A stretch of DNA of 64,000 nt from Saccharopolyspora erythraea NRRL 2338. GTDB lineage: Bacteria; Actinomycetota; Actinomycetes; Mycobacteriales; Pseudonocardiaceae. The stretch lies in assembly GCF_000062885.1 (NCBI RefSeq), contig NC_009142.1, forward strand, positions 1,103,584 to 1,167,583. Reading direction: 5' to 3'. A program made the translations under genes and the position numbers. The notes under the pieces are model-generated. The model ran no database searches, was not told the origin of the DNA, and worked only from the letters and a program-made list of their open reading frames with translations. Below are positions 1 to 64,000 of the stretch, piece after piece. The first letter of the stretch is position 1. Every line of letters starts with the position of its first letter.

Positions 1-1275
1 CAGCGACTCGTACGGGTTCTGGAACACGTACTGCACCTGGCGCCGTTGCTCGCGGGTGCGTTTGGCGCTGCTGCGCGCGAGTTCCGTCCCGTGCAGGCGC
101 ACCGACCCCCGGTGCTTCGGGTGCAGCCCGGCCAGGCAGCGCGACAGCGTCGTCTTGCCGCTGCCGGACTCGCCGAGCAGCGCCAGGCACGACCCGGCGG
201 GCACCGACAGCGTCACGTCCCGCAGCACGGGCGTTTTCGTGTACCAGGCACCGACTCCCTCGACTTCCAGCACCGGTTTCGCTTCCCCGGCTGCCGGATC
301 CGGGTCGCGCGGCGTCGCCTCCAACTGCTCGGAACGCGGGTTCAGGCAGCGGATCAGGTGCTCCGCCGACACCTCCACCAGCTCCGGCACCTCGTCGCGG
401 CATCCGGTGGTGGCCGCCGCGCACCGCGGCGCGAAGGCACATCCGTCGGGCCGGTCCAGCGGCGACGGCGCGTGGCCGTCGATGGCCTGCATCGCGCGGG
501 AGCCGTCCAGGTCCGGCACGGCCAGCACCAGCCCGGCGGTGTAGTGGTGGCGCGGGTGCGCGAGCACCTGCCCGGTCGGCCCGGTCTCGACGATGCGTCC
601 CGAGTACATCACCGCGATGCGGTCGGCCAGCTCGGCGACGACGGCCATGTCGTGCGAGATGTAGACGCCCGCGGTGCCGTGCCGTTCGCACATCTCGCGG
701 ATGGTGGTCAGCACCCGCTTCTGCGTGGTGACGTCGAGCCCAGTGGTCGGCTCGTCGAGCACCACGACCTCCGGGCGGCCGACGAAGGCCATCGCGATCG
801 CGATCCTCTGCTGCTGCCCGCCCGAGAGCTGGTGCGGGTAGCGGCGCAGGAACTCGTCGTCGCCGGGCAGCGCGACCTCTGCCAGCACCTGGCGGATGCG
901 CTCGCGCGCCTGCGGTCCCGACACGTCGTGCACGCATTCGGAGAGCTGCGTCAGCAGCCGCAGCGCCGGGTTCAGCGCCGAAGCCGGGGACTGCGGGATG
1001 TAGGCGACCCGCCTGCCGCGCATCGCCGCGGCCTCCGCGGGAGACAGCCCCACCAGGTCGGTGCCGCCGATTTTGATGCGCCCACCGGCGATGCGCGTGC
1101 CGCGCTTGCAGTAGCGCAGCATCGCCAGCCCGAGGGTGGTCTTGCCCGAACCCGACTCGCCGATCAGGCCCAGGATCTCGCCGGGAGCGAGGGTGAGGTC
1201 GATGTCGGCGACGATCGCGGCCTCCGAAGGCACGCCGCGGACCTCGACGCCGGCGGCGTTCAGCGCAGTCGTCAT
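1..1275 (-). CDS. Fused two-domain ABC transporter ATP-binding protein (DppD/DppF-like), 3' end beyond window start
   Basis: Minus-strand translation from ATG at 1275 gives MTTALNAAGVEVRGV...GESGSGKTT (Walker A), and a second Walker A GESGSGKTT lies further downstream; reading frame runs off the window; first gene shares ATGA overlap with dppC stop. Confidence 0.8.
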   Translation of the reverse strand, partial: MTTALNAAGVEVRGVPSEAAIVADIDLTLAPGEILGLIGESGSGKTTLGLAMLRYCKRGTRIAGGRIKIGGTDLVGLSPAEAAAMRGRRVAYIPQSPASALNPALRLLTQLSECVHDVSGPQARERIRQVLAEVALPGDDEFLRRYPHQLSGGQQQRIAIAMAFVGRPEVVVLDEPTTGLDVTTQKRVLTTIREMCERHGTAGVYISHDMAVVAELADRIAVMYSGRIVETGPTGQVLAHPRHHYTAGLVLAVPDLDGSRAMQAIDGHAPSPLDRPDGCAFAPRCAAATTGCRDEVPELVEVSAEHLIRCLNPRSEQLEATPRDPDPAAGEAKPVLEVEGVGAWYTKTPVLRDVTLSVPAGSCLALLGESGSGKTTLSRCLAGLHPKHRGSVRLHGTELARSSAKRTREQRRQVQYVFQNPYESL

Positions 1276-2177
1276 CAGCTCCGGCCTCCCTTCTCGATTC
1301 CGCGGTCGACGCCGGCCACCGACCGCGCCAGCCCGTCGGCCACCAGGTTCGTGCCGATGGTCAGCACCGCGATGGCCAGCACCGGCAGCGCCACCGCCCA
1401 CGGCTGCACGGTCAGCGCGATCCTGTTCTCGTTGATCATCAGTCCCCAGTCCGCGGTCGGCGGTTGCAGTCCGAGGCCGAGGAAGCTCAGTCCGGCGACG
1501 ATCCCGATGGAGTAGTTCAGCCGCAGCCCCAGCTCCACCAGGACGGTGCCGGTGACGTTGGGCAGGATCTCGCCGAGCAGGATGCGGGTGCGCGACATCC
1601 CGATCGCCTCCGCCGACTTGACGAAGTCGCGCTCGGCGACCGCCAGCGTGGCGGCCCGGACCACCCGCATCACGCGCGGCAGGTGACCGCCCGCGACCAC
1701 CAGCACCAGCAGCCACAGCTCGGGGCCGACCACGCTGACGAACAGCAGCGCCAGCACCACCTGCGGGAACGCCAGCACGATGTCGGCCACGCGCATCACC
1801 GACTCGTCCAGCCACCCGCGCCGGTAGCCGGCGTACATGCCCAGCAGTGCGCCGAGGCCTACGCCGAGCAGCGTCGCCACCGCGGCGAGCATCAGCAGCG
1901 TGCGGCCGCCGTGCAGGAAGCGGGTCAGCACGTCGCGGCCGAGGTTGTCGGTGCCGAACCAGGAACCGGCGGCCGGGTCGGAGAACGGGGTGTCGACGAA
2001 CTCCGTCGCGCTGTGCGGTGCGATCCACGGACCGGCCACCGCGACGAGCAGGACCAGGGCGGCGAGCCCGAGCCCGACCTTGCTGCGCGGCAGGCGGAGC
2101 GCGGTGCGCAGCACGCCGGCGGCGCGGGGCACGTGCTGGACGGCGGGTTCGGTGGGTGCGTTCGTCGTCGCGGTCAT
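1275..2177 (-). CDS. Oligopeptide/dipeptide ABC transporter permease (DppC/OppC family)
   Basis: Translation MTATTNAPTEP...GTDNLGRDVLTR...LAFPQVV, multiple TM helices, binding-protein-dependent permease signature; the ORF-track 549-aa call is an upstream extension, and the real start is at 2177 overlapping the dppB stop. Confidence 0.8.
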   Translation of the reverse strand: MTATTNAPTEPAVQHVPRAAGVLRTALRLPRSKVGLGLAALVLLVAVAGPWIAPHSATEFVDTPFSDPAAGSWFGTDNLGRDVLTRFLHGGRTLLMLAAVATLLGVGLGALLGMYAGYRRGWLDESVMRVADIVLAFPQVVLALLFVSVVGPELWLLVLVVAGGHLPRVMRVVRAATLAVAERDFVKSAEAIGMSRTRILLGEILPNVTGTVLVELGLRLNYSIGIVAGLSFLGLGLQPPTADWGLMINENRIALTVQPWAVALPVLAIAVLTIGTNLVADGLARSVAGVDRGIEKGGRS

Positions 2178-3124
2178 CGCGCGGACCTCACCTTCGGGTT
2201 CGCGGCCAGGCTCACCAGGTCGGCCAGCAGGTTCACCACGATGTAGACCGCGGCGATCGCCAGCGCCAGCGTCTGCACCACCGGCAGGTCGCGGTTGTTG
2301 ACCGCGTCGACCAGGGCGAACCCGATGCCGGGGAAGCGGAACAGGAACTCCACGATCACCACGCCGCCGGCCAGCCAGGCCAGTTGCAGCGCGACGACCT
2401 GCGCGACCGGGCCGATGGAGTTGGGCAGCGCGTGCCGCAGGATCACGGTGCGTTCCGGCAGGCCCTTGAGCCGGGCCTGCTGCACGTACTCGCTCTCCAG
2501 GACCTCGATCATGGTCGCGCGCATGATGCGCACCATGTAGGGCGAGACGGCCAGGACCATGGTCATCGTCGGCAGCACCAACTGCACCGGATCGCTCCAC
2601 GCCGAGCCGGACTCTGTCATCACGTAGACGGCGGGCAGAAGGTTGAGCGCGCCGGTCGAGAAGACCAGCACCAGCACGATGCCGACCACGAACTCCGGCA
2701 GCGCGGCCAGGACCAGCGTCAGCACCGAGGTCGTGTGGTCGAACGCCTTGTCCCTGCGCAGCGCGCTGTAGGTGCCGGCCAGCAGCGCCACCGGGACGCT
2801 GATCGCGGTCGCGCACAGCATCAGCGCGAGCGAGTTGTTCAGCCGCTCGCCGAGCAGCTCCGACACCGGCATCCCGTTTGAGAACGACGTGCCGAGGTCG
2901 AGCTGCACCAGGTTTCCCAGCCACGACAGGTACTGCACGTGCAGCGGCTCCCCGAGCTGGAGCTGTTCGCGCAGCGCCGCCAGCCGCTCCGGCGTGGCCT
3001 CGCGACCCAGGATCGCCCGCGCCGCGTCACCGGGAAGCGCCTGGGTGGCCAGGAAGACCACGACCGAGACGGCCCAGAGGATCACGACCCCGAGCAGGAT
3101 TCTTTTGAGCAGCAACCGATTCAT
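2174..3124 (-). CDS. Oligopeptide/dipeptide ABC transporter permease (DppB/OppB family)
   Basis: MNRLLLKRILLGVVILWAV..., typical N-terminal region of the DppB family, TM-rich, 316 aa. Confidence 0.8.
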   Translation of the reverse strand: MNRLLLKRILLGVVILWAVSVVVFLATQALPGDAARAILGREATPERLAALREQLQLGEPLHVQYLSWLGNLVQLDLGTSFSNGMPVSELLGERLNNSLALMLCATAISVPVALLAGTYSALRRDKAFDHTTSVLTLVLAALPEFVVGIVLVLVFSTGALNLLPAVYVMTESGSAWSDPVQLVLPTMTMVLAVSPYMVRIMRATMIEVLESEYVQQARLKGLPERTVILRHALPNSIGPVAQVVALQLAWLAGGVVIVEFLFRFPGIGFALVDAVNNRDLPVVQTLALAIAAVYIVVNLLADLVSLAANPKVRSAR

Positions 3125-3137
3125 CGAAGCACCGTCC

Positions 3138-4727
3138 TCACCGCGCCAGCCACGCGCGCCGGAAGCCGTAGGAGTTCAGCGGGATTCCGCTGCGGTCGAC
3201 GCCGAGACCGGCGACGCGGACGCTGTGCGCGTCGAGCTGGTTGGGGAAGCCCCAGATGATGTGACCACCGCTTTCCCATTCGATCTGCTGCGCGCGCCAG
3301 ATGAGTTCGCGCCGCGCGGCCGGGTCGGTCGTGGCCCGCGCGCGCTGGACCAGGTCGGTGAACTCCGGGTGCGCCCAGTGCGTTTCGTTGTAGGGGGATT
3401 CGGGCAGGCTGCCGTTGCCCGCCTGCGACAGGAAGTTGCGGGTGAACCAGAAGTCCTGCGCGAAGTCCCACGACAGGTACTGGTCACCGAAGAACTCACC
3501 GGGGTCCAGCCTCCGGATGCTGACCCTGATGCCGGCTTCGGCCGCCTGCTGGGCGAACACCTGCGCCGCCTCGACCGTCCCGGCCGCCACGGGCGAGGTG
3601 ACCAGCTCCACGCTCAGGTTCTCCTTGCCCGCCTCCTTGAGCAGCCGACGGGCCTTGGCCACGTCGCGGGTTCGTTGCGGCAGCGACGAGTTGTACATCG
3701 AGTCCAGCGGCGAGTAGAGGTCGTTGCCGACCGTGCCGTGCCCGCCGAGCACCTGGTCGATCATCTGCTGCCGGTCGACGACGAGCCGGAACGCCTGGCG
3801 GACCCGGACGTCGTCGAACGGCGGGCGGTCGACGCGCATCGTGAACGGCAGCCACGCACCGGTCTGCGACTCCAGCAGCCGCAGGTTCGGGTCGGCGTCG
3901 AGCACCCGCAGCAGGCCCAGCGGCACCTGGTCGATGGCGTCGACCTGGCCGCCGAGCAGCGCGTTGACCCGCGCGGTGTCGTCGGGGAAGTCGCTGATGA
4001 CCAGCTCGTCGAGGTAGGGCTCGCCCTCCCGCCAGTAGTTGCGGTGCTTGGTGAACACGCTCTGCTGGCCGGGTTCGAAGGAGTCGAAGGCGAACGGTCC
4101 GGTGCCCACCGGCCGGTCGGGGTCGTAGCCGACCGGCACGATCCCGTTGGCGTACTGGGCAAACTGGTCGGGCAGCGTGACGTCCGGGCGCAGCATGGTG
4201 AACCGGACCGTGCGGCTGTCGAGCGCCCGCAGCGAGTCGCGGTCCAGCGCGGTCAGGCCGACCGCGCCGCTCTGCGGGTTGGCCGGGTCGCTGATGCGCC
4301 GCAGCGTGAAGATGACGTCCTCGGCGTCCAGCGGCTTGCCGTTGTGGAACTCCACGCCTTCGCGCAGCCGGATCGTCCAGGTGACCGCCTGCGGGTCGGA
4401 CTCGACCGACTCGGCCAGCGACGGCTCGATCTCGTAGTTGTCGTTGAAGCGCAGCAGCGTGTCGTAGAGCTGGAAGACCCGGGCCTGGTCGGGGTGGGTC
4501 ACCGGAGCGTGCGCGTCGAGGGTGTCCTTGCTGGAGCCGCCGACGATCCCGACGCGCAGCCGGCCTCCGTAGCGCGGTGGCCCGGACGGCAGCGGTGCTT
4601 TGCGGACCGCGCCCCCGGCGCATCCGGTTGCGACCGCTCCCGCCCCGGCCGCGGTCGCTCCCGCCGCGACGTAACGGAAGAAGTCGCGACGACTCGGACC
4701 GGTGATCGGCCGCCCTCTGCTCGGCAT
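3138..4727 (-). CDS. ABC transporter substrate-binding lipoprotein, family 5 (DppA/OppA-like) with Tat signal
   Basis: N-terminus SRRDFFRYVAAGATAAGAG...TGCAG (twin-arginine motif plus lipobox); 529 aa; first gene of the dpp operon. Confidence 0.8.
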   Translation of the reverse strand: MPSRGRPITGPSRRDFFRYVAAGATAAGAGAVATGCAGGAVRKAPLPSGPPRYGGRLRVGIVGGSSKDTLDAHAPVTHPDQARVFQLYDTLLRFNDNYEIEPSLAESVESDPQAVTWTIRLREGVEFHNGKPLDAEDVIFTLRRISDPANPQSGAVGLTALDRDSLRALDSRTVRFTMLRPDVTLPDQFAQYANGIVPVGYDPDRPVGTGPFAFDSFEPGQQSVFTKHRNYWREGEPYLDELVISDFPDDTARVNALLGGQVDAIDQVPLGLLRVLDADPNLRLLESQTGAWLPFTMRVDRPPFDDVRVRQAFRLVVDRQQMIDQVLGGHGTVGNDLYSPLDSMYNSSLPQRTRDVAKARRLLKEAGKENLSVELVTSPVAAGTVEAAQVFAQQAAEAGIRVSIRRLDPGEFFGDQYLSWDFAQDFWFTRNFLSQAGNGSLPESPYNETHWAHPEFTDLVQRARATTDPAARRELIWRAQQIEWESGGHIIWGFPNQLDAHSVRVAGLGVDRSGIPLNSYGFRRAWLAR

Positions 4728-5132
4728 CCGGCGAAACCTCCCTGGGGCGGGAAGCCCCGCCCGTGTTGCGTCCTCGGCCTGCGACTGATTGATGAGTCAA
4801 TCGATCGCATCGACCATTGCCGACCTCAACTCGGCTGTCAAGACGCCATATGCAGCGGGTATATGTCAAGGGAGGGGTTGCGATGTCGTTACGACGTTGT
4901 GCTGTCTTGCTACTTTCGCAACGCTGGTGGGCGGTGGAAAGTGGTGTCGCGCAACGGATTCGCCGGGCCGGGACCCCGTCCGCCGGGGCGTGTCGGCGGC
5001 TTCGGTGCCACCGGCTTCAAGGGGGTGCGGCGGCTGGGAAGGGAGGCCCGATCACGAACCGACCGCCGCCCGCGGTTGCGGACGGCGGTCGGGGAACTGC
5101 GGAGCGTGCCCGGTCCGGTCGGGTTCGCCGTG

Positions 5133-5971
5133 TCAGGCGTCCTTCGTCGTGATGCGGAGCACGGTCGCCGAGACGCCGATCAACAGGTAGCACCCGGCGC
5201 GGAGCAGGCCGTCGACGAGCGCGCCGGTGACGACCGGGTCGCGCAGCACGTCGACCACCGACGTCCAGCCGGTGGTGATCAGCAGCGGCTGCAGCCAGTC
5301 GAGCGCGGGCAGGCTGCCCAGCACGCCGAAAACGATCAGCGTGCCCATCGTGGCGGCCATGACCACCAGCGGGTGGTCGGTCAGCGACGAGATCGCCAGC
5401 GCGATCGCGCCGATCGCGGCCATCTGCGTCGCCGACCACGCCGCGGCCAGCGCCACCCGGCCGAGCGCGCTGCCCAGCGGCAGCGTCGTGCCCGACAGCG
5501 ACACCATGCCGTCGCCGCCGACGATGACCAGCCCGGTCAGCACGCCGCTGACGGCGATCACGCCGACCGACAGCAGGACCATCGCCAGCACCCCGGCGGC
5601 CTTGACCCCCACCAGCCGGACCCGCCCGACCGGCGCGAGCAGCAGTCCGCGCAGCGTGCCGTGCGCGGACTCGCCTGCCAGCGCGTCCGCCGCGGTCATG
5701 CTGACGACCAGCGGCAGCAGCATCGTCTGCGCCAGCACGAGGGTCGCCACCGGCAGGACCAGCCCGTTGCCCGCGACCGCGGCGAGCACCGGCGGGCCGT
5801 CACCGCCCTCCGGTCCGCCGGTGAGGACGATCCCGATGCCGATCAGGACGGGCAGGGCCGCCAGCAACACCAGGGCGAGCAGGTTGCGCGGGCGCCGCAG
5901 CACCCATCTCAGCTCGGCGAGCAGCACCCTGCCCAGCGGCGCCGACGTGCGTTCCACCGCGACCGCGGTCA
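5133..5971 (-). CDS. ABC-2 family transporter permease
   Basis: MTAVAVERTSAPLGRVLLAELRWVLRRPRNLL..., six predicted TM segments; start at 5971 overlaps the upstream ATPase stop. Confidence 0.7.
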
Positions 5972-6931
5972 TGTTGCCTCCTCGGTGAGCTGGGCGAACA
6001 GATCCTCCAGACCCGCCCTGCCGCGGCGCGCCTCGTGCACCCCGACCCCGGCGTGCACCAGGGCGGCGATGACCTCCGGCGGGTCGACGTCGGTCAGCTC
6101 GACGCGCAGCCGGCCGTCCTCCTCCCGGGCCGCGATCCCGTGGTCGCGCAACGCGTGCAGGCCGCCTTCGACGTCGGCGGTGGACACCACCAGGTGCGGC
6201 CGGCCCGACTCCAGCAGCTCCCCGAGATCGCCCTGGGCGACCAGCGACCCCCGGGTCATCACCGCGACGTGCGTGCACGTCGCCTCGACCTCGGACAGCA
6301 GGTGCGACGACACCACCACGGTCGTGCCCACCGAGTGCAGGTCGGCGATGATGCGCCGGATCTCCCGCGTCCCGGCGGGATCCAGGCCGTTGGTCGGCTC
6401 GTCGAGCACCACCAGCTCGCGCGGCACCAGCAGCGCGGCGGCCAGCCCCAGGCGCTGCTTCATGCCCAGCGAGTAGCCCTTGTACCGGCGGTGCGCGGCA
6501 GCGGTGAGCCCGACGCGTTCCAGCGCGTCCGCCACGGCGTCCCGAATCCGGCCGGTGGCGAGCGCGGGTTCCACGGCCGCGCAGCGCGTCAGGTTCTCCC
6601 GCCCGGACAGGAAGGGGTGGAAACCGGGACCCTCGACCAGCGCCCCGACGCCGGGCAGCACGTGCGCCGCGCCGTCGGGCATCGGGTGGCCGAGCACTTC
6701 GACCGTGCCCGCCGTCGGCCGGGTCAACCCCAGCAGCATCCGGATGGTGGTCGTCTTCCCGGAACCGTTGGGGCCCAGGACGCCGACGACCGCGCCGCGC
6801 GGGACGGCCAGGTCCACCCCTGCGACGGCGACGGTCTCCCCGTAGGTCTTGCGCAGGCCCGTCGTGCGGGCGGCGAAACCGCCCGCCGGGGCGGCGGCCG
6901 CCACCCCGGCGGACTCGACGACCCCGGTCAT
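5969..6931 (-). CDS. ABC transporter ATP-binding protein (ABC-2 exporter type)
   Basis: MTGVVESAG...GPNGSGKTTTIRML (Walker A), YSLGMKQRLGLA (ABC signature), LVVLDEPTNGLD (Walker B); the ORF-track 575-aa call is an extension through the upstream gene. Confidence 0.85.
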   Translation of the reverse strand: MTGVVESAGVAAAAPAGGFAARTTGLRKTYGETVAVAGVDLAVPRGAVVGVLGPNGSGKTTTIRMLLGLTRPTAGTVEVLGHPMPDGAAHVLPGVGALVEGPGFHPFLSGRENLTRCAAVEPALATGRIRDAVADALERVGLTAAAHRRYKGYSLGMKQRLGLAAALLVPRELVVLDEPTNGLDPAGTREIRRIIADLHSVGTTVVVSSHLLSEVEATCTHVAVMTRGSLVAQGDLGELLESGRPHLVVSTADVEGGLHALRDHGIAAREEDGRLRVELTDVDPPEVIAALVHAGVGVHEARRGRAGLEDLFAQLTEEAT

Positions 6932-7965
6932 CCGAGCGCGGCCGTCAGCACCTGCTCCGGCACCGCGCCCGCGACGGCGCGCCCGTCGGAGGTCACCAGC
7001 GCCGAACCGGCCTTGGTCTCGATGAGCCAGCCCTGGCCCCACGGGCCGCTGACCGGCTTGCCGATCTGCTCGACCACGGCCATCGGGTTGCCCTCGGCGC
7101 CCTCGCCCTTGGGCAGCTCGGTGCGCACGACCATGTCCCAGCCGTCGCCGATGACGGTCGGCTCGGGGTGCTCGGCCTCCGGGCCGGGCTTGCCGTGCGG
7201 CCCGGTCTCCTCCGCCTCGCGCACCTGCGCGCCCGGGGGAGCGGTGAAGCGGAACAGCGCCGGGTCCGGCTGCGCCAGGTCCAGGTTGGAGAAGCCGACG
7301 TGCAGCGCGGGGCTGTCGGAGCCGTTGGTGCCGACCGTGACCGCGAGCGGGATGCGCTTCTCGGCGTCCACGGCGATCCGGACCTCGCGCAGCACGGTCC
7401 GCTCGGTCGGCTTGGGCTTCAGCACCAGCTCGTAGGCGTCGCGGCCGGCGACGCTGGCCGTGCCGTCGACCGACACCTCGCTGGTCTGGCGGACGGCGTC
7501 GATGAGCTGCCGCGACATGGCGGCCGGGTCGGCGGGGGCCTGGTGCTCGGGCTTCGGGGCGCTGTCGTGCGCGGCCCTGGTGACGGTGCGCTCCGCCGAG
7601 TTCCAGTTCCACACGGTGGCGCCGTCGTTGACGATCGTGTTCTCGCCCGCCGGGGACGGCAGTGACACCCGGTGCCTGCCCTGGCCGTCGGCCCACACCT
7701 GGAAGGCGCTGTTGCTCTGCGAGAGCACGGAGGTGCTCGCGTCGTGGCCGGGGATCATCGGCAGGCCCAGCGAGTTGTTCACCTCCACCGTCCCGGACAG
7801 GGCGGGCGGCGCGGCCGTCATCACCGACTCCACCAGCGCCTCCGGCGCGACCGGCGGGAGCACGGGGTCGGCGCCCGCGCCGGTCGGCAGGGCCAGCGCG
7901 GTGAGCCCGGCGACCCCGGCCACCACCCCTGCCGTCGCGGTGAGCGTGACGTGGGTTCGTTTCAT
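6928..7965 (-). CDS. Secreted LolA-like/DUF2092-like protein with signal peptide
   Basis: MKRTHVTLTATAGVVAGVAGLTALALPTGAGA signal peptide; 345 aa; operonic with the ABC-2 exporter; assigned by family-level resemblance only. Confidence 0.5.
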   Translation of the reverse strand: MKRTHVTLTATAGVVAGVAGLTALALPTGAGADPVLPPVAPEALVESVMTAAPPALSGTVEVNNSLGLPMIPGHDASTSVLSQSNSAFQVWADGQGRHRVSLPSPAGENTIVNDGATVWNWNSAERTVTRAAHDSAPKPEHQAPADPAAMSRQLIDAVRQTSEVSVDGTASVAGRDAYELVLKPKPTERTVLREVRIAVDAEKRIPLAVTVGTNGSDSPALHVGFSNLDLAQPDPALFRFTAPPGAQVREAEETGPHGKPGPEAEHPEPTVIGDGWDMVVRTELPKGEGAEGNPMAVVEQIGKPVSGPWGQGWLIETKAGSALVTSDGRAVAGAVPEQVLTAALG

Positions 7966-8040
7966 GGGACTGTCTCCTGTCGCTGTCCGTTCCCCCTGCG
8001 GGAGCCGCGGCTCCCGGACTGCCAGAGTGAACCGCCGACG

Positions 8041-8126
8041 CTGAGAAGAGCCTGAGACCTGCCTCCGCAGCTGAGAACTCTCTTAGAGACGGTGCACGAC
8101 GGAGCCCGCCCTCGGCATGCTGAGAA
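8041..8126. promoter_or_regulatory. Three direct repeats of CTGAGAA in the divergent promoter between the LolA-like gene and the response regulator
   Basis: CTGAGAA at 8041, 8071 and 8120, with a CCTGAGA half-site at 8051; direct repeats fit an OmpR-family binding site. Confidence 0.35.
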
Positions 8127-8812
8127 CCATGGCGGCGCGGGTGTTGGTGGTCGACGACGAACCGGGAGTCCGCTCGGCGCTGCGCCGGGGGCTGTCGGCC
8201 GAGGGCATGGACGTCACTGTCGCGTCCGACGGGGTGGAGGCACTGCGCCTGGCGGGCACCGGCGCGTTCGACGTCGTCGTGCTCGACATCATGCTGCCGG
8301 GGCTCTCCGGCTACCGCGTGCTCGAACGGCTGCGCGCGGACGACGTCGCGACGCCCGTCCTGCTGCTGTCGGCCAAGGACGGCGAGGTCGACCAGGCCGA
8401 CGGGCTCGACCTGGGCGCCGACGGCTACCTGGTCAAGCCGTTCTCGTTCCTGGTGCTCGTGGCCCAGGTCCGCGCCCTGCTGCGGCGCGGCGAGGCGGCC
8501 GGGCGCGGTGAGCTGCGCGTCGGCGAGCTGCTGATCGACCGCGGCAGCCGCGAGGTGCGCTGGGCGGGCACCGAGGTGTCGCTCTCACCCCGGGAGTACG
8601 GGCTGCTCGTCGCGCTCGCGGGCCGGTCGGGGGCAGTGGTGTCCAAGGAGGACCTGCTGCGCACCGTGTGGGGCGAGGACCAGTTCGTCACCCGCAACGT
8701 CGTCGAGGTCTACGTCGGCTACCTGCGCCGCAAGCTGGCCGCCGCCGGGGCCGGGCACCTGGTGCAGACCGTGCGCGGCCACGGCTACCGGGTCAGCGAC
8801 GAGCCGTCATGA
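8117..8812 (+). CDS. OmpR-family two-component response regulator
   Basis: ARVLVVDDEPGVR...DVVVLDIMLPGLSGY receiver domain; C-terminal winged helix ...GHGYRV; start may be the internal ATG at 8129. Confidence 0.85.
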   Translation: MLRTMAARVLVVDDEPGVRSALRRGLSAEGMDVTVASDGVEALRLAGTGAFDVVVLDIMLPGLSGYRVLERLRADDVATPVLLLSAKDGEVDQADGLDLGADGYLVKPFSFLVLVAQVRALLRRGEAAGRGELRVGELLIDRGSREVRWAGTEVSLSPREYGLLVALAGRSGAVVSKEDLLRTVWGEDQFVTRNVVEVYVGYLRRKLAAAGAGHLVQTVRGHGYRVSDEPS

Positions 8813-10197
8813 TCAGGCTGCCCCGTCCGCTGCGGTCGTGGTGGTCGCGCCGCACGATCCAGTTCCGGACCAGCGCGGTCGCCACCGTCGTCGCGCTCTG
8901 CGCCCTGGGCGCCATCGCGCACGCGAGCACCGGCTTCGTCGGCTGGCTGCTGCTGGACTCGGTCGACACCGACCTCCAGCGCAGGGCCACGGCGGCGACC
9001 TCGCAACTGGCCTCGGGCGCCGACCCGGCGGCGCTGGTCGGCCCCGACCTGCGGGTGCTCGACGTCGCGGGTACCCCCGTCGACGGTCTGCCAGCACCGG
9101 CGGTCGGCGGTCGCGAGATCGACGACCTGAAGGCGGGCGAGGGCGTCATCGAGCACCGCGACCACGCCGAGTGGCGCCGCTGGGTGGGCGTGGTCGTCCC
9201 CGACCCGCGGGGCGAGCCCCGCCTGGTGCTGGCGGGCACGCCGCTCGTCGGGTACCGCGACACCCTCAGCACCGCGGGGCGCTTCCTCGTCTCCGGCTCG
9301 ATCCTGTCGGCGGCGGCGATCGGCCTGGCCACCTGGATCGTCGTGCGCCGGTCCCTGCGCCCGGTCGAGCGGCTGCGGGTGGCGGCCGGGACGCTGCCGG
9401 AGGGCGAGCGGCTGCCGGTGCCCGAGGCCGACGACGAGCTGCGGGCGCTGGCCGAAGCGCTCAACAGCATGCTCGCCCGCCGCGACGCCGACACCGAGTG
9501 GCTGCGCCGCTTCACCGGCGACGCCGCGCACGAGCTGCGCAACCCCGTCTCGGCGATCCGCGTGCAGGCCGAGGTCGCGGTGGTGCACCCCGATCCGGAG
9601 CAGGCGCAGGAGGCGCTGCAGGAGATCGCCGACGAGACCAAGCGGCTCTCCGACCTGGTGGACGGCCTGCTGGCGCTGGCCCGCGCGGAGCGCGGCAGCC
9701 AGCCGCCGCCGCGACCGGTGGACCTGGTCGCGGCGGTGCGCGCGGCGGCCGACCGGGCCAACATGCGGGGAGCCCGGCCACGGGTCCAGGTCGAGACCTC
9801 GGCGGCGGCGCTGGTGGTCTCCGCCAGCCCTGCCGAGGTGGCCACCGTCCTGGACAACCTGGTCTCCAACGCCCTGCGCTACGCCCGTGCGCTGGTCCGG
9901 GTGTCGCTGCTGCCCGCGGCGGACTCCGTGCGGCTGCTGGTCGACGACGACGGCCCCGGCATCCCCGCCGAACACCGGGCGCAGGTGTTCGACCGCTTCC
10001 ACCGCGTCGAAGCCGACCGGGCCCGCAGCACCGGCGGCAGCGGCCTCGGTCTCGCGCTCGTGGCCGAGGCCGTGCGCCGCCGCGGCGGCACCGTCCGCGC
10101 GGGCGAGTCGCCGGAGGGCGGCGCCCGCATCGAGGCGCGCTGGCCCCTGTCGGGCCCGCTCCTGCCCGCCGTCCGCCGCGACGACGCGCGGCGGTAG
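8809..10197 (+). CDS. Two-component sensor histidine kinase
   Basis: MIRLPRPLRSWWS... with two TM segments, H-box AAHELRNPVSAI, ATPase G-boxes DDDGPGIP and GGSGLGLAL; ATGA overlap with the RR stop. Confidence 0.85.
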   Translation: MIRLPRPLRSWWSRRTIQFRTSAVATVVALCALGAIAHASTGFVGWLLLDSVDTDLQRRATAATSQLASGADPAALVGPDLRVLDVAGTPVDGLPAPAVGGREIDDLKAGEGVIEHRDHAEWRRWVGVVVPDPRGEPRLVLAGTPLVGYRDTLSTAGRFLVSGSILSAAAIGLATWIVVRRSLRPVERLRVAAGTLPEGERLPVPEADDELRALAEALNSMLARRDADTEWLRRFTGDAAHELRNPVSAIRVQAEVAVVHPDPEQAQEALQEIADETKRLSDLVDGLLALARAERGSQPPPRPVDLVAAVRAAADRANMRGARPRVQVETSAAALVVSASPAEVATVLDNLVSNALRYARALVRVSLLPAADSVRLLVDDDGPGIPAEHRAQVFDRFHRVEADRARSTGGSGLGLALVAEAVRRRGGTVRAGESPEGGARIEARWPLSGPLLPAVRRDDARR

Positions 10198-10257
10198 CGG
10201 CGGGGCGGGCGGCCGTAGGGGCGCGGGGGCGGGCGGCGAGTCGGCGGCGGCGCTAGG

Positions 10258-10470
10258 GGCGCGCTGTGAGGCGGCGGCAGGGCACGTGCTGTGGGACGGC
10301 GGTGGCGGACGTGCGGGATGTGGGACGGCGGTGGCGGACGTGCGGGATGTGGGACGGCCGTGACGGTAGTGCGGGCTGTGAGATGGCCGCGGTGGTAGGG
10401 GGCGCGCTGTGGGACGACGGCGGCGGACGTGCGGGCTGGCAGACGGCGGCGGTGGTAGTGCGGGCCGCGC
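10258..10470. repeat. About 7 copies of an imperfect ~29-31 bp tandem repeat (unit GTGGGACGGCGGTGGCGGACGTGCGGGAT; two copies exact)
   Basis: Read directly: 10293-10321 and 10322-10350 are identical, and flanking copies are degenerate. Confidence 0.8.
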
Positions 10471-10621
10471 GGAAGCGGCGGTCATAGGGAGGCGCGCCGT
10501 CCCACGCCGTTCTGCGCACGAGTCGTCGGTGGTCACGCCCGGGCTTCAGCTCTGCACGCCAAGAGCCGTCAGCAGTCGGGCGGCCCGTTCTTCGTTCGCG
10601 CTGTTGGCGTCCTAGTCGGAG

Positions 10622-10742
10622 GCCCCTCCGTCCGTCCACGCCCCCAGTCGTTCCTGGTCGGGTGGGCCTTCCGTCCGTCCACGCCCGAGTCGTTCCTGGT
10701 CGAGTGGGCCTTCGTCCGCCCACGCCCGAGTCGTCGCTGGTG
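10622..10742. repeat. Three copies of an imperfect ~37-38 bp tandem repeat (GGGCCTTCCGTCCGTCCACGCCCGAGTCGTTCCTGGTCG)
   Basis: Read directly in sequence. Confidence 0.75.
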
Positions 10743-10834
10743 GTCCACACCGCCAGACCAGGTGCCCCGTTGCGATGTGGTCATCGCCCATCTCACCAAC
10801 TGGACGGAGACCCGGTGGGGCAAGATGTCATCAC

Positions 10835-11683
10835 GTGCCAGTCTTGCGAACCACGGCCCTGATCGACGCGCCGCTGCCGACCGTTGGGGGTGCGCTCCGC
10901 GACATCCCGCTCGCCGAACACGGGCTGGCCGAGCTCGGGGTGCGCGCCCGCGTTGTGGGCAAGGCGTCGGCGCTGCTCGTGCCGGGGGACGAGCTTTCGT
11001 TCCGGATGCCGGTGCTCGGAGTGCCGGTCTCGCTGCGCACGCGGATCGTCCGGGCCGATGCGGACGCCCTCACTTCAGTGCTGGTCGCCGGGCCACTGCG
11101 GGAGCTGCGACACGAAGCGGTCCTCGCCGCCGTCGGTGACCGCACCCTGATCACCGACTCGGTGCACTGGAAGACGCCGCTCGGCGGCCCCGGGCGCCTG
11201 GCGGACGTCGCGCTGTTGCGCCGCAAGGTGCTCGCGGTGCAGGCCCAGCGGGTCAGGGCCGTGCGGGAGCTCGCGGAGTCGTGGGCTGGCCGGAAGGTGG
11301 TCGTCGGCGCCGCGATCGTCCGAAGTGGACTCCTACTGGCGCAGCAGCGCCGCTATCCCGCCGACCACGCGGGCCGCTGGGAGTTGCCGGGCGGCCGAGT
11401 GGAGCCGGGGGAGGGAGAACGCGAAGCGGTCGTCCGCGAGTGCAAGGAAGAACTCGACGTCGAAGTGCGCCCCACAGGCCGGGTCGGCACCGACGTGCCT
11501 CTGTCGAACGGAATGATCCTGCGAATCCACAGCGCCGAACTGGTCGAAGCGGCCGCGGTCCCGAAGGCCGTCGAGCACCACGACGTCCGCTGGGTGAAGG
11601 CGGCCGACCTGCCCGCCCTGGACTGGCTTGACGCCGACCGAGTCCTCGTCCACTCACTCCGGGAACTGGTCGACAAGAGCTGA
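10835..11683 (+). CDS. NUDIX hydrolase with an N-terminal SRPBCC-like extension
   Basis: C-terminal Nudix box GRWELPGGRVEPGEGEREAVVRECKEELDV; probable GTG start near 10835 (the ORF track starts at 10775); N-terminal domain call is tentative. Confidence 0.6.
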   Translation: MPVLRTTALIDAPLPTVGGALRDIPLAEHGLAELGVRARVVGKASALLVPGDELSFRMPVLGVPVSLRTRIVRADADALTSVLVAGPLRELRHEAVLAAVGDRTLITDSVHWKTPLGGPGRLADVALLRRKVLAVQAQRVRAVRELAESWAGRKVVVGAAIVRSGLLLAQQRRYPADHAGRWELPGGRVEPGEGEREAVVRECKEELDVEVRPTGRVGTDVPLSNGMILRIHSAELVEAAAVPKAVEHHDVRWVKAADLPALDWLDADRVLVHSLRELVDKS

Positions 11684-11732
11684 AGCAGAGCCCCGATTGC
11701 TGACCAGAAAGCACCCGTGATGCTCCACAACG

Positions 11733-12133
11733 CTACTTCTCGAGGGTGTAGGTGAGAGTCAGAACGCCCATGGTGGCCTCCGTAGCCTCACCAGACAGTC
11801 CGGCAAGGCCGGCCGTACCCGAGTGCGGGATCACAGTGCCGAAAGTGCTTTGGTCTTGCCGTCGGCCAGACCGCCGTGTTGGATCACGAACGTGCCGCGC
11901 CGGCCGTCCAGGGACGCGTGGATGTGTTCCGAGGCCACGTAGCCACTGCCTTTGGTGCCCTGCGCGGTAAGTACCTCTACGACCCCGGTCCCTTCGAGAG
12001 CGCCTCGGTAGGTTTTGCGGATCACGATCCTGGTCAGCTTCGGGCCTTCGTCCGGCTCGTGATAGGGAACCTCTTCCCAGCTATCGATCTCGAACTCGGC
12101 CTGGATCGTTCGCGGAGTGCCGGTGCCAGTCAT
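11733..12133 (-). pseudogene. DUF3224-family gene interrupted by a -1 frameshift near 11845-11850
   Basis: Frame A gives MTGTGTPRTIQAEFEIDSWEEVPY...GGLADGKTKALSAL*; the adjacent frame continues TFGTVIPHSGTAGLAGLSGEATEATMGVLTLTYTLEK*, which matches the conserved DUF3224 C-terminus. Confidence 0.55.
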
Positions 12134-12269
12134 GAGCGCGGAGCATGCCAGGTCAGTCTGACAACCCGCCTCCGAATTGCTGGGAGCGATTGCCCACGAG
12201 CGCGCCTGCTAGTGCGGCAATGGTCTCCGGGGCGAAGTCCCCAGGTTCCCGAACCGCCCGGCCTGACTT

Positions 12270-12590
12270 GCCCAACCCCAAACGGCACTGCCTGTTCCGT
12301 CCCTCGCCGTGAACCGCCGCTTCGGGTTGCCCGCCCGAGCCCGTTGGGTGCCTCGGTTTCCAAGCCGCACTGACCGTCCCTCGCCGTGAACCGCCGCCCC
12401 GGCTTGCTCGCCCGAGCCCGTTGGGTGCCTCGGTTTCCAAGCCGCACTGACCGTCCCTCGCCGTGAACCGCCGCCCCGGCTTGCCCGCCCGACCCCGTTG
12501 GGTCCCCCGGGCTTCCAAACGCCTGGCCCCCGACCCCAACCGCCGGCCCGCTCCGTTCCCCGCCGTGAACCGCCCAGCCCGCCGCCGGAC
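12270..12590. repeat. About 4 copies of a ~77-78 bp tandem direct repeat
   Basis: Unit CGTCCCTCGCCGTGAACCGCCGCCCCGGCTTGCCCGCCCGAGCCCGTTGGGTGCCTCGGTTTCCAAGCCGCACTGAC; two central copies are near-identical and the flanking copies degenerate. Confidence 0.8.
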
Positions 12591-12602
12591 CCCGAACAGC
12601 CC

Positions 12603-13208
12603 TCAGGGTTCGAGGAGTTCGCCCGGGTCGAAGGACAGCTCGAACGGCAGGTCGGTTTCGAAGCGTTGCCCGTCGAGGGCCTTGGCCTGATCGCGGTATT
12701 CGCCGTCCACGAGCCGCAGCAGCTCGACCTCGACTCGCTGGCGCGCGTACGAAACCTCTACGCGCATGAAGTACGGGATGCCCGCCTGAGCGCAGAGCGC
12801 CGGCTTGTCGATGCGGTCGTTCTTCCGGCTGGACGGTGACACGCATTCGCCGACGAGCAGCACGTTCTCCGCCGGGACCCACACCCTGCCGCGGCCGGGT
12901 TGGTCCAGCACGACGAAGTCGGGTTCGATCCACCGCTGCTGGCCCAGCTGCACGTTGATCGTGGTGTAGGCGGCGCCCCCTTTCGACCGGGCGGGGTCGC
13001 GCAGGAGGTGGCGGAGCTCGTCCGCCGCGTAAGCGTTGGCAGTACCTTCATAAGGGCTCACGAGCAGCTTTCCGTCCAGGCACTCGTACTTCGCCGGAGG
13101 CATTCCCGGGATCGGCAGGTACCGGTCGGCGAGCTGGGGGGTCCACAAACCGTCGAGATCGACCAGCGGGTCGAACCTGGCAGTCGGGTCGAACGCTGGT
13201 GCGGCCAT
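12603..13208 (-). CDS. Uma2-family endonuclease (DUF820, restriction-endonuclease-like fold)
   Basis: MAAPAFDPTARFD...YECLDGKLLVSPYEG...IEPDFVVL...LVGECVSPSS...AGIPYFMRV, matching the characteristic motifs of the Uma2 family. Confidence 0.7.
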   Translation of the reverse strand: MAAPAFDPTARFDPLVDLDGLWTPQLADRYLPIPGMPPAKYECLDGKLLVSPYEGTANAYAADELRHLLRDPARSKGGAAYTTINVQLGQQRWIEPDFVVLDQPGRGRVWVPAENVLLVGECVSPSSRKNDRIDKPALCAQAGIPYFMRVEVSYARQRVEVELLRLVDGEYRDQAKALDGQRFETDLPFELSFDPGELLEP

Positions 13209-13395
13209 GACAGCGCTCCTCTCGAAAACCCTCGTTTGCCCTTGGTCCACCACAGTACCCATGCATCCAGGTTGGCGGGACCGCTCAGGGGAGTGCCATG
13301 AATCCGATCGTGATCCACTCGAACTGGTGAACGAATGCCCGCGGGTGCAAGCGCCCTGACCCACTTCGCCGCAGTTCAGGGCGCTTCGCGGTCCT

Positions 13396-14360
13396 TCAGC
13401 GCAGCCCGGAGACGCGCAGCGCGGCCTCCAGCCGCGGGCGCGCGCGCTCCGCCGCGCGCTTCGCGCCGTGCGCCCGCACGCGGTCGAGCTCCGCGGAGTC
13501 GTCGAGCAGCTCCCGCGCGCGTTCGCGCACGGGCCGCAGCTCCTCGACGACCGCCTCCGCGACGGTGTCCTTGAGCTCCGCGTACGAGCCGACGGAGTCG
13601 GCCGCGGCGTACGGGCTGGTGCCGCCGCACGCCGCGAGGATCTCCAGCAGGTTCGCCACCCCGGGCTTGGCCTCGGGGTCGTAGCGGACTTCGTCGCCGC
13701 CGTCGGTCACGGCCCGGCGGAACTTGCGGCGGATCGCGTCGGGCTCGTCGAGTACGAACACGCTGCCGGGGGACTGCTGCGAGGACTTGGCCATCTTGCG
13801 GCTCGGGTCGCCGAGGTCCCGGATCCGCGCCGCCGTCTTGGGCACCACGGCGCGCGGGACGACGAACACCTCGCCGTAGTTGGAGTTGAACCTCCTGGCC
13901 AGGGTCCGGGCCAGTTCGACGTGCTGGTCCTGGTCGGTGCCGACCGGCACCTCGGACGCGCCCTGCATCAGGATGTCGGCGGCCATGAGCACCGGGTAGG
14001 TGAGCAGGCCGACGCGGACCGACTCCTGCCCGGCGCCCTTCTCCTTGAACTGGATCATCCGGGCCGCCTCGCCGTAGGTGCAGGTGCACTCCAGCACCCA
14101 GTTCAGGGCGCCCAGCTCGTAGGCGAGGTCGGACTGCACGAACACCGAGTCCGGTTCGATGCCCGCGCCGAGCAGCACCGCGAACACCTCGCGGGTCAGC
14201 GAGCGCAGCCGCTCCGGGCGGTGCGGGGCGGTCATCGCGTGCAGGTCGGAGACGAAGAACAGGTCCTCCGGCTCCCGCTCGGCCGCCCACCGGCGGACCG
14301 CGCCGAGGTGGTTGCCGAGGTGCACGTGGCCGGAGGGGGTGATGCCGGAAAGACGGGTCA
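13396..14360 (-). CDS. trpS: Tryptophan--tRNA ligase
   Basis: MTRLSGITPSGHVHLGNHLGA (HIGH-type motif), KMAKS (KMSKS), and overall class I TrpRS/TyrRS-family features; the ORF-track start is an extension. Confidence 0.85.
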
Positions 14361-14796
14361 TGATGATCTCCTGGGGTCCTTGCCGCCACCAGGATGACCG
14401 CGATTCGCGTCGGCCGCCTGATGGCGACCGGTTCGCGTTGGTCAGTGCGCGAAGCGTCCGGGCCGCCCGTGGGCGGCCCACCACATGCTCAGGTGCTCGC
14501 GCATGTCCGGAAGCCTACCGCTCGGCAAGTGGTGGCGGTCAAGCTTTTCCGCGTGCGGTGGCGGACCGCCTCGACCCGGGCTGAAGATCCGCGGCGCCGG
14601 CGACGGGCAACCGAGGGCTCGGATACGGGTATCAGCGCCGGAAACGATGTCCGGAGGAGCCGAAAGGCGTTCGCGGTCACCGAAAGCGCCCTCGCTGAAG
14701 ATCGGTGGAAGTCGCGTGATCGACGGCCGAAGATCCGCGGGAATTCGGCGGCCGAGTCGGCGGCGGTGCGCCGGTGCCGGAGTTACCTTGAAGATA

Positions 14797-15104
14797 TGTA
14801 CGTGGTTCTGCTGAATTACACGGCCCCGCAAGCAGACATCGACGCATGGCTGGTGGATCACTACGAATGGGTCACCCAGCACTACGACGCGGGCGACTTC
14901 ATCGCTACCGGGCACCGCAGGCCGATGGCAGGGGCGGTCATCATCGCCAGGGCGATGCCCCGCGGCAGGCTGGAGGCGATCCTGGCGACCGACCCGTTCG
15001 CCCTGCACAAGCTGACCCGGCACGAGGTGATCGAGTTCCAGGCCCTGCGGACGGTGCCGGAGCTGGCCAGGTACGCCGACCCCCTGGCTCCGGCGCGCGA
15101 ATAA
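14797..15104 (+). CDS. YciI-like (YCII-related) domain protein
   Basis: MYVVLLNYTAPQADIDAWLVDHYEWVTQHYDAGDFIATGHRRP...; ~102 aa. Confidence 0.7.
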
Positions 15105-15360
15105 CCGCAGCGAGAAGCCCGCGCCCCGGCCCCGGCGCCGAGGGCCATGCGAGTTCGTGCTTTTTGTTGGAATTGCCGGAATCTTTCGTCGAATCCGTCC
15201 GCGCCGGAACTGATCGCCGAAGGCGGAACTGATCTCGCCGAAGTGAGCTACCCGAATCGATCTCGCCGGAGTCGATCTCGCCGAATCGATCGCGGCGGAA
15301 CCCCGAAGTGATCTTGCCGGCACCGGGCTCGCCGGAGCCGACTTCCGGTACCGGCCGGGG

Positions 15361-15749
15361 CTACTTCCCGCCCGCGCCCTTCTTGCCCGGCTTCTTCTTG
15401 CCGGACTCCTTCTGCTCGCGGTCCTTCGCGGCGGCCTTCTTCCCGGCCTTCTTCGCGGCCTTCTTGTCGCTCTTCCTGCCGTCCTTCTTCGGGCCGCCGC
15501 CGTTGCCGGCCTCGGTGTCCAGGCCGTTGTCGCCGCCCGGCTCGGCTTCCCAGCCGGCCAGGTCCGCGTCCTCGGCGGGGGCCTTCGCGGCCTTGTCCGC
15601 GTGCTTGCGCGCCTTCTTGCGCTCCTTGCGCAGGTCCTCGGCCTTCGCCTCGCGGAGGACCTCCCGCAGGACCACGATCGGGCAGCTCTTGCACGGTGGC
15701 CGCGAACGGCAGCACTTGCTCTTGACCTTGATCGTCTTACCCACGCTGC
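15361..15749 (-). CDS. Small basic Lys/Ala-rich protein with an N-terminal Cys4 motif (CC-x5-C-x2-C)
   Basis: GTG start: VGKTIKVKSKCCRSRPPCKSCPIVVLREVLREAKAEDLRKERKKARKHADKAAK...KKAAKKAGKKAAAKD...; histone-tail-like C-terminus. Confidence 0.5.
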
Positions 15750-16060
15750 TCTGGTCTTTCCGGTCCCTCGGGTGCGTCGCGGACAGGCTAGGCGAACCTA
15801 ACCCGTTCGGGCGAACTTGATGTTGGGGGCGGTGTTGGATGTTGCGCTGAGCACGTGTCGGCGGTCTCGCAATCACCTTGCACTACGCTGGAGCGAGCCG
15901 CGCGTCGACATCGCGCCGCACCGCCGGGCCCCGGAGGTGCCGTCATCCGCTCCGCAGCGGCGACCAACACAGCGGAGCCGCGGCCGAACCCGAGTCGACG
16001 AGAACCGCCGCAGCCAGGATCGACTCAGTTCGCCACCTTCAGTCCGACAGGAGTACCCGC

Positions 16061-17986
<1,926 letters not shown>

Positions 17987-18009
17987 CGGCGGCTTGCCGG
18001 GTGGCCGGC

Positions 18010-18060
18010 TCGGCCGCTGCGTAATGTGGGAGGCCGAGCCGGACCGCCCGGTCGGCTCGG
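18010..18060 (+). terminator. Putative stem-loop terminator downstream of typA
   Basis: Inverted repeat GGCCGGCTCGGCC...GGCCGAGCCGGACC. Confidence 0.4.
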
Positions 18061-18211
18061 CCCGCCCGGCGGGTGGACGGCGCCGGGCCGCCACGGCGGT
18101 GCCCGCGAGTCACCGGTCCTCCTTCACGCCTTCGGGTGGTTGACATGCTGCGCTGGTCAACGCTGCGCGGTGGCCCCCCCGGTGTCGTCCACCGGATAGG
18201 CGGAAGCAACC

Positions 18212-20056
18212 ATGGGGGACTTCGGCACGTCCATTACCGCGAGAGCGCGGTTGGCTGTCTCGGACGCACCTCCGGCCGGTGGTGCGGTGAGGGGAGGTTC
18301 GCACGTCGTGTCGCACGGTCGACGCCGCCCGTTCACCGCGGCCGTTCTGCTGGTGGCGCTGCTGAGCTTGGTGACTGCCTGCACGAACGCACCGCCGCCG
18401 CCCCTCGTGGAGCCCACGACCTCGGCGCCGGAGACGACGTCGTCCTCGGGCCAGCCGATGCCGACCGAGGTCGTGGTGGGGCTCGACCACCTGGAAGGCG
18501 GCTTCAACCCGCACACGCTGGCCGACCTCTCACCGACCTCGTCGGCGCTGTCGAGCCTGATGCTGCCGTCGGTGTTCCGCCCGGCCGCCGACGGCTCCCT
18601 GCAGCTGGACACCACGCTGATGGAGTCCGCCGAGGTGGTGCCGGAGGCGGGCAAGTTCACCGTCCGCTACCGCATCCGCAAGGAGGCGGGCTGGTCCGAC
18701 GGGGCGCCGATCGCCGCCGAGGACTTCGTCTACCTGTGGGAGCAGCTGCGCTCGCAGCCCGGTGTCGCCGACCCGGGCGGATACCAGCTCATCGAGGACG
18801 TCGCGTCCCGGCAGGCGGGCAAGACCGTCGAGGTCACCTTCGCCAAGCCGTTCCCCGGCTGGAAGACGCTTTTCAACAACCTGCTCCCGGCGCACCTGCT
18901 GCGCGACGCGCCCCGCGGCTGGGCGACCGCGCTGGACGAGGGCTACCCGGCCTCCGGCGGGCCCTTCGCCATCCGCCAGGTGGACCTGGACCGCGGCGAG
19001 ATCATCCTGGAGCGCAACGAGCGCTGGTGGGGCACGCCCGCGGTCTCGGACCGGATCGTGTTCCGGGCCGCCGACAAGCAGGGCCAGCTCGCGGCGCTGC
19101 GCAGCGGTGACACGCACCTGGCCGTGTTCGGCGCCGACACCGAGACCATGAACGCGCTGCGGGAGATGGGCGACCGGGTGCAGCTGATCACGGTGCCCAG
19201 GCCCGCGACCATGCAGCTGCTGCTGCGTCCGAGCAGCAGGCAGCTCTCCGACGTCCGGGTCCGCAACGCCGTCGCCGCCGCGCTGGACCGGGGCGCGTTG
19301 ATCGACGCGGGCACCGGTGGCGGTCCCGCCGACCAGTTGCAGGCGCACGCGCAGGTCCTCGCGCCGTCCGAGCCCGGCTACGTCCCGACCGAGCCCGCGG
19401 GCGCCTTCCCGGAGCGGCCCGACCCGGCGCGGGTCGACCGGCTGCTGCGCGAGGCCGGTTACCAGCGCGTCGGGGGCGTGTGGTCGCGCGACGGGCGTCC
19501 GCTGAACCTGCTGATCGCCGCGCCCTTCGAGCACGAGCAGTACGTGCGCATCGCCGAGACCGCCGCGCGCCAGCTGCGCGACCAGGGCATCCAGGCGACC
19601 GTGACGACCCCGACCGGCGACCAGCTCTTCGGCGAGATGCTCGCGGCCAACCCGAAGACCGAGGACCCGGGTTCGGCGGTGTCGGTGGACATGGCGATCG
19701 CCCCGCGGCCCGCCGGCGGCGACCCGGCCGCGATGATGGCCGCCTCCTTCGGCTGCCCCGGCGTCGCCCCCGACAGCGAACAGCCGTTCCCCTACAACGC
19801 GGCCGGGTTCTGCGACGAGCTGCTCCAGCCGACGGTCGACGCCGCGATCACCGGGCGGCTGCCGTTCGCGGCGGCCTCGGCGCGGGTCGAGCCCGCGGTG
19901 TGGAACGCGGCGGTCGCGGTGCCGCTGTACCAGCAGGCGCAGGTGCTGGCCCTGGGCCGCGACGTGCGCGGGGTGCAGCCCGGCCACGGCTTCGCCGGGC
20001 CCTTCTCCACCGCCGACCAGTGGCTGGGGACACCGGCCAAGAACGACGGCTGGTAG
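18212..20056 (+). CDS. Family-5 solute-binding-fold lipoprotein, LpqW-like (position after typA matches M. tuberculosis Rv1166)
   Basis: Lipobox LVTAC after signal peptide; SBP_bac_5-like length; start likely internal (GTG near 18300); LpqW assignment rests on synteny only. Confidence 0.65.
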   Translation: MGDFGTSITARARLAVSDAPPAGGAVRGGSHVVSHGRRRPFTAAVLLVALLSLVTACTNAPPPPLVEPTTSAPETTSSSGQPMPTEVVVGLDHLEGGFNPHTLADLSPTSSALSSLMLPSVFRPAADGSLQLDTTLMESAEVVPEAGKFTVRYRIRKEAGWSDGAPIAAEDFVYLWEQLRSQPGVADPGGYQLIEDVASRQAGKTVEVTFAKPFPGWKTLFNNLLPAHLLRDAPRGWATALDEGYPASGGPFAIRQVDLDRGEIILERNERWWGTPAVSDRIVFRAADKQGQLAALRSGDTHLAVFGADTETMNALREMGDRVQLITVPRPATMQLLLRPSSRQLSDVRVRNAVAAALDRGALIDAGTGGGPADQLQAHAQVLAPSEPGYVPTEPAGAFPERPDPARVDRLLREAGYQRVGGVWSRDGRPLNLLIAAPFEHEQYVRIAETAARQLRDQGIQATVTTPTGDQLFGEMLAANPKTEDPGSAVSVDMAIAPRPAGGDPAAMMAASFGCPGVAPDSEQPFPYNAAGFCDELLQPTVDAAITGRLPFAAASARVEPAVWNAAVAVPLYQQAQVLALGRDVRGVQPGHGFAGPFSTADQWLGTPAKNDGW

Positions 20057-20089
20057 CTCACCAGCGGTGAACAGGCACGACCGGAACAC

Positions 20090-21244
20090 GTGAGGAGTGG
20101 GCGGGTGCTGCGGGGCTTGCGTTGTGTCCGGTGCGGCGAGCGGACCGGGCTGCGGTACGACACCTCGGGATGCTCCGGCTGCCGGGCCGCGGGCGTGCCG
20201 TCAGCGCTGGTCGCCGACCACGGCCTGAGCGGGGTCGACGGCCCGGCGCTGTGGGCGGAGTGGTCGCGCCGCAGGCCGGGGCTGTGGTCGCACCACGAGC
20301 TGCTGCCGGTCGACGCGGCAAAGGCGGTCACCCTCGCCGAGGGCGCGACGCCGCTGCTCGAACTGGACGAGGGCGTGCTGCTCAAGGACGAGCGCCGCAA
20401 CCCGACCGGCAGCTTCAAGGACCGCTTCTTCACCACCGCCGTGTCGTGGGCCAGGGAGGCGGGCGCGAGCACGGTGGCGGTCGCCTCCAGCGGCAACGCA
20501 GGTGTCGCGGCCGCCGCCTACGCCGCCGCTGCCGGGCTGGAGTCGGTGGTGGTCACCACCGGTGAGATCAGCGGCACCTCGAGCGGGCTGGTCCGCAGGT
20601 TCGGCGGGCGGCTGCTGTTCGGCGACACCCCGGAGCAGCGCTGGGCGATCCTGCGCGAGCACGCCGACGAGTGGACGGTGCTGACCAACACCTCCGAGGT
20701 CCCGGTCAGCAGCCTGTGGGTCGGCATCGAGGGCTACAAGACGATCGCCTACGAGATCGTGCGCGACCTCGGCGACGTGCCGGAGGTGGTGCTCGCGCCG
20801 GTGTCGCGCGGCGACGGCTTCGCCGGGATGTGGCTGGGCTTCCAGGAGCTGCGGGAGCTCGGCGTGGTGTCGAGGACCCCGAGGATGGTCGCCGTCGAGC
20901 GCTACCCGTCGCTGAGCCGCGCGCTGCGCGAGGGTGCCGAACCGCCCCCGGCCGGCGACGTCGCCGGGCCGGTCGAGGCCACCTCGATCAGCAACCCGCA
21001 GGCCACCGTCATGTCGCTGCGGGTGATCCGCGAGTCCGGCGGCACCGCCGTGGCGTGCACCGACGCCGACCTGCACGAGGCGGCCGAGCGGCTGGGCAGA
21101 GCCGGTGTCGGGGTGGAGCTCAGCTCGGCCGCCGGGCTGGTCGGGATCGACGCGCTGCGCCGCGACTCGCTGCTGGAACCGGGCGACCGGGCGGTCGCGC
21201 TGGTGACCTCGCATGCCGCGAACCAACCCGGCACCCTCCGATGA
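20090..21244 (+). CDS. Threonine-synthase-like PLP-dependent enzyme (fold type II) with N-terminal Cys4 zinc ribbon
   Basis: CVRCGER...CSGC zinc ribbon; PLP-lysine motif NPTGSFKDR; Gly-rich SSGNAG loop. Confidence 0.7.
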   Translation: MRSGRVLRGLRCVRCGERTGLRYDTSGCSGCRAAGVPSALVADHGLSGVDGPALWAEWSRRRPGLWSHHELLPVDAAKAVTLAEGATPLLELDEGVLLKDERRNPTGSFKDRFFTTAVSWAREAGASTVAVASSGNAGVAAAAYAAAAGLESVVVTTGEISGTSSGLVRRFGGRLLFGDTPEQRWAILREHADEWTVLTNTSEVPVSSLWVGIEGYKTIAYEIVRDLGDVPEVVLAPVSRGDGFAGMWLGFQELRELGVVSRTPRMVAVERYPSLSRALREGAEPPPAGDVAGPVEATSISNPQATVMSLRVIRESGGTAVACTDADLHEAAERLGRAGVGVELSSAAGLVGIDALRRDSLLEPGDRAVALVTSHAANQPGTLR

Positions 21245-21368
21245 CGCAGCCCTGCTGGGCCGTTCGGTCGCATGCCGATGCGCCTGTCAGCGCCTTCGTG
21301 AAACGGACGTTCGGGTCAATGCCGCTACCTTCCGCCGACGCCCGCACCACGCCAACTAGGCTGGACCG

Positions 21369-22280
21369 GTGACGCTGACGGCCCCACCGCGGTTGCTGCT
21401 GGTACACGCACACCCCGATGACGAGACCCTCTGGACCGGCGGGACGATCGCCCGCTACGCCGCGCGCGGAGTGCAGGTGGTCGTGGTGACCTGCACCCTC
21501 GGCGAGGAAGGCGAGGTCATCCCGGACAACCTCCGCGGCCTCGCCGCCGACCAGGCCGACCAGCTCGGCGGCTACCGGGTCGGCGAGCTGCGCTCGGCGT
21601 GCGCCGCGCTGCGCGTCGCCGACCAGCGGTTCCTCGGCGGCGTCGGCCGCTGGCGCGACTCCGGCATGCTCTGGGAGAAGCCGGGTCAGGCCAGTGCGCT
21701 GCCGGACGCGCACCCGCGCGCCTTCGCCGTCGGCGACGCCGATGAGCAGGCGGACGCCCTGGAGGAGCTGCTGCGGGAGTTCCGGCCGCAGGTGGTGGTG
21801 ACCTACGCCGCCGACGGCGGCTACGGCCACCCCGACCACATCCGCGCCCACGAGGTGACGATGGCCGCCGCCGCGAAGGTCCCGGACGTGCTGCGGGTTT
21901 TCCACGCCGTACCCTCGCAGGGCGTGGTGAAGGAAGGTCTGGCGGCGCTGGCCGAGGCCGAGGGGATGCCCTTCGAGCTGCCCGAGCCGCACGAGCTGCC
22001 CGGCGTGCCCGACGAGCGGATCACGACCGTGGTCGACGTCGGCGAGCACCTGCCCGCCAAGATCAGCGCGCTCCGGGCGCACGGCACCCAGGTCAAGATG
22101 TGGCTGGAGCAGTGGAACAACGGCGCCGGGGTGGCCGCGTACGCGCTGTCCAACGGCGTCGCGCAGCCGGTCGTGAACACCGAGCACTACGTGCTGGCCA
22201 CCGGTGACCAGCAGGGATGCGAGACGGACCTGTTCGGCGGACTCGGGGTGAGCGGTACCGAGCCGGTGGGCGCCCGTTGA
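21369..22280 (+). CDS. mshB: N-acetyl-1-D-myo-inosityl-2-amino-2-deoxy-alpha-D-glucopyranoside deacetylase (LmbE/PIG-L family)
   Basis: LLLVHAHPDDET motif, HPDH zinc ligands, ~300 aa; synteny with fdxC-dapC as in Rv1170. Confidence 0.8.
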   Translation: MTLTAPPRLLLVHAHPDDETLWTGGTIARYAARGVQVVVVTCTLGEEGEVIPDNLRGLAADQADQLGGYRVGELRSACAALRVADQRFLGGVGRWRDSGMLWEKPGQASALPDAHPRAFAVGDADEQADALEELLREFRPQVVVTYAADGGYGHPDHIRAHEVTMAAAAKVPDVLRVFHAVPSQGVVKEGLAALAEAEGMPFELPEPHELPGVPDERITTVVDVGEHLPAKISALRAHGTQVKMWLEQWNNGAGVAAYALSNGVAQPVVNTEHYVLATGDQQGCETDLFGGLGVSGTEPVGAR

Positions 22281-22657
22281 CGGCTGCCGACCGCGTCCTG
22301 TTCGGCTTCCTGCTGCTCGACGCGCTGGTCCTGGCCATCGTCGAGCTGCTGTTCCTGCCGTTGTGGATCGGCCCGGTGCAGTTCCCGATCATGGCCGCGG
22401 TGGCCGCGGTCACCACTCCGCTGCTGGTCTCGGCGGCGGGCAGGCTCTCGCAGCACCGAGGTGTCGCCGCCGCGCCGCTGGTGGTGTGGTTCCTCGCGGT
22501 GTTCGTGTTCGGGCTGTTCGGCCCGGGCGGGGACGTGGTGCTCGTCGGCGACTGGCGTGCACTGCTGTTCATCGCCGCCGGCGCGTTGCCGAGCGCGATG
22601 ATGCTGGGCATCGTGCTGGCCCGCAACGCCGTCGAGGCCGGGCGGACGGCGCACTGA
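22277..22657 (+). CDS. Small integral membrane protein (Rv1171-like by position)
   Basis: Four predicted TM helices (FGFLLLDALVLAIVELLFLPLWI...); probable TTG/GTG start overlapping the mshB stop. Confidence 0.5.
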   Translation: MTAADRVLFGFLLLDALVLAIVELLFLPLWIGPVQFPIMAAVAAVTTPLLVSAAGRLSQHRGVAAAPLVVWFLAVFVFGLFGPGGDVVLVGDWRALLFIAAGALPSAMMLGIVLARNAVEAGRTAH

Positions 22658-22887
22658 CCTGACGGTGTGTCGAACAACACTCCGCGGTCGCTCCGATGCT
22701 GGTCACCTGGTCGAACGATCAAGTGACCTGCCCGGTACACGCCGTTAACAGCGTTGTGCGGTGCCGCAACCCGCTCCACGTCGTGGGACCAGTTCCCCGG
22801 GCAACCCGGCTCGGGGGATACTGTCAGCAGCCGCGCCGGGAGATTCCTCGCGCGGGTAGGACAAACGCTTCAAGCAGGAGAGCAACC

Positions 22888-23208
22888 GTGACCTACGTGA
22901 TCGCCGAGCCCTGCGTCGACGTGCTCGACAAGGCATGCATCGAGGAGTGCCCTGTCGACTGCATCTACGAGGGTGGGCGGATGCTCTACATCCACCCCGA
23001 TGAGTGCGTCGACTGCGGTGCCTGCGAGCCGGTGTGCCCGGTGGAGGCCATCTACTACGAGGACGACGTCCCGGACGAGTGGGCCGCCTACACCAAGGCG
23101 AACGTGGACTTCTTCGACGAGCTCGGTTCGCCCGGCGGCGCGGCCAAGGTGGGCAAGGTCGACCGCGACGTGGAGCCGGTCAGCAGCCTTCCCCCGCAGG
23201 GCGAATGA
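22888..23208 (+). CDS. fdxC: 7Fe ferredoxin (FdxA/FdxC type)
   Basis: [26 protein letters not shown]...[16 protein letters not shown], with cluster motifs for one 3Fe-4S and one 4Fe-4S centre; GTG start with RBS. Confidence 0.85.
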
Positions 23209-24338
23209 CATCGGGGACCGGCCCGGCCGGCCCGTCGGCCGGGCACCGCGGTCCGAGCCTTCCGGACTTCCCGTGGGACTCCCTCGCCGGCCAGAAGGCG
23301 CGGGCCCAGGCGCACCCGGACGGCATCGTCAACCTCTCGGTCGGCACACCGGTCGACCCGGTGCCCGCGCGCCTGCGCGAGGCGCTGGCGTCGGTCGCGG
23401 ACCGTCCCGGGTACCCGGCCACGCACGGCACGCCGGAGCTGCGCGCCGCCGCCGTGGGGTCGCTGGAGCGGCGGTTCGGCATCCGCGGCGTGGACCCGGA
23501 AGCGGTGCTGCCGACCATCGGCTCGAAGGAGCTCGTCGCCTGGCTGCCGATGCTGCTGGGCGTCGGTGAGGGCGACGTCGTCGCGATCCCCGAGCTGGCG
23601 TACCCGACCTACGAGGTCGGCGCGAAGCTGGCGGGCGCGACCGTCGTGCGGCTCGGACCCGACGACCCGCCGCCGCCGGGAACGGCGCTGCTGTGGCTGA
23701 ACTCGCCGTCCAACCCGACCGGACGGGTGCTGGACGCCGACCGGCTGCGCGCCTCGGTGCGCGCGGCGCGCGAGCTGGGCGCGGTGGTGGCCTCCGACGA
23801 GTGCTACCTGTCACTGGGCTGGGACGCCGAGCCCGTGTCGGTGCTGCACCCCTCGGTGACCGAGGACTTCACCGGGTTGCTCGCGGTGCACTCGCTGTCG
23901 AAGTCGTCGAACCTCGCCGGCTACCGGGCCGGCTTCGTCACCGGTGACCCGGCGCTGGTCAAGCGGCTCCTGGAGCTGCGCAAGCACGCGGGCATGATCG
24001 TGCCGAGGCCGGTGCAGGAGGCCGTGACCGCCGCCCTCGACGACGACGAGCACGTGCGCGTGCAGCGCGAGCTGTACGCGGCGCGGCGAGCGGTGCTGCG
24101 ACCCGCGCTGGAGGCCGCGGGCTTCACAGTCGAGCACTCCGAAGCGGGCCTGTACCTGTGGGCCACGCGCGGCGAGCCCGCGTTGGAAACCGTGGACTGG
24201 CTTGCCGAGCGGGGCATCCTGGTCGCCCCGGGCACGTTCTACGGACCCTCCGGTCAGCGGCACGTGCGGATCGCGCTCACCGAATCCGACGAGCGCATCG
24301 ACGCCGCCGCGAAGCGGCTGGGGTCCGCCGCCGCGTAG
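23205..24338 (+). CDS. dapC: N-succinyldiaminopimelate aminotransferase (class I PLP aminotransferase)
   Basis: ATGA overlap with the fdx stop; [17 protein letters not shown]-lysine region; synteny with fdxC as Rv1177-Rv1178. Confidence 0.75.
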
Positions 24339-24384
24339 CGGCTGGGGTCCGCCGCCGCGTAGCGGCTGGGGTCCGCCGCCGCGT
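24313..24384 (+). repeat. Exact 24-bp unit (GCGGCTGGGGTCCGCCGCCGCGTA) repeated 3 times in tandem, the first copy covering the last 8 codons and stop of dapC
   Basis: Read directly: each copy encodes RLGSAAA plus a TAG stop. Confidence 0.85.
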
Positions 24385-24600
24385 AGCGGCGGCAACATGG
24401 CCTTTCGCAGTCGCAGGCGTAGCCACGTCCCAAACCCAGAGCAGCGGAGCTGCGGCAACACCTCTCCGGCCTTTCGTGGTCACAGTCGCACCCACGGCTT
24501 AAACCCGAGAGCTGCGAAGCTGCGGAGTCCGCCGCTTAGCGGCGGCAACATGTCTCTGGCGTTTCGTGGTCGCCGTCGCTGGCGCGGCGGTGCCGCCGCT
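24385..24600. repeat. Degenerate ~100-bp repeat pair with GCCGCCGC/GCGGCGGC palindromes between convergent dapC and CHAD genes
   Basis: AGCGGCGGCAACATGNC...TTTCGNGGTC motif occurs twice; hairpin-forming palindromes. Confidence 0.5.
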
Positions 24601-25528
24601 ACGCGGCGTTGCTGAGGTCCTGCCATGCCGCCGGCCATTCGGCGCGGCGGTCGCGGCGCCGGGCCTCCTCGCGCTCGACGAGCCGTCCGGCCACGAAGGC
24701 GACGGTGCCGTCCGCGCCGTCGCCGAGCGCGCGCAGGAGGTCGCGCAGCCGCTGACCGGCGACGCACGCGTCCTGGTGTTCGCCGAGCACGTCCTGGAAC
24801 CGCTTCGCGGCTTTCAGCAGCGGTTTGACGTCGAGCGCGGACTCGGCCAGCTCGGCGGTGTAGCGCAGGCGCTTGCCGCGGATGCGCAGCGCGTGCAGCT
24901 CCTCGTCGGAGGGGTCGTCGCCGAGCTTGCCCACCGCCTTGCGCAGCTTCCGGTACTCCTTGTCGACCAGCCGCCGCAGCTCGTCCGGTCCGTCCAGATC
25001 AGACCCGGGGAGTTCGCTGCGCACCGCCGCGGCCAGCGACTGCACCAGCGTCATGTACCGGTCGCTGTCCAGCGCCGCGAGCAGCTCGAAGCGGGCCTCG
25101 CCGTGCTCGACCTCCAGCCCGGAGAGCAGCCGGGCCGCCGCGGCGCGCTCCTCGGCGTCGAGGTCCGCGGTCTCCTGGCGCAGCCGGTCGATCAGCACGT
25201 CGAGGTCGCGGACCGGTCCCAGCGCGCGGCCGAGCCAGCCCAGCTCCGCGCGCAGCGGCTCCGACCAGTCCTGGTCCAGGAAGGGGCGGCCGGACCTGAG
25301 CATCGCCCGCATCCGCCGCACCGAGACCCGCATCTGGTGCAGCTCCTCGGGGTCCTCGCCCAGCCTCGTGCCGGGGTCGTGGCGGACCATCGCGCGCAAC
25401 CGGACGTCCAGCCCGGCGCGGACGTGCTCTCTGACGGGTGCGTCGCGACCAGCGGTGATGGGCTCGTCGAGGCCGATCGCGCCCGCGACGTCCCTGCTCT
25501 GCCACACCTGCTGCCCGGCGGAAACCAT
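24599..25528 (-). CDS. CHAD-domain protein
   Basis: HQMRVSVRRMRAMLR...LHALRIRGKRLRYTAE, the characteristic conserved His/Arg-rich helical motifs of CHAD domains. Confidence 0.7.
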   Translation of the reverse strand: MVSAGQQVWQSRDVAGAIGLDEPITAGRDAPVREHVRAGLDVRLRAMVRHDPGTRLGEDPEELHQMRVSVRRMRAMLRSGRPFLDQDWSEPLRAELGWLGRALGPVRDLDVLIDRLRQETADLDAEERAAAARLLSGLEVEHGEARFELLAALDSDRYMTLVQSLAAAVRSELPGSDLDGPDELRRLVDKEYRKLRKAVGKLGDDPSDEELHALRIRGKRLRYTAELAESALDVKPLLKAAKRFQDVLGEHQDACVAGQRLRDLLRALGDGADGTVAFVAGRLVEREEARRRDRRAEWPAAWQDLSNAA

Positions 25529-25616
25529 TCCCGATTATAGGAACGGCGGGCGGGTCGTTCGCCTGGTTCTTCCAGGCGAAGCCGACCCGCCCGCCGTCGC
25601 AGCGGTGCTATGGCGC

Positions 25617-26606
25617 TCAGTCGTTGGCGTGCAGGGCGGCGTTCAGCTCGACCTTGCCGCCGGTGCGCGGCGCGACCTCGACCGCGCCGGTGCTGGAGTT
25701 GCGGCGGAACAGCAGCCCGGTCGAACCCGACAGCTCGCGGGCCTTGGTGATCGTGCCGTCCGGCAGCGTGACCTTGGTGCCCGCCGTGACGTAGAGGCCG
25801 GCCTCCACCACGCAGTCGTCGCCGAGGGAGATGCCCGCGCCGCCGTTGGCGCCGATCAGGCAGCGCTCGCCGACGGAGATGACCTCCTTGCCGCCACCGG
25901 ACAGCGTGCCCATGATCGAGGCGCCGCCGCCGAGGTCGGAGCCGTCGCCCATCACCACGCCGGCCGAGATGCGGCCCTCGACCATGGAGGCGCCCAGCGT
26001 GCCGGCGTTGAAGTTGACGAAGCCCTCGTGCATCACGGTCGTGCCGCTGGCCAGGTGGGCGCCGAGGCGCACCCGGTCGGCGTCGCCGATGCGCACGCCC
26101 GACGGCGCCACGTAGTCGACCATGCGCGGGAACTTGTCGATGCTGTAGACGGTGACCGGTCCGCGGGCGCGCAGCCGCAGGCGGGTCGCCTCGAAGCCTT
26201 CCACCGGGCACGGGCCGTGGTTGGTCCACACGACGTTGGACAGCAGGCCGAACATGCCGTCGAGGTTCTGGCCGTGCGGGCGCACCAGCCGGTGCGACAG
26301 CAGGTGCAGGCGCAGGTAGAGGTCGTGCGCGTCGGCGGGCTCGTCGGACAGCCGGGAGATCTCGGTGCGCACCGCCACGACGTCGACGCCCCGGGCGTCG
26401 TCGCGACCGACCAGCGCAGCGCCGGCCTCGCCGAGCGACTGCGCGGCCTCCTCGGCGGACAGGCGCCGGGTGCCCGACTCCCCGGGCTCGCCGAGCCGGA
26501 CGGTGGGGAACCAGGTGTCCAGCACGGTGCCGTCATCGGTGATGGTGGCCAGGCCGACGCCGTGGGCTCCGGTGGTCTGCGGGTCGGGAGTGAGTGCACT
26601 GCTCAT
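25617..26606 (-). CDS. dapD: 2,3,4,5-tetrahydropyridine-2,6-dicarboxylate N-succinyltransferase (actinobacterial type)
   Basis: Hexapeptide-repeat left-handed beta helix ([38 protein letters not shown]); 329 aa; matches Rv1201c-type DapD. Confidence 0.85.
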
Positions 26607-26756
26607 GGCTGAAAACCGTAATCGGCGCTGGTGACCACTGCTAGCAAGGGTCGCGCGAAGACCGGCCGCAGGCGCCTCGCCGAGCCTCCGGTCGGGGCTT
26701 CACCCGGGGCTCTCACCTGCTGTTTTCCGTGGCGTCCCGGGTGGGTCGGCGGCCCC

Positions 26757-27330
26757 GGGGCGGGCAGTCGGCGGCAGCGGTGTAGGCGGCATCACAGGTC
26801 CGCGGCCGACTGCCGGGTGCGTCGGCCCAGGCTGCCCTGCGGCAGGTGGCACCCGGTGCTGAGGCTGAGGATGGTGTTGCTCGCCGTCCTGAACCGGTAG
26901 ACCGCCCCGAACCCGTCGGTGGCCTCGATCTCGTGGTCGCCGGGACGGTCCACGACCGGCCTGGCGCCCCGAACCCGTAACCGGCGGTGAACCTCGGCAG
27001 CGACCCGGACTGCCTCCGGCCAGCCTCGTCGGGGATGTTCGCCTCGCGGGTCCACCGGTCGAGGGTCCGGCTCTCGGCCTCGGTGACGCCGGGGACTCCG
27101 CGCAACCGGCCCGGCTCGCCTCCCCGTCGTTCACCCACGAGGACACGCCGAGCTCCGCGGCCCGCCGGTCGCGCAGCTCCTGCTGCATCCGGTCGTAGCG
27201 GTCGCCGACCTCCTCGATGGAGGGGCGTTGCCGCAGCGCGGCACCGTCATCGGGCGCGCTCGCACACCCGGCGGCCAGCAGTGCGGTGAGGATCAGCGCT
27301 GCCGAAATGCCTGCCGTCGAACGCGCGTCG
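26757..27330 (-). pseudogene. Decayed tandem paralogue of the downstream lipoprotein gene (multiple frameshifts)
   Basis: Three different frames each match parts of the intact copy: signal/lipobox LTALLAAGCAS, ALRQRPSIEE..., ...VVDRPGDHEIEATDGFGAVYRFRTASNTILSLSTGCHLPQG; DNA-level similarity of 26760-26900 to 27338-27480. Confidence 0.6.
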
Positions 27331-27337
27331 AGGGGGT

Positions 27338-27850
27338 TTATCCGCCCTGTGGCAGGTGGCAGCCGGTGCTGACGGTCAGAAGGGTGTTCTTCGCGGTGCC
27401 GAACAGGTAGCTGGCGCCGTACTGGTCGGTGGCGGTGATCTCGTGGTCACCGGCGCGGTCGACGACGACCTCCACGGCACCGAAGCCGTACTGGGCGGTC
27501 ACCTCGGCGACGATCTCGACCGCCCGCGGCCAGTCGGCGTCGGGGAGATTGCCGGCCGAGCGCCACGACTCCAGCACGCGGGTCTCGCCGCCGAGGTTGG
27601 GGAAGTCCGCGCAGCCCGCGCTGCTCATCGGCTCGCGCGGGGTCCAGTTCAGCGACCCGATCTCGGCGGACAGCCGCTCCCGGACCGCGCGCTGCATCTC
27701 GTCGTAGCGGGCGCTCGCCTCCTCGATGCTCGGCCGCTGCTGGAGGGTCGCGCGCTGGTCTTCCACATCTCCCCCGGGGGTCGTGCCCGGCCGGCCCGCG
27801 CATCCCGCGGCGAGCACGGCGCAAAGCGTGAACAGAACTAGCTTCTTCAT
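27338..27850 (-). CDS. Secreted lipoprotein (LppA-like family), candidate immunity-type protein
   Basis: [19 protein letters not shown] lipobox; 170 aa; start overlaps the stop of the upstream hydrolase gene. Confidence 0.7.
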   Translation of the reverse strand: MKKLVLFTLCAVLAAGCAGRPGTTPGGDVEDQRATLQQRPSIEEASARYDEMQRAVRERLSAEIGSLNWTPREPMSSAGCADFPNLGGETRVLESWRSAGNLPDADWPRAVEIVAEVTAQYGFGAVEVVVDRAGDHEITATDQYGASYLFGTAKNTLLTVSTGCHLPQGG

Positions 27851-29551
27851 CAGAACAGGTCCCGGATCTTCGAGGGTGCCCACGAGATGTAGTCACCGAC
27901 GCCTCGGCCCTCGCCGCGCACAGTGCGGTCGGGCAGGCCGGCGACCACGGCGGCCATGTTGTGCTGGCTGGTGCTGTCGTCGGCGACGTAACCGTTGTGC
28001 CCCGTGGACTCGCTGAGCTTCTGCCGGCCATCGGGTTCGGTGGACTCCTTGGCGGAGAGGTCCTGGACGCCCTCCATGTGCGTGGGGTCTCCGCCGAACC
28101 GGCCGAAGTCGGCGACCGGGTCGTTGCGCGCCTCGATCCGGTAGGTGTGCCCCTCGGGCACGTGGAGGTCCTCGACGTCGTCGGTGCCGACACCTGGCGA
28201 GCCGAAGACGATCGCGTCGTCCACGCCGTGGCCGCCGCCCTGCAACGCGTATCCGGTCGTGGTCGAACCGTAGGAGTGCCCGAGCGCGGTCAGGTGCGGG
28301 TCGGTGTCGCGGGAGGCGTTGATGCCCTTGAAGAACTCGTTCAGCTTCGCGCCGCCGTTCTCAGCGGCGTCGGACCGGGTCACCGAGTTCTCGTGCCACG
28401 GCGCGTGCTCGTGGTCCTGCGGTGTTTCGTAGCCGATCCAGCTGATCGCGGCGACCTGGCCGCCCTCGCCGTGGCGGTCGCTCTCGTGCTGGGACTGCGC
28501 GCGGAGCTGGTTCATCTGGTGGTCGAGACCCTCGAGGGTGCCGTTCACCGTGCTGTTGAGCCCCGGCGTGAACACCGAGACGTGGTCGGCGGTGTCCACG
28601 TCGCCGACCGCCACCGCGGCCTTGAGGCGCTCTCCGCTGGAGTCCAGCACCAGCAGCTGCCTGGACGGCTGCCGTTCCAAGGTCTTCTCGACGGCGCCGA
28701 TCGACTCGATCTTGTGCGTGACCTCCTCGAGCCGCTTGCGCTCGTCGTCGGAGACACCGCCCCGTTCGATCTCGGCCTTCTCGGCGTTGAGCGCTTCGCG
28801 CTCGTCGTCGATGCGGTTGCGGTTGGCCACGTCGCGGACCTGGGCGGGGATGCCGTCGCGGTTGCCGAGCCAGGCGGGCGGGGCCTTGCGCAGGGCCTCC
28901 TGCTCCTCCGGTGACAACGACTTCCACCACTTGGCGTTCTCCTCCGGAGTGCCGTTCCGCGGGGCGTCGATGGTCGCGGCCAGGCCGCGGGAGTCGCCGG
29001 TCGCGGCGTCGTCGGCGAGCGAGCCGCCGCGGCCGGGGTCCATGAGGTTCCTGTCGGCGTCGGCGAGGACCTTCGCCAGCTCGTCGTCCGCCCGGTTGGC
29101 GCGTTGGAGGACCGTGCGGATGTTCTCCACGATCTGGTCGCGGATGCGGATGCGCTCCTGCTTGACCTGTTCGACCTGGTCCTCGGGCACGTCGTCGGGC
29201 GGTGCGACGTCGCGGACGCCGCCCTCGGCGGTGATCTCGAAGCCGTGGCCCTCGGCCAGGTCGTCGGACTCGCGGAGCAACCGGCGGATCGCCTCCACCT
29301 CGTCCGTGGTTTCCGCGACCGCGCGGCGGACCCCCGCCACCTCGACCACCAGCTCACGCATCACCCGCGTCAGTCCCGCGTGGCTCTGCGCCGCGGCGTC
29401 GGCGGCCTGGCCGCGCCACCCCTCGGGCCGCGCGGAGCCCTCGAGCTCGTCGTCGAGGCCGACCAGCCGGTCCTTGTGCTTGCCGAGGGCGGCGAAGACC
29501 TTCTCCAGCGCGTCCGGCTCCCACCTGCGGACGTCGGAAAGCGACACCATC
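27850..29551 (-). CDS. WXG100-like N-terminal domain fused to C-terminal alpha/beta hydrolase (DUF1023/Abhydrolase_8-like), candidate secreted effector
   Basis: Start [22 protein letters not shown]; WXG-like motif [14 protein letters not shown] at ~residue 55; nucleophile elbow [11 protein letters not shown]; no signal peptide; the ORF-track start at 29679 is an extension. Confidence 0.65.
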
Positions 29552-29864
29552 AGCCGGCCTGCTCCTTCATGTCCGCGGCGATGCGGCCGAAGGCGTCGGC
29601 ACCGGCCTGCTCGTTGCGTCCGTACTCCGCGGCGGCCGAGTCCAGGGCCGCGCCGTGGTCGCCCGCGCCGCGGCTCCACGCCCGGATGGTCTCGCTCCAG
29701 CTCCGCGACACGCGGTCCGCGGCCTGCGCGGACCGGCCGCCGGGCAGCGCGGCGGCCAGGTCGGTCGCGGCGGAGCCGAGGTCGGTCCCGGCGGCCTGGT
29801 CACCGGCGGACTTCGCCTTCGCGGCGGCCTGGCGAAGGGTCTGCGTGGCGGCTTCGTAGCTCAC
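29550..29864 (-). CDS. Small alpha-helical protein (~104 aa), putative partner of the WXG-hydrolase
   Basis: GTG start; [26 protein letters not shown]...[18 protein letters not shown]...; overlaps the downstream gene start by 2 nt. Confidence 0.5.
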
Positions 29865-29920
29865 TGCCCACCTCCGGCGGGCAGGCTATCCCGATCAAGT
29901 GGCTCGGGAGGGGCGATTCG

Positions 29921-31030
29921 GTGAATACGGGTAGCCTGCCCGACGTGACCGCCGAGCTGAACCTCACCGCAGATCCCGTCGAGCTCACCGCCGCCCTGGT
30001 GGACATCCCGAGCGTCTCGGGCGACGAGAAGCTCATCGCCGACGCCGTCGAGCACGCGCTTCGCGAGCAGGCACCGCACCTGGAGGTCATCCGCAACGGC
30101 GAGGCCGTGCTGGCCAGGACGAACCTCGGCCGCGGCTCCCGGGTGGTGCTCGCCGGTCACCTGGACACCGTGCCGGTCAACGACAACCTGCCGTCGCACC
30201 GCAGCGGCTCGGGCGACGACGAGCTGCTCCACGGCTGCGGCACCACCGACATGAAGGGCGGCGACGCGGTGATGCTCGGCATCGCCGCCGGGCTCACCGA
30301 CCCGCGCCACGACCTGACCTTCCTGTTCTACGACTGCGAGGAGGTCGAGGCCGAGCGCAACGGCCTGAACCGCATCGAGCGGGAGCTGCCGGAATGGCTC
30401 GACGGCGACCTCGCGGTGGTCCTGGAGCCGTCGAACGCGGCGATCGAGGCCGGGTGCCAGGGCACGCTGCGGGTCGAGGTCCGCACCGAGGGCGCGCGGG
30501 CGCACACGGCGCGGGCGTGGATGGGCGAGAACGCCATCCACGCGGCGCAGCCGATCCTCAAGCGCCTCGTCGACTACACGCCGAGGCAGCCCACGATCGA
30601 CGGCCTGCACTTCCACGAGGGGCTGCAGGCGGTGCGGATCGCCGGTGGCGTCGCGGGCAACGTCGTCCCGGACAGCTGCGTGGTGACGGTGAACCACCGC
30701 TTCGCCCCGGACCGCTCCCTGGCCGAGGCGGAGGCGCACGTGCGGGAGGTCTTCGACGGCTTCGAGGTGACCCTGACCGACGGGTCGCAGGGCGCGCTGC
30801 CGGGGCTCACGGCCCCCGCGGCGGCGGAACTGGTCGCGGCGTCCGGTCAGGCGCCGGTGGCGAAGCTGGGGTGGACCGACGTCGCGCGGTTCGCAGCGCG
30901 CGGGCTGCCCGCGGTGAACTTCGGCCCTGGCTCCCCGACGCTGGCCCACACGCAGCAGGAACACGTGCCTGTGTCGCAGATCCGCCACTGCGCCCAGGCC
31001 CTGCGCCGCTTCCTCAGCCAGGAGGGCTGA
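29921..31030 (+). CDS. dapE: Succinyl-diaminopimelate desuccinylase (M20 family)
   Basis: GHLDTVP, DMKGG, His/Glu zinc ligands typical of the M20 family; ~369 aa from a GTG start; divergent from dapD as in M. tuberculosis Rv1201c/Rv1202, but here separated by the insertion. Confidence 0.8.
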
Positions 31031-31396
31031 CTCAGCCAGGAGGGCTGAGGTCCCGGGGTTCTCTCCCGCTCGCCGGACGAGGTGGGCGGGCGCGCTTCGG
31101 TTGCGGCGGTGGCTACCGACACGCGGAGGTGAGCGTGGTCGGGTGCGTGTGTCGGTGGGGCGGCGGTCGTTGGGATCGGCCGACATGCCGAGGCGAGCGT
31201 GGTCGGGTGCGGTGTTGTCGCGGACCGAGACGCCGAGAAGCTTGTAGTCCGATGTGCGTGCGGTTCGTGCGCGTGTGGGGACACCGACTCGCGCCCTGGT
31301 CAGGGTGCTGGGGCTGTCCGACTCGCCGAGGCGAGCGTGGTCGGATGCGCGTGTCGGTATCGCCGCCGCCGCGTCGGTCGCTGGGCGAGAGCCGGG

Positions 31397-32605
31397 TCAG
31401 TCGGCGCCGGTCGTGGTCCAGGACTGGCCGAGGGGTCGGTGCGAATCAGGCCTGAAGTCCGAGAAGCCGGGTTCTTCGTCGTCCGGTACCTGCCGGGGCT
31501 GAGGCGTCTCGGCATTGCCGGGTTCGCCGGCCATACGTGAACGCCGCCCGGGTTCGTCATCCGCTGGGTCGGCCTGCCGCACCAGGTCCTCGTCCTGCTC
31601 CTGAGCCTCCTCCTGCGCCAGTTGCTCCCCGCGTGCCGGGGCCTCCCCGGGCGCCGGGGCTGCCGCCCCGAGCTCCTCCTGCCGCCCGCCGGCCTCCAGG
31701 CGCTCCGCGCCCGCCGGCCGCTCCGCGTCGGCCGGCCCGGCGCCCGCCAGGCGCTCCGCGCCCGTCGGCCAGGCCGGCTCCGCCGGCCGGTCCGGCTCCG
31801 GGCGCCGCGGCTCCGGCGCCGCCGAAGGCTGCGCGGCCTCGCCACCGCCCTGATCCGACTTGACCTTCTCGACGAACCGCAGCAGCTCGACCGGGAAGGG
31901 CAGCACGAGCGTGGAGTTCTTCTCCGCCGCCACCTCGACGACCGTTTCCAGCAGCCGGAGTTGCAGCGCCGCCGGGGTGTCGGCCATGACGGTCGCGGCG
32001 TCGGCGAGGCGCTGCGACGCCTGGTACTCGCCGTCGGCGGCGATGACCCGGGAGCGCCGTTCCCGCTCGGCCTCGGCCTGGCGGGCGATCGAGCGCTTCA
32101 TCGACTCCGGCAGCGAGACGTCCTTGATCTCCACCCGGTCGATGTGCACGCCCCAGCCCAGCGCCGGGTTGTCGATCATCAGCTCCAGCCCCTGGTTGAG
32201 CCGCTCCCGGTTGGACAGCAGGTCGTCGAGGTCGCTCTTGCCGATGATCGAGCGCAGCGACGTCTGCGCGACCTGACCGACCGCGAACAGGTAGTCCTCG
32301 ACGTTGACGATGGCGCGCGCGGCGTCCTCCACCTTGAAGTAGACGACGGCGTCGACCCGCACGGTCACGTTGTCGCGGGTGATGCCCTCCTGCGCCGGGA
32401 CCGGCATGGTGACGATCTGGAGGTTGACCTTCCGGAGCCGGTCCACCGCCGGGACGATCGTGGTAAGGCCCGGCCCGCGGGTGTGCTCCTGCAGCCGGCC
32501 GAACCGGAACACCACGCCGCGCTCGTACTGCTTGACGACCTTCACCGCGGACGCCACGTAGACAACGACGAGCACGAGTGCTACGAGCAACCCCTCGATG
32601 ATCAT
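31397..32605 (-). CDS. SPFH/band-7 (stomatin/HflK-like) membrane protein with C-terminal low-complexity repeat tail
   Basis: N-terminal TM then KVVKQYERGVVFRFGRL...IVTMPVPAQEGITRDNVTVRVDAVVYFKV; tail AERLAGAGPADAERPAGAERLEAGG. Confidence 0.8.
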   Translation of the reverse strand: MIIEGLLVALVLVVVYVASAVKVVKQYERGVVFRFGRLQEHTRGPGLTTIVPAVDRLRKVNLQIVTMPVPAQEGITRDNVTVRVDAVVYFKVEDAARAIVNVEDYLFAVGQVAQTSLRSIIGKSDLDDLLSNRERLNQGLELMIDNPALGWGVHIDRVEIKDVSLPESMKRSIARQAEAERERRSRVIAADGEYQASQRLADAATVMADTPAALQLRLLETVVEVAAEKNSTLVLPFPVELLRFVEKVKSDQGGGEAAQPSAAPEPRRPEPDRPAEPAWPTGAERLAGAGPADAERPAGAERLEAGGRQEELGAAAPAPGEAPARGEQLAQEEAQEQDEDLVRQADPADDEPGRRSRMAGEPGNAETPQPRQVPDDEEPGFSDFRPDSHRPLGQSWTTTGAD

Positions 32606-32837
32606 GGCAGGCTCCCCGGGCTCGATTCGCGGTCGTGCCCGGCGATCCGTCCCGTCCCCGCGTGAACCGCCATGATCGCCCGTGTCGGCGACGGATCGCC
32701 GAATTCACTCGATCTACCCCTCGTATCGTACGCCGCGCACGCACCGCCGCGAAGCTCTTGAACAGCGGAATCGTCGGCTCGGCGAGACCGGCGCGGCACG
32801 CCCGTGACACTGATGGCTCACCCGCCGTTCGCCGCGG

Positions 32838-33641
32838 ATGCTTACTCTCGATCGCATGACGATTGAGGGCCCCTGGGGCACGCCGAACGGTGCCGAGCAC
32901 CCGCAGGAGAAGCAACGCGGACCGGTGGTCCTGCGCCGGTCGAGGCTGGCCGAGCCCACCACGACCGACCAGCGCCTGCTCGACTCGCGCGGCCCGTCGG
33001 ACTGGGTGCACACCGATCCGTGGCGGGTGCTGCGGATCCAAGCGGAGTTCGTCGAGGGCTTCGGCGCGCTGGCCGAGGTGCCGCGGGCGGTGACCGTCTT
33101 CGGGTCGGCCAGGACCCCGCGGGAGCACCCCGAGTACGCCGCGGGGATGGAGCTGGGCGCGGCGCTGGCCGCCATCGGCTGCGCGGTGATCACCGGGGGC
33201 GGCCCCGGCACGATGGAGGCGGTCAACCGGGGCGCCTCGGAGGCGGGCGGCCTCTCGATCGGGCTCGGCATCGAGCTGCCCTTCGAGCAGGGGCTCAACC
33301 CGTGGGTCGACCTCGGCGTCAACTTCCGCTACTTCTTCGCGCGCAAGACGATGTTCATCAAGTACGCGCAGGCGTTCATCTGCCTGCCCGGTGGCTTCGG
33401 CACGATGGACGAGCTGTTCGAGTCGCTGACGCTGGTGCAGACCAAGAAGGTCACCAAGTTCCCGGTGGTGCTCTTCGGCAAGTCCTACTGGCAGGGCCTG
33501 TACGACTGGGTGCGCGACAGCATGCTCGCCACCGGCAAGATCGGCGAGAAGGAAATGGGCTTGTTGCACCTGACCGACGACATCGATGATGCCGTGAGCA
33601 TCGTCGAGGAGGCGTACCAGGCTTGGGAGGCCACGCATTGA
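32838..33641 (+). CDS. LOG-family protein (cytokinin riboside 5'-monophosphate phosphoribohydrolase-like), long form
   Basis: VFGSARTP...GGGPGTMEAVNRGA...CLPGGFGTMDELFE (PGGxGTxxE motif); Rv1205-like by position. Confidence 0.8.
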   Translation: MLTLDRMTIEGPWGTPNGAEHPQEKQRGPVVLRRSRLAEPTTTDQRLLDSRGPSDWVHTDPWRVLRIQAEFVEGFGALAEVPRAVTVFGSARTPREHPEYAAGMELGAALAAIGCAVITGGGPGTMEAVNRGASEAGGLSIGLGIELPFEQGLNPWVDLGVNFRYFFARKTMFIKYAQAFICLPGGFGTMDELFESLTLVQTKKVTKFPVVLFGKSYWQGLYDWVRDSMLATGKIGEKEMGLLHLTDDIDDAVSIVEEAYQAWEATH

Positions 33642-34189
33642 ACGAGGAGCCGGCAACCGCGGCGGTCTGCGTCTACTGCGCGTCCCGCCCGGTCCCGCAG
33701 CAGTACCTCGACCTGGCCGCCGACGTCGGCACCGGCATCGCCAAGCGCGGCTGGTCGCTGGTCTCCGGCGGCGGCCGGGTGTCCATGATGGGCGAGGTGA
33801 CGCGCGCTGCCCGGGCGGGCGGCGCGCGGACCGTCGGCGTGATCCCGCGTGCGCTGGTCGACCTGGAGGTCGCCGACAGCGACTCCGACGAGCTGCTGGT
33901 CGTCGACACCATGCGCGAGCGCAAGGGCCTTATGGACGCGCACGCCAGCGCGTTCATGGCCCTGCCGGGCGGTATCGGCACGTGCGAGGAGCTGTTCGAG
34001 GTGTGGACCTCGCGCTACCTCGGCATGCACGCCAAGCCGGTGGTGCTGCTGGACCCGGACGGCCACTACCGCGGGCTGCTTGACTGGCTGCGCGGCATGG
34101 TCGACAGCGGTTTCGCGAGCAGCAGCTCGCTGGAGGCGCTGAGCGTCGTCACCGACGTGGAGGCCGCGCTCGACGCCTGCGCGCCGTGA
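33638..34189 (+). CDS. LOG-family protein, short form (second tandem paralogue)
   Basis: VYCASRP...SGGGRVSMMGEV...ALPGGIGTCEELFE; TTG start overlapping the preceding stop. Confidence 0.75.
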   Translation: MNEEPATAAVCVYCASRPVPQQYLDLAADVGTGIAKRGWSLVSGGGRVSMMGEVTRAARAGGARTVGVIPRALVDLEVADSDSDELLVVDTMRERKGLMDAHASAFMALPGGIGTCEELFEVWTSRYLGMHAKPVVLLDPDGHYRGLLDWLRGMVDSGFASSSSLEALSVVTDVEAALDACAP

Positions 34190-34268
34190 ACGCTCCCGGG
34201 CCACGCGGGCGTGGTGACCGCCCGCGCGGCCCCGGGGCCCGGCCAGTGGCCGGCCGTTGCGGGGAAGG

Positions 34269-35864
34269 TCAGCCCAGGGGGATGTCCAGCCGGGACGGCG
34301 CACCGGTCGGGGACTCGAAGCCGACCCGCGAGCCCGCCTCCGCGCCGCTGCCGTAGCGGGGGTCGACGGTGTCGACGACCAGCACCAGCCGGTGCCCGGC
34401 AGGCACGGTCCAGAGCCCGGGCTCCAGCGCCAGCTCGACCCGCCGCGGGCCGCCCGCCGCGCCGCCGTCCAGCGTCACGGGCTTGTGGCTGATAAGGCTG
34501 CCCGCGCCGAAGGCGTCCACGTCGTAGAGGTAGGCGAACAGCGTGGTGTCGCCGGAGCCGGCGGAGACCGCGGTGCTGAGCCTCGGCGTGCCGCTGACCG
34601 TCACCGCGCTCGGGTACGGGTCGGTGGCCCACACCCCGGCGCCGCGGCGGTCGACCAGCGGGGTGAGCACTCCGACGGGAATGCCGAAGCCCTGGAGCAT
34701 TCCGCTGATCATCACCGGGCCGCTGTCGGCCGCAGTGGGCACTCCGGCGGAGATCGAGTGCCGCCAGCCTGCCCCGGGGCCGGGGCTCAGCTCGCCGGTG
34801 ACGGGCGCGAGCGGGTGGCGCGGTTCGGGCGCGCCGAGGTAGCGGGTGTCGACCCGGCCGGTGACCGAGGCCCAGTCCGGGTACCCGCGCCACGGCCCGC
34901 CGTTGATCGGCTTGAGCTGCACGGGGTTCTCCCCGTCGATGCCGTTGGGGACGTCGCGCAGGTGGTGGTCGAACCAGCGCCGGGTGGAGTCCCAGACGTC
35001 GTTGGGCAGGCCGGCCGCGCCGAACATCTCCGGCGTCGCGTGGTCGCCGGGAGAAAGCATGAGGCGCTTGGGTCCGCTCAGGTCCTCGTAGAGGTCGGCC
35101 ATCTGCTGTGGCGGGAAGAGCGAGTCCTCCCACGCGTTGGCGATCATCACGGCGGTGCCGTTGGCGTTGATCGCGTCCACGACGGTGGTGGGGGAGCGCT
35201 CCGGGGCCAGGTGGAGGGCGTCCTCGATCCGGCCCTCCCGGTACGCGCGCTCCAGCTCGGCGAGGTCCGAGCCGAACCGGCCGGTCAGGTGGCCCGCCCC
35301 GAGCAGCAGCTCGGCGCCCTGCGCGTTCACCGTGCCGTTCGGGTACAGCGACTTCTCCAGATCCGCCCAGCCGCTCATCGCCGAGACGGCCCGCACGCGC
35401 GGGTCGGCGGCGGCGGTCAGGGCGCTGATGCCCGCGCCGTAGGAGATCCCGGCCATGCCGACGCGGCCGGGGTCGGCCCCGGTGTTGGCCCCCGCCCAGT
35501 CGATGACCTTCGAGGCGTCGGCGACATCCTCCGGCCCGGCGACCTCGACCGCGCCGCCGGATGCCCAGAAGCCCCGCGCGGTGTATGTGACGACCACGTA
35601 TCCGGAGTTGTAGGCGAGATCGGCCGCGGCGCCGACGTACTCCAGGTTCGGCGTGGCCCAGCTCGCGGGCATCACCAGCAGCGGGAACGGACCGTCACCG
35701 GCCGGCTCGATCACCTTGGCGTCGAGGGCGACGCCGTCGGCGCCGGGGATGGTCTCGTGGCTGACGGTGACGCCCGGCGGGGCGGTGGACGCGGTCGGGG
35801 CGGCCACGGGAACGGCGAGGGTCGCGACGACGGCCGCGGTCGCGAGGGTGAGCAGGCGGCGCAC
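34269..35864 (-). CDS. Secreted CocE/NonD-family hydrolase (S15 X-Pro dipeptidyl-peptidase-like)
   Basis: Signal peptide MRRLLTLATAAVVATLAVPVAAP; GISYGAG nucleophile elbow; 531 aa. Confidence 0.7.
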   Translation of the reverse strand: MRRLLTLATAAVVATLAVPVAAPTASTAPPGVTVSHETIPGADGVALDAKVIEPAGDGPFPLLVMPASWATPNLEYVGAAADLAYNSGYVVVTYTARGFWASGGAVEVAGPEDVADASKVIDWAGANTGADPGRVGMAGISYGAGISALTAAADPRVRAVSAMSGWADLEKSLYPNGTVNAQGAELLLGAGHLTGRFGSDLAELERAYREGRIEDALHLAPERSPTTVVDAINANGTAVMIANAWEDSLFPPQQMADLYEDLSGPKRLMLSPGDHATPEMFGAAGLPNDVWDSTRRWFDHHLRDVPNGIDGENPVQLKPINGGPWRGYPDWASVTGRVDTRYLGAPEPRHPLAPVTGELSPGPGAGWRHSISAGVPTAADSGPVMISGMLQGFGIPVGVLTPLVDRRGAGVWATDPYPSAVTVSGTPRLSTAVSAGSGDTTLFAYLYDVDAFGAGSLISHKPVTLDGGAAGGPRRVELALEPGLWTVPAGHRLVLVVDTVDPRYGSGAEAGSRVGFESPTGAPSRLDIPLG

Positions 35865-36015
35865 ACCGACCTCCTTGTCGAGTGGCGTGGGGCACAGCGA
35901 TCAGCAGTAAACATGAACCTACTCTCGGGTAGCAAGTGGCTAGCAGGCCCAGGTGAACCGACGCCACGCACCTGGGCGTGCCGCGCCGCCGCGCGTCCAT
36001 GCCAGGATTTGACGG

Positions 36016-36885
36016 GTGAAGCCACTGCGGTTCGGTGACAAGGACCTGCCGGCAGATCGCCCGCTGGTGATGGCGATCGTGAACCGGACCAGGGACTCCT
36101 TCTACGACCGGGGGCGCACGTTCGAGACGTCCGCCGCGGCGGAGGCCGTCGACCGGGCGGTCGCGGACGGGGCCGACATCGTCGACATCGGCGGCGTGCG
36201 CGCCGGGGCGCAGGGCGAGACCGTCGACGCGGCCGAGGAGGCCCGCCGCGTGGTGCCCTTCGTCGCGGCGGTGCGCGAGCGCCACCCGGAGCTGGTCATC
36301 AGCGTCGACACCTGGCGCCACGAGGTCGCCCGGCACGTCTGCGACGCCGGTGCCGACCTGCTCAACGACACGTGGGCCGGCGCGGACCCGAGGCTGGCCG
36401 AGGTCGCCGCCGAGTTCGGCGTCGGCGTCGTCTGCTCCCACACCGGCGGGCTGCCGCCGCGCACCGACCCCCACCGCGTCCGCTACGCCGACGTGGTCGC
36501 CGAGGTGACCGCCGAGCTCGTCGAGCGCGCGGAGCGGATGGTCCGCATCGGCGTGCCCGCGCACGGCGTGCTGATCGACCCGACGCACGACTTCGGCAAG
36601 AACACCTGGCACGGGCTGGCGCTGCTGCGCCGCGTCGACGAGCTGGTGGCGACCGGCTGGCCGGTGCTGATGGCGCTGTCCAACAAGGACTTCGTCGGCG
36701 AGACGCTCGGCGCCGGGGTCGACGAGCGGCTGGAGGGGACCCTGGCGGCGACCGCGGTCGCCGCGTGGGGCGGTGCGCGGGTCTTCCGGGCGCACCACGT
36801 CCGGGAGACGCGGCGGGTGGTGGAGATGGTCGCGAGCATCGCGGGCACCCGGCCACCCGCGCAGGTGCTCCGCGCCCTGGGCTGA
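36016..36885 (+). CDS. Dihydropteroate synthase-like protein (FolP2-like by position)
   Basis: GTG start; Pterin-binding domain NRTRDSFYD...DIVDIGG...LLNDTWA...SNKDF. Confidence 0.75.
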   Translation: MKPLRFGDKDLPADRPLVMAIVNRTRDSFYDRGRTFETSAAAEAVDRAVADGADIVDIGGVRAGAQGETVDAAEEARRVVPFVAAVRERHPELVISVDTWRHEVARHVCDAGADLLNDTWAGADPRLAEVAAEFGVGVVCSHTGGLPPRTDPHRVRYADVVAEVTAELVERAERMVRIGVPAHGVLIDPTHDFGKNTWHGLALLRRVDELVATGWPVLMALSNKDFVGETLGAGVDERLEGTLAATAVAAWGGARVFRAHHVRETRRVVEMVASIAGTRPPAQVLRALG

Positions 36886-37002
36886 CGGGACCCGTTCGCG
36901 GCGCTCGGCTGCCGCGCGGGTCGGAGACGGCGCCAGGTCGAAGGCGCTGCGGTCGGCGGTGGCGCGGCGGTCGGAGGACGGACGCGGTGGGCGGCCCGGT
37001 GG

Positions 37003-37332
37003 TCAGCCCGCGCGGAAGGCCAGGTCGACCAGCTCGGACACGCCGTCGGCCGGGACGTCCGGGCGGACCACGAGCAGCACCGGTGCCAGCCTGATCCACC
37101 GCGACTTCACCCTGGGGGCGCTGGGCTTCGCCGCGGCGAGCTCGTCGGCGAGCTCCTCGAGCCGCCACTGAGCCTCGTCGCGTTCCAGGCTCGGGTCGGG
37201 GTGCGCGGCGATCACGTCGACCAGCGCGTTGACGTAGGTGCGGAGCCGGTCGAGCGCGCTGTTGCCGCCGACCGCCGTGGCGGCGTCGGCCGGCGCGCCG
37301 GCCTGGTCCGAGCGGTCGTTGTCGTCGCGCAC
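37003..37332 (-). CDS. Hypothetical protein (109 aa)
   Basis: ORF only; acidic N-terminus, no recognised motif. Confidence 0.3.
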   Translation of the reverse strand: MRDDNDRSDQAGAPADAATAVGGNSALDRLRTYVNALVDVIAAHPDPSLERDEAQWRLEELADELAAAKPSAPRVKSRWIRLAPVLLVVRPDVPADGVSELVDLAFRAG

Positions 37333-37560
37333 TTCGGGAAGCTCCTAGATCGCTCGCGGGTACCGGCCGATCCCGAAGTCTGCTGCAGCGGTGGGCACGA
37401 ACGGGGATGTCGCCACGTTATTCAACCGATCGGGGCAACTCCGGCGAACCGCTTGCGGCGATGTGATGCACGTCATCACCGGTCCAGATCGCGAAAGGAC
37501 CTAGGTCCCCTTGCGAGCAGGCGATGACAGTGGTCGGAAATATCCGTAGAGTCGCTACTC

Positions 37561-37902
37561 GTGAAGGCTGATGCGTTGCGCGGTCACCTGGACGCTCTGC
37601 TCCTCGCCACGCTCGACGGCAGGGAGCTTCACGGGTACGCCATCATCGAGGCGCTGCAACAACGCAGCGGGGGTGCCCTCGACCTGCCCACCGGCACTGT
37701 CTACCCCGCCCTGCGCCGGCTCGAACGAGCCGGGTACGTGCTCAGCTCGTGGAGCACGGTCGGCGGCAGGCAACGGCGCACGTATCGCCTGACGCATTCC
37801 GGGGTGCAGACCCTCCAGGCCGAACGCCGCGCGTGGCGCGAGTTCACCACGGCGATCGAGGGCGTGCTGGTCAAGCGGCCCCCGACGCCCGTGCAGGCCT
37901 AG
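37561..37902 (+). CDS. PadR-family transcriptional regulator
   Basis: GTG start; LHGYAIIEAL...GTVYPALRRLERAGYV winged-helix signature. Confidence 0.8.
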   Translation: MKADALRGHLDALLLATLDGRELHGYAIIEALQQRSGGALDLPTGTVYPALRRLERAGYVLSSWSTVGGRQRRTYRLTHSGVQTLQAERRAWREFTTAIEGVLVKRPPTPVQA

Positions 37903-37983
37903 CCGGGTACCGCGCCGCGCCTGCTCGCCGCGTCCGCGCAGGCCGAGCCGTGCGGCTCGCGCGCCGCGTGCCACGATCTGGGT

Positions 37984-38331
37984 GTGGCTAGTGCGCTGAT
38001 CTACCTGCTCGTCGTGCTCGCGGTCGCCGCAGTGATCTACCTGCTCGCCTCGCTGGTCTTCGGCCGCGGCGAGCAGTTGGAGGCGTTGCCGCCCGGCTCG
38101 ACCCCGACCCGGCTGCCACCCGCCGACGTCGAGGGCTCCGACGTGCGCGCGCTCCGCTTCCAGCAGGTGCTGCGCGGCTACAAGGCGGCGGAGGTCGACT
38201 GGGCGCTGGAGCGGGTCGCTGGGGAGCTCGACGAGCTCCGCGGCCGCATCGCCGTGCTGGAACGCCAGCTCGACGCGGCCGGTGAGGAGATCAGGCGGGC
38301 CCGGGCCGGGCGCGCCGAGGAGGAGCTGTGA
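37984..38331 (+). CDS. DivIVA-domain membrane-anchored protein
   Basis: N-terminal TM (LIYLLVVLAVAAVIYLLASLVF) then FQQVLRGYKAAEVDWALERVAGELDELRGRIAVLERQLD coiled coil; ATGA overlap with tag. Confidence 0.65.
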   Translation: MASALIYLLVVLAVAAVIYLLASLVFGRGEQLEALPPGSTPTRLPPADVEGSDVRALRFQQVLRGYKAAEVDWALERVAGELDELRGRIAVLERQLDAAGEEIRRARAGRAEEEL

Positions 38332-38909
38332 GCACGCGGGACGTCGTCGTCGGGGCCGATGGACGTGCCCGCTGCCCGTGGGGCGCGAGCACGCCGGACT
38401 ACGTGGAGTACCACGACACCGAGTGGGGCCGCGTCCTGCACGGCGACCGCGCGCTGTTCGAGCGGATCACGCTGGAGTCGTTCCAGTCCGGTCTGTCGTG
38501 GCTGACCATCCTCCGCAAGCGCGAAGCTTTCCGAACTGCTTTCGCCGGCTTCGACCCCGAGCGGGTCGCCGGGTTCGGGGAGGAGGACCGCGCGCGGCTG
38601 CTGGCCGACGCCGGGATCGTGCGCAACCGCGCCAAGATCGACGCCGCCATCCGCAACGCCCGGGCGGTGCTGGAGCTCGACCGGCCGCTGGACGAGCTGC
38701 TGTGGTCGTTCGCGCCGCCCGCAGATGGCCGGACGCGACCGGCGGCGGGCGCGGACGTGCCCGCGACGACACCGGAGTCCACCGCGATGGCCAAGGAGCT
38801 CAAGCGCCGCGGGTTCGTGTTCGTGGGGCCCACAACCTGCTACGCGCTGATGCAGGCCACCGGCATGGTCGACGACCACCTCGAGGGCTGCTGGCGAGCC
38901 GCCGGCTGA
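38328..38909 (+). CDS. tag: DNA-3-methyladenine glycosylase I
   Basis: CPWGASTPDYVEYHDTEWG...FQSGLSWLTILRKREAFR...CYALMQATGMVDDH, matching the conserved Tag zinc-binding N- and C-terminal elements. Confidence 0.85.
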   Translation: MSTRDVVVGADGRARCPWGASTPDYVEYHDTEWGRVLHGDRALFERITLESFQSGLSWLTILRKREAFRTAFAGFDPERVAGFGEEDRARLLADAGIVRNRAKIDAAIRNARAVLELDRPLDELLWSFAPPADGRTRPAAGADVPATTPESTAMAKELKRRGFVFVGPTTCYALMQATGMVDDHLEGCWRAAG

Positions 38910-38941
38910 AGGGCCCTCCGCGTGTGGCCCGCCCTGTGACC

Positions 38942-39066
38942 TATCGCCGCCCGCGCCGGCCGCTAGGGCCGCCCGGTCGCGCCGGTCCGCCACTGAGCGC
39001 CCCCCGCTGCCCGCCCGCGCCGGCCGCTAGGGCCGCCCGGTCGCGCCGGTCCGCCACTGAGCGCCC
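38942..39066. repeat. Exact ~62-bp direct repeat x2 (plus degenerate third copy to ~39130) between convergent tag and echA
   Basis: CTGCCCGCCCGCGCCGGCCGCTAGGGCCGCCCGGTCGCGCCGGTCCGCCACTGAGCGCCCCCCG occurs twice in tandem. Confidence 0.8.
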
Positions 39067-39180
39067 CCCGCTGCCCGCCCGCGCCGGGCGCAAAGCCGCT
39101 GTCCCGCCGCCCCCGCCGCCACACCGCCCCCGCCGCCGCGCCGGTCCGCTGCGCGCGGAACGGCGCGGCCGGCTCGCGGC

Positions 39181-39969
39181 TCAGTGCCCGGTGAAGTTCG
39201 GGTTCCGCTTCTCGGTGAAGGCCGCCACCGCCTCCCGGTGGTCGGAGGTGCGACCGGCCTCCGCCTGCGCGCCGGCCTCCACGGCGAGCGCCTCGTCGAG
39301 GCCCTCGGCCGCCGCCGCGAGCAGGGTCTCCTTGATGCGGGCGTAGGCGCTGGTCGGTCCGGCGGCCATCCGCGACGCCAGCTCGGCGGCGGCCATGGCC
39401 GCCTCGCCCTCGCCGACCACGCGGTTGACCATGCCGATGCGCAGCGCCTCCTCGGCGGCGACCGGCTCGGCGAGCAGCAGCATCTCCATCGCGCGCCCGT
39501 AGCCGATCAGCCGGGGCAGCGTCCACGACACGCCGGAGTCGGTGGACAGCCCGACGCTGGCGAAGGCCATCAGGAACTTCGCGTCGGAGGAGGCGACCCG
39601 CAGGTCGCACGCGTAGGCCAGGGAGGCGCCCGCGCCGGCCGCGCTGCCGTTGACGGCCGCGATCACCGGCTTGGGCATCGTCGTGACCGCGCGGATCATC
39701 GGGTTGTAGTGCTCCTCCACCGTCCGCAGCGGTGCCGGGTCGTCGGCCTGCAGCAGGGCGATGTGCTCCTTGAGGTCCTGGCCCGCGCAGAACGCCTTGC
39801 CCGCGCCGGTGATCACGACGGCGCGGACCGCGTCATCGGCGGCGGCCTCCCGCAGCGCGCCGATCAGAGCCTGCTTGAGCTCGACGTTGAGCGAGTTGAA
39901 GCTCTCCGGCCGGTTCAACGTGAGCAGGCGCACACCCTCGGTGTCTTGGGTCAGCAGTACGTCGGACAC
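39181..39969 (-). CDS. Enoyl-CoA hydratase/isomerase family protein
   Basis: VITGAGKAFCAGQDLKE oxyanion-hole region, crotonase fold; GTG start near 39969 likely (the ORF runs to 40023). Confidence 0.75.
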   Translation of the reverse strand: MSDVLLTQDTEGVRLLTLNRPESFNSLNVELKQALIGALREAAADDAVRAVVITGAGKAFCAGQDLKEHIALLQADDPAPLRTVEEHYNPMIRAVTTMPKPVIAAVNGSAAGAGASLAYACDLRVASSDAKFLMAFASVGLSTDSGVSWTLPRLIGYGRAMEMLLLAEPVAAEEALRIGMVNRVVGEGEAAMAAAELASRMAAGPTSAYARIKETLLAAAAEGLDEALAVEAGAQAEAGRTSDHREAVAAFTEKRNPNFTGH

Positions 39970-40344
39970 TTCTCGCCCTTTCGTCGGTGGTGGACCGGGT
40001 GCCGCGCCGACCGCGTTCTCCACAGTGGACGACTTCGGCAGCGGCCCGGGTCCCGAGTAGACAGTGCGGTTCCGCCTAGTGCCGCACGCGATCGCCGTCG
40101 CCGCGCCGGAGCGGGCGGCTCACCGGAGCGGGCCCCCGATCGGCGGCGGCGAATGGCGCCGCACAGGCGCCGGACAACCCCGCACGACGGTCGAGTCTGC
40201 CACCCGGCGAGGGCATTCGACCAGCGCACGAGCGACACCAGTTGATCGGTTCGGTTTCGCGGCTGCGTCCGGATGGGGGAGAATGGGACCGGACCCGGCT
40301 GGTTGTGGCGACCAGGTGCGGGCAAGAGTTCACGGAGGGAGCAC

Positions 40345-40515
40345 GCTATGGCGGCCATGAAGCCCCGGACCGGTGACGGTCCCCTCGAGGTGACTAAGGA
40401 GGGGCGCGGGATCGTGATGCGCGTCCCGCTCGAGGGCGGTGGGCGGCTCGTCGTCGAGATGTCGGTCGAGGAGGCCAAGAACCTGGGCGACGCGCTGGAG
40501 TCGGCCACCGGCTGA
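40345..40515 (+). CDS. DUF3117-family small conserved actinobacterial protein (Rv1211-like)
   Basis: MAAMKPRTGDGPLEVTKEGRGIVMRVPLEGGGRLVVEMSVEEAKNLGDALESATG; RBS GGAGGGAG upstream. Confidence 0.75.
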   Translation, partial: AMAAMKPRTGDGPLEVTKEGRGIVMRVPLEGGGRLVVEMSVEEAKNLGDALESATG

Positions 40516-40773
40516 GGCCGCTGGGAAGGTGATCGGGGTGGTCGTCGCCTGCCCCGGTGGCCAGGCGACAAACTGCGCGGGCCGGCGTTCGGTGCGCAGC
40601 GCGTTCGCCGACACATTGACCAGGCCCCGGCATCTCGGACGTGGGTGCCGGGGCCGTCGTCGGCCCGCGGTTCGACAGGCGTGGGTGTCCCGCGCGGAAG
40701 GGTTTTTCTGTGTCCGGTGCCTCAAGATTCGGTTCAGCTCGGGGGAGTGGGGAAGACGACCCGGTACTGCCGG

Positions 40774-42284
40774 TGATCCCCACGTCACTGGTCGAAGTGG
40801 ACGTCGTGCGGCGTCCGCGCGACGGCGTGCCCACGGCGGTGCCGCTGCCGGACGGCGAGTCCGGTCCCGAACTGGCCCCGGTGGCCGAAGCGTTCGAAGT
40901 GGACATCGCGCTGCTGGAGGCCATCGGCGTCAAGTCCGCCGCCGGTGACGTCCGCACGGTGCCGCTGCCGGAGGGGCGCTTCGGCTGGGTCGTCGGCATC
41001 GGCTCCGGCGAGGCCGCGCAGTGGCGCACCGCGGGCGCCGCGCTGGCCCGCGCGACCCGGGAGAAGCTGGGTGAGACCGGCGAGGCCGAGGGCGACACCG
41101 TCGACTTCGGAGAGCCGTCGGAGGCCGAGTACCTCCAGATCAGGTTGCCCGCCGGCATCGGCCAGGACGCCGTGTCGGCGCTCGCGCTCGGCCTGGCGCT
41201 GGGCGACTACCGCTTCCGCGTCACCGGGCAGCCCGCCCCGCCGCGACTGCGCAAGGCGCTGCTGGTGACCGACGACGAGGAGCTGCGCGAGCCGGTCGCG
41301 CGGGCCCGGGAGTGGGCGGCGGCGACCGCGCTGGCCCGCGACCTGGCCAACTCGCCGTCGAACGTCAAGGACCCGGACTGGTTCACCGGGCTGGCCGCGC
41401 GACTGGCCGGTGAGGTCGACGGGCTGACCGCGACCGTGCGGGACGAGAAGTGGCTCGCCGACCACGGCTTCGGCGGCATCCTCGCCGTCGGCGGCGGTTC
41501 CGCCTCGCCGCCGCGGCTGCTCGAACTGGCCTGGCGGCCCGCCGACGCCACCGGGCCGCACCTGGTGCTGGTGGGCAAGGGCATCACGTTCGACACCGGC
41601 GGCATCTCGCTCAAGCCCGCCGAGGGCATGCACCTCATGCGCACCGACATGTCCGGTGGCGCGGCGGTGATCGGGGCGATGCTCGCCGTGGCCCGGCTCG
41701 GGCTGCGGGTGCGGGTCACCGCGCTGGTGCCGTCGGCCGAGAACCACCTCTCAGGCAGCAGCTACCGGCCCGGCGACGTCGTGCGCCACTACGGCGGCAA
41801 GACGACCGAGGTCGGCAACACCGACGCCGAGGGGCGCATGGTGATGGCCGACGCGCTGGTCTACGGTGTCCGCCACCACGAGGCCGACCTGCTGGTCGAC
41901 GTCGCCACGCTCACCGGTGCGATGAAGGTCGCGCTCGGGCTGCGCACCGGCGGTGTGTTCGCCACCGACCCGGACCTGTCGCGGCGGCTGCGCGACGCGG
42001 GCGACCGGGTCGGAGAGGCGTGGTGGCCGATGCCGCTGATCGAGGACCACACCGAGGCGGTCCGGGGCGAGCTGGCCGATGTGAACCAGACCCCGCCGGG
42101 TCCGGGCGGGGTCACCGCGGCGCTGTTCCTGCGGGAGTTCACCGAGGGGCTGCCCTGGGCGCACCTGGACATCGCGGGACCGGCGCGGGCGGACAAGAAC
42201 TACGCCGAGGTCGTCGCGGGCGGCACCGGATTCGCGGCCCGGAGCCTGGTCGAGTTCGTCGCGAGCCTGGCCGAGCAGGGCTAG
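40774..42284 (+). CDS. pepA: Leucyl aminopeptidase (M17 family)
   Basis: NTDAEGRMVMADAL M17 signature, VGKGITFDTGGISLKP; GTG start near 40774 (the ORF begins at 40641). Confidence 0.8.
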
Positions 42285-42374
42285 GGCTCGGCGCGGTGGG
42301 GCGGCGCGGTGCGGGCCGTGGCCCCACCGCGTGACCGGCTCTCGCGCGGGCGCGGTGGGTCGATCCGCCGCCGG

Positions 42375-43301
42375 TCAGTCGAGCCCGCGGTGGGAGGCGA
42401 AGTCGCGGAACGCGCGCACGGCGGGCGGCAGCGCCCGGTGGGCGGGCCAGGTGAGGCAGATCGTGCGGTGCTCGGCGGGGTCGAGCGGGATCTCCACCGT
42501 GCCGGGCACCGCCTCCGGCACCGCGGGCGGCAGCAGGGCCACGCCGAGCCCGGCGGCGACCAGCCCGCGGGCGGTGTCGACCTCCTCGCTCTCGAACGCC
42601 ACCCGGGGCGCGAAACCCGCGCGGTCGCTCAGCTCGGTGAAGATCTGCCGGAGCCCGTAGCCGTGCCGGGTGACGACGAAGTCGTCGTCGGCGAGCTCGG
42701 AGAGCGCCAGCGCGGCGCGTCCGGCGAGCCGGTGCCCGGTGTGCAGCACGGCCAGCAGCGGCTCCGCCCGCAGCGGCACCCACTCCAGCGCAGGGTCCGG
42801 ATCCGGCGGCGGGGAGATCAGGCAGAAGTCGATGCGGCCGTCGAGCATCCCGGCGAGCATGTCGACGCGCGCGCCTTGGGCCAGCCCGAACCGCACCTGC
42901 GGATGATCGGCCCGGAAACCCCTGATCAGCGCGGGTACCAACGTGCCGCCCATGGTGTGCTGGAAGCCGAGCACGACCTGGCCGCGCTCCGGGGAGATCT
43001 CCTCGACGACCTCGCGGCAGCCCGCTTCGAGGCTGCGCAGCGCGTCGGTGGCGGCGGAGGCGAGCAGCCGACCGGTGCGCGTGAGCCGGATACCGCGCCC
43101 GTGCGGGGCGATGACCGGCGCGCCGATCTCGTCGGACAGCCGCGCCAGCGTCCGGCTCGCGGTCGGCTGCGGGATGCCTAGCTGCTCGGCCGCGCGTGTG
43201 AGATGGCCCTCGGACGCGACCGCGCGCAGCAGTGCCAGGGTGGGGCTCAGATGCGCCGCGAGCTGCGACGCGTCCTCGGACAGCGCGGTCTCATACGTCA
43301 T
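42375..43301 (-). CDS. LysR-family transcriptional regulator
   Basis: N-terminal HTH LALLRAVASEGHLTRAAEQLGIPQPTASRTLARL; divergent from an MFS gene. Confidence 0.8.
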   Translation of the reverse strand: MTYETALSEDASQLAAHLSPTLALLRAVASEGHLTRAAEQLGIPQPTASRTLARLSDEIGAPVIAPHGRGIRLTRTGRLLASAATDALRSLEAGCREVVEEISPERGQVVLGFQHTMGGTLVPALIRGFRADHPQVRFGLAQGARVDMLAGMLDGRIDFCLISPPPDPDPALEWVPLRAEPLLAVLHTGHRLAGRAALALSELADDDFVVTRHGYGLRQIFTELSDRAGFAPRVAFESEEVDTARGLVAAGLGVALLPPAVPEAVPGTVEIPLDPAEHRTICLTWPAHRALPPAVRAFRDFASHRGLD

Positions 43302-43364
43302 CGCATCGATTATTACCACTTCACGCATTGGACGCATTAGTTAGCCCGGCTTAGCTTCAGGGGC

Positions 43365-45001
<1,637 letters not shown>

Positions 45002-45053
45002 CTACACCCGCCGGGTGACCGGAACGAATCCGGTGCCGGCTCCACGCCGCGCA

Positions 45054-47045
45054 CTACCGCAACTGGGCGTTCAGGACCAGTTCACGTCCCTGGCGGACGA
45101 CCGTGACCGGCACCGTCGCGCCGACCGGGTTGCGGTCGACCGCGACGATCAGCTCGTCGGCGCTGCCGACCCTGCGGTCGCCGACCCGGATGATCACGTC
45201 GCCCTCGGCGATGCCCGCCGCCGCTGCCGCGCTGCCGTCCTGCACGTTCTGCACCTGCGCCCCGTCGGCGACGCCGTCGCTGACCGACTTGGCGTTGACC
45301 CCGAGGTCGGCGTGCCTGACCTGGCCGGTGCGGATCAGCTCCTGGGCGATCCGGCGGGCGTCGTCGATCGGGATCGCGAAGCCCAGGCCGATCGAGCCGC
45401 CCTCGCCGCCCGAGCCCAGGGTCCGGATGGCGCTGTTGATGCCGACCACCGCGCCGTTGCCGTCCACCAGCGCACCGCCGGAGTTGCCCGGGTTGATCGC
45501 GGCGTCGGTCTGGATGGCGTCTATGACGGCGTTGGTGTCGGTGCCCTCGCCCGCCAGCCGCACCGGCCGGTGCACCGAGCTGACGATGCCGGTGGTGACC
45601 GTCCCGGACAGCCCGAGCGGGGAACCGATGGCGATCACGTCGTCGCCGACGGCGAGCCGGTCGGAGTCGCCGAGCTGCGCGACGGTCGGGTTGGCCACCT
45701 CGACCTTGAGCACCGCCAGGTCGGTCTTGACGTCGCGGCCGACGATCCGGGCCTGGGCCCGGGTGCCGTCGTGGAAGACGGCCGAGACCTGCGAGCCGGG
45801 GGTGTCGGCGGCCATCGAGACCACGTGGTTGTTGGTCACCACGTAGCCGTTGCCGTCGATGACCACGCCCGAGCCGGCACCGCCCTGCGCACCGACGCGG
45901 ACCTCGACCGACACCACGGCGGGCACGACCCGCTGGGCGACCGCCGCGACGGCACCCGCCGGGCGGTCCTCGCCCTGCTCCACCTCGGCCAGCGTCACGT
46001 CCGGGTTGGTCAGCGGGTTGCCCTCCTCGGCGGTGAGCCTTCCGATGAAGCCTCCGACCACGGAGAGCAGCAGCGCCACTCCGGCCAGCGCACCCAGAGC
46101 TCGCGGTGAGACGCGGCGGCCGAACAGCACCTCGCGGGTGCTCAGCAGCGGGCCCTCCTCGGCCTCGGACTGCTTCTCCGCGGGGTCCTCGCGCACCGCG
46201 GGCGGGCCGATGACGGCGGCCGAGGCGGGATCGCGCCACGGATCGCGCTCCGCCTTGTCCTCCCAGAAAGCGGGGTCGTCGCGGTCGGCGGTCGGCGGCT
46301 GCTCGCCGGGGGCGCGTTGCAGCAGCTCGGTGGAGCCTTCGGGGCGGCCGAACGCCTTCGCCAGCGCCTCCGGTGGCGGCGCGGTCTGCTCGATGCCCCG
46401 GGTAGTGCGGGTGTCGGGTCGCGCCGGGTCGAAGCTGCCCTCGACGTCCTTCGGGCGGCCGAACACCGCGGACTGGGCGGGGTCGACCCCGGGGCGCTGG
46501 ATCGGGCGGGGCGCCAGCCGCGGCTGCGCCTTGGGCGACGCCTGCCCGGACCCGTCCTGCTGGGTGGGCTGCGGTCCGGCAGCGGCTTGGGCCTGTGGAG
46601 TCGTGGCGCTGGAGTGCGCGGGCTGTGCGCTCGGGTGCTGGCCGGAGCCGTGCTGCGGAGCCTGGCCGGGGCCGTGCTGTTGCGGCTGGCCGGTCGGTGG
46701 CTGGACGGGTCCGTGCTGCGGGGAGTGTGCGCTCGCGTGCGGAGGCTGGGTGGGCTGCCGCGGCGCGGACCGGGAGTCCGCCGCGGTCGGCTGCGGTCCG
46801 TGCGGGGAGGAGGGCTGCGCTGGTCGGCCGTTGCCCGCCGGTGGCGGTGGCGGGGCGAAGCGGTCCGCGGGAACACCGCGTGCGCCCGGTGCGGCACCCT
46901 GCCAGGGGTGTACAGGCTCGGCAGGGCGGCCGTTGCCCGCGCCGCTGCCTGGCGTCACCTGGTCACCGGAGCCGGTCCCGGACTCGCCGTCGACCGGGCG
47001 CCGGCCACCGGAATCCCGCGCGGGCCTTCCTGACTGCTCGCTCAT
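45054..47045 (-). CDS. htrA: HtrA/DegP-family serine protease with long Pro/Gln-rich N-terminal region, TM segment, trypsin domain and PDZ
   Basis: GNSGGAL catalytic Ser motif, VVTNNHV His region, C-terminal PDZ; N-terminal low-complexity QHGPGQAPQHGSGQHP repeats; start uncertain (47045 or 47111). Confidence 0.8.
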   Translation of the reverse strand: MSEQSGRPARDSGGRRPVDGESGTGSGDQVTPGSGAGNGRPAEPVHPWQGAAPGARGVPADRFAPPPPPAGNGRPAQPSSPHGPQPTAADSRSAPRQPTQPPHASAHSPQHGPVQPPTGQPQQHGPGQAPQHGSGQHPSAQPAHSSATTPQAQAAAGPQPTQQDGSGQASPKAQPRLAPRPIQRPGVDPAQSAVFGRPKDVEGSFDPARPDTRTTRGIEQTAPPPEALAKAFGRPEGSTELLQRAPGEQPPTADRDDPAFWEDKAERDPWRDPASAAVIGPPAVREDPAEKQSEAEEGPLLSTREVLFGRRVSPRALGALAGVALLLSVVGGFIGRLTAEEGNPLTNPDVTLAEVEQGEDRPAGAVAAVAQRVVPAVVSVEVRVGAQGGAGSGVVIDGNGYVVTNNHVVSMAADTPGSQVSAVFHDGTRAQARIVGRDVKTDLAVLKVEVANPTVAQLGDSDRLAVGDDVIAIGSPLGLSGTVTTGIVSSVHRPVRLAGEGTDTNAVIDAIQTDAAINPGNSGGALVDGNGAVVGINSAIRTLGSGGEGGSIGLGFAIPIDDARRIAQELIRTGQVRHADLGVNAKSVSDGVADGAQVQNVQDGSAAAAAGIAEGDVIIRVGDRRVGSADELIVAVDRNPVGATVPVTVVRQGRELVLNAQLR

Positions 47046-47227
47046 CGCTCCCCGGGCATGCGCAATCGACTCAACACCACTGTCCGAGTGGATCACACGT
47101 TCGGGACGCACGCGTCACCGGCACGTGAGCCGCTCGTCCCCATCCTGCACCGGCGGAGGTGAAGTTCGTGTGGCGTTCGGGTGGCCCGAACCGGTCGTGA
47201 TCGCCAGGGGAACGCCGAAAGTCGTGG

Positions 47228-47965
47228 TCAGGGACCTGGAGCAGGCACGATGCGGGGATTCGCGAAGTCGGTGTTGTCGATGACCACGTCGGCGCGGCCC
47301 CGCGGGCCGACCTCCTCCAGGTACAGCGCGAGCGCGGGGTGGTACCGGTCGCGGTGCAGGCGGGTGGCCTCGCCGACGCCCTCGATGGCGACGTCGCGGG
47401 CGATCCCGCGGGCCGGCGAGACCCCGGCGTCGACCTCCAGCCAGATCCGGTAGTCCCAGCAGGCGTCGTACTCCGGGCGGAAGGCGAAGACCGAGTCGAC
47501 CACCAGCACAGCGTCGCCGGCCGCACGAACCACCTTGTCGCGGTGGTCCTCCCCGGTCAGCGGATCGTGCGCGCAGAGCACGACCTCCCCGGACCCTTCC
47601 GGGCCCGCGGGGTCCAGGAGCAGCTCCCGGGCGGAGACGAAGTCGTAGGCGTTGCGGTAGTAGCCGGGACCGCTGATGCGGTCGTAGCCCCGTTCGCGGG
47701 CTTCGCGCCACGGGTTCTTGAAATCGTCCATGGTCGCGCGCAGCGTCGGACGGCCCAGTCCGCGCAGCGCGGCGGCGAGTTCGTGCCCGAAGCTCGTCTT
47801 GCCCGAAGCGGTGAAGCCGTCGATCGCGACCCGCAGGCGGCCGGGCGAGCGGCGGGACACCGTCTCGGCGATCCCGCCGACCAGCGCTGTCCGGGCATCG
47901 GAGGCCGGTGCCGGTTCGGGTTGCCGCCACGTCGACACGGATTCGTACGCGTGCACGCGCGACAA
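47228..47965 (-). CDS. P-loop NTPase, uridine-kinase-like family
   Basis: IDGFTASGKTS Walker A; 245 aa; inserted between rseA and htrA. Confidence 0.6.
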   Translation of the reverse strand: MSRVHAYESVSTWRQPEPAPASDARTALVGGIAETVSRRSPGRLRVAIDGFTASGKTSFGHELAAALRGLGRPTLRATMDDFKNPWREARERGYDRISGPGYYRNAYDFVSARELLLDPAGPEGSGEVVLCAHDPLTGEDHRDKVVRAAGDAVLVVDSVFAFRPEYDACWDYRIWLEVDAGVSPARGIARDVAIEGVGEATRLHRDRYHPALALYLEEVGPRGRADVVIDNTDFANPRIVPAPGP

Positions 47966-48025
47966 GCTAGCCGCGTTCGTGGGCGATTCCGCACACGGCG
48001 GTCGGATGCCGGGCGGGATGACAGG

Positions 48026-48778
48026 TCAGGGCCGCGGCGCCGCCGGCGCGGCGGCCTGAGGCGCGGCGCTGGGGTGTGCCGTTGCGGGCTGAGCCGTCGT
48101 GGGCTGCGCCGTCGCGGGTTGGGCGGCCGACGACTCCGGCGCGACGCTCGTCGTCGTCGCCGAAGCGGGCATGACGACGTTGCCGTAGGCGCCGCCGGGA
48201 AGCGGCAGCGGGCTGGTCGTGGTCGGCAGCCGCTCGTCGTCGGCGGGCAGGTTCATCAGCGCGAGGGCTCCGAGCACCAGGCCGGAGAACACCACGCCCG
48301 CGCCCTGCCGGGTGCGGCGGCCCCTGGCGTCACCGCGCGCGTGCGGCTCGGCCTCCACTCCGTCGCCGCCGAGCGGCGTCGAGCTGCCCAGCGGTTGGCG
48401 GGAGCCGCCGAGGGGTGTGCCGGCACCGAGCACCGCCCCGGTGCCGAACGATTTTCCCCGGGCTCCCGGGGTGAGCGCGACGAGCTGACCGTCCGGGGTC
48501 AGCGCCAGGCCGTCGGGCTGCGAGGGCAGCTCGGCCTGGGACGGTATGGCCTGCAGCGCCTGCATCAGCCGCGGGGAGATCGACGGCGTGTCCGCTGCCT
48601 GCACGGCGGCCCGCGCCTGCCGCTGGGCGGCGGCGTCGGCGGCGCAGGCGGGGCAGCGGGCGAGGTGGGACGCGGCGCGGTCGTAGGCGCTCGGACTGAG
48701 CTCACCGTCGACGAACGCGACCAGCGCGTCGAGCGCGAGGTGCTGCTCCGGCAACCCCCACCCACGCATAACCGTCAT
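48026..48778 (-). CDS. rseA: Anti-sigma-E factor RseA (zf-HC2 type)
   Basis: Start [27 protein letters not shown]; H..C..C zinc motif [14 protein letters not shown]; single TM; ATGA overlap with the sigE stop; the 463-aa ORF-track call is an extension. Confidence 0.75.
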
Positions 48779-49380
48779 TCGGAGTCCTCCCGAGCGTGCT
48801 CGCGCCGAGCTTCCAAGGTGGCCTTCAGCATCTGGCGACCGCGATGGATCCTGCTTCGCACAGTACCGAGTTTCACGCCGAGGGTGGCACCGATCTCCTC
48901 GTAGGAAAGACCTTCCACGTCGCAGAGCACGACCGCGGCGCGGAACTCCGGCGGCATCTCGTCGAGCGCGGCCTGCAGGTCCGGGTCCAGGTGGGTGTCG
49001 TTGAACACCTGCTCCGGACTCGGGCCACCACCCGGCAGGCGGTCGGTGTCCTCGGGCAGCCCCTCCATCCGCAGCCGGGCGCGGCGGCGGGCCATGTCCA
49101 GGAACAGGTTCGTGGTGATGCGGTGCAGCCAGCCCTCGAAGGTGCCGGGCTTGTAGGACGCCAGCGAGCGGAAGACCCGGATGAAGGTCTCCTGCGTGAG
49201 GTCCTCGGCGTCGTGCTGGTTGCCGGTGAGCCGGTAGGCCAACCGGTAGATGCGGTCGGCGTGCTGCCGGACGACCTCGTCCCACGACGGGGGTGTCCAC
49301 GGCTGCTCGACCGGCACGGTCGCGTGCTGTTCGGTTTCGGTCGAACTCATCGGCTGAGTTGCCATCGGCTTTGTTGCCAT
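48775..49380 (-). CDS. sigE: ECF RNA polymerase sigma factor SigE
   Basis: Region 2 [28 protein letters not shown], region 4 [25 protein letters not shown]; start uncertain (several upstream Met). Confidence 0.85.
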
Positions 49381-49671
49381 CGGGCGGGTACCCACCTCCA
49401 TGCGGGCGGCTGCACAAGGGTGAACGTGCGTACCGGTCGCTTTGTTCCTGCGGTGCGTCACCCGCCGGGAGCGGGAGACGCCCGGTTGTGCGTCACCAAT
49501 CTCCTCCGCGCTGGTGAGGAGGCCATGAAAGGTGCCTGAGAGCAGCCTGAGAACCGCCGAACGGGTCGTGATGTGCAGCTCACACCATCGGGCTAAGGGA
49601 CGTCGGGACGGGAAACGGGGGCCTAACAATGTGCCCGCGCGTGTTCGCCGCCGGAGGGCTCGCCGTTAGCC

Positions 49672-50313
49672 TTGCGCGTTGTGATACCCGAGACACCGAT
49701 CGGTCCCGCGCCTGTCGGCCGGGAGTCCGCGCGCAGCCGCTTATCCGGCGGGCGCCGGCCCGGCGCAGTGCCCGGGGACGGCGACGACGCCACCGGCGAC
49801 ATGACGCCGGGGCAGGTGCTGCGGTTCCTCGCCGCGGCGCTCTGCGCGCGGGCCGTCGTCGAGATCGGCACGGGCGACGGCGAGAGGTCGCTGTCCCTGC
49901 TGCGGGGCATGGTTCCCGACGGCGTGCTCACCTCGATCGACCTCGACCCGGTCGCGCAGCGCAACGCGCGCCGCGTGCTGGCAGAGGCGGGCATGCCGTC
50001 CGGACGCGCCAGGCTGATCACCGGGCTGGCGACCGAGGTGATGGCGCGGTTGACCGAGGGCGGCTACGACATGGTCTCGGTCGGCGGCGCCAAGACCGAC
50101 TACCCCGCCTACCTGGAGCTGGGGCTCAGGCTGCTCAGGCCCGGCGGGGTGATCGTGTTCGGCGGGATCCGCCCGGGGCAGGAGCGCGAGCACGGGCGGG
50201 ACCCGGAGAGCATGGCGTTGCGGGAGCTGGCCCGGCGGGTGCAGGAGGACGAAACGCTGGTCACGGTCGGTCTTCCGGTCGGGGACGGCCTGCTGGCCAT
50301 CGCGCAGAGCTGA
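49672..50313 (+). CDS. Class I SAM-dependent O-methyltransferase (caffeoyl-CoA OMT-like, Rv1220c-like)
   Basis: VEIGTGDGERSL SAM-binding motif; divergent from sigE as in M. tuberculosis. Confidence 0.75.
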   Translation: MRVVIPETPIGPAPVGRESARSRLSGGRRPGAVPGDGDDATGDMTPGQVLRFLAAALCARAVVEIGTGDGERSLSLLRGMVPDGVLTSIDLDPVAQRNARRVLAEAGMPSGRARLITGLATEVMARLTEGGYDMVSVGGAKTDYPAYLELGLRLLRPGGVIVFGGIRPGQEREHGRDPESMALRELARRVQEDETLVTVGLPVGDGLLAIAQS

Positions 50314-50590
50314 GCGGCTCGCGCGCACAGGAACCCACGAGCCCTGAGCGCGCCCGTAGCCGAGCCGCCGCCCGCGTTGCCTCGCGGGCGGCGTCGCATC
50401 GGGGCTGGGTTCGGTTTCAAAAGGGCGGTGTGGGACCTGGCTGGACCACCCGCGGGCTCTCAGCCGTCTTCTCGCGAGGGCAGCTTCGACGCCGCGTATC
50501 CGGACATACGTCAGTCGGAGATCCCGCATCGAGAAGGCGGCTGAGGTTCCGCCAAGCGACCCACTACGCAAGCCACATCTGAAACACGTC

Positions 50591-51730
50591 CTACGCCGGG
50601 GAGACCGAGAGCAGCTGGCCTGCCAGGCCGCGGGCCCGGGTGGACAGGCGCTTGGCGATGCCGTCGAGCACCACGGCCGCCGGCGACTCCGGTGCCTCCA
50701 GGACCAGCGGCGTGCCGCCGTCACCGGCCTCGCGCAGCCGCGGGTCCAGCGGCACCTGCCCCAGCAGCGGGACCTCGGAGCCGACCGAGCGGGTCAGCGA
50801 GTCGGCGACGATCTGCCCGCCACCCGAGCCGAAGACCTCCATGCGCGAACCGTCGGGCATCTCCATCCACGACATGTTCTCCACGACCCCGGCCAGCCGC
50901 TGACGGGTCTGCATCGCGATCGCGCCCGCGCGCTCGGCGACCTCGGCCGCCGCCTGCTGCGGAGTGGTGACCACCAGGATCTCGGCGTTGGGGATGAGCT
51001 GCGCGGTCGAGAGCGCGACGTCACCGGTGCCGGGCGGCAGGTCCAGCAGCAGGACGTCGAGGTCGCCCCAGAACACGTCGGACAGGAACTGCTGCAGCGC
51101 GCGGTGCAGCATCGGTCCGCGCCAGACGACCGGGGTGTTGCCCGGGGTGAACATGCCGATGGAGATGACCTTCACGCCGTGCGCCTGCGGCGGCATGATC
51201 ATCTTGTCCACCTGGGTCGGCTTGCCGGAGGCCCCGAGCATGCGGGGCACCGAGTGGCCGTAGATGTCGGCGTCGACGACGCCGACCGAAAGCCCGCGCC
51301 GGGCCATCGACGCGGCGAGGTTCACCGTGACGCTGGACTTGCCGACCCCGCCCTTGCCGGAGGCGACGCAGTAGACGCGGGTCATCGAGCCGGGCTCGGC
51401 GAACGGGATGCGCGGTTCCTCGGAGTTGCCGCGCAGCTTCTTGCGCAGCTCGCTGCGCTGCTCGTCGCTCATCACGTCGAGCTCCACGCGCACCGACGAC
51501 ACGCCCTCGACCTCGGAGACCGCGGAGTCGACCCGCTGGGTGATGGTCTCCCGCATCGGGCAGCCCTTGACCGTCAGGTAGACCTCGACCGTGACGTCGC
51601 CGCCGGAGCCGATCGAGACCGACTTCACCATGCCCAGGTCCGTGATCGGTTTGTTGATCTCCGGGTCCAGGACCTTGCTCAGGGCCCGCCGGACAGCCTC
51701 CTCGGCGGGTGTGGACTGCGTAGTGGTCAC
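50591..51730 (-). CDS. mrp: Fe-S cluster carrier ATPase Mrp/ApbC
   Basis: DUF59 N-terminus, ASGKGGVGKSS deviant Walker A, CxxC-type C-terminal region (EVYLTVKGCPM); 379 aa. Confidence 0.85.
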   Translation of the reverse strand: MTTTQSTPAEEAVRRALSKVLDPEINKPITDLGMVKSVSIGSGGDVTVEVYLTVKGCPMRETITQRVDSAVSEVEGVSSVRVELDVMSDEQRSELRKKLRGNSEEPRIPFAEPGSMTRVYCVASGKGGVGKSSVTVNLAASMARRGLSVGVVDADIYGHSVPRMLGASGKPTQVDKMIMPPQAHGVKVISIGMFTPGNTPVVWRGPMLHRALQQFLSDVFWGDLDVLLLDLPPGTGDVALSTAQLIPNAEILVVTTPQQAAAEVAERAGAIAMQTRQRLAGVVENMSWMEMPDGSRMEVFGSGGGQIVADSLTRSVGSEVPLLGQVPLDPRLREAGDGGTPLVLEAPESPAAVVLDGIAKRLSTRARGLAGQLLSVSPA

Positions 51731-51889
51731 GGTTGCCTGACACCGACCTTTCTGCGCGTCTGCGCTGCTGCCTCCATGCTACGGACCGGTAGCCCGCCGA
51801 CAGTAGTGACCGCAGGGCAGGCCGGTCGAGCGCGTCCGCTCCGTGAACGCCGGGGGCGCTTCGCAGTCACTCGAACGCGGTCCGTAATA

Positions 51890-52390
51890 TCGCCCGACGT
51901 GACCGAGACGGGTCTTGATCGATTACCCACTCGAACCGAACTGCTGGCGTACCGGTCCTTCCTGCGTGCGCACGCACGGGTCACCCGCTGCCTGGAAGGC
52001 GACCTGATCGCCGAGCAGCGGCTCACCCTGGCCGCCTACGACGTGCTGGAAGCGCTCACCGAGGCCCCCGAGCAGCGGTTGCGGATGACCGAGCTCGCCG
52101 ACGCCGTGCTGCTCTCCCGCTCCGGGGTGACCCGGCTGGTGGACCGGCTGGAGCGCCTCGGGCTGGTGCGCAGGGTGCGCGTCGACACCGACGGGCGCGG
52201 CGTGCAGGCCGTGATCACCGAACGCGGCGAGCACCGGCTGCGCACGGCGTCGGCCACGCACCGCAACGGCGTCGCCCGCTACTTCCTGTCCGCCGCCGAG
52301 GGCGGTGAGCTCGCCGAGCTGACGCGCTGGTGCGAGCGCCTGGCCGACGGGGGAGTGCCGGCCCCTCCGGGGCAGCGCGCGCAGGCGTGA
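51890..52390 (+). CDS. MarR-family transcriptional regulator
   Basis: LTLAAYDVLEALTEAPEQRLRMTELADAVLLSRSGVTRLVDRLERLGLV wHTH; GTG start (the ORF-track extension from 51104 is spurious). Confidence 0.75.
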   Translation, partial: SPDVTETGLDRLPTRTELLAYRSFLRAHARVTRCLEGDLIAEQRLTLAAYDVLEALTEAPEQRLRMTELADAVLLSRSGVTRLVDRLERLGLVRRVRVDTDGRGVQAVITERGEHRLRTASATHRNGVARYFLSAAEGGELAELTRWCERLADGGVPAPPGQRAQA

Positions 52391-52394
52391 GCGC

Positions 52395-52823
52395 GTGCGC
52401 CAGCATGGAGCGGTGAGCGAGACCCTTCGCGTAGTCGGACTGGTCCACCGGGTCGACGGCCGGGTGCTGCTGGTGCGCGCCCGCTGGCACGCCGCGTTCT
52501 ACCTCGCGGGAGGCAAGATCGAGGCGGGCGAGAGCGAGCTGGAGGCGCTGCACCGCGAGGTCGACGAGGAGCTCGGGGCGGGCCTGGTCGCGGGCACGGA
52601 GCGCTTCGTCGGCCGCTACGTCACCGACGCCTACGGGCAGGGCGAGGGTGTGCGGGTGGACCTGAGCTGCTATTCGGCCGAGCTGAGCGGGGTGCCCGAA
52701 CCGGCGGCCGAGATCGCCGAGATGGCCTGGATGACCTGCGCGGAGTACCTGGCGCAACCGGAGACCGCGCCCGCGGTCGTGGCGCTGCTGCGCGACCTGG
52801 AAGCCGAGTCGGCCACGGCCTGA
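52395..52823 (+). CDS. NUDIX hydrolase
   Basis: GGKIEAGESELEALHREVDEELG Nudix box. Confidence 0.7.
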   Translation: MRQHGAVSETLRVVGLVHRVDGRVLLVRARWHAAFYLAGGKIEAGESELEALHREVDEELGAGLVAGTERFVGRYVTDAYGQGEGVRVDLSCYSAELSGVPEPAAEIAEMAWMTCAEYLAQPETAPAVVALLRDLEAESATA

Positions 52824-52984
52824 CCGGGTTCGCCTGCTCCCGGCCGCCCTCGGTCGAGCCGGAGCCTCCTGCGGCGACGGCGGCTGCTGCCTGCGCCGGG
52901 TGCCCGCCGGACGGGACGCTGATCACAGTGCACCCGCCGTCGTGCGTGGTAGACACGGCGTGCGACCCGGACCGAGGAGGACAC

Positions 52985-53947
52985 GTGCCCGACAGCCCAC
53001 GCTCCCGCCGCAGTTGCCTGGCGGTGCCCGGCTCCAGCGCGAAGATGATCGACAAGGCCCGCGGCCTGCCGGTCGACCAGTTCTTCCTCGACCTCGAGGA
53101 CGCCGTCGCCCCGCTGGCCAAGGCCGAGGCGCGGGACCGGATCGTGGGCGCGCTCAACGAGGGCGGCTGGGACGGCAAGATCCGCACGGTGCGGGTCAAC
53201 GACCTCACCACCGAGTGGACCTACCAGGACGTGGTGCGCGTCGTCGAGGGCGCGGGCGCGAACCTCGACACGATCATCCTGCCGAAGGTGAGCGTCGCCG
53301 ACCACGTTCGCTGGCTCGACCTCACCCTCACCCAGATCGAGCGGGCGCTGGGCCTGCCGGTGGGCCGGATCGGCATCGAGCCGCAGATCGAGGACGCCAG
53401 GGGACTGGTCGAGGTCGACGCGATCGCCGCCGCATCGCCCCGGGTGGAGGCGCTGGTCTACGGCCCGGCCGACTTCATGGCCTCGATCAACATGCGTTCG
53501 CTGGTCGTCGGCCAGCAGCCGCCGGGCTACGACGTCGGCGACGCCTACCACTACGTGCTGATGCGGATGCTGATGGCGGCGCGCGCGTTCGGCGTGCAGG
53601 CGATCGACGGCCCGTACCTGCAGATCAAGGACGTCGACGGGCTGCGCGCGGTCGGCGGGCGCTCGGCCGCGCTGGGCTACGACGGCAAGTGGGTGCTGCA
53701 CCCGGCGCAGGTCGATGCGGTCAACGAGATCTTCTCGCCGCGCCAGGAGGACTACGACCACGCCGAGAACATCCTCGACGCCTACGAGTGGCACACCTCC
53801 GAGGCCGGTGGCAAGCGCGGCGCGGCAATGCTCGGCGACGAGATGATCGACGAGGCCTCCCGCAAGATGGCTCTGGTGATCGCGGGCAAGGGGCGCGCGG
53901 CGGGCATGACGCGGAGCGATCGCTGGACCCCGCCGGCAGCGGATTGA
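52985..53947 (+). CDS. HpcH/HpaI aldolase / citrate lyase beta-subunit-like (CitE-like) protein
   Basis: RSCLAVPGSSAKMIDKA...FLDLEDAVAP...GPADF motifs; GTG start with GAGGAGGA RBS. Confidence 0.75.
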   Translation: MPDSPRSRRSCLAVPGSSAKMIDKARGLPVDQFFLDLEDAVAPLAKAEARDRIVGALNEGGWDGKIRTVRVNDLTTEWTYQDVVRVVEGAGANLDTIILPKVSVADHVRWLDLTLTQIERALGLPVGRIGIEPQIEDARGLVEVDAIAAASPRVEALVYGPADFMASINMRSLVVGQQPPGYDVGDAYHYVLMRMLMAARAFGVQAIDGPYLQIKDVDGLRAVGGRSAALGYDGKWVLHPAQVDAVNEIFSPRQEDYDHAENILDAYEWHTSEAGGKRGAAMLGDEMIDEASRKMALVIAGKGRAAGMTRSDRWTPPAAD

Positions 53948-54170
53948 CGCGGACCGGCGATTGGGCTGTCGGCAGTGGGTTGATGCGGATCCGCCGCTCG
54001 ACGCCACCGCACTCGGGCCGATCGCCGGAAGCCCCCGGCACGCCGACCGCAGTCGGCGGCGAGCTGACGCGGACCGATTGCGGACCTCCGCCGACAGCCG
54101 GTTGACGTCGGCCGACCGATGGCGGCCACCAACAGACCAAGCTGCTGGGCCGGTGGGCTGACCGACCCGA
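53940..54170. promoter_or_regulatory. Five iterated copies of a TGACGCGGACCG(A)-like motif upstream of the patatin-like gene
   Basis: GATTGACGCGGACCGGCGATTGG (53943), GGTTGATGCGGATCCGCC (53977), GAGCTGACGCGGACCGATTGCGG (54061), GGTTGACGTCGGCCGACCGATGG (54100), GGCTGACCGACCCGAGTCGAT (54150). Confidence 0.4.
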
Positions 54171-54249
54171 GTCGATCTTCGTCCAGCGCCCGGCACGCGG
54201 TAGTTTTCCGAGGCAGCACCGATCACCGACCGAGGGGGCGGGCCTCGAC

Positions 54250-57200
54250 GTGGCCACCGGGCCTGTGCAGGAGAACGAGCAGGAACTGCGGCTGGCGCTG
54301 GCCATGCGCGGCGGTGCGAGCCTCGCGGTGTGGATCGGCGGCGCGGTCGCCGAGATCAACCACCTGCGCTCGGCGCTGGCCGAGCCCGGTCCGGCGCGGC
54401 ATCCCTGGGGAGCGCTCGCGCGGCTGGCCGGCTACGACTCGGTGGCGGTCGACGTCCTCGCCGGGGCGTCGGCGGGCGGGCTGAACGCGACCCTGCTTTC
54501 GACGTCGATGGTCTACGGCATGCCCTTCGACCGGATGCGGCGGATGTGGGTGCGGCTGGCCGACCTGGAGGCGATGGCCCGGCAGGTGCCGAAGCTCTGG
54601 GACGCCCGCCCGCCGTCGCTGCTGGAGGGCGACGGCTACTTCCGCACCGAGCTGGCGCGCACCATCTCCGAGGGCGTCGCGGAGGGCGACGGCGCGCGCG
54701 ATGTCAGCCGGCGCGCGGACCTGCTGCTCACCGCCACCCTGCTGGACCCGGTGATCGAGCGGCACTTCGACGGGCGTTCCCGGCCGCTGACCCAGGAGCG
54801 GCGCACCGCGTCGTTCCGGTTCCGCCACCGCGGCGAGGCCGGGGACCCGCTGTCGGACTTCGGGACCGGCACCGCGTTCGACGAGACGGTCCGGCGGCTG
54901 GCGCACGCGGCGCGCACGACGTCGTCGTTCCCGTTCGCGTTCGAACCGTCCAGGGTGTACTCGTCGACCGGCGAGGTCCCGCCCGGTGAGCCGAACATGA
55001 GCGGCCTGTTCTCCGAGCTGAACACCACCGGCTCGCCGTACCGGGTGATCGACGGCGGGGTGCTGGACAACATCCCCGTCGCCGCCGCGGTCGACGCCAT
55101 CGCCGCCGCCCCGGCCGACCGGCCCACGCAACGCTGGCTGCTCTACCTGAACCCGGAGGGCGCGGCGTCGGACACCGAGCGCGCCGACGGGGCCGGGCTG
55201 CCGGTCGCCTCCGCCGCGATCCGGGCGCGGTTGAGCCAGGAGTCGCTGCTGAGCGACCTCGACGCGCTCGACGAGCACAACCGGGTCGTGGAGCGGACCG
55301 GCCTGCGCCGTAGGGCGCTGTTCGCCCGGCTGCGCGCCGCCGAACCCGCGGAACGGCAGGACCTGCTCGTGCGCGAGGCGGCCGAGGTCGAGACCGAGCA
55401 CGCCGTGGTGCGTTGCGAGCTCGACGCGCAGGCCGTGCGACGGCTGCTCGAGGAGCCCGCGGGCACCGAGGACGGCAGGCTGCTCCCGCCGGTGCCCGGC
55501 GACCCGCTGGCCGGCTGGTCCGCGCGGGCGCGCCACCTGCTCGGCAGGCGGCTGTCGCGGCGGATGGCCGCGCACGCCACGCCCCGGGTCTTCGACGACG
55601 TGCGCGGTCTGCTGTCGGGAGTGCAGGAGTGCATCGGCTGGGCGCGCGACATCGAGCGCTGGTCGGCCGCGCCCGCCGGGATCGGGCGGTGCAAGTCGGC
55701 GCTGTACCGGCTGCGGGTGTTCGCCGAGGTGCTGGAAGGCCACGCCGACCGGTACTGGCTCAACGGCGCCCGGCTGGAGCCGATCGTGGAGTCCGACGAG
55801 CTCGACGGCTGGATCGACCGCGTGCTCCGGCGCCGCGAGCGGCTCCAGCACCACCTGCCCTCGCCGGTACGGCCGCTGCTCGGCTCGGTCCTGGCGTCGG
55901 TGGAGGGCGGCGAGGGGTTCCAGCACGAGCTGACCGGGTTCGCCCGCGAGCTGCTGTCCATCGTGGAGTCCTCGGGGGCCGACGCGGTTCCGGACGACGC
56001 CGGCGGGGTCGACGCGGTGGCGGAGGCGACCGCGGTGCTGCACGGCATCGCCGACCGTCTGGCGGCCGCCGCGGGCGAGAGGGTGCACCTGGACGAACCG
56101 GAACAGCTCGGCTATTCGCTGCTGGAGGAAGCAGGTGCGCGGGCGCTGCGCCCGCTGGTGGTGCTCACCGCGCCGCTCGATGTCGGCCGGACCCCGGGGA
56201 CCCGCATCAACCTGCTGCGGGTGGTCAGCGACGAGCAGAGCTCGCTGCCGTTCGAGGCCCTGCGCCGCGGTGCCGACATCCCGCTGCGGATCGCCGACAA
56301 GATCCGCGGTGCGGACCTGTCGAACTTCGGCGCTTTCCTGTCGGCCAGGTGGCGGGCCAACGACTGGATGTGGGGCCGGATGGACGCGGCGGCCAGCCTC
56401 GTCGGCCTGCTCACCGATCCGCGCCGGCTCGCCCAGCGCAACGCCCACCTCGGCGCGGGAGGACTGCGCGAGGCGCTGCGCGCCATCGTCAGCGACCCCG
56501 CCCCGCAGGAGCTCGGCGACCTCGACGAGGAGCGCGCCGCGCAGTGGCGGGGGTTCCTCGCCGAGCTGTGGTCGGCGCACGCCGACGAGGTGCGCGCCGA
56601 GCTCGACGCGCTGTTCGCCGACCCGGACGACGAGCACGCGCTCAAGCAGACCCGCAAGCTGCTCATCGAGCGTCTGCATTGGACGATCGTCGCGTGCGAG
56701 CTGCCGTTCGTGGCGACGGTGAAGCCGGGGGCCGACACCGATGGCGGCGGGGAGCCCGCGACCCCGCCCCCGCCCGAGCTGACCGACCAGGTGCGCCGCT
56801 ACCGCGTCGGCCGGGAACGGCTGCCGGACCTAGGCGAGAAGCGGATCGCGGCGCTGGCGACCAGGTTCGGGCTGCTGGCCTACCGGGCGGTGCGACCCGA
56901 CGGGACCGGTGTCCTGGACAGGCTTGGCCGGTTGGCGCTGACGCTGGTCAAGCCGTTGCTGCTGGCGGTGCTGCTCGCCTTCGCCGCACCCAGGCGCGTT
57001 TCGCTCGTCGCGTTCGTCGCCGCCTCGGCGGTGATGTTCACCGGGTACGGGCCGACCGTGCCGGGCTTGCAGCTCCTGTCGAACGACCAGGCGGAGAGCG
57101 CCTTCCAGACGACGATCTCGTGGTGTTCGCCGCCGGACGAGACCGGAGCCGCCGCCGCGTGCGCGGTGCGGGACCTCTCAGGCTGTCCGCTCGCCGACTA

Positions 57201-57702
57201 CGGCGGAGCCCCGTGCGGGGAGGAGCCGGCGGCGGCAGGCGCGCCGAACTGGTTCGGGCTCGCCGACTTCAGCGGGACCTCTTTCGGCGTCGGCGTGCTG
57301 TGGGCGATGCTGCTGACGATCCTGTTCGCGGTGTGGCTGGGCCGGGCGCTGATGGGACATGCCAGCGGGCTGGCCCGGTGGCTGCCCGCGCTGTTCATCA
57401 CCGCGGTGCTGCTCGGAGCGGAGGGATGGCTGTGGAGCACCGGCTTCCGGCTCACCGCGCTCGGCCTGGTGCTGGTCGCCGCCGTGCTGACCTGGCCCGC
57501 GACCCTGGCTTACCGCACCACGGCCCGGATCGCGGCGGTGGCGGTCACGGCGGTGGTGTTCGCCGCGACGCTGGCGTGGGTCGCCGACGCGCCGCCCGAG
57601 GGCGGCTGGATCCTGGCGGCCATCGCCCTGACCGGCTACGCGCACGTGCTCCTGCTGGCCACCGTCGATCTGCTACGACCGCGGCCCCGTCCGAGCGGAT
57701 AG
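54250..57702 (+). CDS. Large membrane-anchored patatin-like phospholipase (patatin N-domain plus long helical region plus C-terminal multi-TM domain, DUF3376-type)
   Basis: RGGASLAVWIGG oxyanion region, GASAGG (GxSxG) nucleophile, catalytic Asp in IDGGVLDNIPV; C-terminal ~250 aa contain about 8 TM helices; 1150 aa. Confidence 0.75.
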   Translation: MATGPVQENEQELRLALAMRGGASLAVWIGGAVAEINHLRSALAEPGPARHPWGALARLAGYDSVAVDVLAGASAGGLNATLLSTSMVYGMPFDRMRRMWVRLADLEAMARQVPKLWDARPPSLLEGDGYFRTELARTISEGVAEGDGARDVSRRADLLLTATLLDPVIERHFDGRSRPLTQERRTASFRFRHRGEAGDPLSDFGTGTAFDETVRRLAHAARTTSSFPFAFEPSRVYSSTGEVPPGEPNMSGLFSELNTTGSPYRVIDGGVLDNIPVAAAVDAIAAAPADRPTQRWLLYLNPEGAASDTERADGAGLPVASAAIRARLSQESLLSDLDALDEHNRVVERTGLRRRALFARLRAAEPAERQDLLVREAAEVETEHAVVRCELDAQAVRRLLEEPAGTEDGRLLPPVPGDPLAGWSARARHLLGRRLSRRMAAHATPRVFDDVRGLLSGVQECIGWARDIERWSAAPAGIGRCKSALYRLRVFAEVLEGHADRYWLNGARLEPIVESDELDGWIDRVLRRRERLQHHLPSPVRPLLGSVLASVEGGEGFQHELTGFARELLSIVESSGADAVPDDAGGVDAVAEATAVLHGIADRLAAAAGERVHLDEPEQLGYSLLEEAGARALRPLVVLTAPLDVGRTPGTRINLLRVVSDEQSSLPFEALRRGADIPLRIADKIRGADLSNFGAFLSARWRANDWMWGRMDAAASLVGLLTDPRRLAQRNAHLGAGGLREALRAIVSDPAPQELGDLDEERAAQWRGFLAELWSAHADEVRAELDALFADPDDEHALKQTRKLLIERLHWTIVACELPFVATVKPGADTDGGGEPATPPPPELTDQVRRYRVGRERLPDLGEKRIAALATRFGLLAYRAVRPDGTGVLDRLGRLALTLVKPLLLAVLLAFAAPRRVSLVAFVAASAVMFTGYGPTVPGLQLLSNDQAESAFQTTISWCSPPDETGAAAACAVRDLSGCPLADYGGAPCGEEPAAAGAPNWFGLADFSGTSFGVGVLWAMLLTILFAVWLGRALMGHASGLARWLPALFITAVLLGAEGWLWSTGFRLTALGLVLVAAVLTWPATLAYRTTARIAAVAVTAVVFAATLAWVADAPPEGGWILAAIALTGYAHVLLLATVDLLRPRPRPSG

Positions 57703-57974
57703 CGCGCTCACCGTCCGGGGCCCGGTCCCGTCGTCGATCGCGTTCCGGGCGTGCCCGGTCGGCGCGACGGGGGTGCTGCCCGCGGCCATCGGCCGTACCG
57801 TGTTGGCGGATAGATGATCTCGGCGTGGAGTAGCCTGGGAGAGGACAATCGGCAGGAATCGGACCTGCCGGAACCACTCGACGAACCACTCGGCCGGTGC
57901 CTTCCGGCGCCGGACGACGAACCCCTGCCGCAGGCGGACGCACGTCCGCGTCGCGCGGCAGCGAGCCTACGGAG

Positions 57975-58505
57975 GTGTCCGCGGTGTCCAACCCGTTTAC
58001 CGGCCCCGGTCGGCAGTCGGCGGGTACACCGAGTCTGCCGACGCCGCCGACCGGCTGGCCGATCGGCTCCTACGGAACGTACGAGGAGGCCCAGCGCGCC
58101 GTCGACCACCTGGCCGAAAGCGACTTCCCGGTGCAGGAGGTGACCATCGTCGGCGTCGACCTGATGCTCGTCGAGCGGGTCACCGGCCGGCTGAGCTGGG
58201 GCCGGGTGCTGGGCGGGGGCGCCGCGTCGGGAGCGTGGTTCGGTCTCTTCGTGGGACTCATCCTGGGCATGTTCACCCCGCAGGGCAGCTGGCTCGGCCC
58301 GGTGCTGGTCGGCCTGGGCACCGGTGTGGTGTTCGGGCTCGTCTTCGCCGCGGTCGGCTACGCCTCCACGCGCGGCCGACGCGACTTCTCCTCCGCCAGC
58401 CAGCTCGTCGCGGGCCGCTACGACGTCCTCGCGCAGCCCAAGCACGCCGAGGAGGGCCGCAACCTGCTCGCCAAGCTCGCCATGCGCCCGCCGTCGGCGC
58501 AGTGA
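57975..58505 (+). CDS. DUF1269/general-stress-17M-like membrane protein (glycine-zipper)
   Basis: GGGAASGAWFGLFVGLILGMF...VLVGLGTGVVFGLVFAAVGY Gly-zipper TM pair; GTG start. Confidence 0.6.
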   Translation: MSAVSNPFTGPGRQSAGTPSLPTPPTGWPIGSYGTYEEAQRAVDHLAESDFPVQEVTIVGVDLMLVERVTGRLSWGRVLGGGAASGAWFGLFVGLILGMFTPQGSWLGPVLVGLGTGVVFGLVFAAVGYASTRGRRDFSSASQLVAGRYDVLAQPKHAEEGRNLLAKLAMRPPSAQ

Positions 58506-58523
58506 GCCCGAGGCGGGCGCCCG

Positions 58524-58562
58524 CCTCCCGTCAGCGCTGAAGCGACCCCGGTCCGGTGCGGC
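58524..58562 (+). terminator. Stem-loop after the DUF1269 gene
   Basis: GACCCCGGTCCGGTGCGGCCGGGGTC inverted repeat. Confidence 0.4.
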
Positions 58563-59105
58563 CGGGGTCGTCGCGTATGCGCGCTCTGGGGGCGGCCCGC
58601 GCCGCTCGGCTGACCAACCGACCCACGCCGGGGTGCGTGACTGACGTCCGAGCGCGCACAGCCGCCCCGGACCGCACGGACACGACTGACCAGGCCAGAC
58701 GCTCCCGCGCCCGTCCGAGTGCGCACCGCGCGCGACCTGCGGGGCGCACACTGGAGGGCACGGTCGCGCGAGTCGTCAGAGCACCTCGCCCGCCAGGGCG
58801 CCGGCCCGCAGCGCACCACGACCGTCCGAGCCGCCTCCGCGCGGCGGCGACGGAGCCGGCGTGTCCGGAGCAGTCTTCGAACCGCCGAACGGACCATCGG
58901 CTTCGCCGGCGTCCGCGCGCCGCGGCGGCCGCCGCGGCGTGGTCGTTCACGGGTTGGCAACAAGGCTTGCCTTGATCGATCTACCGACCTACGTTTCACC
59001 CACCGCACCCGGTGTGCCCAGGCGCGGTGGTGGCAGCGCAAGGAGGCGCCGGACACCGTGCGCCCTCCTGTGCGGTCGGAGGAGATCAGACTGGAGGGCC
59101 ACGAC

Positions 59106-60380
59106 GTGAGACCTCGCGGTGGCGGGACCAGGCGGCGGAGGCGGCTGACGGCCGCGCTCGGGGCGTCCCTGGCATGTGCTTCGGCGCTGACGGCGTGCGC
59201 GCCGGCGTCGAGCGCGAACACGGTGAACCTGTACTACGCCCCCGAAGAGAACCTGCAGACGGTCGTCGACCGCTGCAACGCCCAGTCCCAGGGCCGGTAC
59301 CACATCGTCTACAACAAGCTCCCGCGCGAGGCCGACGGCCAGCGGGAGCAGATGGTGCGGCGGCTCGCGGCGCAGGACCCGGGCATGGACGTCCTCGGGC
59401 TGGACGTGACGTGGACCGGTGAGTTCGCCGAGGCGAACTGGATCCGGGAGTGGACCGGGCGCAACAAGGAGGAGGCCGAGCGCGGCACGCTGGAGGGCCC
59501 GCTGGAGACGGCCCGCTCCGGCGGCAAGCTCTACGCCGCGCCGAAGAACACCAACGTGCAGCTGCTGTGGTACCGGGCCGACCTGGTGGACAAGCCGCCC
59601 GCGACCTGGGACGAGATGATCGCCGAGTCGCAGCGGCTCAAGCGCGAGGGCAAGCCGTACTGGATCTCGTTCAGCGGTGCCCAGTTCGAGGGCCTGTTCG
59701 TGCACTTCAACACGCTGGTGGAGTCCGCGGGCGGGCACATCGTCTCCGCTGACGGCAAGCGCGCCGAGATCGACGCGGGCGCGGTGCGGGCGCTGGAGGT
59801 GCTGCGCGACTTCGGCCGCGCCGGGGTGACCAGCCCGGCGATGAACAACGCCAAGCAGGACGACGTCCGCATGGAGTTCGAGAACGGCGAGGCGGCGTTC
59901 CAGCTCAACTGGCCGTTCGTCTACCCCTCCATGCAGGAGGACAAGCCGGAGCTGGCCCAGAAGGTCAAGTGGGCGCGGCTGCCAGGTGTGACGCCTGGCG
60001 TGCCGAGCAAGTCGACCATCGGCGGCTACAACCTCGCGGTCAGCCAGTACTCGACCAAGCCGGACCTGGCCTTCGAGGCGGCGCTGTGCATGCGCAACCC
60101 GGAGAACCAGAAGTTCTCCGCGATCAACGACGGTGTCCCGCCGACGATCGAGTCGGTCTACCAGGACCCGGCGATGGACGCGGAGTACCCGATGAAGGAG
60201 ACGATCCTGGAGGGGCTCAAGGACCCGGGCGTGCGGCCGGTGACCCCGGCGGCGCAGAACCTCTCGACCGTGCTCACCAACCTGCTGGCCCCGGTCGCGG
60301 CCATCGACCCGCCGAAGACGGCCGAGAAGATGCGCACCGAGGTGCAGAACGCACTGGACTCCAAGGGCGTGATGCCGTGA
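59106..60380 (+). CDS. lpqY: Trehalose-recycling ABC transporter substrate-binding lipoprotein LpqY
   Basis: Lipobox LTACAP; family-1 SBP; followed by sugA-sugB-sugC in the order of Rv1235-Rv1238. Confidence 0.8.
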   Translation: MRPRGGGTRRRRRLTAALGASLACASALTACAPASSANTVNLYYAPEENLQTVVDRCNAQSQGRYHIVYNKLPREADGQREQMVRRLAAQDPGMDVLGLDVTWTGEFAEANWIREWTGRNKEEAERGTLEGPLETARSGGKLYAAPKNTNVQLLWYRADLVDKPPATWDEMIAESQRLKREGKPYWISFSGAQFEGLFVHFNTLVESAGGHIVSADGKRAEIDAGAVRALEVLRDFGRAGVTSPAMNNAKQDDVRMEFENGEAAFQLNWPFVYPSMQEDKPELAQKVKWARLPGVTPGVPSKSTIGGYNLAVSQYSTKPDLAFEAALCMRNPENQKFSAINDGVPPTIESVYQDPAMDAEYPMKETILEGLKDPGVRPVTPAAQNLSTVLTNLLAPVAAIDPPKTAEKMRTEVQNALDSKGVMP

Positions 60381-61318
60381 TGGTGTCTACCAGGAGAGCG
60401 GACCCCGCCGCTGACATTCGGGAAGGCGGGGCGATCAGCGAGGGCAAGAAGGCCGAACGCCGGCTCGGCTGGCTGCTGTGCGCGCCGGCGGCGTTGGTCA
60501 TGGTCGCGGTGACCGGCTGGCCGATCCTGTACGCGGTGTGGCTGTCGTTCCAGCGCTTCGACCTGAAGTACCCGGACCAGCGGGAGTTCGTCGGGCTGGA
60601 GAACTACGTCACCGTGCTGACCAACGGCTACTGGTGGACCGCGTTCTGGGTGACGTTGCTGATCACCGTGGTGTCGGTGGCGATCGAGTTCGTGCTCGGC
60701 ATGGGCCTGGCGTTGATCATGCACCGCGCGCTGGTCGGGCGCGGCCTGGTGCGCACGGTCAGCCTGATCCCGTACGGCATCGTCACGGTGGTCGCCGCGT
60801 TCAGCTGGCGCTACGCCTGGACCCCGGACACCGGGTACCTGGCGAACCTGTTCGCCCCGGAGTCCGCGCCGCTGACCGACCGCGCGGGTTCGCTGGCGAT
60901 CATCATCCTGGCCGAGATCTGGAAGACCACGCCGTTCATGGCGCTGCTGCTGATGGCCGGCCTGGCGCTGGTGCCCGACGACCTGCTCAAGGCCGCCGCG
61001 ATGGACGGCGCCGGGCCGTGGCAGCGGTTCGTCAAGGTGATGCTGCCGGTGATGAAGCCGGCGATCCTGGTCGCGCTGCTGTTCCGCACCCTCGACGCGT
61101 TCCGCGTCTTCGACAACATCGTGGTGCTGACATCGGGCTCGCAGGACACCTCGTCGGTGTCGGTGCTGGCCTACAACAACCTGATCAAGGGCCTCAACCT
61201 CGGTATCGGATCCACCATGTCGGTGCTGATCTTCATCGCGGTGGCGCTGATCGCGTTCCTGTTCGTGAAGCTGTTCGGCGCCGCCGCGCCCGGCGGCGAT
61301 GACAAGGGGAGGCCCTGA
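60380..61318 (+). CDS. sugA: Trehalose ABC transporter permease SugA
   Basis: MalF/UgpA-type permease; EAA-like motif region [19 protein letters not shown]; ATGA overlap with lpqY. Confidence 0.8.
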
Positions 61319-62163
61319 TGGCCGGCGTGGGCGGGGCCGAGACCCCGGGGCGCAAAGCCGGGTGGACGGTGCTCAACATCGTCGTCGTGATCTACGCACT
61401 GCTTCCGGTGCTGTGGATCCTGTCGCTGTCGTTCAAGACGCCGGCGACCCTGGGCGACGGCAGTCTGATCCCGCGCGAGTGGACGCTGGAGAACTACGCG
61501 GCGATCTTTTCCACCACCGAGTTCACCCGGGCACTGCTGAACTCGATCGGCATCGCGCTGATCGCCACCGCGATCGCCGTGGTGCTGGGCACGATGGCCG
61601 CCTACGCCATCGCCCGGCTGGAGTTCCCCGGCAAGCGGCTGCTGGTCGGCGTCTCGCTGCTGATCGCGATGTTCCCGCAGGTGTCGCTGGTCTCGCCGCT
61701 GTTCGAGATCGAGCGCACACTCGGGCTGTTCGACTCCTGGACCGGCCTGATCCTGCCCTACATCACGTTCTCGCTGCCGCTGGCGATCTACACGCTGTCG
61801 GCGTTCTTCCGCGAGATCCCGTGGGAGCTGGAGAAGGCCGCCAAGATGGACGGCGCGACCCCCGGCCAGGCGTTCGCCAAGGTGATCGCCCCGCTGGCGG
61901 CGCCCGGGGTGTTCACCACCGCCATCCTGGTGTTCATCTTCTGCTGGAACGACTTCCTGTTCGCCATCTCGCTGACCTCGACGGAGAACTCCCGCACCGT
62001 GCCGGTCGCGCTGCAGTTCTTCACCGGTGACTCGCAGTTCGAGGATCCCACCGGATCGATCTCGGCGGCGGCCGTGGTGATCACCATCCCGATCATCGTG
62101 TTCGTGTTGTTCTTCCAGCGTCGCATCGTCTCGGGGCTGACCTCGGGCGCAGTGAAGGGGTAA
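61318..62163 (+). CDS. sugB: Trehalose ABC transporter permease SugB
   Basis: MalG/UgpE-type; [19 protein letters not shown] motif; overlaps sugA stop. Confidence 0.8.
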
Positions 62164-62168
62164 GTGAA

Positions 62169-63341
62169 GTGGCCGAGATCGTTCTGGACAAGGTGACCAA
62201 GCGCTACCCGGACGGGGCGCTCGCGGTGGACTCGGTGGACCTGGAGATCGCCGACGGGGAGTTCGTGATCCTCGTGGGGCCCTCGGGCTGCGGCAAGTCC
62301 ACCACGCTGAACATGATCGCCGGGCTGGAGGACATCAGCTCCGGCGAGCTGCGCATCGGCGGCGAGCGGATGAACGACCGCGCGCCGAAGGACCGCGACA
62401 TCGCCATGGTGTTCCAGTCCTACGCGCTCTACCCGCACATGTCGGTGTTCGAGAACATGGCGTTCCCGCTGCGGCTGGCCAAGGTGGGCGACGCCGAGGT
62501 GCGCTCGAAGGTCGAGGAGGCCGCCAAGGTCCTGGACCTGACCCAGCACCTGTCCCGCAAGCCCGCCAACCTCTCCGGCGGGCAGCGGCAGCGGGTGGCC
62601 ATGGGGCGGGCGATCGTGCGCAGCCCCAAGGCGTTCCTGATGGACGAGCCGCTGTCCAACCTGGACGCCAAGCTGCGCGTGCAGATGCGGACCTCGGTGT
62701 CGAAGCTGCAGAAGCGGCTGGGCACCACCACGGTCTACGTCACCCACGACCAGACCGAGGCGATGACCCTCGGCGACCGGGTCGTGGTGCTGCGCGGCGG
62801 GGTCGTGCAGCAGATCGGCGCGCCGCAGCACCTCTACGAGCACCCGGCGAACCTGTTCGTCGCGGGGTTCATCGGCTCGCCCGCGATGAACTTCCTGCCC
62901 GCCGAGGTCGCGGAGAGCTCGGTGCGCTGCGCGCTCGGCGACCTGCCGCTGACCGACCGGATCCGCCGGGCGCTGGAGTCGGCCGACGCGCCGCGGGAGC
63001 TGATCCTGGGCATCCGCCCGGAGCACTTCGAGGACGCCGCGCTGGTCGACGACGCCCTGCAGCGCTCCGGCGCGACCTTCACCGAGGAGGTGGAGGTCGT
63101 GGAGGAGATGGGTTCGGACAAGTACGTCTACTTCACCCTGCGCGGCGGGCGGGCCAGCAGCGCGGAGCTGGAGGAGCTGGCAGCCGACGCGGGCACCGCC
63201 GAGGTGCCCAGCGACGACGGGCACCTGGTCACCCGGCTCTCGGTGGAGTCGGGGGCGCGGGAGAACCAGCAGGTGACGGTGTGGTTCGACCCGGAGAAGC
63301 TGCACCTGTTCGACCCGTCGACGGGCCGCATCCTGACGTGA
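62169..63341 (+). CDS. sugC: Trehalose ABC transporter ATP-binding protein SugC (MalK/UgpC type)
   Basis: GPSGCGKST Walker A, LSGGQRQRVAMGRA, FLMDEPLSNLD; C-terminal TOBE/MalK regulatory domain; GTG start. Confidence 0.85.
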   Translation: MAEIVLDKVTKRYPDGALAVDSVDLEIADGEFVILVGPSGCGKSTTLNMIAGLEDISSGELRIGGERMNDRAPKDRDIAMVFQSYALYPHMSVFENMAFPLRLAKVGDAEVRSKVEEAAKVLDLTQHLSRKPANLSGGQRQRVAMGRAIVRSPKAFLMDEPLSNLDAKLRVQMRTSVSKLQKRLGTTTVYVTHDQTEAMTLGDRVVVLRGGVVQQIGAPQHLYEHPANLFVAGFIGSPAMNFLPAEVAESSVRCALGDLPLTDRIRRALESADAPRELILGIRPEHFEDAALVDDALQRSGATFTEEVEVVEEMGSDKYVYFTLRGGRASSAELEELAADAGTAEVPSDDGHLVTRLSVESGARENQQVTVWFDPEKLHLFDPSTGRILT

Positions 63342-63349
63342 GCGCGGGA

Positions 63350-63395
63350 CGAGGGGCCGGGGGAACGTGCCCGGCCCCTCGTTCGACGGTGGGAA
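63350..63395. terminator. Bidirectional stem-loop terminator between convergent sugC and CAP-domain gene
   Basis: GACGAGGGGCCGGGGGAACGTGCCCGGCCCCTCGTTCGA, a 14-bp perfect stem. Confidence 0.55.
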
Positions 63396-63425
63396 CGTGC
63401 AGACGCTGCCCGTCTGTCCGGCCGG

Positions 63426-63947
63426 TCAGCTCGGCCGGGCGAGCACCTGCGTCCAGTAGTGCGTGAACCGGGTGCCGTCGCCTTGCGCGTGGCCGGCACC
63501 GAGCTCGGTGAAGCCTGCGTCGAGGATGTTGCCGCTGTGCTCGGGACTGCGCATCCACTGCCGGAACGTCGACTCCGCATCGCCCGTGCCCGCCGAGAGG
63601 TTCTCGGCGAGCTCGGCGAGGACGTAGCCGGCGGCCTTCGCCCGGTCGACGGGGTCGCTGCCGTCGCTGCCGGTGTGGGACACGAAGTCCCGCGCGGCCA
63701 TGTCCGCGCTGTGCGCCGCCGCGGCGCGGTTCAGCGCGTCGCTGATCCGCAACGGCGGCAGACCGGCTTCGGAGCGGGCCTGGTTGGTCAGTTCGAGGAT
63801 GCGTTCGGCGTCGGTCCGCGACCCGGGTGCCTCCGGGGCATCCCCGGCCCGCGGCGGCTCTTCGGCTGCGGGGTCGTTTCCGGGGCGTCGCCCGGCTTCC
63901 GGGGCGACAAGACCGAACATCCGCGCGGCGCTGCGCAGAACTCCCAT
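63426..63947 (-). CDS. CAP/SCP-domain (cysteine-rich secretory protein family) protein
   Basis: ILELTNQARSEAGLPPL...HSADMAARDFVSHTGSDGS...HYWTQV CAP motifs. Confidence 0.65.
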   Translation of the reverse strand: MGVLRSAARMFGLVAPEAGRRPGNDPAAEEPPRAGDAPEAPGSRTDAERILELTNQARSEAGLPPLRISDALNRAAAAHSADMAARDFVSHTGSDGSDPVDRAKAAGYVLAELAENLSAGTGDAESTFRQWMRSPEHSGNILDAGFTELGAGHAQGDGTRFTHYWTQVLARPS

Positions 63948-64000
63948 GCGACGTACCCTCCCGACCTCGTCCAGCGGCTCCGCGTGCAGTTGTACCGCAG

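Follow-up and report, generated by a model that had tools for sequence, protein, structure and literature searches.

Type VI Tle phospholipase effectors are envelope-attacking hydrolases that are paired with periplasmic or lipoprotein Tli immunity proteins, and the same logic might extend to the locus considered here. In type VII secretion, a YxxxD/E motif on one helical partner and a WxG motif on the other make up a composite secretion signal. A mycobacterial example, the Eat locus, encodes TapA1/A2 together with EatA, a GH183 toxin secreted by ESX-4, and EatI, a lipoprotein that confers immunity (Benedict et al. 2026, PMC13444075). In the same report, lipoprotein immunities accompany toxins that act extracellularly, and alpha/beta hydrolases are the most common predicted payload of Eat-like loci in the accompanying survey. 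A second example is Staphylococcus aureus TslA, a type VII-secreted lipase that is neutralized 1:1 by TilA (DUF576) lipoproteins (Garrett et al. 2023, PMC10730906). The tilA immunity genes adjoin the toxin domain and occur in multiple, non-identical copies that vary in number (PMC10730906).

The region analyzed here, referred to as the window, is a 64,000-nucleotide stretch of the Saccharopolyspora erythraea NRRL 2338 chromosome (NC_009142.1:1103584-1167583). It includes a four-gene unit on the minus strand that is flanked by dapE (plus strand) and dapD (minus strand). The first gene of this operon (29550-29864) is an open reading frame for a 104-amino-acid helical protein, called the small partner; most related loci encode a homologue of it immediately before the hydrolase. 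It is followed by the gene for a 566-amino-acid WxG/Abhydrolase_8 protein (27850-29550), which is supported by Pfam, by a 46-sequence alignment, by an AF2 model, and by 566-amino-acid gene calls in other assemblies. Its sequence is 100% identical to the NCBI protein of S. erythraea NRRL 2338, which establishes where the window comes from. Next are the open reading frame for LppA1 (27338-27850), an intact 170-amino-acid lipoprotein of the LppA family, and psi-LppA2 (26792-27341), the pseudogene of a second LppA paralogue. The junctions in the operon are tight stop/start overlaps, which we read as translational coupling: the stop codon of the small partner overlaps the start codon of the hydrolase gene (TGATG), and the hydrolase stop and the LppA1 start share 1 nt. 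An Rfam scan of the window returned no RNA family, and a promoter/terminator scan of positions 26400-30200 returned nothing above background.

The Eat locus and the S. erythraea unit, which come from the same phylum, have the same gene order, in which one or more small helical partners precede a protein that joins a helical N-domain to a C-terminal enzyme, followed by a small lipoprotein. They differ in payload (GH183 in Eat versus Abhydrolase_8 here) and in the number of partners (two Tap proteins versus one here). Moreover, secretion, toxicity, and inhibition are reported there as demonstrated, whereas for the S. erythraea cassette they are predicted. If the reading proposed below is correct, TslA would share with this cassette both an alpha/beta-fold hydrolase that acts outside the cell and a lipoprotein that provides immunity. 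However, TslA belongs to a Firmicute T7SSb and carries its lipase at the N-terminus, which is the reverse of the domain order in the S. erythraea hydrolase. TilA, as a DUF576 protein, is unrelated to LppA, and TilA arrays comprise many copies (one USA300 mutant lacks 18 chromosomal tilA-related genes) compared to two LppA copies here. The pseudogene is ordinary, and the cassette, by analogy with these systems, appears to belong to a recently described kind of locus, the type VII toxin-immunity locus.

The C-terminal domain of the 566-amino-acid protein is an Abhydrolase_8 serine hydrolase (PF06259, formerly DUF1023; E=1.2e-41). Its catalytic residues are intact: all 46 aligned sequences retain the GHSYGS nucleophile elbow (Ser426), D477, and H518, and the dN/dS value of the domain is 0.20. 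Near the N-terminus, W45 is invariant and G47 is present in at least 90% of the 46 homologues, which defines a WxG motif, and matches of this region to the WXG100 models PF06013 (E=0.018) and TIGR03930 (E=3.8e-4) are both below the curated thresholds. The AF2 model (pLDDT 88.5) places helices at residues 12-38, 48-101, and 123-166 ahead of an alpha/beta-hydrolase core, and the N-terminus is predicted to form a long helical hairpin. When the full model was compared to the PDB with Foldseek, only generic alpha/beta hydrolases were recovered, with TM values below 0.6. These are esterases, lipases, and peptidases such as FrsA, dienelactone hydrolase, and DPP-IV, and they point to no particular substrate.

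From these sequence features, the 566-amino-acid protein is a predicted type VII-secreted effector. Likewise, the small partner seems to be a Tap/Lap-like partner for type VII export. Its C-terminal motif is YGRNE (YxxxE), and an alignment of its homologues shows that Tyr81 is invariant and that Asp or Glu occupies position +4 in all 15 of 15 sequences. Neither Pfam nor NCBIfam yielded a match for this protein. A published table credits S. erythraea NRRL 2338 with two ESX clusters (PMC4791881).

LppA1 begins with a lipoprotein signal peptide that includes a lipobox cysteine, and it matches the Pfam family PF16708 (LppA) with E=4.2e-50 and 170.1 bits, compared to a gathering score of 26.4. Its residues C80 and C164 are the two invariant cysteines of the family. 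The structure of M. tuberculosis LppA (PDB 2v7s) is reached by a profile of 85 LppA sequences (E=1.4e-7), whereas a search of PDB chains with the single LppA1 sequence found nothing significant. Fold searches of the PDB with an LppA model matched 2v7s and 4mjg only; EatI, in contrast, is described as a new fold (PMC13444075). No NCBIfam family matched LppA1, as is true for the small partner. The LppA1 orthologue in genome CP054839, which is deposited as S. erythraea, is 89% identical in amino acid sequence, and the corresponding dN/dS value is 0.29 (Nei-Gojobori). Given its location directly after the hydrolase gene and the analogies noted above, we infer that LppA1 is a putative immunity or inhibitor lipoprotein.

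A locus with the same plan is present in the M. tuberculosis complex, where a 104-amino-acid open reading frame with a YxxxD motif is followed by a PF06259 gene and, directly downstream of it, by the tandem paralogues LppA and LppB. The M. tuberculosis proteins LppA and LppB (Rv2543/Rv2544; PF16708; PDB 2v7s) are, like LppA1, lipoproteins in which the two structural cysteines are conserved, although they share only about 17-19% sequence identity with their S. erythraea counterparts. The two lineages also differ in what has been damaged. In the M. tuberculosis complex the hydrolase gene appears to be split, with its WxG domain in another frame, whereas in S. erythraea it is the second lipoprotein that has decayed. 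In M. tuberculosis, lppA and lppB are hotspots for recombination and diversifying selection (PMC4770551).

To survey the linkage between LppA and the hydrolase, one genome per species was scanned with the LppA alignment, which yielded 23 loci, and hydrolase genes were located by tblastn. Of the 22 actinomycetotal LppA loci for which upstream DNA is available, 21 have a WxG/Abhydrolase_8 gene immediately before them in the same orientation. This linkage, like the anatomy of the unit and its conserved motifs, is observed directly. One or two LppA copies accompany each linked hydrolase: 13 of the 23 loci carry one copy with an upstream hydrolase (including S. taberi, S. cebuensis, and Rhodococcus), and eight carry two copies (six Saccharopolyspora species, Kibdelosporangium, and an Actinokineospora MAG). 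Locus L023 is an orphan LppA gene that has no hydrolase, and L026 ends at a contig edge. S. erythraea is not part of the 23, and its two genomes (the window and CP054839) each carry two copies. Prauserella shujinwangii has one full cassette plus one orphan LppA lipoprotein gene. In M. litorale, no annotated hydrolase neighbors the LppA locus, and this locus was counted neither way because the Pfam data on its contigs are sparse. Within Saccharopolyspora the location of the cassette on the chromosome is constant, between dapE and dapD. Not every gene with an LppA domain encodes a signal peptide; it is absent, for example, from the second copy at L009 and at each of L011-L015 and from the genes of S. 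cebuensis, L024, and L025.

An exhaustive search assigned 425 cluster representatives to PF16708, many of which are from soil Pseudonocardiaceae. The family occurs in Saccharopolyspora, Kibdelosporangium, Actinokineospora, Prauserella, Rhodococcus, and soil MAGs. Thus, its description as confined to pathogenic Mycobacterium does not hold, which is a flaw in the description and has no bearing on membership.

Overall, we consider that the locus is probably a type VII hydrolase/lipoprotein cassette that retains an older, dead second LppA gene. With slightly less confidence, we favor a toxin-immunity mechanism for this cassette, by analogy with the systems described above. Export, toxicity, and inhibition would then proceed as follows. 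The hydrolase would be exported by an ESX/type VII system, with its WxG motif and the YxxxD/E motif of the small partner forming the composite secretion signal, and would attack an ester-linked component of the envelope from outside the cytoplasm. LppA1, tethered at the outer face of the membrane, would bind and inhibit the hydrolase and in this way shield the producer and its kin. LppA2 might once have covered a variant toxin, or might have acted redundantly, and perhaps was lost when it was no longer needed. The initial annotation had likened the lipoprotein pair to an immunity-gene array. This likeness is reasonable in that the pair directly follows a WxG/Abhydrolase_8 gene in a type VII toxin-immunity layout, and the immunity role that it implies for LppA is proposed from gene order and analogy.

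Alternatively, LppA might have no role in immunity and might work together with a secreted housekeeping esterase, perhaps as a membrane anchor, as a substrate-presenting or lipid-binding factor, or as an activator in envelope remodeling. The tight linkage would fit any obligate partnership equally well, but the LppA copy number is either one or two and an orphan LppA gene exists. Purifying selection on the hydrolase domain (dN/dS 0.20) is consistent with a housekeeping enzyme, whereas divergence is faster in the cassette than in the neighboring dapD gene (dS 0.17-0.31 versus 0.07). Similarly, the Saccharopolyspora cassette is fixed between dapE and dapD and is not on a mobile island, whereas lppA and lppB in M. 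tuberculosis are shaped by diversifying selection and recombination (PMC4770551). The existence of LppA copies that lack a signal peptide also favors a housekeeping partnership, but a WxG helical domain, a small YxxxD/E partner upstream, and a small gene immediately after the enzymatic domain are, in combination, what defines type VII toxin-immunity loci (PMC13444075, PMC10730906). We regard a housekeeping partnership as less likely than immunity, though as its main rival. The corollary that the second LppA copy was lost merely through redundancy to a housekeeping esterase seems doubtful to the same degree.

Several observations also sit uneasily with the immunity reading itself. The LppA genes without a signal sequence are not simply explained by a purely extracytoplasmic role, and no known immunity protein matches LppA in fold. 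In addition, an array of two copies is much smaller than classic immunity islands, and the cassette stays at one chromosomal site.

If the toxin-immunity mechanism is nonetheless extended from this cassette to its relatives, then the whole PF16708 family, including LppA and LppB, might constitute the dedicated immunity or inhibitor family of a widely distributed group of ESX-secreted Abhydrolase_8 toxins that attack the envelope in Actinomycetota. We offer this broader proposal tentatively and rate its chances at a little below even. Literature searches with the terms DUF1023, Abhydrolase_8, PF16708, and Rv2542 found no functional study. Furthermore, no paper that ties LppA/PF16708 to Abhydrolase_8 or to immunity was found in the literature covered, which took in the main text of PMC13444075. 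LppA and LppB, for neither of which a function is published, are commonly read as pathogen-specific antigens. The context of the cassette links LppA, a family with a solved structure (PDB 2v7s), to an Abhydrolase_8/DUF1023 enzyme across many Actinomycetota. If the proposal is true, M. tuberculosis LppA/LppB and Rv2541-Rv2542 would gain a function that can be tested, and S. erythraea would become a non-pathogenic, genetically tractable model in which to study an ESX-delivered hydrolase toxin together with the lipoprotein that inhibits it. The differential decay of these loci, with an immunity copy lost in NRRL 2338 and a toxin split in the M. tuberculosis complex, would then be a record of shifting interbacterial warfare.

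The second LppA copy is, with very high confidence, a true pseudogene. The initial annotation proposed that tandem lipoprotein paralogues are present and that one of them has decayed, which is borne out by two comparisons that place the similarity well above chance. By blastn, LppA1 and psi-LppA2 are 68.7% identical over 399 nt (E=1e-34; 27728-27344 versus 27219-26834), and a frame-repaired translation of psi-LppA2 matches PF16708 with E=3.9e-33 and 115 bits. The DNA similarity was correctly noted at the outset but was misplaced, since positions 27344-27480 pair with approximately 26834-26970 rather than with 26760-26900. Directly downstream of LppA1, three-frame translation reveals homologous segments scattered over all three frames. 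Frame 1 contains ...LILTALLAAGCASAPDDGAALRQRPSIEE...RAGCAE (also given as ...LILTALLAAGCASAPDDGAALRQRPSIEEVGDRYDRMQQELRDR...SRAGCAE), frame 0 contains GVTEAESRTLDRWTREANIPDE and TAGYGFGAP, and frame 2 contains WPEAVRVAAEV and VVDRPGDHEIEATDGFGAVYRFRTASNTILSLSTGCHLPQG. The lipobox LLAAG/C persists in psi-LppA2, but there is no start codon.

The lesions were mapped exactly by alignment to an intact orthologue in CP054839, P0001 (173 amino acids, L007:6001-6522), which was found by a homology search with the repaired psi-LppA2 translation. The CP054839 locus (L007) has the same gene order, and both of its lipoprotein genes are intact and overlap by ATGA. Psi-LppA2 is 91.1% identical to the P0001 gene over 516 aligned nt, and its former coding region spans 27341-26822 on the minus strand, to which all of the following lesions belong. 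The start codon ATG has become ATA (27339-27341). In the orthologue the two genes overlap as ATGA, so that this single G-to-A change alters two codons, and the LppA1 stop TGA is thereby turned into TAA. A 1-nt deletion at codon 82 (27096-27098, approximately 27097), in which GGACTTCCCC has become GGA-GTCCCC, causes the first frameshift. The second is due to a 1-nt deletion at codon 107 (27024-27026, approximately 27025; GAGCGCTGG to GAG-GCTGG), the third to a 1-nt insertion at codon 118 (26991; GAGG-TCA to GAGGTTCA), and the fourth to a 1-nt deletion at codon 127 (26964-26966, approximately 26965; GGGGCACCCAGG to GGGGCG-CCAGG). Finally, the original stop TGA has become CGA (26822-26824), and therefore the last frame reads on to a stop at 26794-26792. 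Two further 3-nt indels relative to L007 are in-frame. Frameshifting was thus recognized from the start, but the original count of at least two was an understatement, given four 1-nt indels together with loss of both the start and the stop codon. Relaxed constraint is also evident, as the dN/dS value of psi-LppA2 is 0.87 (Nei-Gojobori, versus L007), which is near-neutral, whereas LppA1, the hydrolase domain, and dapD give 0.29, 0.20, and 0.19, respectively. Pseudogenization is accordingly a direct observation. The combination of disabling lesions relative to an intact orthologue, relaxed constraint, and freedom from artefact is that of a unitary pseudogene.

The initial annotation interpreted the pair as a recent tandem duplication followed by inactivation, in which the new copy quickly decayed. 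The two copies do adjoin and align at the DNA level, but they share only 68.7% nucleotide identity and about 53-55% amino acid identity, whereas CP054839 holds an orthologue of each copy at 89-91% identity. In a neighbor-joining tree, the LppA1 orthologous pair and the LppA2 orthologous pair from NRRL 2338 and CP054839 each have 100% bootstrap support. Because each copy has its own CP054839 orthologue, the duplication predates the split between these two lineages. The presence of two copies in Kibdelosporangium, in Actinokineospora, and in six further Saccharopolyspora species also argues against a recent event, which we regard as very improbable. We claim no older date, as deep nodes in the neighbor-joining tree that would relate the copies to S. 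taberi and other species are without support (bootstrap 10-18%). As judged by the 91% DNA identity to its orthologue, the inactivation of psi-LppA2 alone is recent, and it came after divergence from the CP054839 lineage, in which both copies are intact.

Another possibility is that errors in sequencing or assembly created the frameshifts and that two intact paralogues exist in reality. High-GC actinomycete genomes are prone to indel errors, and gene callers report fragments of 87 or 53 amino acids at psi-LppA2 in different assemblies, both of which could be taken as signs of error. However, four independent assemblies drawn from different sequencing runs (NCBI GCA_039524575.1 and the Logan assemblies of SRR18429453, SRR2508733, and SRR25755706) agree completely over the 746 nt that separate the LppA1 stop from dapD (100% identity), and therefore the lesions are not assembly errors. 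These assemblies may share one type strain, such that their agreement excludes sequencing error and does not exclude a mutation in a laboratory lineage. Moreover, none of the four frameshift indels is in a long homopolymer, point mutations have removed both the start codon and the stop, the dN/dS value is 0.87, and the genes that flank psi-LppA2 are all intact. An error of this kind is hardly credible. Least probable of all, to the point of being negligible, is that programmed ribosomal frameshifting or some other recoding yields a functional LppA2, for which nothing speaks beyond the existence of the frame changes and which would require four shifts of mixed sign (-1, -1, +1, -1) in the absence of slippery heptamers and of a start codon, in a gene whose orthologue is simply read in one frame. 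For the reasons given, the recent-duplication, assembly-error, and programmed-frameshifting explanations were all rejected.

By itself, psi-LppA2 represents routine genome decay and matters mainly for annotation, in that the 87- and 53-amino-acid "LppA" open reading frames in public assemblies are pieces of one dead gene. As a separate observation, the second LppA copy of the Actinokineospora MAG is likewise frame-disrupted.

Public assemblies of this region annotate short 'LppA' open reading frames of either 87 amino acids (window positions 26792-27055, and positions 4703-4966 of the public assembly locus L001) or 53 amino acids (positions 6898-7059 of the corresponding locus L002). These ORFs are pieces of a single pseudogene, and the proper annotation for both calls is that of pseudogene fragments.

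Synonymous divergence in this region was compared between the window (25617-29864) and L007, the CP054839 locus of another S. erythraea genome in which both LppA copies are intact. The dS values for the cassette (0.17-0.31) are much higher than that for the adjacent dapD gene (0.074), and the pseudogene has a dS of 0.10, between the dapD and cassette values. The elevated dS of the cassette relative to dapD hints at faster turnover of the cassette or at recombination.

In the M. tuberculosis complex (CP010333), a WxG-bearing helical domain (…GGTDWEGQAAARAH…) and a 403-amino-acid PF06259 ORF are located upstream of lppA-lppB, and both lipoprotein genes are retained. Because the WxG domain and the PF06259 ORF reside in different reading frames (L031:3951-5772), the hydrolase gene looks, from its sequence, to be split or frameshifted while the lipoprotein pair has been kept. 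This pattern of decay is the reverse of that in S. erythraea.

Among six Saccharopolyspora species (L009 and L011-L015), the second LppA copy is 149-151 amino acids long and begins at the mature domain, lacking a signal peptide and lipobox, and this signal-less start is conserved in all six. An ORF of about 120 amino acids with four predicted hydrophobic helices lies between the two LppA copies at these same loci (~6570-7460). The second copy in an Actinokineospora MAG is disrupted, as is the one in S. erythraea (L021:7500-8183 for the MAG), with one frame encoding the signal peptide and first helix before a stop, and the remainder residing in another frame. This disruption may have arisen through a separate decay event in a second copy, or it may be an error of the MAG assembly.

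Prauserella shujinwangii carries an orphan LppA lipoprotein gene without an upstream hydrolase (L023:6950-7537), adjoined by a divergent gene for a LacI-like regulator, in addition to a complete cassette (L029). Two metagenomic proteins are fusions. P0155 (701 amino acids) joins WxG/Abhydrolase_8 and LppA domains in one ORF with an internal signal peptide still present, and P0010 (313 amino acids) is a tandem fusion of two LppA domains.

The window also contains several tandem repeats. A near-perfect repeat of a 24-nucleotide unit (24302-24390; 3.7 copies, 98% identity) extends from the 3′ end of a dapC-like aminotransferase ORF into the intergenic region preceding a CHAD-domain gene. Further conspicuous repeats have units of 77 nucleotides (12297-12518; 2.9 copies, 93%) and 64 nucleotides (38947-39091; 2.3 copies, 98%). 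At 10188-10741, the repeats form a complex, GC-rich cluster with periods of 29, 42 and 89 nucleotides.

Follow-up and report, generated by a model that had tools for sequence, protein, structure and literature searches.

Antagonism between bacteria through a T7SSa was first shown in 2026, for one arabinanase toxin in mycobacteria (Benedict et al., Nat Commun 2026, PMC13444075). In this ESX-4-dependent Eat locus of M. abscessus, TapA1 and TapA2 accompany EatA, a GH183 endo-D-arabinanase, and EatI, a lipoprotein inhibitor. Such loci are found phylum-wide, with α/β hydrolases as the most frequent predicted payload and lipoprotein immunities for extracellular toxins (PMC13444075). This payload class, reported as the commonest, has so far been without a characterised member, a known substrate or an assigned immunity family. 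A related layout occurs in operon 4 of the M. abscessus SigM/ESX-4 regulon, Mab_0251–Mab_0252–Mab_0253, proposed as an ESX-4 substrate. As in the locus described here, its products are, in gene order, a small helical protein, an α/β hydrolase bearing WXG and YxxxD/E and the lipoprotein LppV; in the AF3 prediction the hydrolase projects from a bundle of helices, and the assignment is a prediction only (PMC13491425).

More distant parallels are known. S. aureus TslA/TilA and TslM, lipase toxins of the T7SSb, resemble the system proposed here in having a secreted α/β-hydrolase toxin, an envelope target and multi-copy tandem lipoprotein immunity, but differ in apparatus, in their reverse domain order and in their hydrolase and immunity families (PMC13560087; Garrett 2023). 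M. tuberculosis LppA, whose structure was solved in 2008–2010 (PDB 2V7S), was described as confined to pathogenic mycobacteria and as having no assigned function (Grana et al. 2010). A literature search on DUF1023/PF06259, Rv2079/Rv2542, Rv2797c and DUF6973 found nothing functional. Fusion of a helical T7SS targeting domain to an α/β-hydrolase, as predicted here, also occurs in LipY, a PE-domain lipase and ESX-5 substrate, and in PE-PPE serine-hydrolase proteins of mycobacteria. LipY differs in that its PE domain carries YxxxD/E in cis, its catalytic domain is of the hormone-sensitive-lipase type and it is not known to have a dedicated lipoprotein partner. The T6SS Tle/Tli lipase–lipoprotein immunity pairs follow a comparable plan, with different apparatus, hydrolase and immunity families.

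Here we analysed a window, the whole stretch of 64,000 nucleotides of Saccharopolyspora erythraea NRRL 2338 that was studied, and describe three adjacent genes in it. They probably form an Eat-like ESX/type VII (T7SSa) effector cassette in which a hydrolase is exported and an LppA-family lipoprotein is its inhibitor.

Results

Domain structure of the predicted hydrolase

The central gene had been read from the DNA as a single polypeptide spanning 27850-29551. The single polypeptide is real; the end coordinate was one base off and is 29550 (Table 1). The product is 100% identical to an S. erythraea NRRL 2338 protein annotated as 'alpha/beta hydrolase family protein', is acidic and contains no Cys. 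We detected neither a signal peptide nor a transmembrane segment (maximum 19-residue Kyte-Doolittle hydropathy of 0.81), in line with the original prediction that it lacks a signal peptide.

Table 1. Coordinates in the window of the cassette genes and of the parts of the hydrolase gene
Feature	Position	Strand	Details
Small helical partner, Tap/EspC/WXG100-like	29550..29864	-	104 aa; GTG 29864, stop 29552-29550
Effector gene: putative N-terminal WXG-type export domain, helical linker, DUF1023 serine hydrolase	27850..29550	-	566 aa; ATG 29550-29548, stop 27852-27850
WXG-type helix-turn-helix hairpin	29248..29550	-	aa 1-101; AF2 and W45 invariance
WxG of effector	29410-29418	-	W45-R-G47
β-hairpin and helical linker region	28666..29247	-	aa 102-295; AF2 secondary structure
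α/β-hydrolase catalytic domain	27931..28665	-	aa 296-540
Putative catalytic triad, Ser426	28273-28275	-	
Putative catalytic triad, Asp477	28120-28122	-	
Putative catalytic triad, His518	27997-27999	-	
LppA-family lipoprotein, candidate immunity/inhibitor	27338..27850	-	170 aa; signal peptide with lipobox Cys17
Second LppA-like copy, frameshifted	26834..27251	-	pseudogene or sequencing errors

The C-terminal part matches Pfam Abhydrolase_8/DUF1023 (PF06259) over aa 308-485 with 142.8 bits against a cutoff of 20.5, and a per-member Pfam scan found the same family in all 55 effector homologues. The 11-residue nucleophile-elbow segment starts at aa 423. Among the 55 full-length homologues, G424-H-S-Y-G-S429, D477 and H518 are invariant. 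The AlphaFold2 (AF2) model (pLDDT 89.7, pTM 0.81) starts with helices at 12-39 and 48-101, joined by a loop that holds the WxG, followed by more helices up to aa 291 and then an α/β-hydrolase core. An α/β core, a GxSxG nucleophile elbow and a conserved Ser-Asp-His set are thus all present, which bears out the earlier reading of the C-terminus as a GHSYG serine hydrolase. The linker contains a conserved motif, WWxSL...PxWLGNxDGIPAxVRDxANR (aa 208-243), in which W208, W209, L212, P225, G229, G233, P235, R239 and N243 are invariant in the 55 homologues. This motif goes together with the DUF1023 class.

The N-terminus resembles WXG100 and EspA proteins

The WxG lies in a 14-residue segment that starts at aa 42. 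W45 is invariant and G47 is found in at least 90% of the 55 full-length homologues. Both residues also occur in 90% or more of a set of 54 N-terminal homologues whose length is atypical and in most of which no DUF1023 domain was detected. Conservation of this kind indicates that the WxG and the catalytic motifs of the effector are under constraint and not there by chance.

The segment had at first been likened to both WXG100/Esx proteins and LXG toxins, and a structure prediction had been proposed as a check. In the AF2 model, the two N-terminal helices form a WXG-type hairpin with W45-R-G47 in the turn, the arrangement of EsxAB-type proteins. Matches of the window protein to known families were sub-threshold: 15.9 bits for WXG100 (PF06013; cutoff 27.3, E=0.016) and 21 bits for TIGR03930 (cutoff 44.85, E=2.9e-4). 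S. aureus EsxA (2vrz) matched with E=0.02. Across the family, sub-threshold matches were seen to WXG100 in 32/55 members (best 8.7e-5) and to EspA_EspE in 15/55. Because the WXG100 scores are below the curated cutoffs, we call the N-terminus WXG100-like at the superfamily level and not a member of PF06013.

The WXG100 half of the original likeness is upheld by the hairpin and by the family-wide matches; the LXG half is not. We rejected an LXG polymorphic toxin (T7SSb) assignment because no Pfam LXG match was obtained, either at E<=1 or in the per-member scan. The definition used was an N-terminal Pfam LXG domain together with Lap partners, in Bacillota; the host here is an actinomycete. Judged by these profile matches, the N-terminal domain is EspA/WXG-like rather than LXG.

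A small partner gene overlaps the start of the hydrolase gene

Two tightly coupled neighbours, a small partner gene upstream and the LppA lipoprotein gene downstream, were absent from the original prediction. The partner gene is preceded by GGAGGT, 6 nt 5' of its GTG, and its stop overlaps the effector ATG by 1 nt (junction TGATG). In 68/79 loci, the gene immediately upstream of the hydrolase is a homologue of the partner, and in 55/56 loci no more than 8 nt separate it from the start of the hydrolase gene. The gene is Tap-like in being upstream, co-oriented and tightly linked.

The window partner has a YxxxE motif, Y81-G-R-N-E85. In its homologues, the Y is conserved in 67/69, a D/E at +4 in 69/69 and a PG turn in 59/69. 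The window copy gave no Pfam match by itself; per-member scans of the family found T7SS_ESX_EspC in 40/67 and WXG100 in 24/67. Profile matches of the family to the PDB entries of PE25, ESAT-6 and EsxA were marginal, with YxxxD/E aligned, and the motif also aligns with the YxxxD/E of T. curvata Esx. As in EsxAB-type pairs, the adjacent partner carries YxxxD/E near the end of the second helix.

The two proteins can also be likened to EspA/EspC and EspE/EspF of M. tuberculosis ESX-1 through the EspC-type matches of the partner family and the EspA_EspE matches of the effector family, the window's own proteins being sub-threshold. As with EspA/EspC, one protein has WxG and the other YxxxD/E. By contrast, the gene order is reversed, and EspA has neither an enzymatic C-terminus nor a lipoprotein partner.

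The N-terminal domain is found on different C-terminal domains

The original prediction had suggested looking for homologues with swapped C-terminal domains, and these were found. A search with the N-terminal 170 aa of the effector returned 275 representative homologues, in which this carrier is joined to the DUF1023 class, a DUF6973 class, five or more additional recurrent classes and some singletons. Besides DUF1023, by far the commonest class, six or more C-terminal domains share it. We examined five of the alternative classes. All five have a homologous small partner upstream (HMM E 1e-22 to 1e-33), tightly linked to or overlapping the effector start, and each has its own different, unrelated lipoprotein downstream. 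A conserved N-terminal helical carrier with variable C-terminal payloads is also the pattern of Eat loci. From these comparisons, the family is one of polymorphic effectors with class-specific lipoprotein partners.

LppA-family lipoproteins follow the hydrolase

The ATG of the downstream gene overlaps the hydrolase stop by 1 nt. Its product scores above the curated threshold for Pfam LppA (PF16708) and has the 2V7S fold; it belongs to the same Pfam family as M. tuberculosis LppA and shares its fold with about 20% identity. LppA is present in 76/79 loci. As in Eat loci, a lipoprotein gene downstream of the toxin gene is a candidate immunity gene, here on the strength of the LppA lipobox and of the distinct lipoproteins in the five alternative classes.

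A second LppA-like copy in the window is broken. Its HMM matches are spread over three overlapping ORFs, and tblastn recovered it in pieces (frame -3, aa 31-103; frame -2, aa 89-125; frame -1, aa 100-169). In other Saccharopolyspora, second copies that are orthologous and intact have no signal peptide, and a purely extracytoplasmic immunity model leaves them unexplained. Across the loci, LppA varies in copy number, the hydrolase and LppA occur as tandem duplications and LppA can be orphan or pseudogenised, all hallmarks of immunity genes. In M. tuberculosis, lppA/lppB have been reported to be hotspots of recombination and selection (PMC4770551).

LppA might instead serve the hydrolase as substrate, receptor or activator, for instance if the enzyme deacylates lipoproteins or is positioned at the membrane via LppA. 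We consider this clearly improbable. A different downstream lipoprotein in each alternative class fits cognate neutralisers better than a common substrate, and EatI, the analogue characterised by experiment, is a lipoprotein that inhibits through tight binding (PMC13444075).

Genomic surroundings of the cassette

The same three genes stand together in most of the 79 actinobacterial loci, where the other neighbours are unrelated. Only one such cassette was found in the window. Flanking ORFs were chosen with a crude GC3-based gene caller, which mis-called some genes, including in the target region of the window, and which had no other use. Pfam enrichment of the neighbourhoods showed no conserved neighbour beyond the cassette and, in 66 loci, zero core ESX genes. 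EspG/PPE genes were enriched, being two or fewer flanking genes away in 4/66 loci; the majority of related loci lack an ESX neighbour. The 64-kb window shows no T7SS gene close to the cassette. Two ESX-4-like clusters are present in S. erythraea NRRL 2338 (PMC4791881).

The lack of adjacent T7SS genes and the sub-threshold WXG100 and TIGR03930 scores would fit an α/β hydrolase that stays in the cytoplasm, with N-terminal helices serving in coiled-coil formation or oligomerisation rather than secretion and with the WxG and the neighbouring genes being coincidental. This seems highly improbable given the retention of W45 and G47 across divergent classes, the YxxxD/E in 67/69 partners, the EspC, WXG100 and EspA matches throughout the family, the enrichment of EspG/PPE nearby and a downstream partner that is a lipoprotein throughout.

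In 13 Saccharopolyspora species, the cassette is syntenic between dapE and dapD. This looks vertically inherited and housekeeping-like, and it counts against the toxin reading. The original prediction had held that housekeeping neighbourhoods would speak against it; the dapD/dapE position proved specific to Saccharopolyspora, with unrelated contexts elsewhere. A housekeeping function deduced from the position beside dapD/dapE was rejected because the synteny is confined to this one genus. Scanning the locus for sigma-70 promoters and terminators found nothing useful. An ECF-type motif, GGAACC-N16-17-C(G/A)TC, is present upstream of many related cassettes and suggests stress or contact regulation.

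These features bear on a second way of reading an exported hydrolase, namely that it remodels the envelope of its own producer (in development, conjugation or stress) with LppA as a regulator or docking partner. The conserved dapE–dapD position and the ECF-type motif favour such a role, and the dominance of the DUF1023 class is compatible with physiology rather than antagonism. Even so, we regard it as unlikely. Unrelated C-terminal domains are found on the same N-terminal module and with the same kind of partner, the five classes examined each having a lipoprotein of their own, LppA genes are multi-copy, orphan or pseudogenised, and lppA/lppB are hotspots in M. tuberculosis (PMC4770551). Such features are typical of toxin–immunity evolution and not of a housekeeping enzyme–regulator pair.

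Discussion

We favour the antagonistic model, that of an exported hydrolase with LppA as its inhibitor. For export, the small YxxxE protein would pair with the WXG hairpin of the hydrolase to form a four-helix bundle. This bundle may present a bipartite signal, WxG + YxxxD/E, that one of the host's two ESX-4-like machines recognises, so that the folded hydrolase could leave the cell despite having no signal peptide. Once outside, the DUF1023 Ser-Asp-His hydrolase would cut an ester-type bond in the cell envelope of neighbouring actinobacteria; our best guess at the substrate is a lipid or wall ester. LppA on the outer face of the producer membrane would bind and inhibit the enzyme and in this way shield the producer and its kin. 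Action outside the cytoplasm is argued for by the combination of a conserved lipoprotein partner with an enzyme that has no signal peptide.

The likeness to Eat loci is one of layout and domain type. Both have small helical accessory gene(s) upstream, an N-terminal helical targeting domain, a payload that varies by locus and a lipoprotein gene downstream, and where the Eat toxin ends in an envelope-degrading enzyme, the present one ends in a hydrolase with a putative envelope target. The differences are that there is one Tap-like gene here and two in the Eat locus, that the N-terminus of EatA is reported to group with T7SSb (LXG-like) domains whereas EspA/EspE and WXG100 likeness is found here, that the host is a member of the Pseudonocardiaceae and not a mycobacterium, and that the candidate immunity protein is of the LppA type, a family not mentioned in the main text of the Eat study (PMC13444075). 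Also, EatA is a glycoside hydrolase and the payload here a DUF1023 serine hydrolase; because of this, the target cannot be arabinogalactan-specific. If DUF1023 enzymes are antibacterial, then, since the family is present well outside Mycobacteriales (e.g. in Saccharopolyspora), they would act on something that actinobacterial envelopes have in common. A search for Mab_0252 or M. tuberculosis proteins that started from a Rhodococcus homologue yielded no named M. abscessus protein and no named mycobacterial species, apart from one MAG. By analogy with the Eat loci, this locus is probably an additional case of a recently recognised ESX toxin–immunity layout.

In contrast to the described confinement of LppA to pathogenic mycobacteria, the family proved to be widely distributed across Actinomycetota, where it is linked to DUF1023 effectors. 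LppA and LppB of the M. tuberculosis complex likewise come after a gene for an Abhydrolase_8 protein. There the effector appears to have been split by a frameshift that detaches the WXG export domain, while the two candidate immunity genes persist and diversify. It is quite possible, if short of probable, that LppA-family lipoproteins are dedicated inhibitors of DUF1023 ESX effectors throughout Actinomycetota, including LppA and LppB of M. tuberculosis.

The locus provides a tractable example of the α/β-hydrolase payload class in a well-studied industrial actinomycete and connects this class with DUF1023 and LppA, both orphan families of Pfam. The comparisons also show a carrier/partner module that is shuffled among at least seven payloads, with private lipoproteins in the classes examined. 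If the model is true, the widespread and so far uncharacterised DUF1023 proteins would be antibacterial esterases acting on the envelope. If LppA is an immunity factor, this would give a testable function to LppA and LppB of M. tuberculosis and would indicate that the envelope holds a conserved target, which may be of antibacterial interest.

A WXG-type carrier is joined to an α/β hydrolase

The original prediction placed a single gene, combining a WXG-like motif, a helical spacer and a GHSYG α/β hydrolase, at 27850–29551 of the window (GC about 72%). The gene was borne out, with the upper coordinate one base off. Its product is 100% identical to a Saccharopolyspora erythraea NRRL 2338 protein labelled 'alpha/beta hydrolase family protein / DUF1023 domain-containing protein', with no other annotation. 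Pfam placed Abhydrolase_8 (PF06259, formerly DUF1023) at residues 308–485 with a score of 142.8 bits, the cutoff being 20.5. The N-terminus gave near-full-length matches, all under threshold, to WXG100 (E = 0.016) and EspA_EspE (E = 0.054) in Pfam and to WXG100_ESAT6 (E = 2.9e-4) in NCBIfam. Across the family, 32 of 55 members matched WXG100 and 15 of 55 matched EspA_EspE. The likeness to LXG proteins first proposed gives way to an EspA/WXG100-like assignment.

Aligning 55 full-length homologues showed W45 to be invariant and G47 to be present in at least 90%; the GHSYGS elbow, D477 and H518 were all invariant. This alignment was the input for a confident AlphaFold2 model (pLDDT 89.7, pTM 0.81) consisting of a helix (12–39), the WxG loop, a second helix (48–101), a β-hairpin, long helices to residue 291 and an α/β-hydrolase core. 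Both the WXG-like motif in a helical N-terminus and the hydrolase assignment were thus upheld. No hydrophobic segment was found (KD19 maximum 0.81), in agreement with the predicted lack of a signal peptide. The protein is acidic and has no cysteines. Judged by sequence, the WxG and catalytic motifs are under selection and not a product of chance. The earlier reading is supported once EspA/WXG100-like is substituted for LXG and two partner genes, both absent from that description, are added.

Features of the window and of related loci (L numbers)
Feature	Location	Strand	Details
Hydrolase gene	ATG 29550-29548, stop 27852-27850	minus	566 aa
WxG-containing segment	hydrolase, from aa 42		14 residues
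GHSYG-containing segment	hydrolase, from aa 423		11 residues
Small partner	29864-29553	minus	104-aa helical ORF, GGAGGT Shine-Dalgarno
LppA	27338-27850	minus	lipoprotein gene
Second LppA-like copy	27251-26834	minus	downstream of intact LppA, split over three reading frames
Apparent ECF sigma factor and HtrA-like PDZ protease genes	45057-49665	minus	judged from ORF tails and gene order
Second LppA paralogue without signal peptide	L002:8428-8919, L003:8399-8890, L004:10003-10482, L005:10002-10481, L007:10162-10611, others
PPE-like / EspG / DUF3558 near cassette	L023:1639-3502, L061:410-3261, L065:4527-5336, L042:6944-7759
ECF-type motif, related loci	L001-L012, L016, L017, L019, L025, L049		150 nt upstream of small gene
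Alternative payload classes	L081, L083, L084, L085, L086		five classes
DUF6973 payload	L081:5001-6218		also 14 other representatives (P0205, P0209, P0224 and so on)
M. microti CP010333.1 locus	L087:3915-7402		104-aa YxxxD ORF, WXG piece, Abhydrolase_8, LppA, LppB; adjoins aroF/K/B/D
Mycolicibacterium fortuitum LppA-family gene	L088:5001-5738

The hydrolase gene is coupled to small-partner and lipoprotein genes

The hydrolase gene shares one base with each flanking gene (junction TGATG). The small partner of the window alone had no Pfam matches. Of 79 related loci, drawn from contigs with one genome per species, 68 have a homologue of it immediately before the hydrolase gene, and the gap between the two genes was 8 nt or less in 55 of 56 loci. 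The family has a PG turn at its centre and the export motif Y-x-x-x-[DE] near the end of helix 2 (Y in 67/69 members, D/E in 69/69). Searches of Pfam matched 40 of 67 members to T7SS_ESX_EspC and 24 of 67 to WXG100. The family profile gave marginal matches in the PDB to PE25, ESAT-6 and Esx proteins, with YxxxD/E aligned. A WxG on the hydrolase and a YxxxD/E on the adjoining partner correspond to the bipartite signal of type VII secretion (ESX) seen in EsxA/EsxB, PE/PPE and EspA/EspC pairs.

LppA homologues were present in 76 of the 79 loci, usually directly downstream of the hydrolase and often in two to four copies, most with a lipobox. The broken second copy in the window is either a pseudogene or the result of sequence errors; orthologous copies are intact in other Saccharopolyspora species. 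This second Saccharopolyspora paralogue is an ORF without signal peptide or lipobox that keeps the conserved C80 and C164-H165, and in L004, L005 and L007 it lies after a second copy of the hydrolase, one not paired with its own small-partner gene. It may be a cytoplasmic version, for example one that neutralises the enzyme before export. The LppA family occurs in non-pathogenic, fast-growing Mycolicibacterium such as M. fortuitum, where some members are orphans, and is widespread in other actinomycetes; a DUF1023 gene is sometimes lacking nearby. The Pfam label that restricts the family to pathogenic Mycobacterium is therefore out of date.

Carrier and partner are reused with other payloads

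Searching residues 1–170 of the hydrolase against 1.84 billion representative proteins (phmmer, E ≤ 1e-3) gave 275 matches. We clustered the sequence past residue 175 in the best 150 of these 275. This gave a DUF1023 class of 77 representatives and a DUF6973 class of 15. Besides these there were at least five other recurrent classes and some 20 singletons, which may include fragments. The swapped C-terminal domains anticipated among homologues are therefore found. Among 54 members of atypical length, W45 and G47 were still present in at least 90%; Pfam assigned DUF6973 to 15 and a calpain-type protease, DUF2599, DUF6571 and DUF2515 to one each.

The genomic context of five alternative classes was examined. 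All five loci had a 99–125-aa gene upstream that matched the small-partner HMM (E 1e-22 to 1e-33); in four loci its end overlapped the start of the effector gene by a single base, and in the fifth it stopped a few bases short. All five also had a downstream lipoprotein with a clear lipobox, unrelated to LppA or to the lipoproteins of the other classes. DUF6973 (PF22322), the second commonest payload, has conserved H/D-rich motifs (e.g. GHRDAFRHTYW...HE...DMHNNEVGR) and, downstream, a 161-aa lipoprotein of its own. We found no literature on this domain. Because carrier and partner are shared while payloads and lipoproteins differ, the window gene belongs to a polymorphic effector family, of which it represents the commonest variant. 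As read from the sequences, the constant part is the small partner with the WXG-type carrier, and the variable part is the payload with its private lipoprotein.

The main rival to the export and immunity model given below is that the hydrolase remodels the producer's own envelope and that the lipoprotein has a regulatory role. Vertical, syntenic inheritance within Saccharopolyspora favours this idea, whereas the polymorphism of payloads and the orphan and pseudogenised lipoprotein copies argue against it.

Genomic setting and regulation

The cassette of small partner, hydrolase and LppA lies between dapE and dapD only in Saccharopolyspora (13 syntenic loci, each with one or two hydrolase and LppA modules). 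In Kibdelosporangium, Actinokineospora, Amycolatopsis, Knoellia, Cellulomonas, Rhodococcus and others the flanks are mixed, and comparison of flanking genes among non-Saccharopolyspora genera revealed no common neighbour. A housekeeping neighbourhood is thus not shared by all homologues. In 4 of 66 loci, EspG chaperone genes accompanied by PPE-like and DUF3558 genes were no more than two genes away from the cassette. This is far above expectation for such rare genes, yet a minority of loci, and suggests small islands of type VII substrates. DUF3558 lipoproteins have also been noted as enriched in the M. abscessus SigM regulon. Within the 64-kb window no second cassette or ESX gene was detected; two ESX-4-like clusters are listed for this strain (Newton-Foot et al., PMC4791881).

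Many related cassettes carry an ECF-type motif, GGAACC-N16-17-C(G/A)TC, 57–85 nt upstream of the small gene. GGAACC was present in 16 of the 67 upstream regions, where 3.6 would be expected, although many of the loci are close relatives. The motif is similar to GGAACCG, the -35 element of SigM in M. abscessus. Intact GGAACC was absent from 29865–29964 (minus strand) of the window, which has ...GGGCAGGCTACCCGTATTCACCGAATCG... at the equivalent place. Apparent genes for an ECF sigma factor and an HtrA-like PDZ protease elsewhere in the window would match sigE-rseA-htrA, a conserved actinobacterial neighbourhood.

The Mycobacterium tuberculosis complex locus

In M. microti, a 403-aa Abhydrolase_8 gene stands immediately before LppA and LppB; it covers only positions 82–483 of the family HMM and lacks about the first 81. 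The WXG piece that it lacks (GTDWEGQAAA) is encoded a short way upstream in a different frame, preceded by the 104-aa ORF with AARRYAGQD, a YxxxD motif. The effector therefore appears to be split by a frameshift, and both lipoprotein genes persist. We take these genes to correspond to Rv2541–Rv2544. M. tuberculosis lppA/lppB are reported to be hotspots of recombination and selection (PMC4770551).

A proposed model for export and immunity

The architecture, motifs, gene coupling, cassette conservation, modular reuse of carrier and partner and class-specific lipoproteins are established. The strongest in silico argument that the hydrolase is exported and acts outside the membrane is that an extracytoplasmic partner is conserved for an enzyme without a signal peptide. 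We propose that the small partner and the hydrolase hairpin would form a four-helix bundle presenting WxG and YxxxE, and that export would occur via an ESX-4-like system. The hydrolase (Ser426-Asp477-His518) would then attack an ester-type bond of an envelope component, and LppA at the outer face of the membrane would bind and inhibit it. Since the family occurs well outside Mycobacteriales (e.g. Saccharopolyspora, Knoellia, Cellulomonas), the target should be common to actinobacterial envelopes. We consider this model as a whole fairly probable; export as a type VII substrate is more secure than an antagonistic role with an immunity function.

WXG-fused polymorphic toxins were predicted for Actinobacteria in general terms (Zhang et al. 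2012, PMC3482391). Mab_0251–0253 of the M. abscessus SigM regulon, described in 2026, comprise a small helical protein, an α/β hydrolase with WXG and YxxxD/E, and the lipoprotein LppV; an AF3 bundle model has the hydrolase projecting outward, and the authors proposed it, by prediction, as an ESX-4 substrate (PMC13491425). Experiments on EatA, a GH183 arabinanase with an N-terminal helical domain, showed that it binds two small Tap proteins, that its delivery depends on ESX-4 and that the downstream lipoprotein EatI inhibits it (Benedict et al., Nat Commun June 2026, PMC13444075). The accompanying survey of Tap-like loci found them phylum-wide, with α/β hydrolases as the commonest payload and with lipoprotein or transmembrane immunities where the toxin is extracellular; the main text mentions neither LppA, DUF1023 nor Saccharopolyspora (PMC13444075). 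As Eat-type loci have been described, this kind of locus has been known since mid-2026 and the window locus is a further uncharacterised member. Conceptually it breaks no new ground, but its DUF1023/LppA pair represents the majority class, as yet uncharacterised, of a weapon system recognised only lately, and the link to LppA provides a concrete, testable lead.

Follow-up and report, generated by a model that had tools for sequence, protein, structure and literature searches.

A small helical-hairpin protein as the proposed type VII export-arm partner of a WXG-domain hydrolase in Saccharopolyspora erythraea

Within a 64,000-nt stretch of the Saccharopolyspora erythraea NRRL 2338 chromosome (the window), the gene of a 104-aa protein overlaps with the start of a gene for a large hydrolase that has a WXG-like N-terminal module. 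With a probability of roughly 0.7, the small protein is a PE/EspC/EsxB-like export-arm partner of this hydrolase in type VII secretion (T7SS). Complementary motifs are present on the two adjoining units, i.e., YxxxD/E on the small protein and W45/G47 on the hydrolase N-terminus, and the linkage of the two genes was found to follow the N-terminal module of the larger protein.

The small gene and the downstream hydrolase gene

The following features were localized, with both ribosome-binding sites recognized by reading of the sequence:

29871..29875, minus strand: GGAGG ribosome-binding site of the small ORF, six nt before the GTG
29550..29864, minus strand: gene of the small helical-hairpin protein, which is proposed to be the T7SS export-arm partner of the hydrolase encoded downstream
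29562..29567, minus strand: AAGGAG ribosome-binding site of the hydrolase gene, within the 3' end of the small ORF
29548..29552, minus strand: TGATG junction of the two genes, base 29550 being both the last of the small-ORF stop and the first of the hydrolase start codon
27850..29550, minus strand: putative 566-aa effector with an N-terminal WXG/EspA-like helical module and a C-terminal Abhydrolase_8 (DUF1023) domain
29011..29550, minus strand: N-terminal delivery module of the hydrolase (about residues 1-180), on which the small protein is proposed to dock
29410-29418, minus strand: W45-x-G47 of the hydrolase, within the N-terminal module
28096..28629, minus strand: Abhydrolase_8 catalytic domain (residues 308-485; PF06259, E 1e-41)
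28267-28281, minus strand: G-H-S-Y-G nucleophile motif, invariant in a 14-sequence alignment

The first-pass annotation had described an Ala-rich ORF of 104 aa with a GTG start, and its coordinates, size and composition proved to be accurate. The ORF extends on the minus strand from the GTG at 29864-29862 to the TGA stop at 29552-29550. The product contains 30 Ala (29%), has a pI of 5.25 and begins with MSYEAATQ; the 18-residue stretch quoted in that annotation corresponds to residues 54-71. The GC contents at the three codon positions (0.75/0.64/0.95) resemble those of genuine neighbouring genes, and no such pattern was found in the overlapping frames. A hypothetical protein of S. erythraea NRRL 2338 is 100% identical with the small protein. 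The small ORF is a real gene, beyond a chance ORF. The overlap with the hydrolase start, which had been given as 2 nt, is in fact 1 nt, as the hydrolase ATG occupies 29550-29548. A scan for promoters and terminators yielded nothing informative. Chance ORFs are plentiful at the GC content of the window, 72.6%, with 55 ORFs of 50 aa or more counted over 8 kb.

Reading of the hydrolase N-terminus revealed no apparent signal peptide. In the hydrolase family alignments W45 is invariant and G47 is mostly conserved, and the N-terminus lacks a conserved Y. It weakly matches the WXG100, EspA_EspE and PPE models. For EspA_EspE (PF18879), the match of the window hydrolase is below the threshold (E 0.0018-0.054), 14 of 26 relatives match, and the N-terminal consensus reaches 24.2 bits at a cut-off of 27. 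A comparison of the small family with the hydrolase N-terminal family by hhalign was not significant (probability 0.7%), and no detectable sequence homology is claimed between the two putative hairpins. Searches for solved structures with the hydrolase and LppA sequences found nothing.

Predicted fold, family and conserved motif of the small protein

The AF2 model of the small protein, computed with an alignment of 43 sequences, is a helical hairpin with a pLDDT of 90 and supersedes a run with three sequences (pLDDT 66). Helices were predicted at residues 3-39 and 44-103, separated by a turn at 40-43. The helical character that had been proposed is thus borne out by the model, as is the hairpin fold, for which a structure prediction had been recommended. 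In the model, Y81 lies on the part of helix 2 that runs past the beginning of helix 1. Nearly all top Foldseek matches were EsxA/EsxB and PE25/PE5 proteins, the best TM values being 0.74-0.76 (T. curvata 4lws_A); PDB entries 2vrz and 3gvm were also among the structural matches. Size and predicted shape agree with those of WXG100 proteins, i.e., 104 aa in comparison to about 100 and a helix-turn-helix.

An exhaustive HMMER search (E <= 1e-3) yielded a family with 294 cluster representatives; almost all are 95-110 aa long and align end to end with the small protein. The conservation of alignment columns was counted over 124 members. The best-kept columns are an (L/M)-P-G turn, W56 and Y81-x-x-x-[D/E]85. 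P41 is kept in 114 and G42 in 121 of the 124 sequences, and at position 40 every one of them has L, M, I or V and none has W. The two motifs map to the following codons:

29739..29747, minus strand: L40-P41-G42, conserved hairpin turn that occupies the place of W-x-G in WXG100 proteins
29610..29624, minus strand: Y81-G-R-N-E85, YxxxD/E motif at the paired hairpin end (Y81 kept in 119/124, D/E85 in 123/124 family members)

Judged by its sequence, Y81xxxE85 is the general T7SS export motif, located just past the helix-turn-helix. The role of YxxxD/E in type VII export has been described, and in known systems WxG carriers are paired with YxxxD/E carriers, the latter motif residing on the co-secreted partner (PMC6107294).

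Profile searches did not place the small protein in an established family. It had no match to WXG100 (PF06013 / TIGR03930) at E <= 1 and none to EspC (PF10824), and it passed no Pfam or NCBIfam threshold. Neither a Pro-Glu motif near the N-terminus nor a match to PF00934 was found, and the hairpin turn contains L40-P41-G42 instead of W-x-G. At the level of the family, 57 of the 124 members weakly match EspC (E <= 0.1) and 39 weakly match WXG100 (best E 8.7e-5). The family consensus reached 22.3 bits against EspC and covered 93 of the 100 profile positions, and it also failed the Pfam gathering threshold of 23.5. Among PDB entries, PE25 matches the family profile best (E 1e-3); in this alignment, YxxxE coincides with YATAE of PE25. 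A precomputed PF10824 assignment is present on a few relatives of the small protein. DUF3130, DUF3958 and other Lap families were not found among the matches of the 124 members.

Taken together, the profile matches are weak but agree in leading to PE25, EspC and WXG100. On sequence grounds, the small protein falls outside WXG100 in the strict sense, as its turn is L-P-G without W and its scores stay below all Pfam and NCBIfam thresholds. EspC and PE25 appear to be its nearest models, rather than the Firmicute Lap/LcpA families. The first-pass annotation had suggested a WXG100-like partner or chaperone with an EsxB- or LcpA-like role; this suggestion is supported, with the two refinements just given. 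The reading as a secretion partner is supported by the nearly invariant YxxxD/E after the hairpin throughout the family and by the invariant W of WxG in the hydrolase N-terminus. In the same way, the two motifs are divided between the partners in PE/PPE, EsxB/EsxA and EspC/EspA (PMC6107294).

Linkage to the N-terminal module and alternative explanations

With the hydrolase alignment as a query, 79 homologous loci were located. In about 65 of them, a member of the small family is encoded directly upstream on the same strand. These loci span Pseudonocardiales, Micrococcales, Propionibacteriales, Kineosporiales and Mycobacteriales. For 60 pairs the starts could be assigned with confidence; the gap between the two genes ranges from -4 to +12 nt, and the same 1-nt overlap occurs in 19 of them. 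Conservation of the ORF together with the hydrolase gene, on which the earlier proposal had been made to depend, was thus found.

In Nocardioides, homologues of the small protein precede proteins of 525-529 aa that resemble the hydrolase only from residue 1 to about 180 (E about 1e-27 to 1e-31) and have a different C-terminus matching no Pfam family. The downstream genes differ as well, encoding 157-aa and 128-aa proteins versus LppA. As the Nocardioides partner shares only the N-terminal 180 aa or so, the small protein goes with the WXG delivery module and not with the enzyme. The pairwise distances between small proteins follow those of the N-terminal 100 aa of the hydrolase (partial r 0.44 given the C-terminus); for the C-terminus, with the N-terminus controlled for, the partial r is 0.10. 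A kept N-terminal module, an exchanged C-terminus and correspondingly changed downstream genes are the marks of polymorphic toxins. The polymorphism among the cassettes is limited to two architectures.

Linkage and module tracking would be equally compatible with a cytoplasmic chaperone or stabiliser, which keeps the hydrolase module soluble or delivers it and is released unsecreted; co-secretion and release at the membrane look alike in the computations. Chaperones dedicated to T7SS are known (PMC6109436). However, the best-kept feature of the small protein is YxxxD/E, the motif borne by the co-secreted partner in known systems (PMC6107294), and the small protein has the predicted fold of Esx and PE substrates, unlike a known chaperone fold such as that of EspG. 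We therefore regard a chaperone as rather unlikely. The weak likeness to EspC and WXG100 would also fit an independent Esx/EspC-like secreted protein, e.g., a membrane-active or filament-forming one, that is co-transcribed without forming a specific complex; some WXG100 proteins do form homodimers (e.g., PDB 2vrz, 3gvm). This is improbable in view of the near-obligate adjacency, with stop and start codons overlapping or abutting across orders, and of a divergence that correlates specifically with the N-terminal module of the hydrolase, which the small protein follows even when the C-terminal domain has changed. In addition, the small protein lacks WxG, which its neighbour supplies.

That the cassette is unrelated to type VII secretion is a still more doubtful explanation. 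The hairpin would then be structural or regulatory, the enzyme intracellular or exported otherwise, and the presence of YxxxD/E and WxG coincidental. T7SS genes are not adjacent, all family matches are sub-threshold, a hairpin is a generic fold, and within Saccharopolyspora the cassette has a conserved chromosomal site, dapE-dapD. In contrast, two independent motifs lie at the structurally expected positions in two adjacent proteins, and the sub-threshold matches are consistently to T7SS substrates (EspC/PE on the small side, WXG100/EspA/PPE on the hydrolase side). Furthermore, a hydrolase without an apparent signal peptide is here paired with an exported lipoprotein. Least probable is a role of the small protein in self-protection, as an immunity protein or antitoxin against the hydrolase within the producer cell, in spite of the tight coupling to a putative toxin gene and a fast evolution of the small protein (77% identity between strains versus 96-97% for the flanking genes). 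Immunity genes change together with the toxin domain, whereas the small protein stays homologous despite the C-terminal swap and the downstream genes (LppA versus the 157-aa and 128-aa proteins) change instead. The upstream position, the substrate-type hairpin and the export motif also argue against it. This reading was rejected, as the small protein is unchanged when the toxin domain changes.

Known systems, proposed mechanism and a possible effector-immunity cassette

The proposed export-arm partner was compared with four kinds of small T7SS proteins. To our knowledge, such partners have so far been elucidated in two settings only, the PE/PPE and Esp pairs of mycobacteria and the LXG toxins of Firmicutes. 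EspC/EspA and EspF/EspE of mycobacterial ESX-1 (PF10824, PF18879) are the Pfam models that both window families approach most closely, and YxxxD/E follows the hairpin in the small protein as in EspC. The differences are that the large partner in the window ends in a serine hydrolase, that the turn is L-P-G, that the window proteins stay below both Pfam thresholds, and that the host is not a mycobacterium and is reported with ESX-4-type clusters only. The gene order espA-espC is the reverse of that of the small gene and the hydrolase gene. For PE/PPE (PE25-PPE41; PDB 4KXR, 4W4K, 2G38), the gene of the small partner immediately precedes that of the WxG partner, as here, and the export arm consists of YxxxD/E and WxG, as is likewise proposed here. 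Unlike PE/PPE, the window pair has no Pro-Glu motif, no PE/PPE Pfam membership and no sign of an EspG chaperone. PE/PPE proteins are, as far as we know, restricted to mycobacteria. EsxB/EsxA (CFP-10/ESAT-6; T. curvata 4LWS) share with the small protein the size of about 100 aa, the helix-turn-helix and the export motif on one partner. In contrast, the partner in the window is a domain of a 566-aa enzyme and not a second 100-aa protein, and W is absent from the turn of the small protein, whose scores are below the WXG100 thresholds.

The genes of the targeting factors Lap1-Lap4, some of which are known from the TelA-LapA3-LapA4 structure, lie upstream of LXG toxin genes; these small helical proteins bind the N-terminal helical domain of the toxin and supply an acidic export-arm motif beside the LxG/WxG turn (PMC10801868). 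The small protein resembles them in being helical and encoded directly upstream, abutting its partner gene in 60 loci and following the N-terminal module in both architectures. However, no sequence relationship to these Firmicute T7SSb factors was detected for the small family, there is one partner gene here in comparison to two or three there, and T7SSa would replace T7SSb. WXG-type N-terminal domains have been proposed to be T7SS trafficking domains that are combined with variable C-terminal toxin domains and adjacent immunity genes, also in Actinobacteria (Zhang et al. 2012, PMC3482391); compared with these polymorphic toxins, the present cassette type shows two architectures only.

Downstream of the hydrolase gene, the cassette continues with genes of the LppA family:

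27338..27850, minus strand: LppA-family lipoprotein of 170 aa with the lipobox LAAGC (PF16708, E 5e-50), proposed immunity protein or partner
26825..27341, minus strand: second, decayed LppA copy with an ATA start codon and a frame split over three frames

The hydrolase stop and the LppA start again form a TGATG junction with a 1-nt overlap at 27850. LppA is present downstream of the hydrolase in about 70 of the 79 loci, in one to four tandem copies. The decayed copy was traced by tblastn with an intact 173-aa copy from strain CP054839.

We infer a complex of the small protein with the hydrolase, its recognition by T7SS, co-secretion of the two proteins and a role for LppA. The small protein would serve the hydrolase as PE serves PPE, EspC serves EspA, EsxB serves EsxA and Lap proteins serve LXG toxins. 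Translation of the small gene and of the hydrolase gene would be coupled. With its hairpin, the small protein would pack antiparallel on the N-terminal helix-turn-helix of the hydrolase, and the resulting four-helix bundle would set Y81xxxE85 beside the W45xG47 turn. Together, the two motifs may form a composite signal for the type VII (ESX) secretion ATPase, and the complex, including the alpha/beta-hydrolase domain, would be exported without a Sec signal. LppA would have its site of action outside the membrane, and its simplest role would be that of an immunity protein. T7SS genes were found neither in the window nor adjoining the homologous cassettes; two ESX-4-type clusters are listed for S. 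erythraea NRRL 2338 (PMC4791881).

A more far-reaching reading is tentative, and we consider it possible rather than probable. The cassette of YxxxD/E hairpin, WXG-headed Abhydrolase_8 protein and LppA might be an undescribed, widespread actinobacterial type VIIa effector-immunity system, in which a serine esterase or lipase exported by an ancestral ESX-4-type system attacks the envelope of competitors and LppA on the outer membrane face of the producer protects it. The LppA family is named after LppA/LppB of M. tuberculosis, and the loci Rv2541-Rv2542-lppA-lppB and Rv2078-Rv2079-lppJ of that species may represent the same cassette. In the literature, Rv2543/Rv2544 are lppA/lppB, and an esterase or lipase function is predicted for Rv2079. 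Full-text literature searches found no description of the Abhydrolase_8/LppA pairing or of the small partner family, and the cassette was not found described in searches for DUF1023, PF06259, PF16708 and LppA in connection with T7SS.

The finding is useful for annotation and is unsurprising in kind, and the cassette would still be a conserved operon if the prediction failed. Y81/E85 of the small protein and W45 and S426 of the hydrolase offer a simple genetic handle. Small helical partners that supply an export motif are central to the type VII recognition of large substrates, and the small-protein family would extend this partner principle to ordinary soil actinomycetes. We know of few substrates assigned to the ESX-4-type systems of these organisms. 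DUF1023/Abhydrolase_8 and LppA, both of unknown function, are joined in one secretion-and-protection hypothesis. If the effector-immunity reading is true, it would provide a first function for DUF1023 and the LppA family as well as natural substrates for ESX-4-type systems outside the mycobacteria.

The small gene and its junctions

The first-pass annotation described a 104-aa, Ala-rich protein starting from GTG, and such an ORF was verified in the sequence (29% Ala, pI 5.25; the peptide quoted there comprises residues 54-71). The product is 100% identical to an S. erythraea NRRL 2338 protein recorded as hypothetical. The relevant features are the following.

29875-29871, minus strand: GGAGG, six nt upstream of the small-ORF GTG
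29864-29550, minus strand: small ORF, 104 aa, GTG start at 29864-29862, TGA stop at 29552-29550
29567-29562, minus strand: AAGGAG for the hydrolase gene, inside the small ORF
29552-29548, minus strand: TGATG junction, small-ORF stop and hydrolase ATG with one base in common
27852-27848, minus strand: TGATG junction, hydrolase stop and LppA start in the same arrangement
27338-27850, minus strand: LppA-family lipoprotein, 170 aa, PF16708 (E 5e-50), lipobox LAAGC
26825-27341, minus strand: second LppA copy, decayed, with ATA at the start-codon position

The proposed overlap with the hydrolase start exists, but its size is one nucleotide (TGATG) and not two. As stop and start codons overlap at both junctions, the small gene, the hydrolase gene and LppA form a three-gene chain. 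At the window GC content of 72.6%, chance ORFs of such a size are frequent (55 ORFs of 50 aa or more within 8 kb). The GC contents by codon position were 0.75/0.64/0.95 for the small ORF versus 0.73/0.46/0.95 for the hydrolase gene, and this pattern was absent from the alternative frames overlapping the small ORF. Unlike chance ORFs, the small ORF shares the coding signature of its neighbours.

The 566-aa hydrolase contains a PF06259 Abhydrolase_8/DUF1023 domain (residues 308-485, E 1e-41), and its GHSYG nucleophile motif is invariant across 14 homologues. Its N-terminus gave sub-threshold matches to WXG100, TIGR03930 and EspA_EspE, and no signal peptide was apparent there when the sequence was read by eye. 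In NRRL 2338 the second LppA paralogue has decayed into a pseudogene spread over three reading frames, with breaks near 27090 and 27020; S. erythraea CP054839 has an intact copy of 173 aa. The cassette is flanked by dapE (plus strand) and dapD (minus strand). By synteny with the homologous locus L001, a Band_7/SPFH-family gene was assigned at 31397-32605 (minus strand), the product of which has a long Pro/Ala/Glu-rich C-terminal tail with near-repeats (ERLAGAGPADAERPAGAERLEAGG), as well as two adjacent, overlapping LOG-type (Lysine_decarbox/LDcluster4) genes at 32838-33641 and 33623-34189 (both plus strand).

Conservation and divergence of the cassette

Retrieval with the hydrolase-homologue alignment yielded 79 loci from species-representative genomes. 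In about 65 of them the hydrolase gene is immediately preceded by a co-oriented small-family gene, so that the expected conservation of the small ORF with the hydrolase gene was borne out. For 60 pairs the start codons could be assigned with confidence, and here the gap ranges from -4 to +12 nt; 19 pairs overlap by 1 nt, as in the window, and four by 4 nt. The pair is spread over several orders and occurs in Saccharopolyspora, Kibdelosporangium, Amycolatopsis, Actinokineospora, Prauserella and Pseudonocardia, and also in Knoellia, Janibacter, Occultella, Cellulomonas, Rothia, Actinopolymorphaceae, Kineosporiaceae and some Rhodococcus. There are exceptions: at a Nocardioides jejuensis locus a canonical WXG100-like gene (WDG turn) is found upstream instead, and at some Rhodococcus and Nocardia loci the gene just upstream is WXG100-like and lies in the opposite orientation. 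No such neighbour is present at two Rhodococcus loci (L076, L078). The WXG100-like neighbours of these distant hydrolase homologues (L069 3619-3903, minus strand; L072; L074; L080; L075 2919-3239, plus strand), several of them divergent and not coupled, retain the turn W (WPG, WKE, WDG).

LppA genes follow downstream in one to four tandem copies in about 70 of the 79 loci. According to its Pfam entry, PF16708, LppA is a lipoprotein found only in pathogenic Mycobacterium. That description is too narrow in view of these loci, which come from many non-mycobacterial actinobacteria and in which LppA always stands just downstream of the Abhydrolase_8 gene. Outside the cassette, flanking genes are conserved within Saccharopolyspora only: the cassette lies between dapD and dapE in 14 of the examined Saccharopolyspora loci (L001, L003-L017), and not in other genera. 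In Actinotalea sp. BY-33 the cassette follows a called gene of the same orientation (L083 1-4915, plus strand), which is longer than 1600 aa and has no recorded Pfam match.

NRRL 2338 was also compared with one second S. erythraea strain.

Protein identity and dN/dS between the two S. erythraea strains
Small protein: 77%, dN/dS 0.78
Hydrolase: whole protein 85%; catalytic part dN/dS 0.19
LppA: 89%, dN/dS 0.29
dapE: 96%
dapD: 97%, dN/dS 0.19

Outside its few motif positions the small gene is under weak constraint, which fits a scaffold-like hairpin. In the comparison of 25617-31030 with L001, the cassette is far more diverged than its flanks, at synonymous sites as well (dS 0.17-0.31 versus 0.07 for dapD), and this may point to recombination or replacement.

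A family with a type VII export motif

A word-indexed search with the small protein found three close relatives only, and their profile seeded an exhaustive HMMER search that retrieved 294 cluster representatives (E <= 1e-3). Almost all of them align end to end and have lengths of 95-110 aa, so that the small protein is a member of a real, broad family. Column conservation in a 124-sequence alignment was highest at L/M40 (118/124), P41 (114), G42 (121), W56 (114), W63 (105), A78 (113), Y81 (119) and D/E85 (123). Y81 and D/E85 together make up Y-x-x-x-[D/E], the general export motif of type VII secretion.

The window protein matched none of the Pfam or NCBIfam models. Among family members, weak matches to Pfam EspC were obtained for 57 of 124 (best E 3.6e-7) and matches to WXG100 for 39 of 124; the consensus reached 22.3 bits on EspC versus a cut-off of 23.5, over profile positions 6-98 of 100. 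A few relatives carry an EspC-like label from their sources. Against the PDB, the top match of the family profile was PE25 (E 1e-3), with YxxxE aligned to YATAE, and a T. curvata Esx protein was also among the top matches (2e-3). The small protein lies outside WXG100, PE and, by threshold, EspC; the family is a new, sub-threshold branch of the WXG100/PE/EspC superfamily.

The suggested helical hairpin was recovered by AF2, the model quality depending on alignment depth (pLDDT 66 with three sequences, 90 with 43): helix 3-26/30-39, turn 40-43 and helix 44-103. Y81 sits at the point of helix 2 that passes the beginning of helix 1. This is the end of the paired hairpin, where the Y of PE and EsxB is likewise located.

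Proposed partnership with the hydrolase N-terminal module

In the N-terminal 105 aa of the hydrolase homologues W45 is invariant, G47 is mostly retained, and no conserved Y was found. Of 26 N-termini, 18 matched WXG100 and 14 EspA_EspE; the consensus scored 25.6 bits (cut-off 27.3) and 24.2 bits (cut-off 27), respectively, with weaker PPE and EspB_PPE matches. An ESAT-6-like protein was the best PDB match, and hhalign detected no homology between this family and the small family. T7SS substrates divide into carriers of YxxxD/E (EsxB, PE35, EspC, EspF) versus carriers of WxG (EsxA, PPE68, EspA, EspE), some of the latter with variable C-terminal domains (PMC6107294). The motifs of the small protein and the hydrolase N-terminus match this division.

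Ten loci were examined starting from the small protein. Six have the hydrolase architecture; in the other four, of Nocardioides type (L082 5001-7782, L086, L087, L089; between tmk/holB and topA), the small gene is followed by genes for proteins of 525-529, 154-157 and 127-133 aa. The 525-529-aa proteins align to the hydrolase profile only from position 1 to about 185 (E 1e-27 to 1e-31), lack a GxSxG motif and have no Pfam match in their C-terminal part; therefore, the N-terminal ~180 aa constitute a portable module. Their C-terminal domain is acidic, the 154-157-aa protein has no apparent signal peptide, and the 127-133-aa protein matches DUF3592 weakly. The small protein accompanies the N-terminal module, and the downstream genes switch with the C-terminal domain. 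Such a pattern is expected when a trafficking module comes with its targeting factor and a toxin domain with its immunity protein (PMC3482391), and it counts against the alternative that the small protein is itself the immunity factor, which would not be expected to stay with the module while the toxin domain changes. Mirror-tree analysis provides modest evidence in the same direction: small-protein pairwise distances tracked the hydrolase N-terminal 100 aa best (r 0.62; partial r 0.44 for N-terminus given C-terminus, 0.10 for the reverse), although similar evolutionary rates may contribute.

No T7SS machinery genes adjoin the cassette at any locus examined. Two ESX-4-type clusters are listed for S. 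erythraea NRRL 2338 and one for Janibacter sp. HTCC2649 (PMC4791881), which also has the cassette (L038). The targeting factors established for Firmicute LXG toxins are small helical proteins whose genes lie upstream of the toxin gene and whose acidic export-arm motif is placed next to the LxG/WxG turn (PMC10801868). A literature search in the searchable library found no publication on the cassette.

The proposal of a secretion partner for the WXG-hydrolase is supported by the YxxxD/E motif, the hairpin model and the linkage to the N-terminal module. Most likely, the small protein is a PE/EspC/EsxB-type export-arm partner, for which we infer complex formation and secretion with the hydrolase. 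Together with the WXG module it would form a four-helix bundle that would present its YxxxD/E motif to an ESX-type secretion ATPase, and LppA would probably act as the extracytoplasmic immunity protein to the putative hydrolase toxin.
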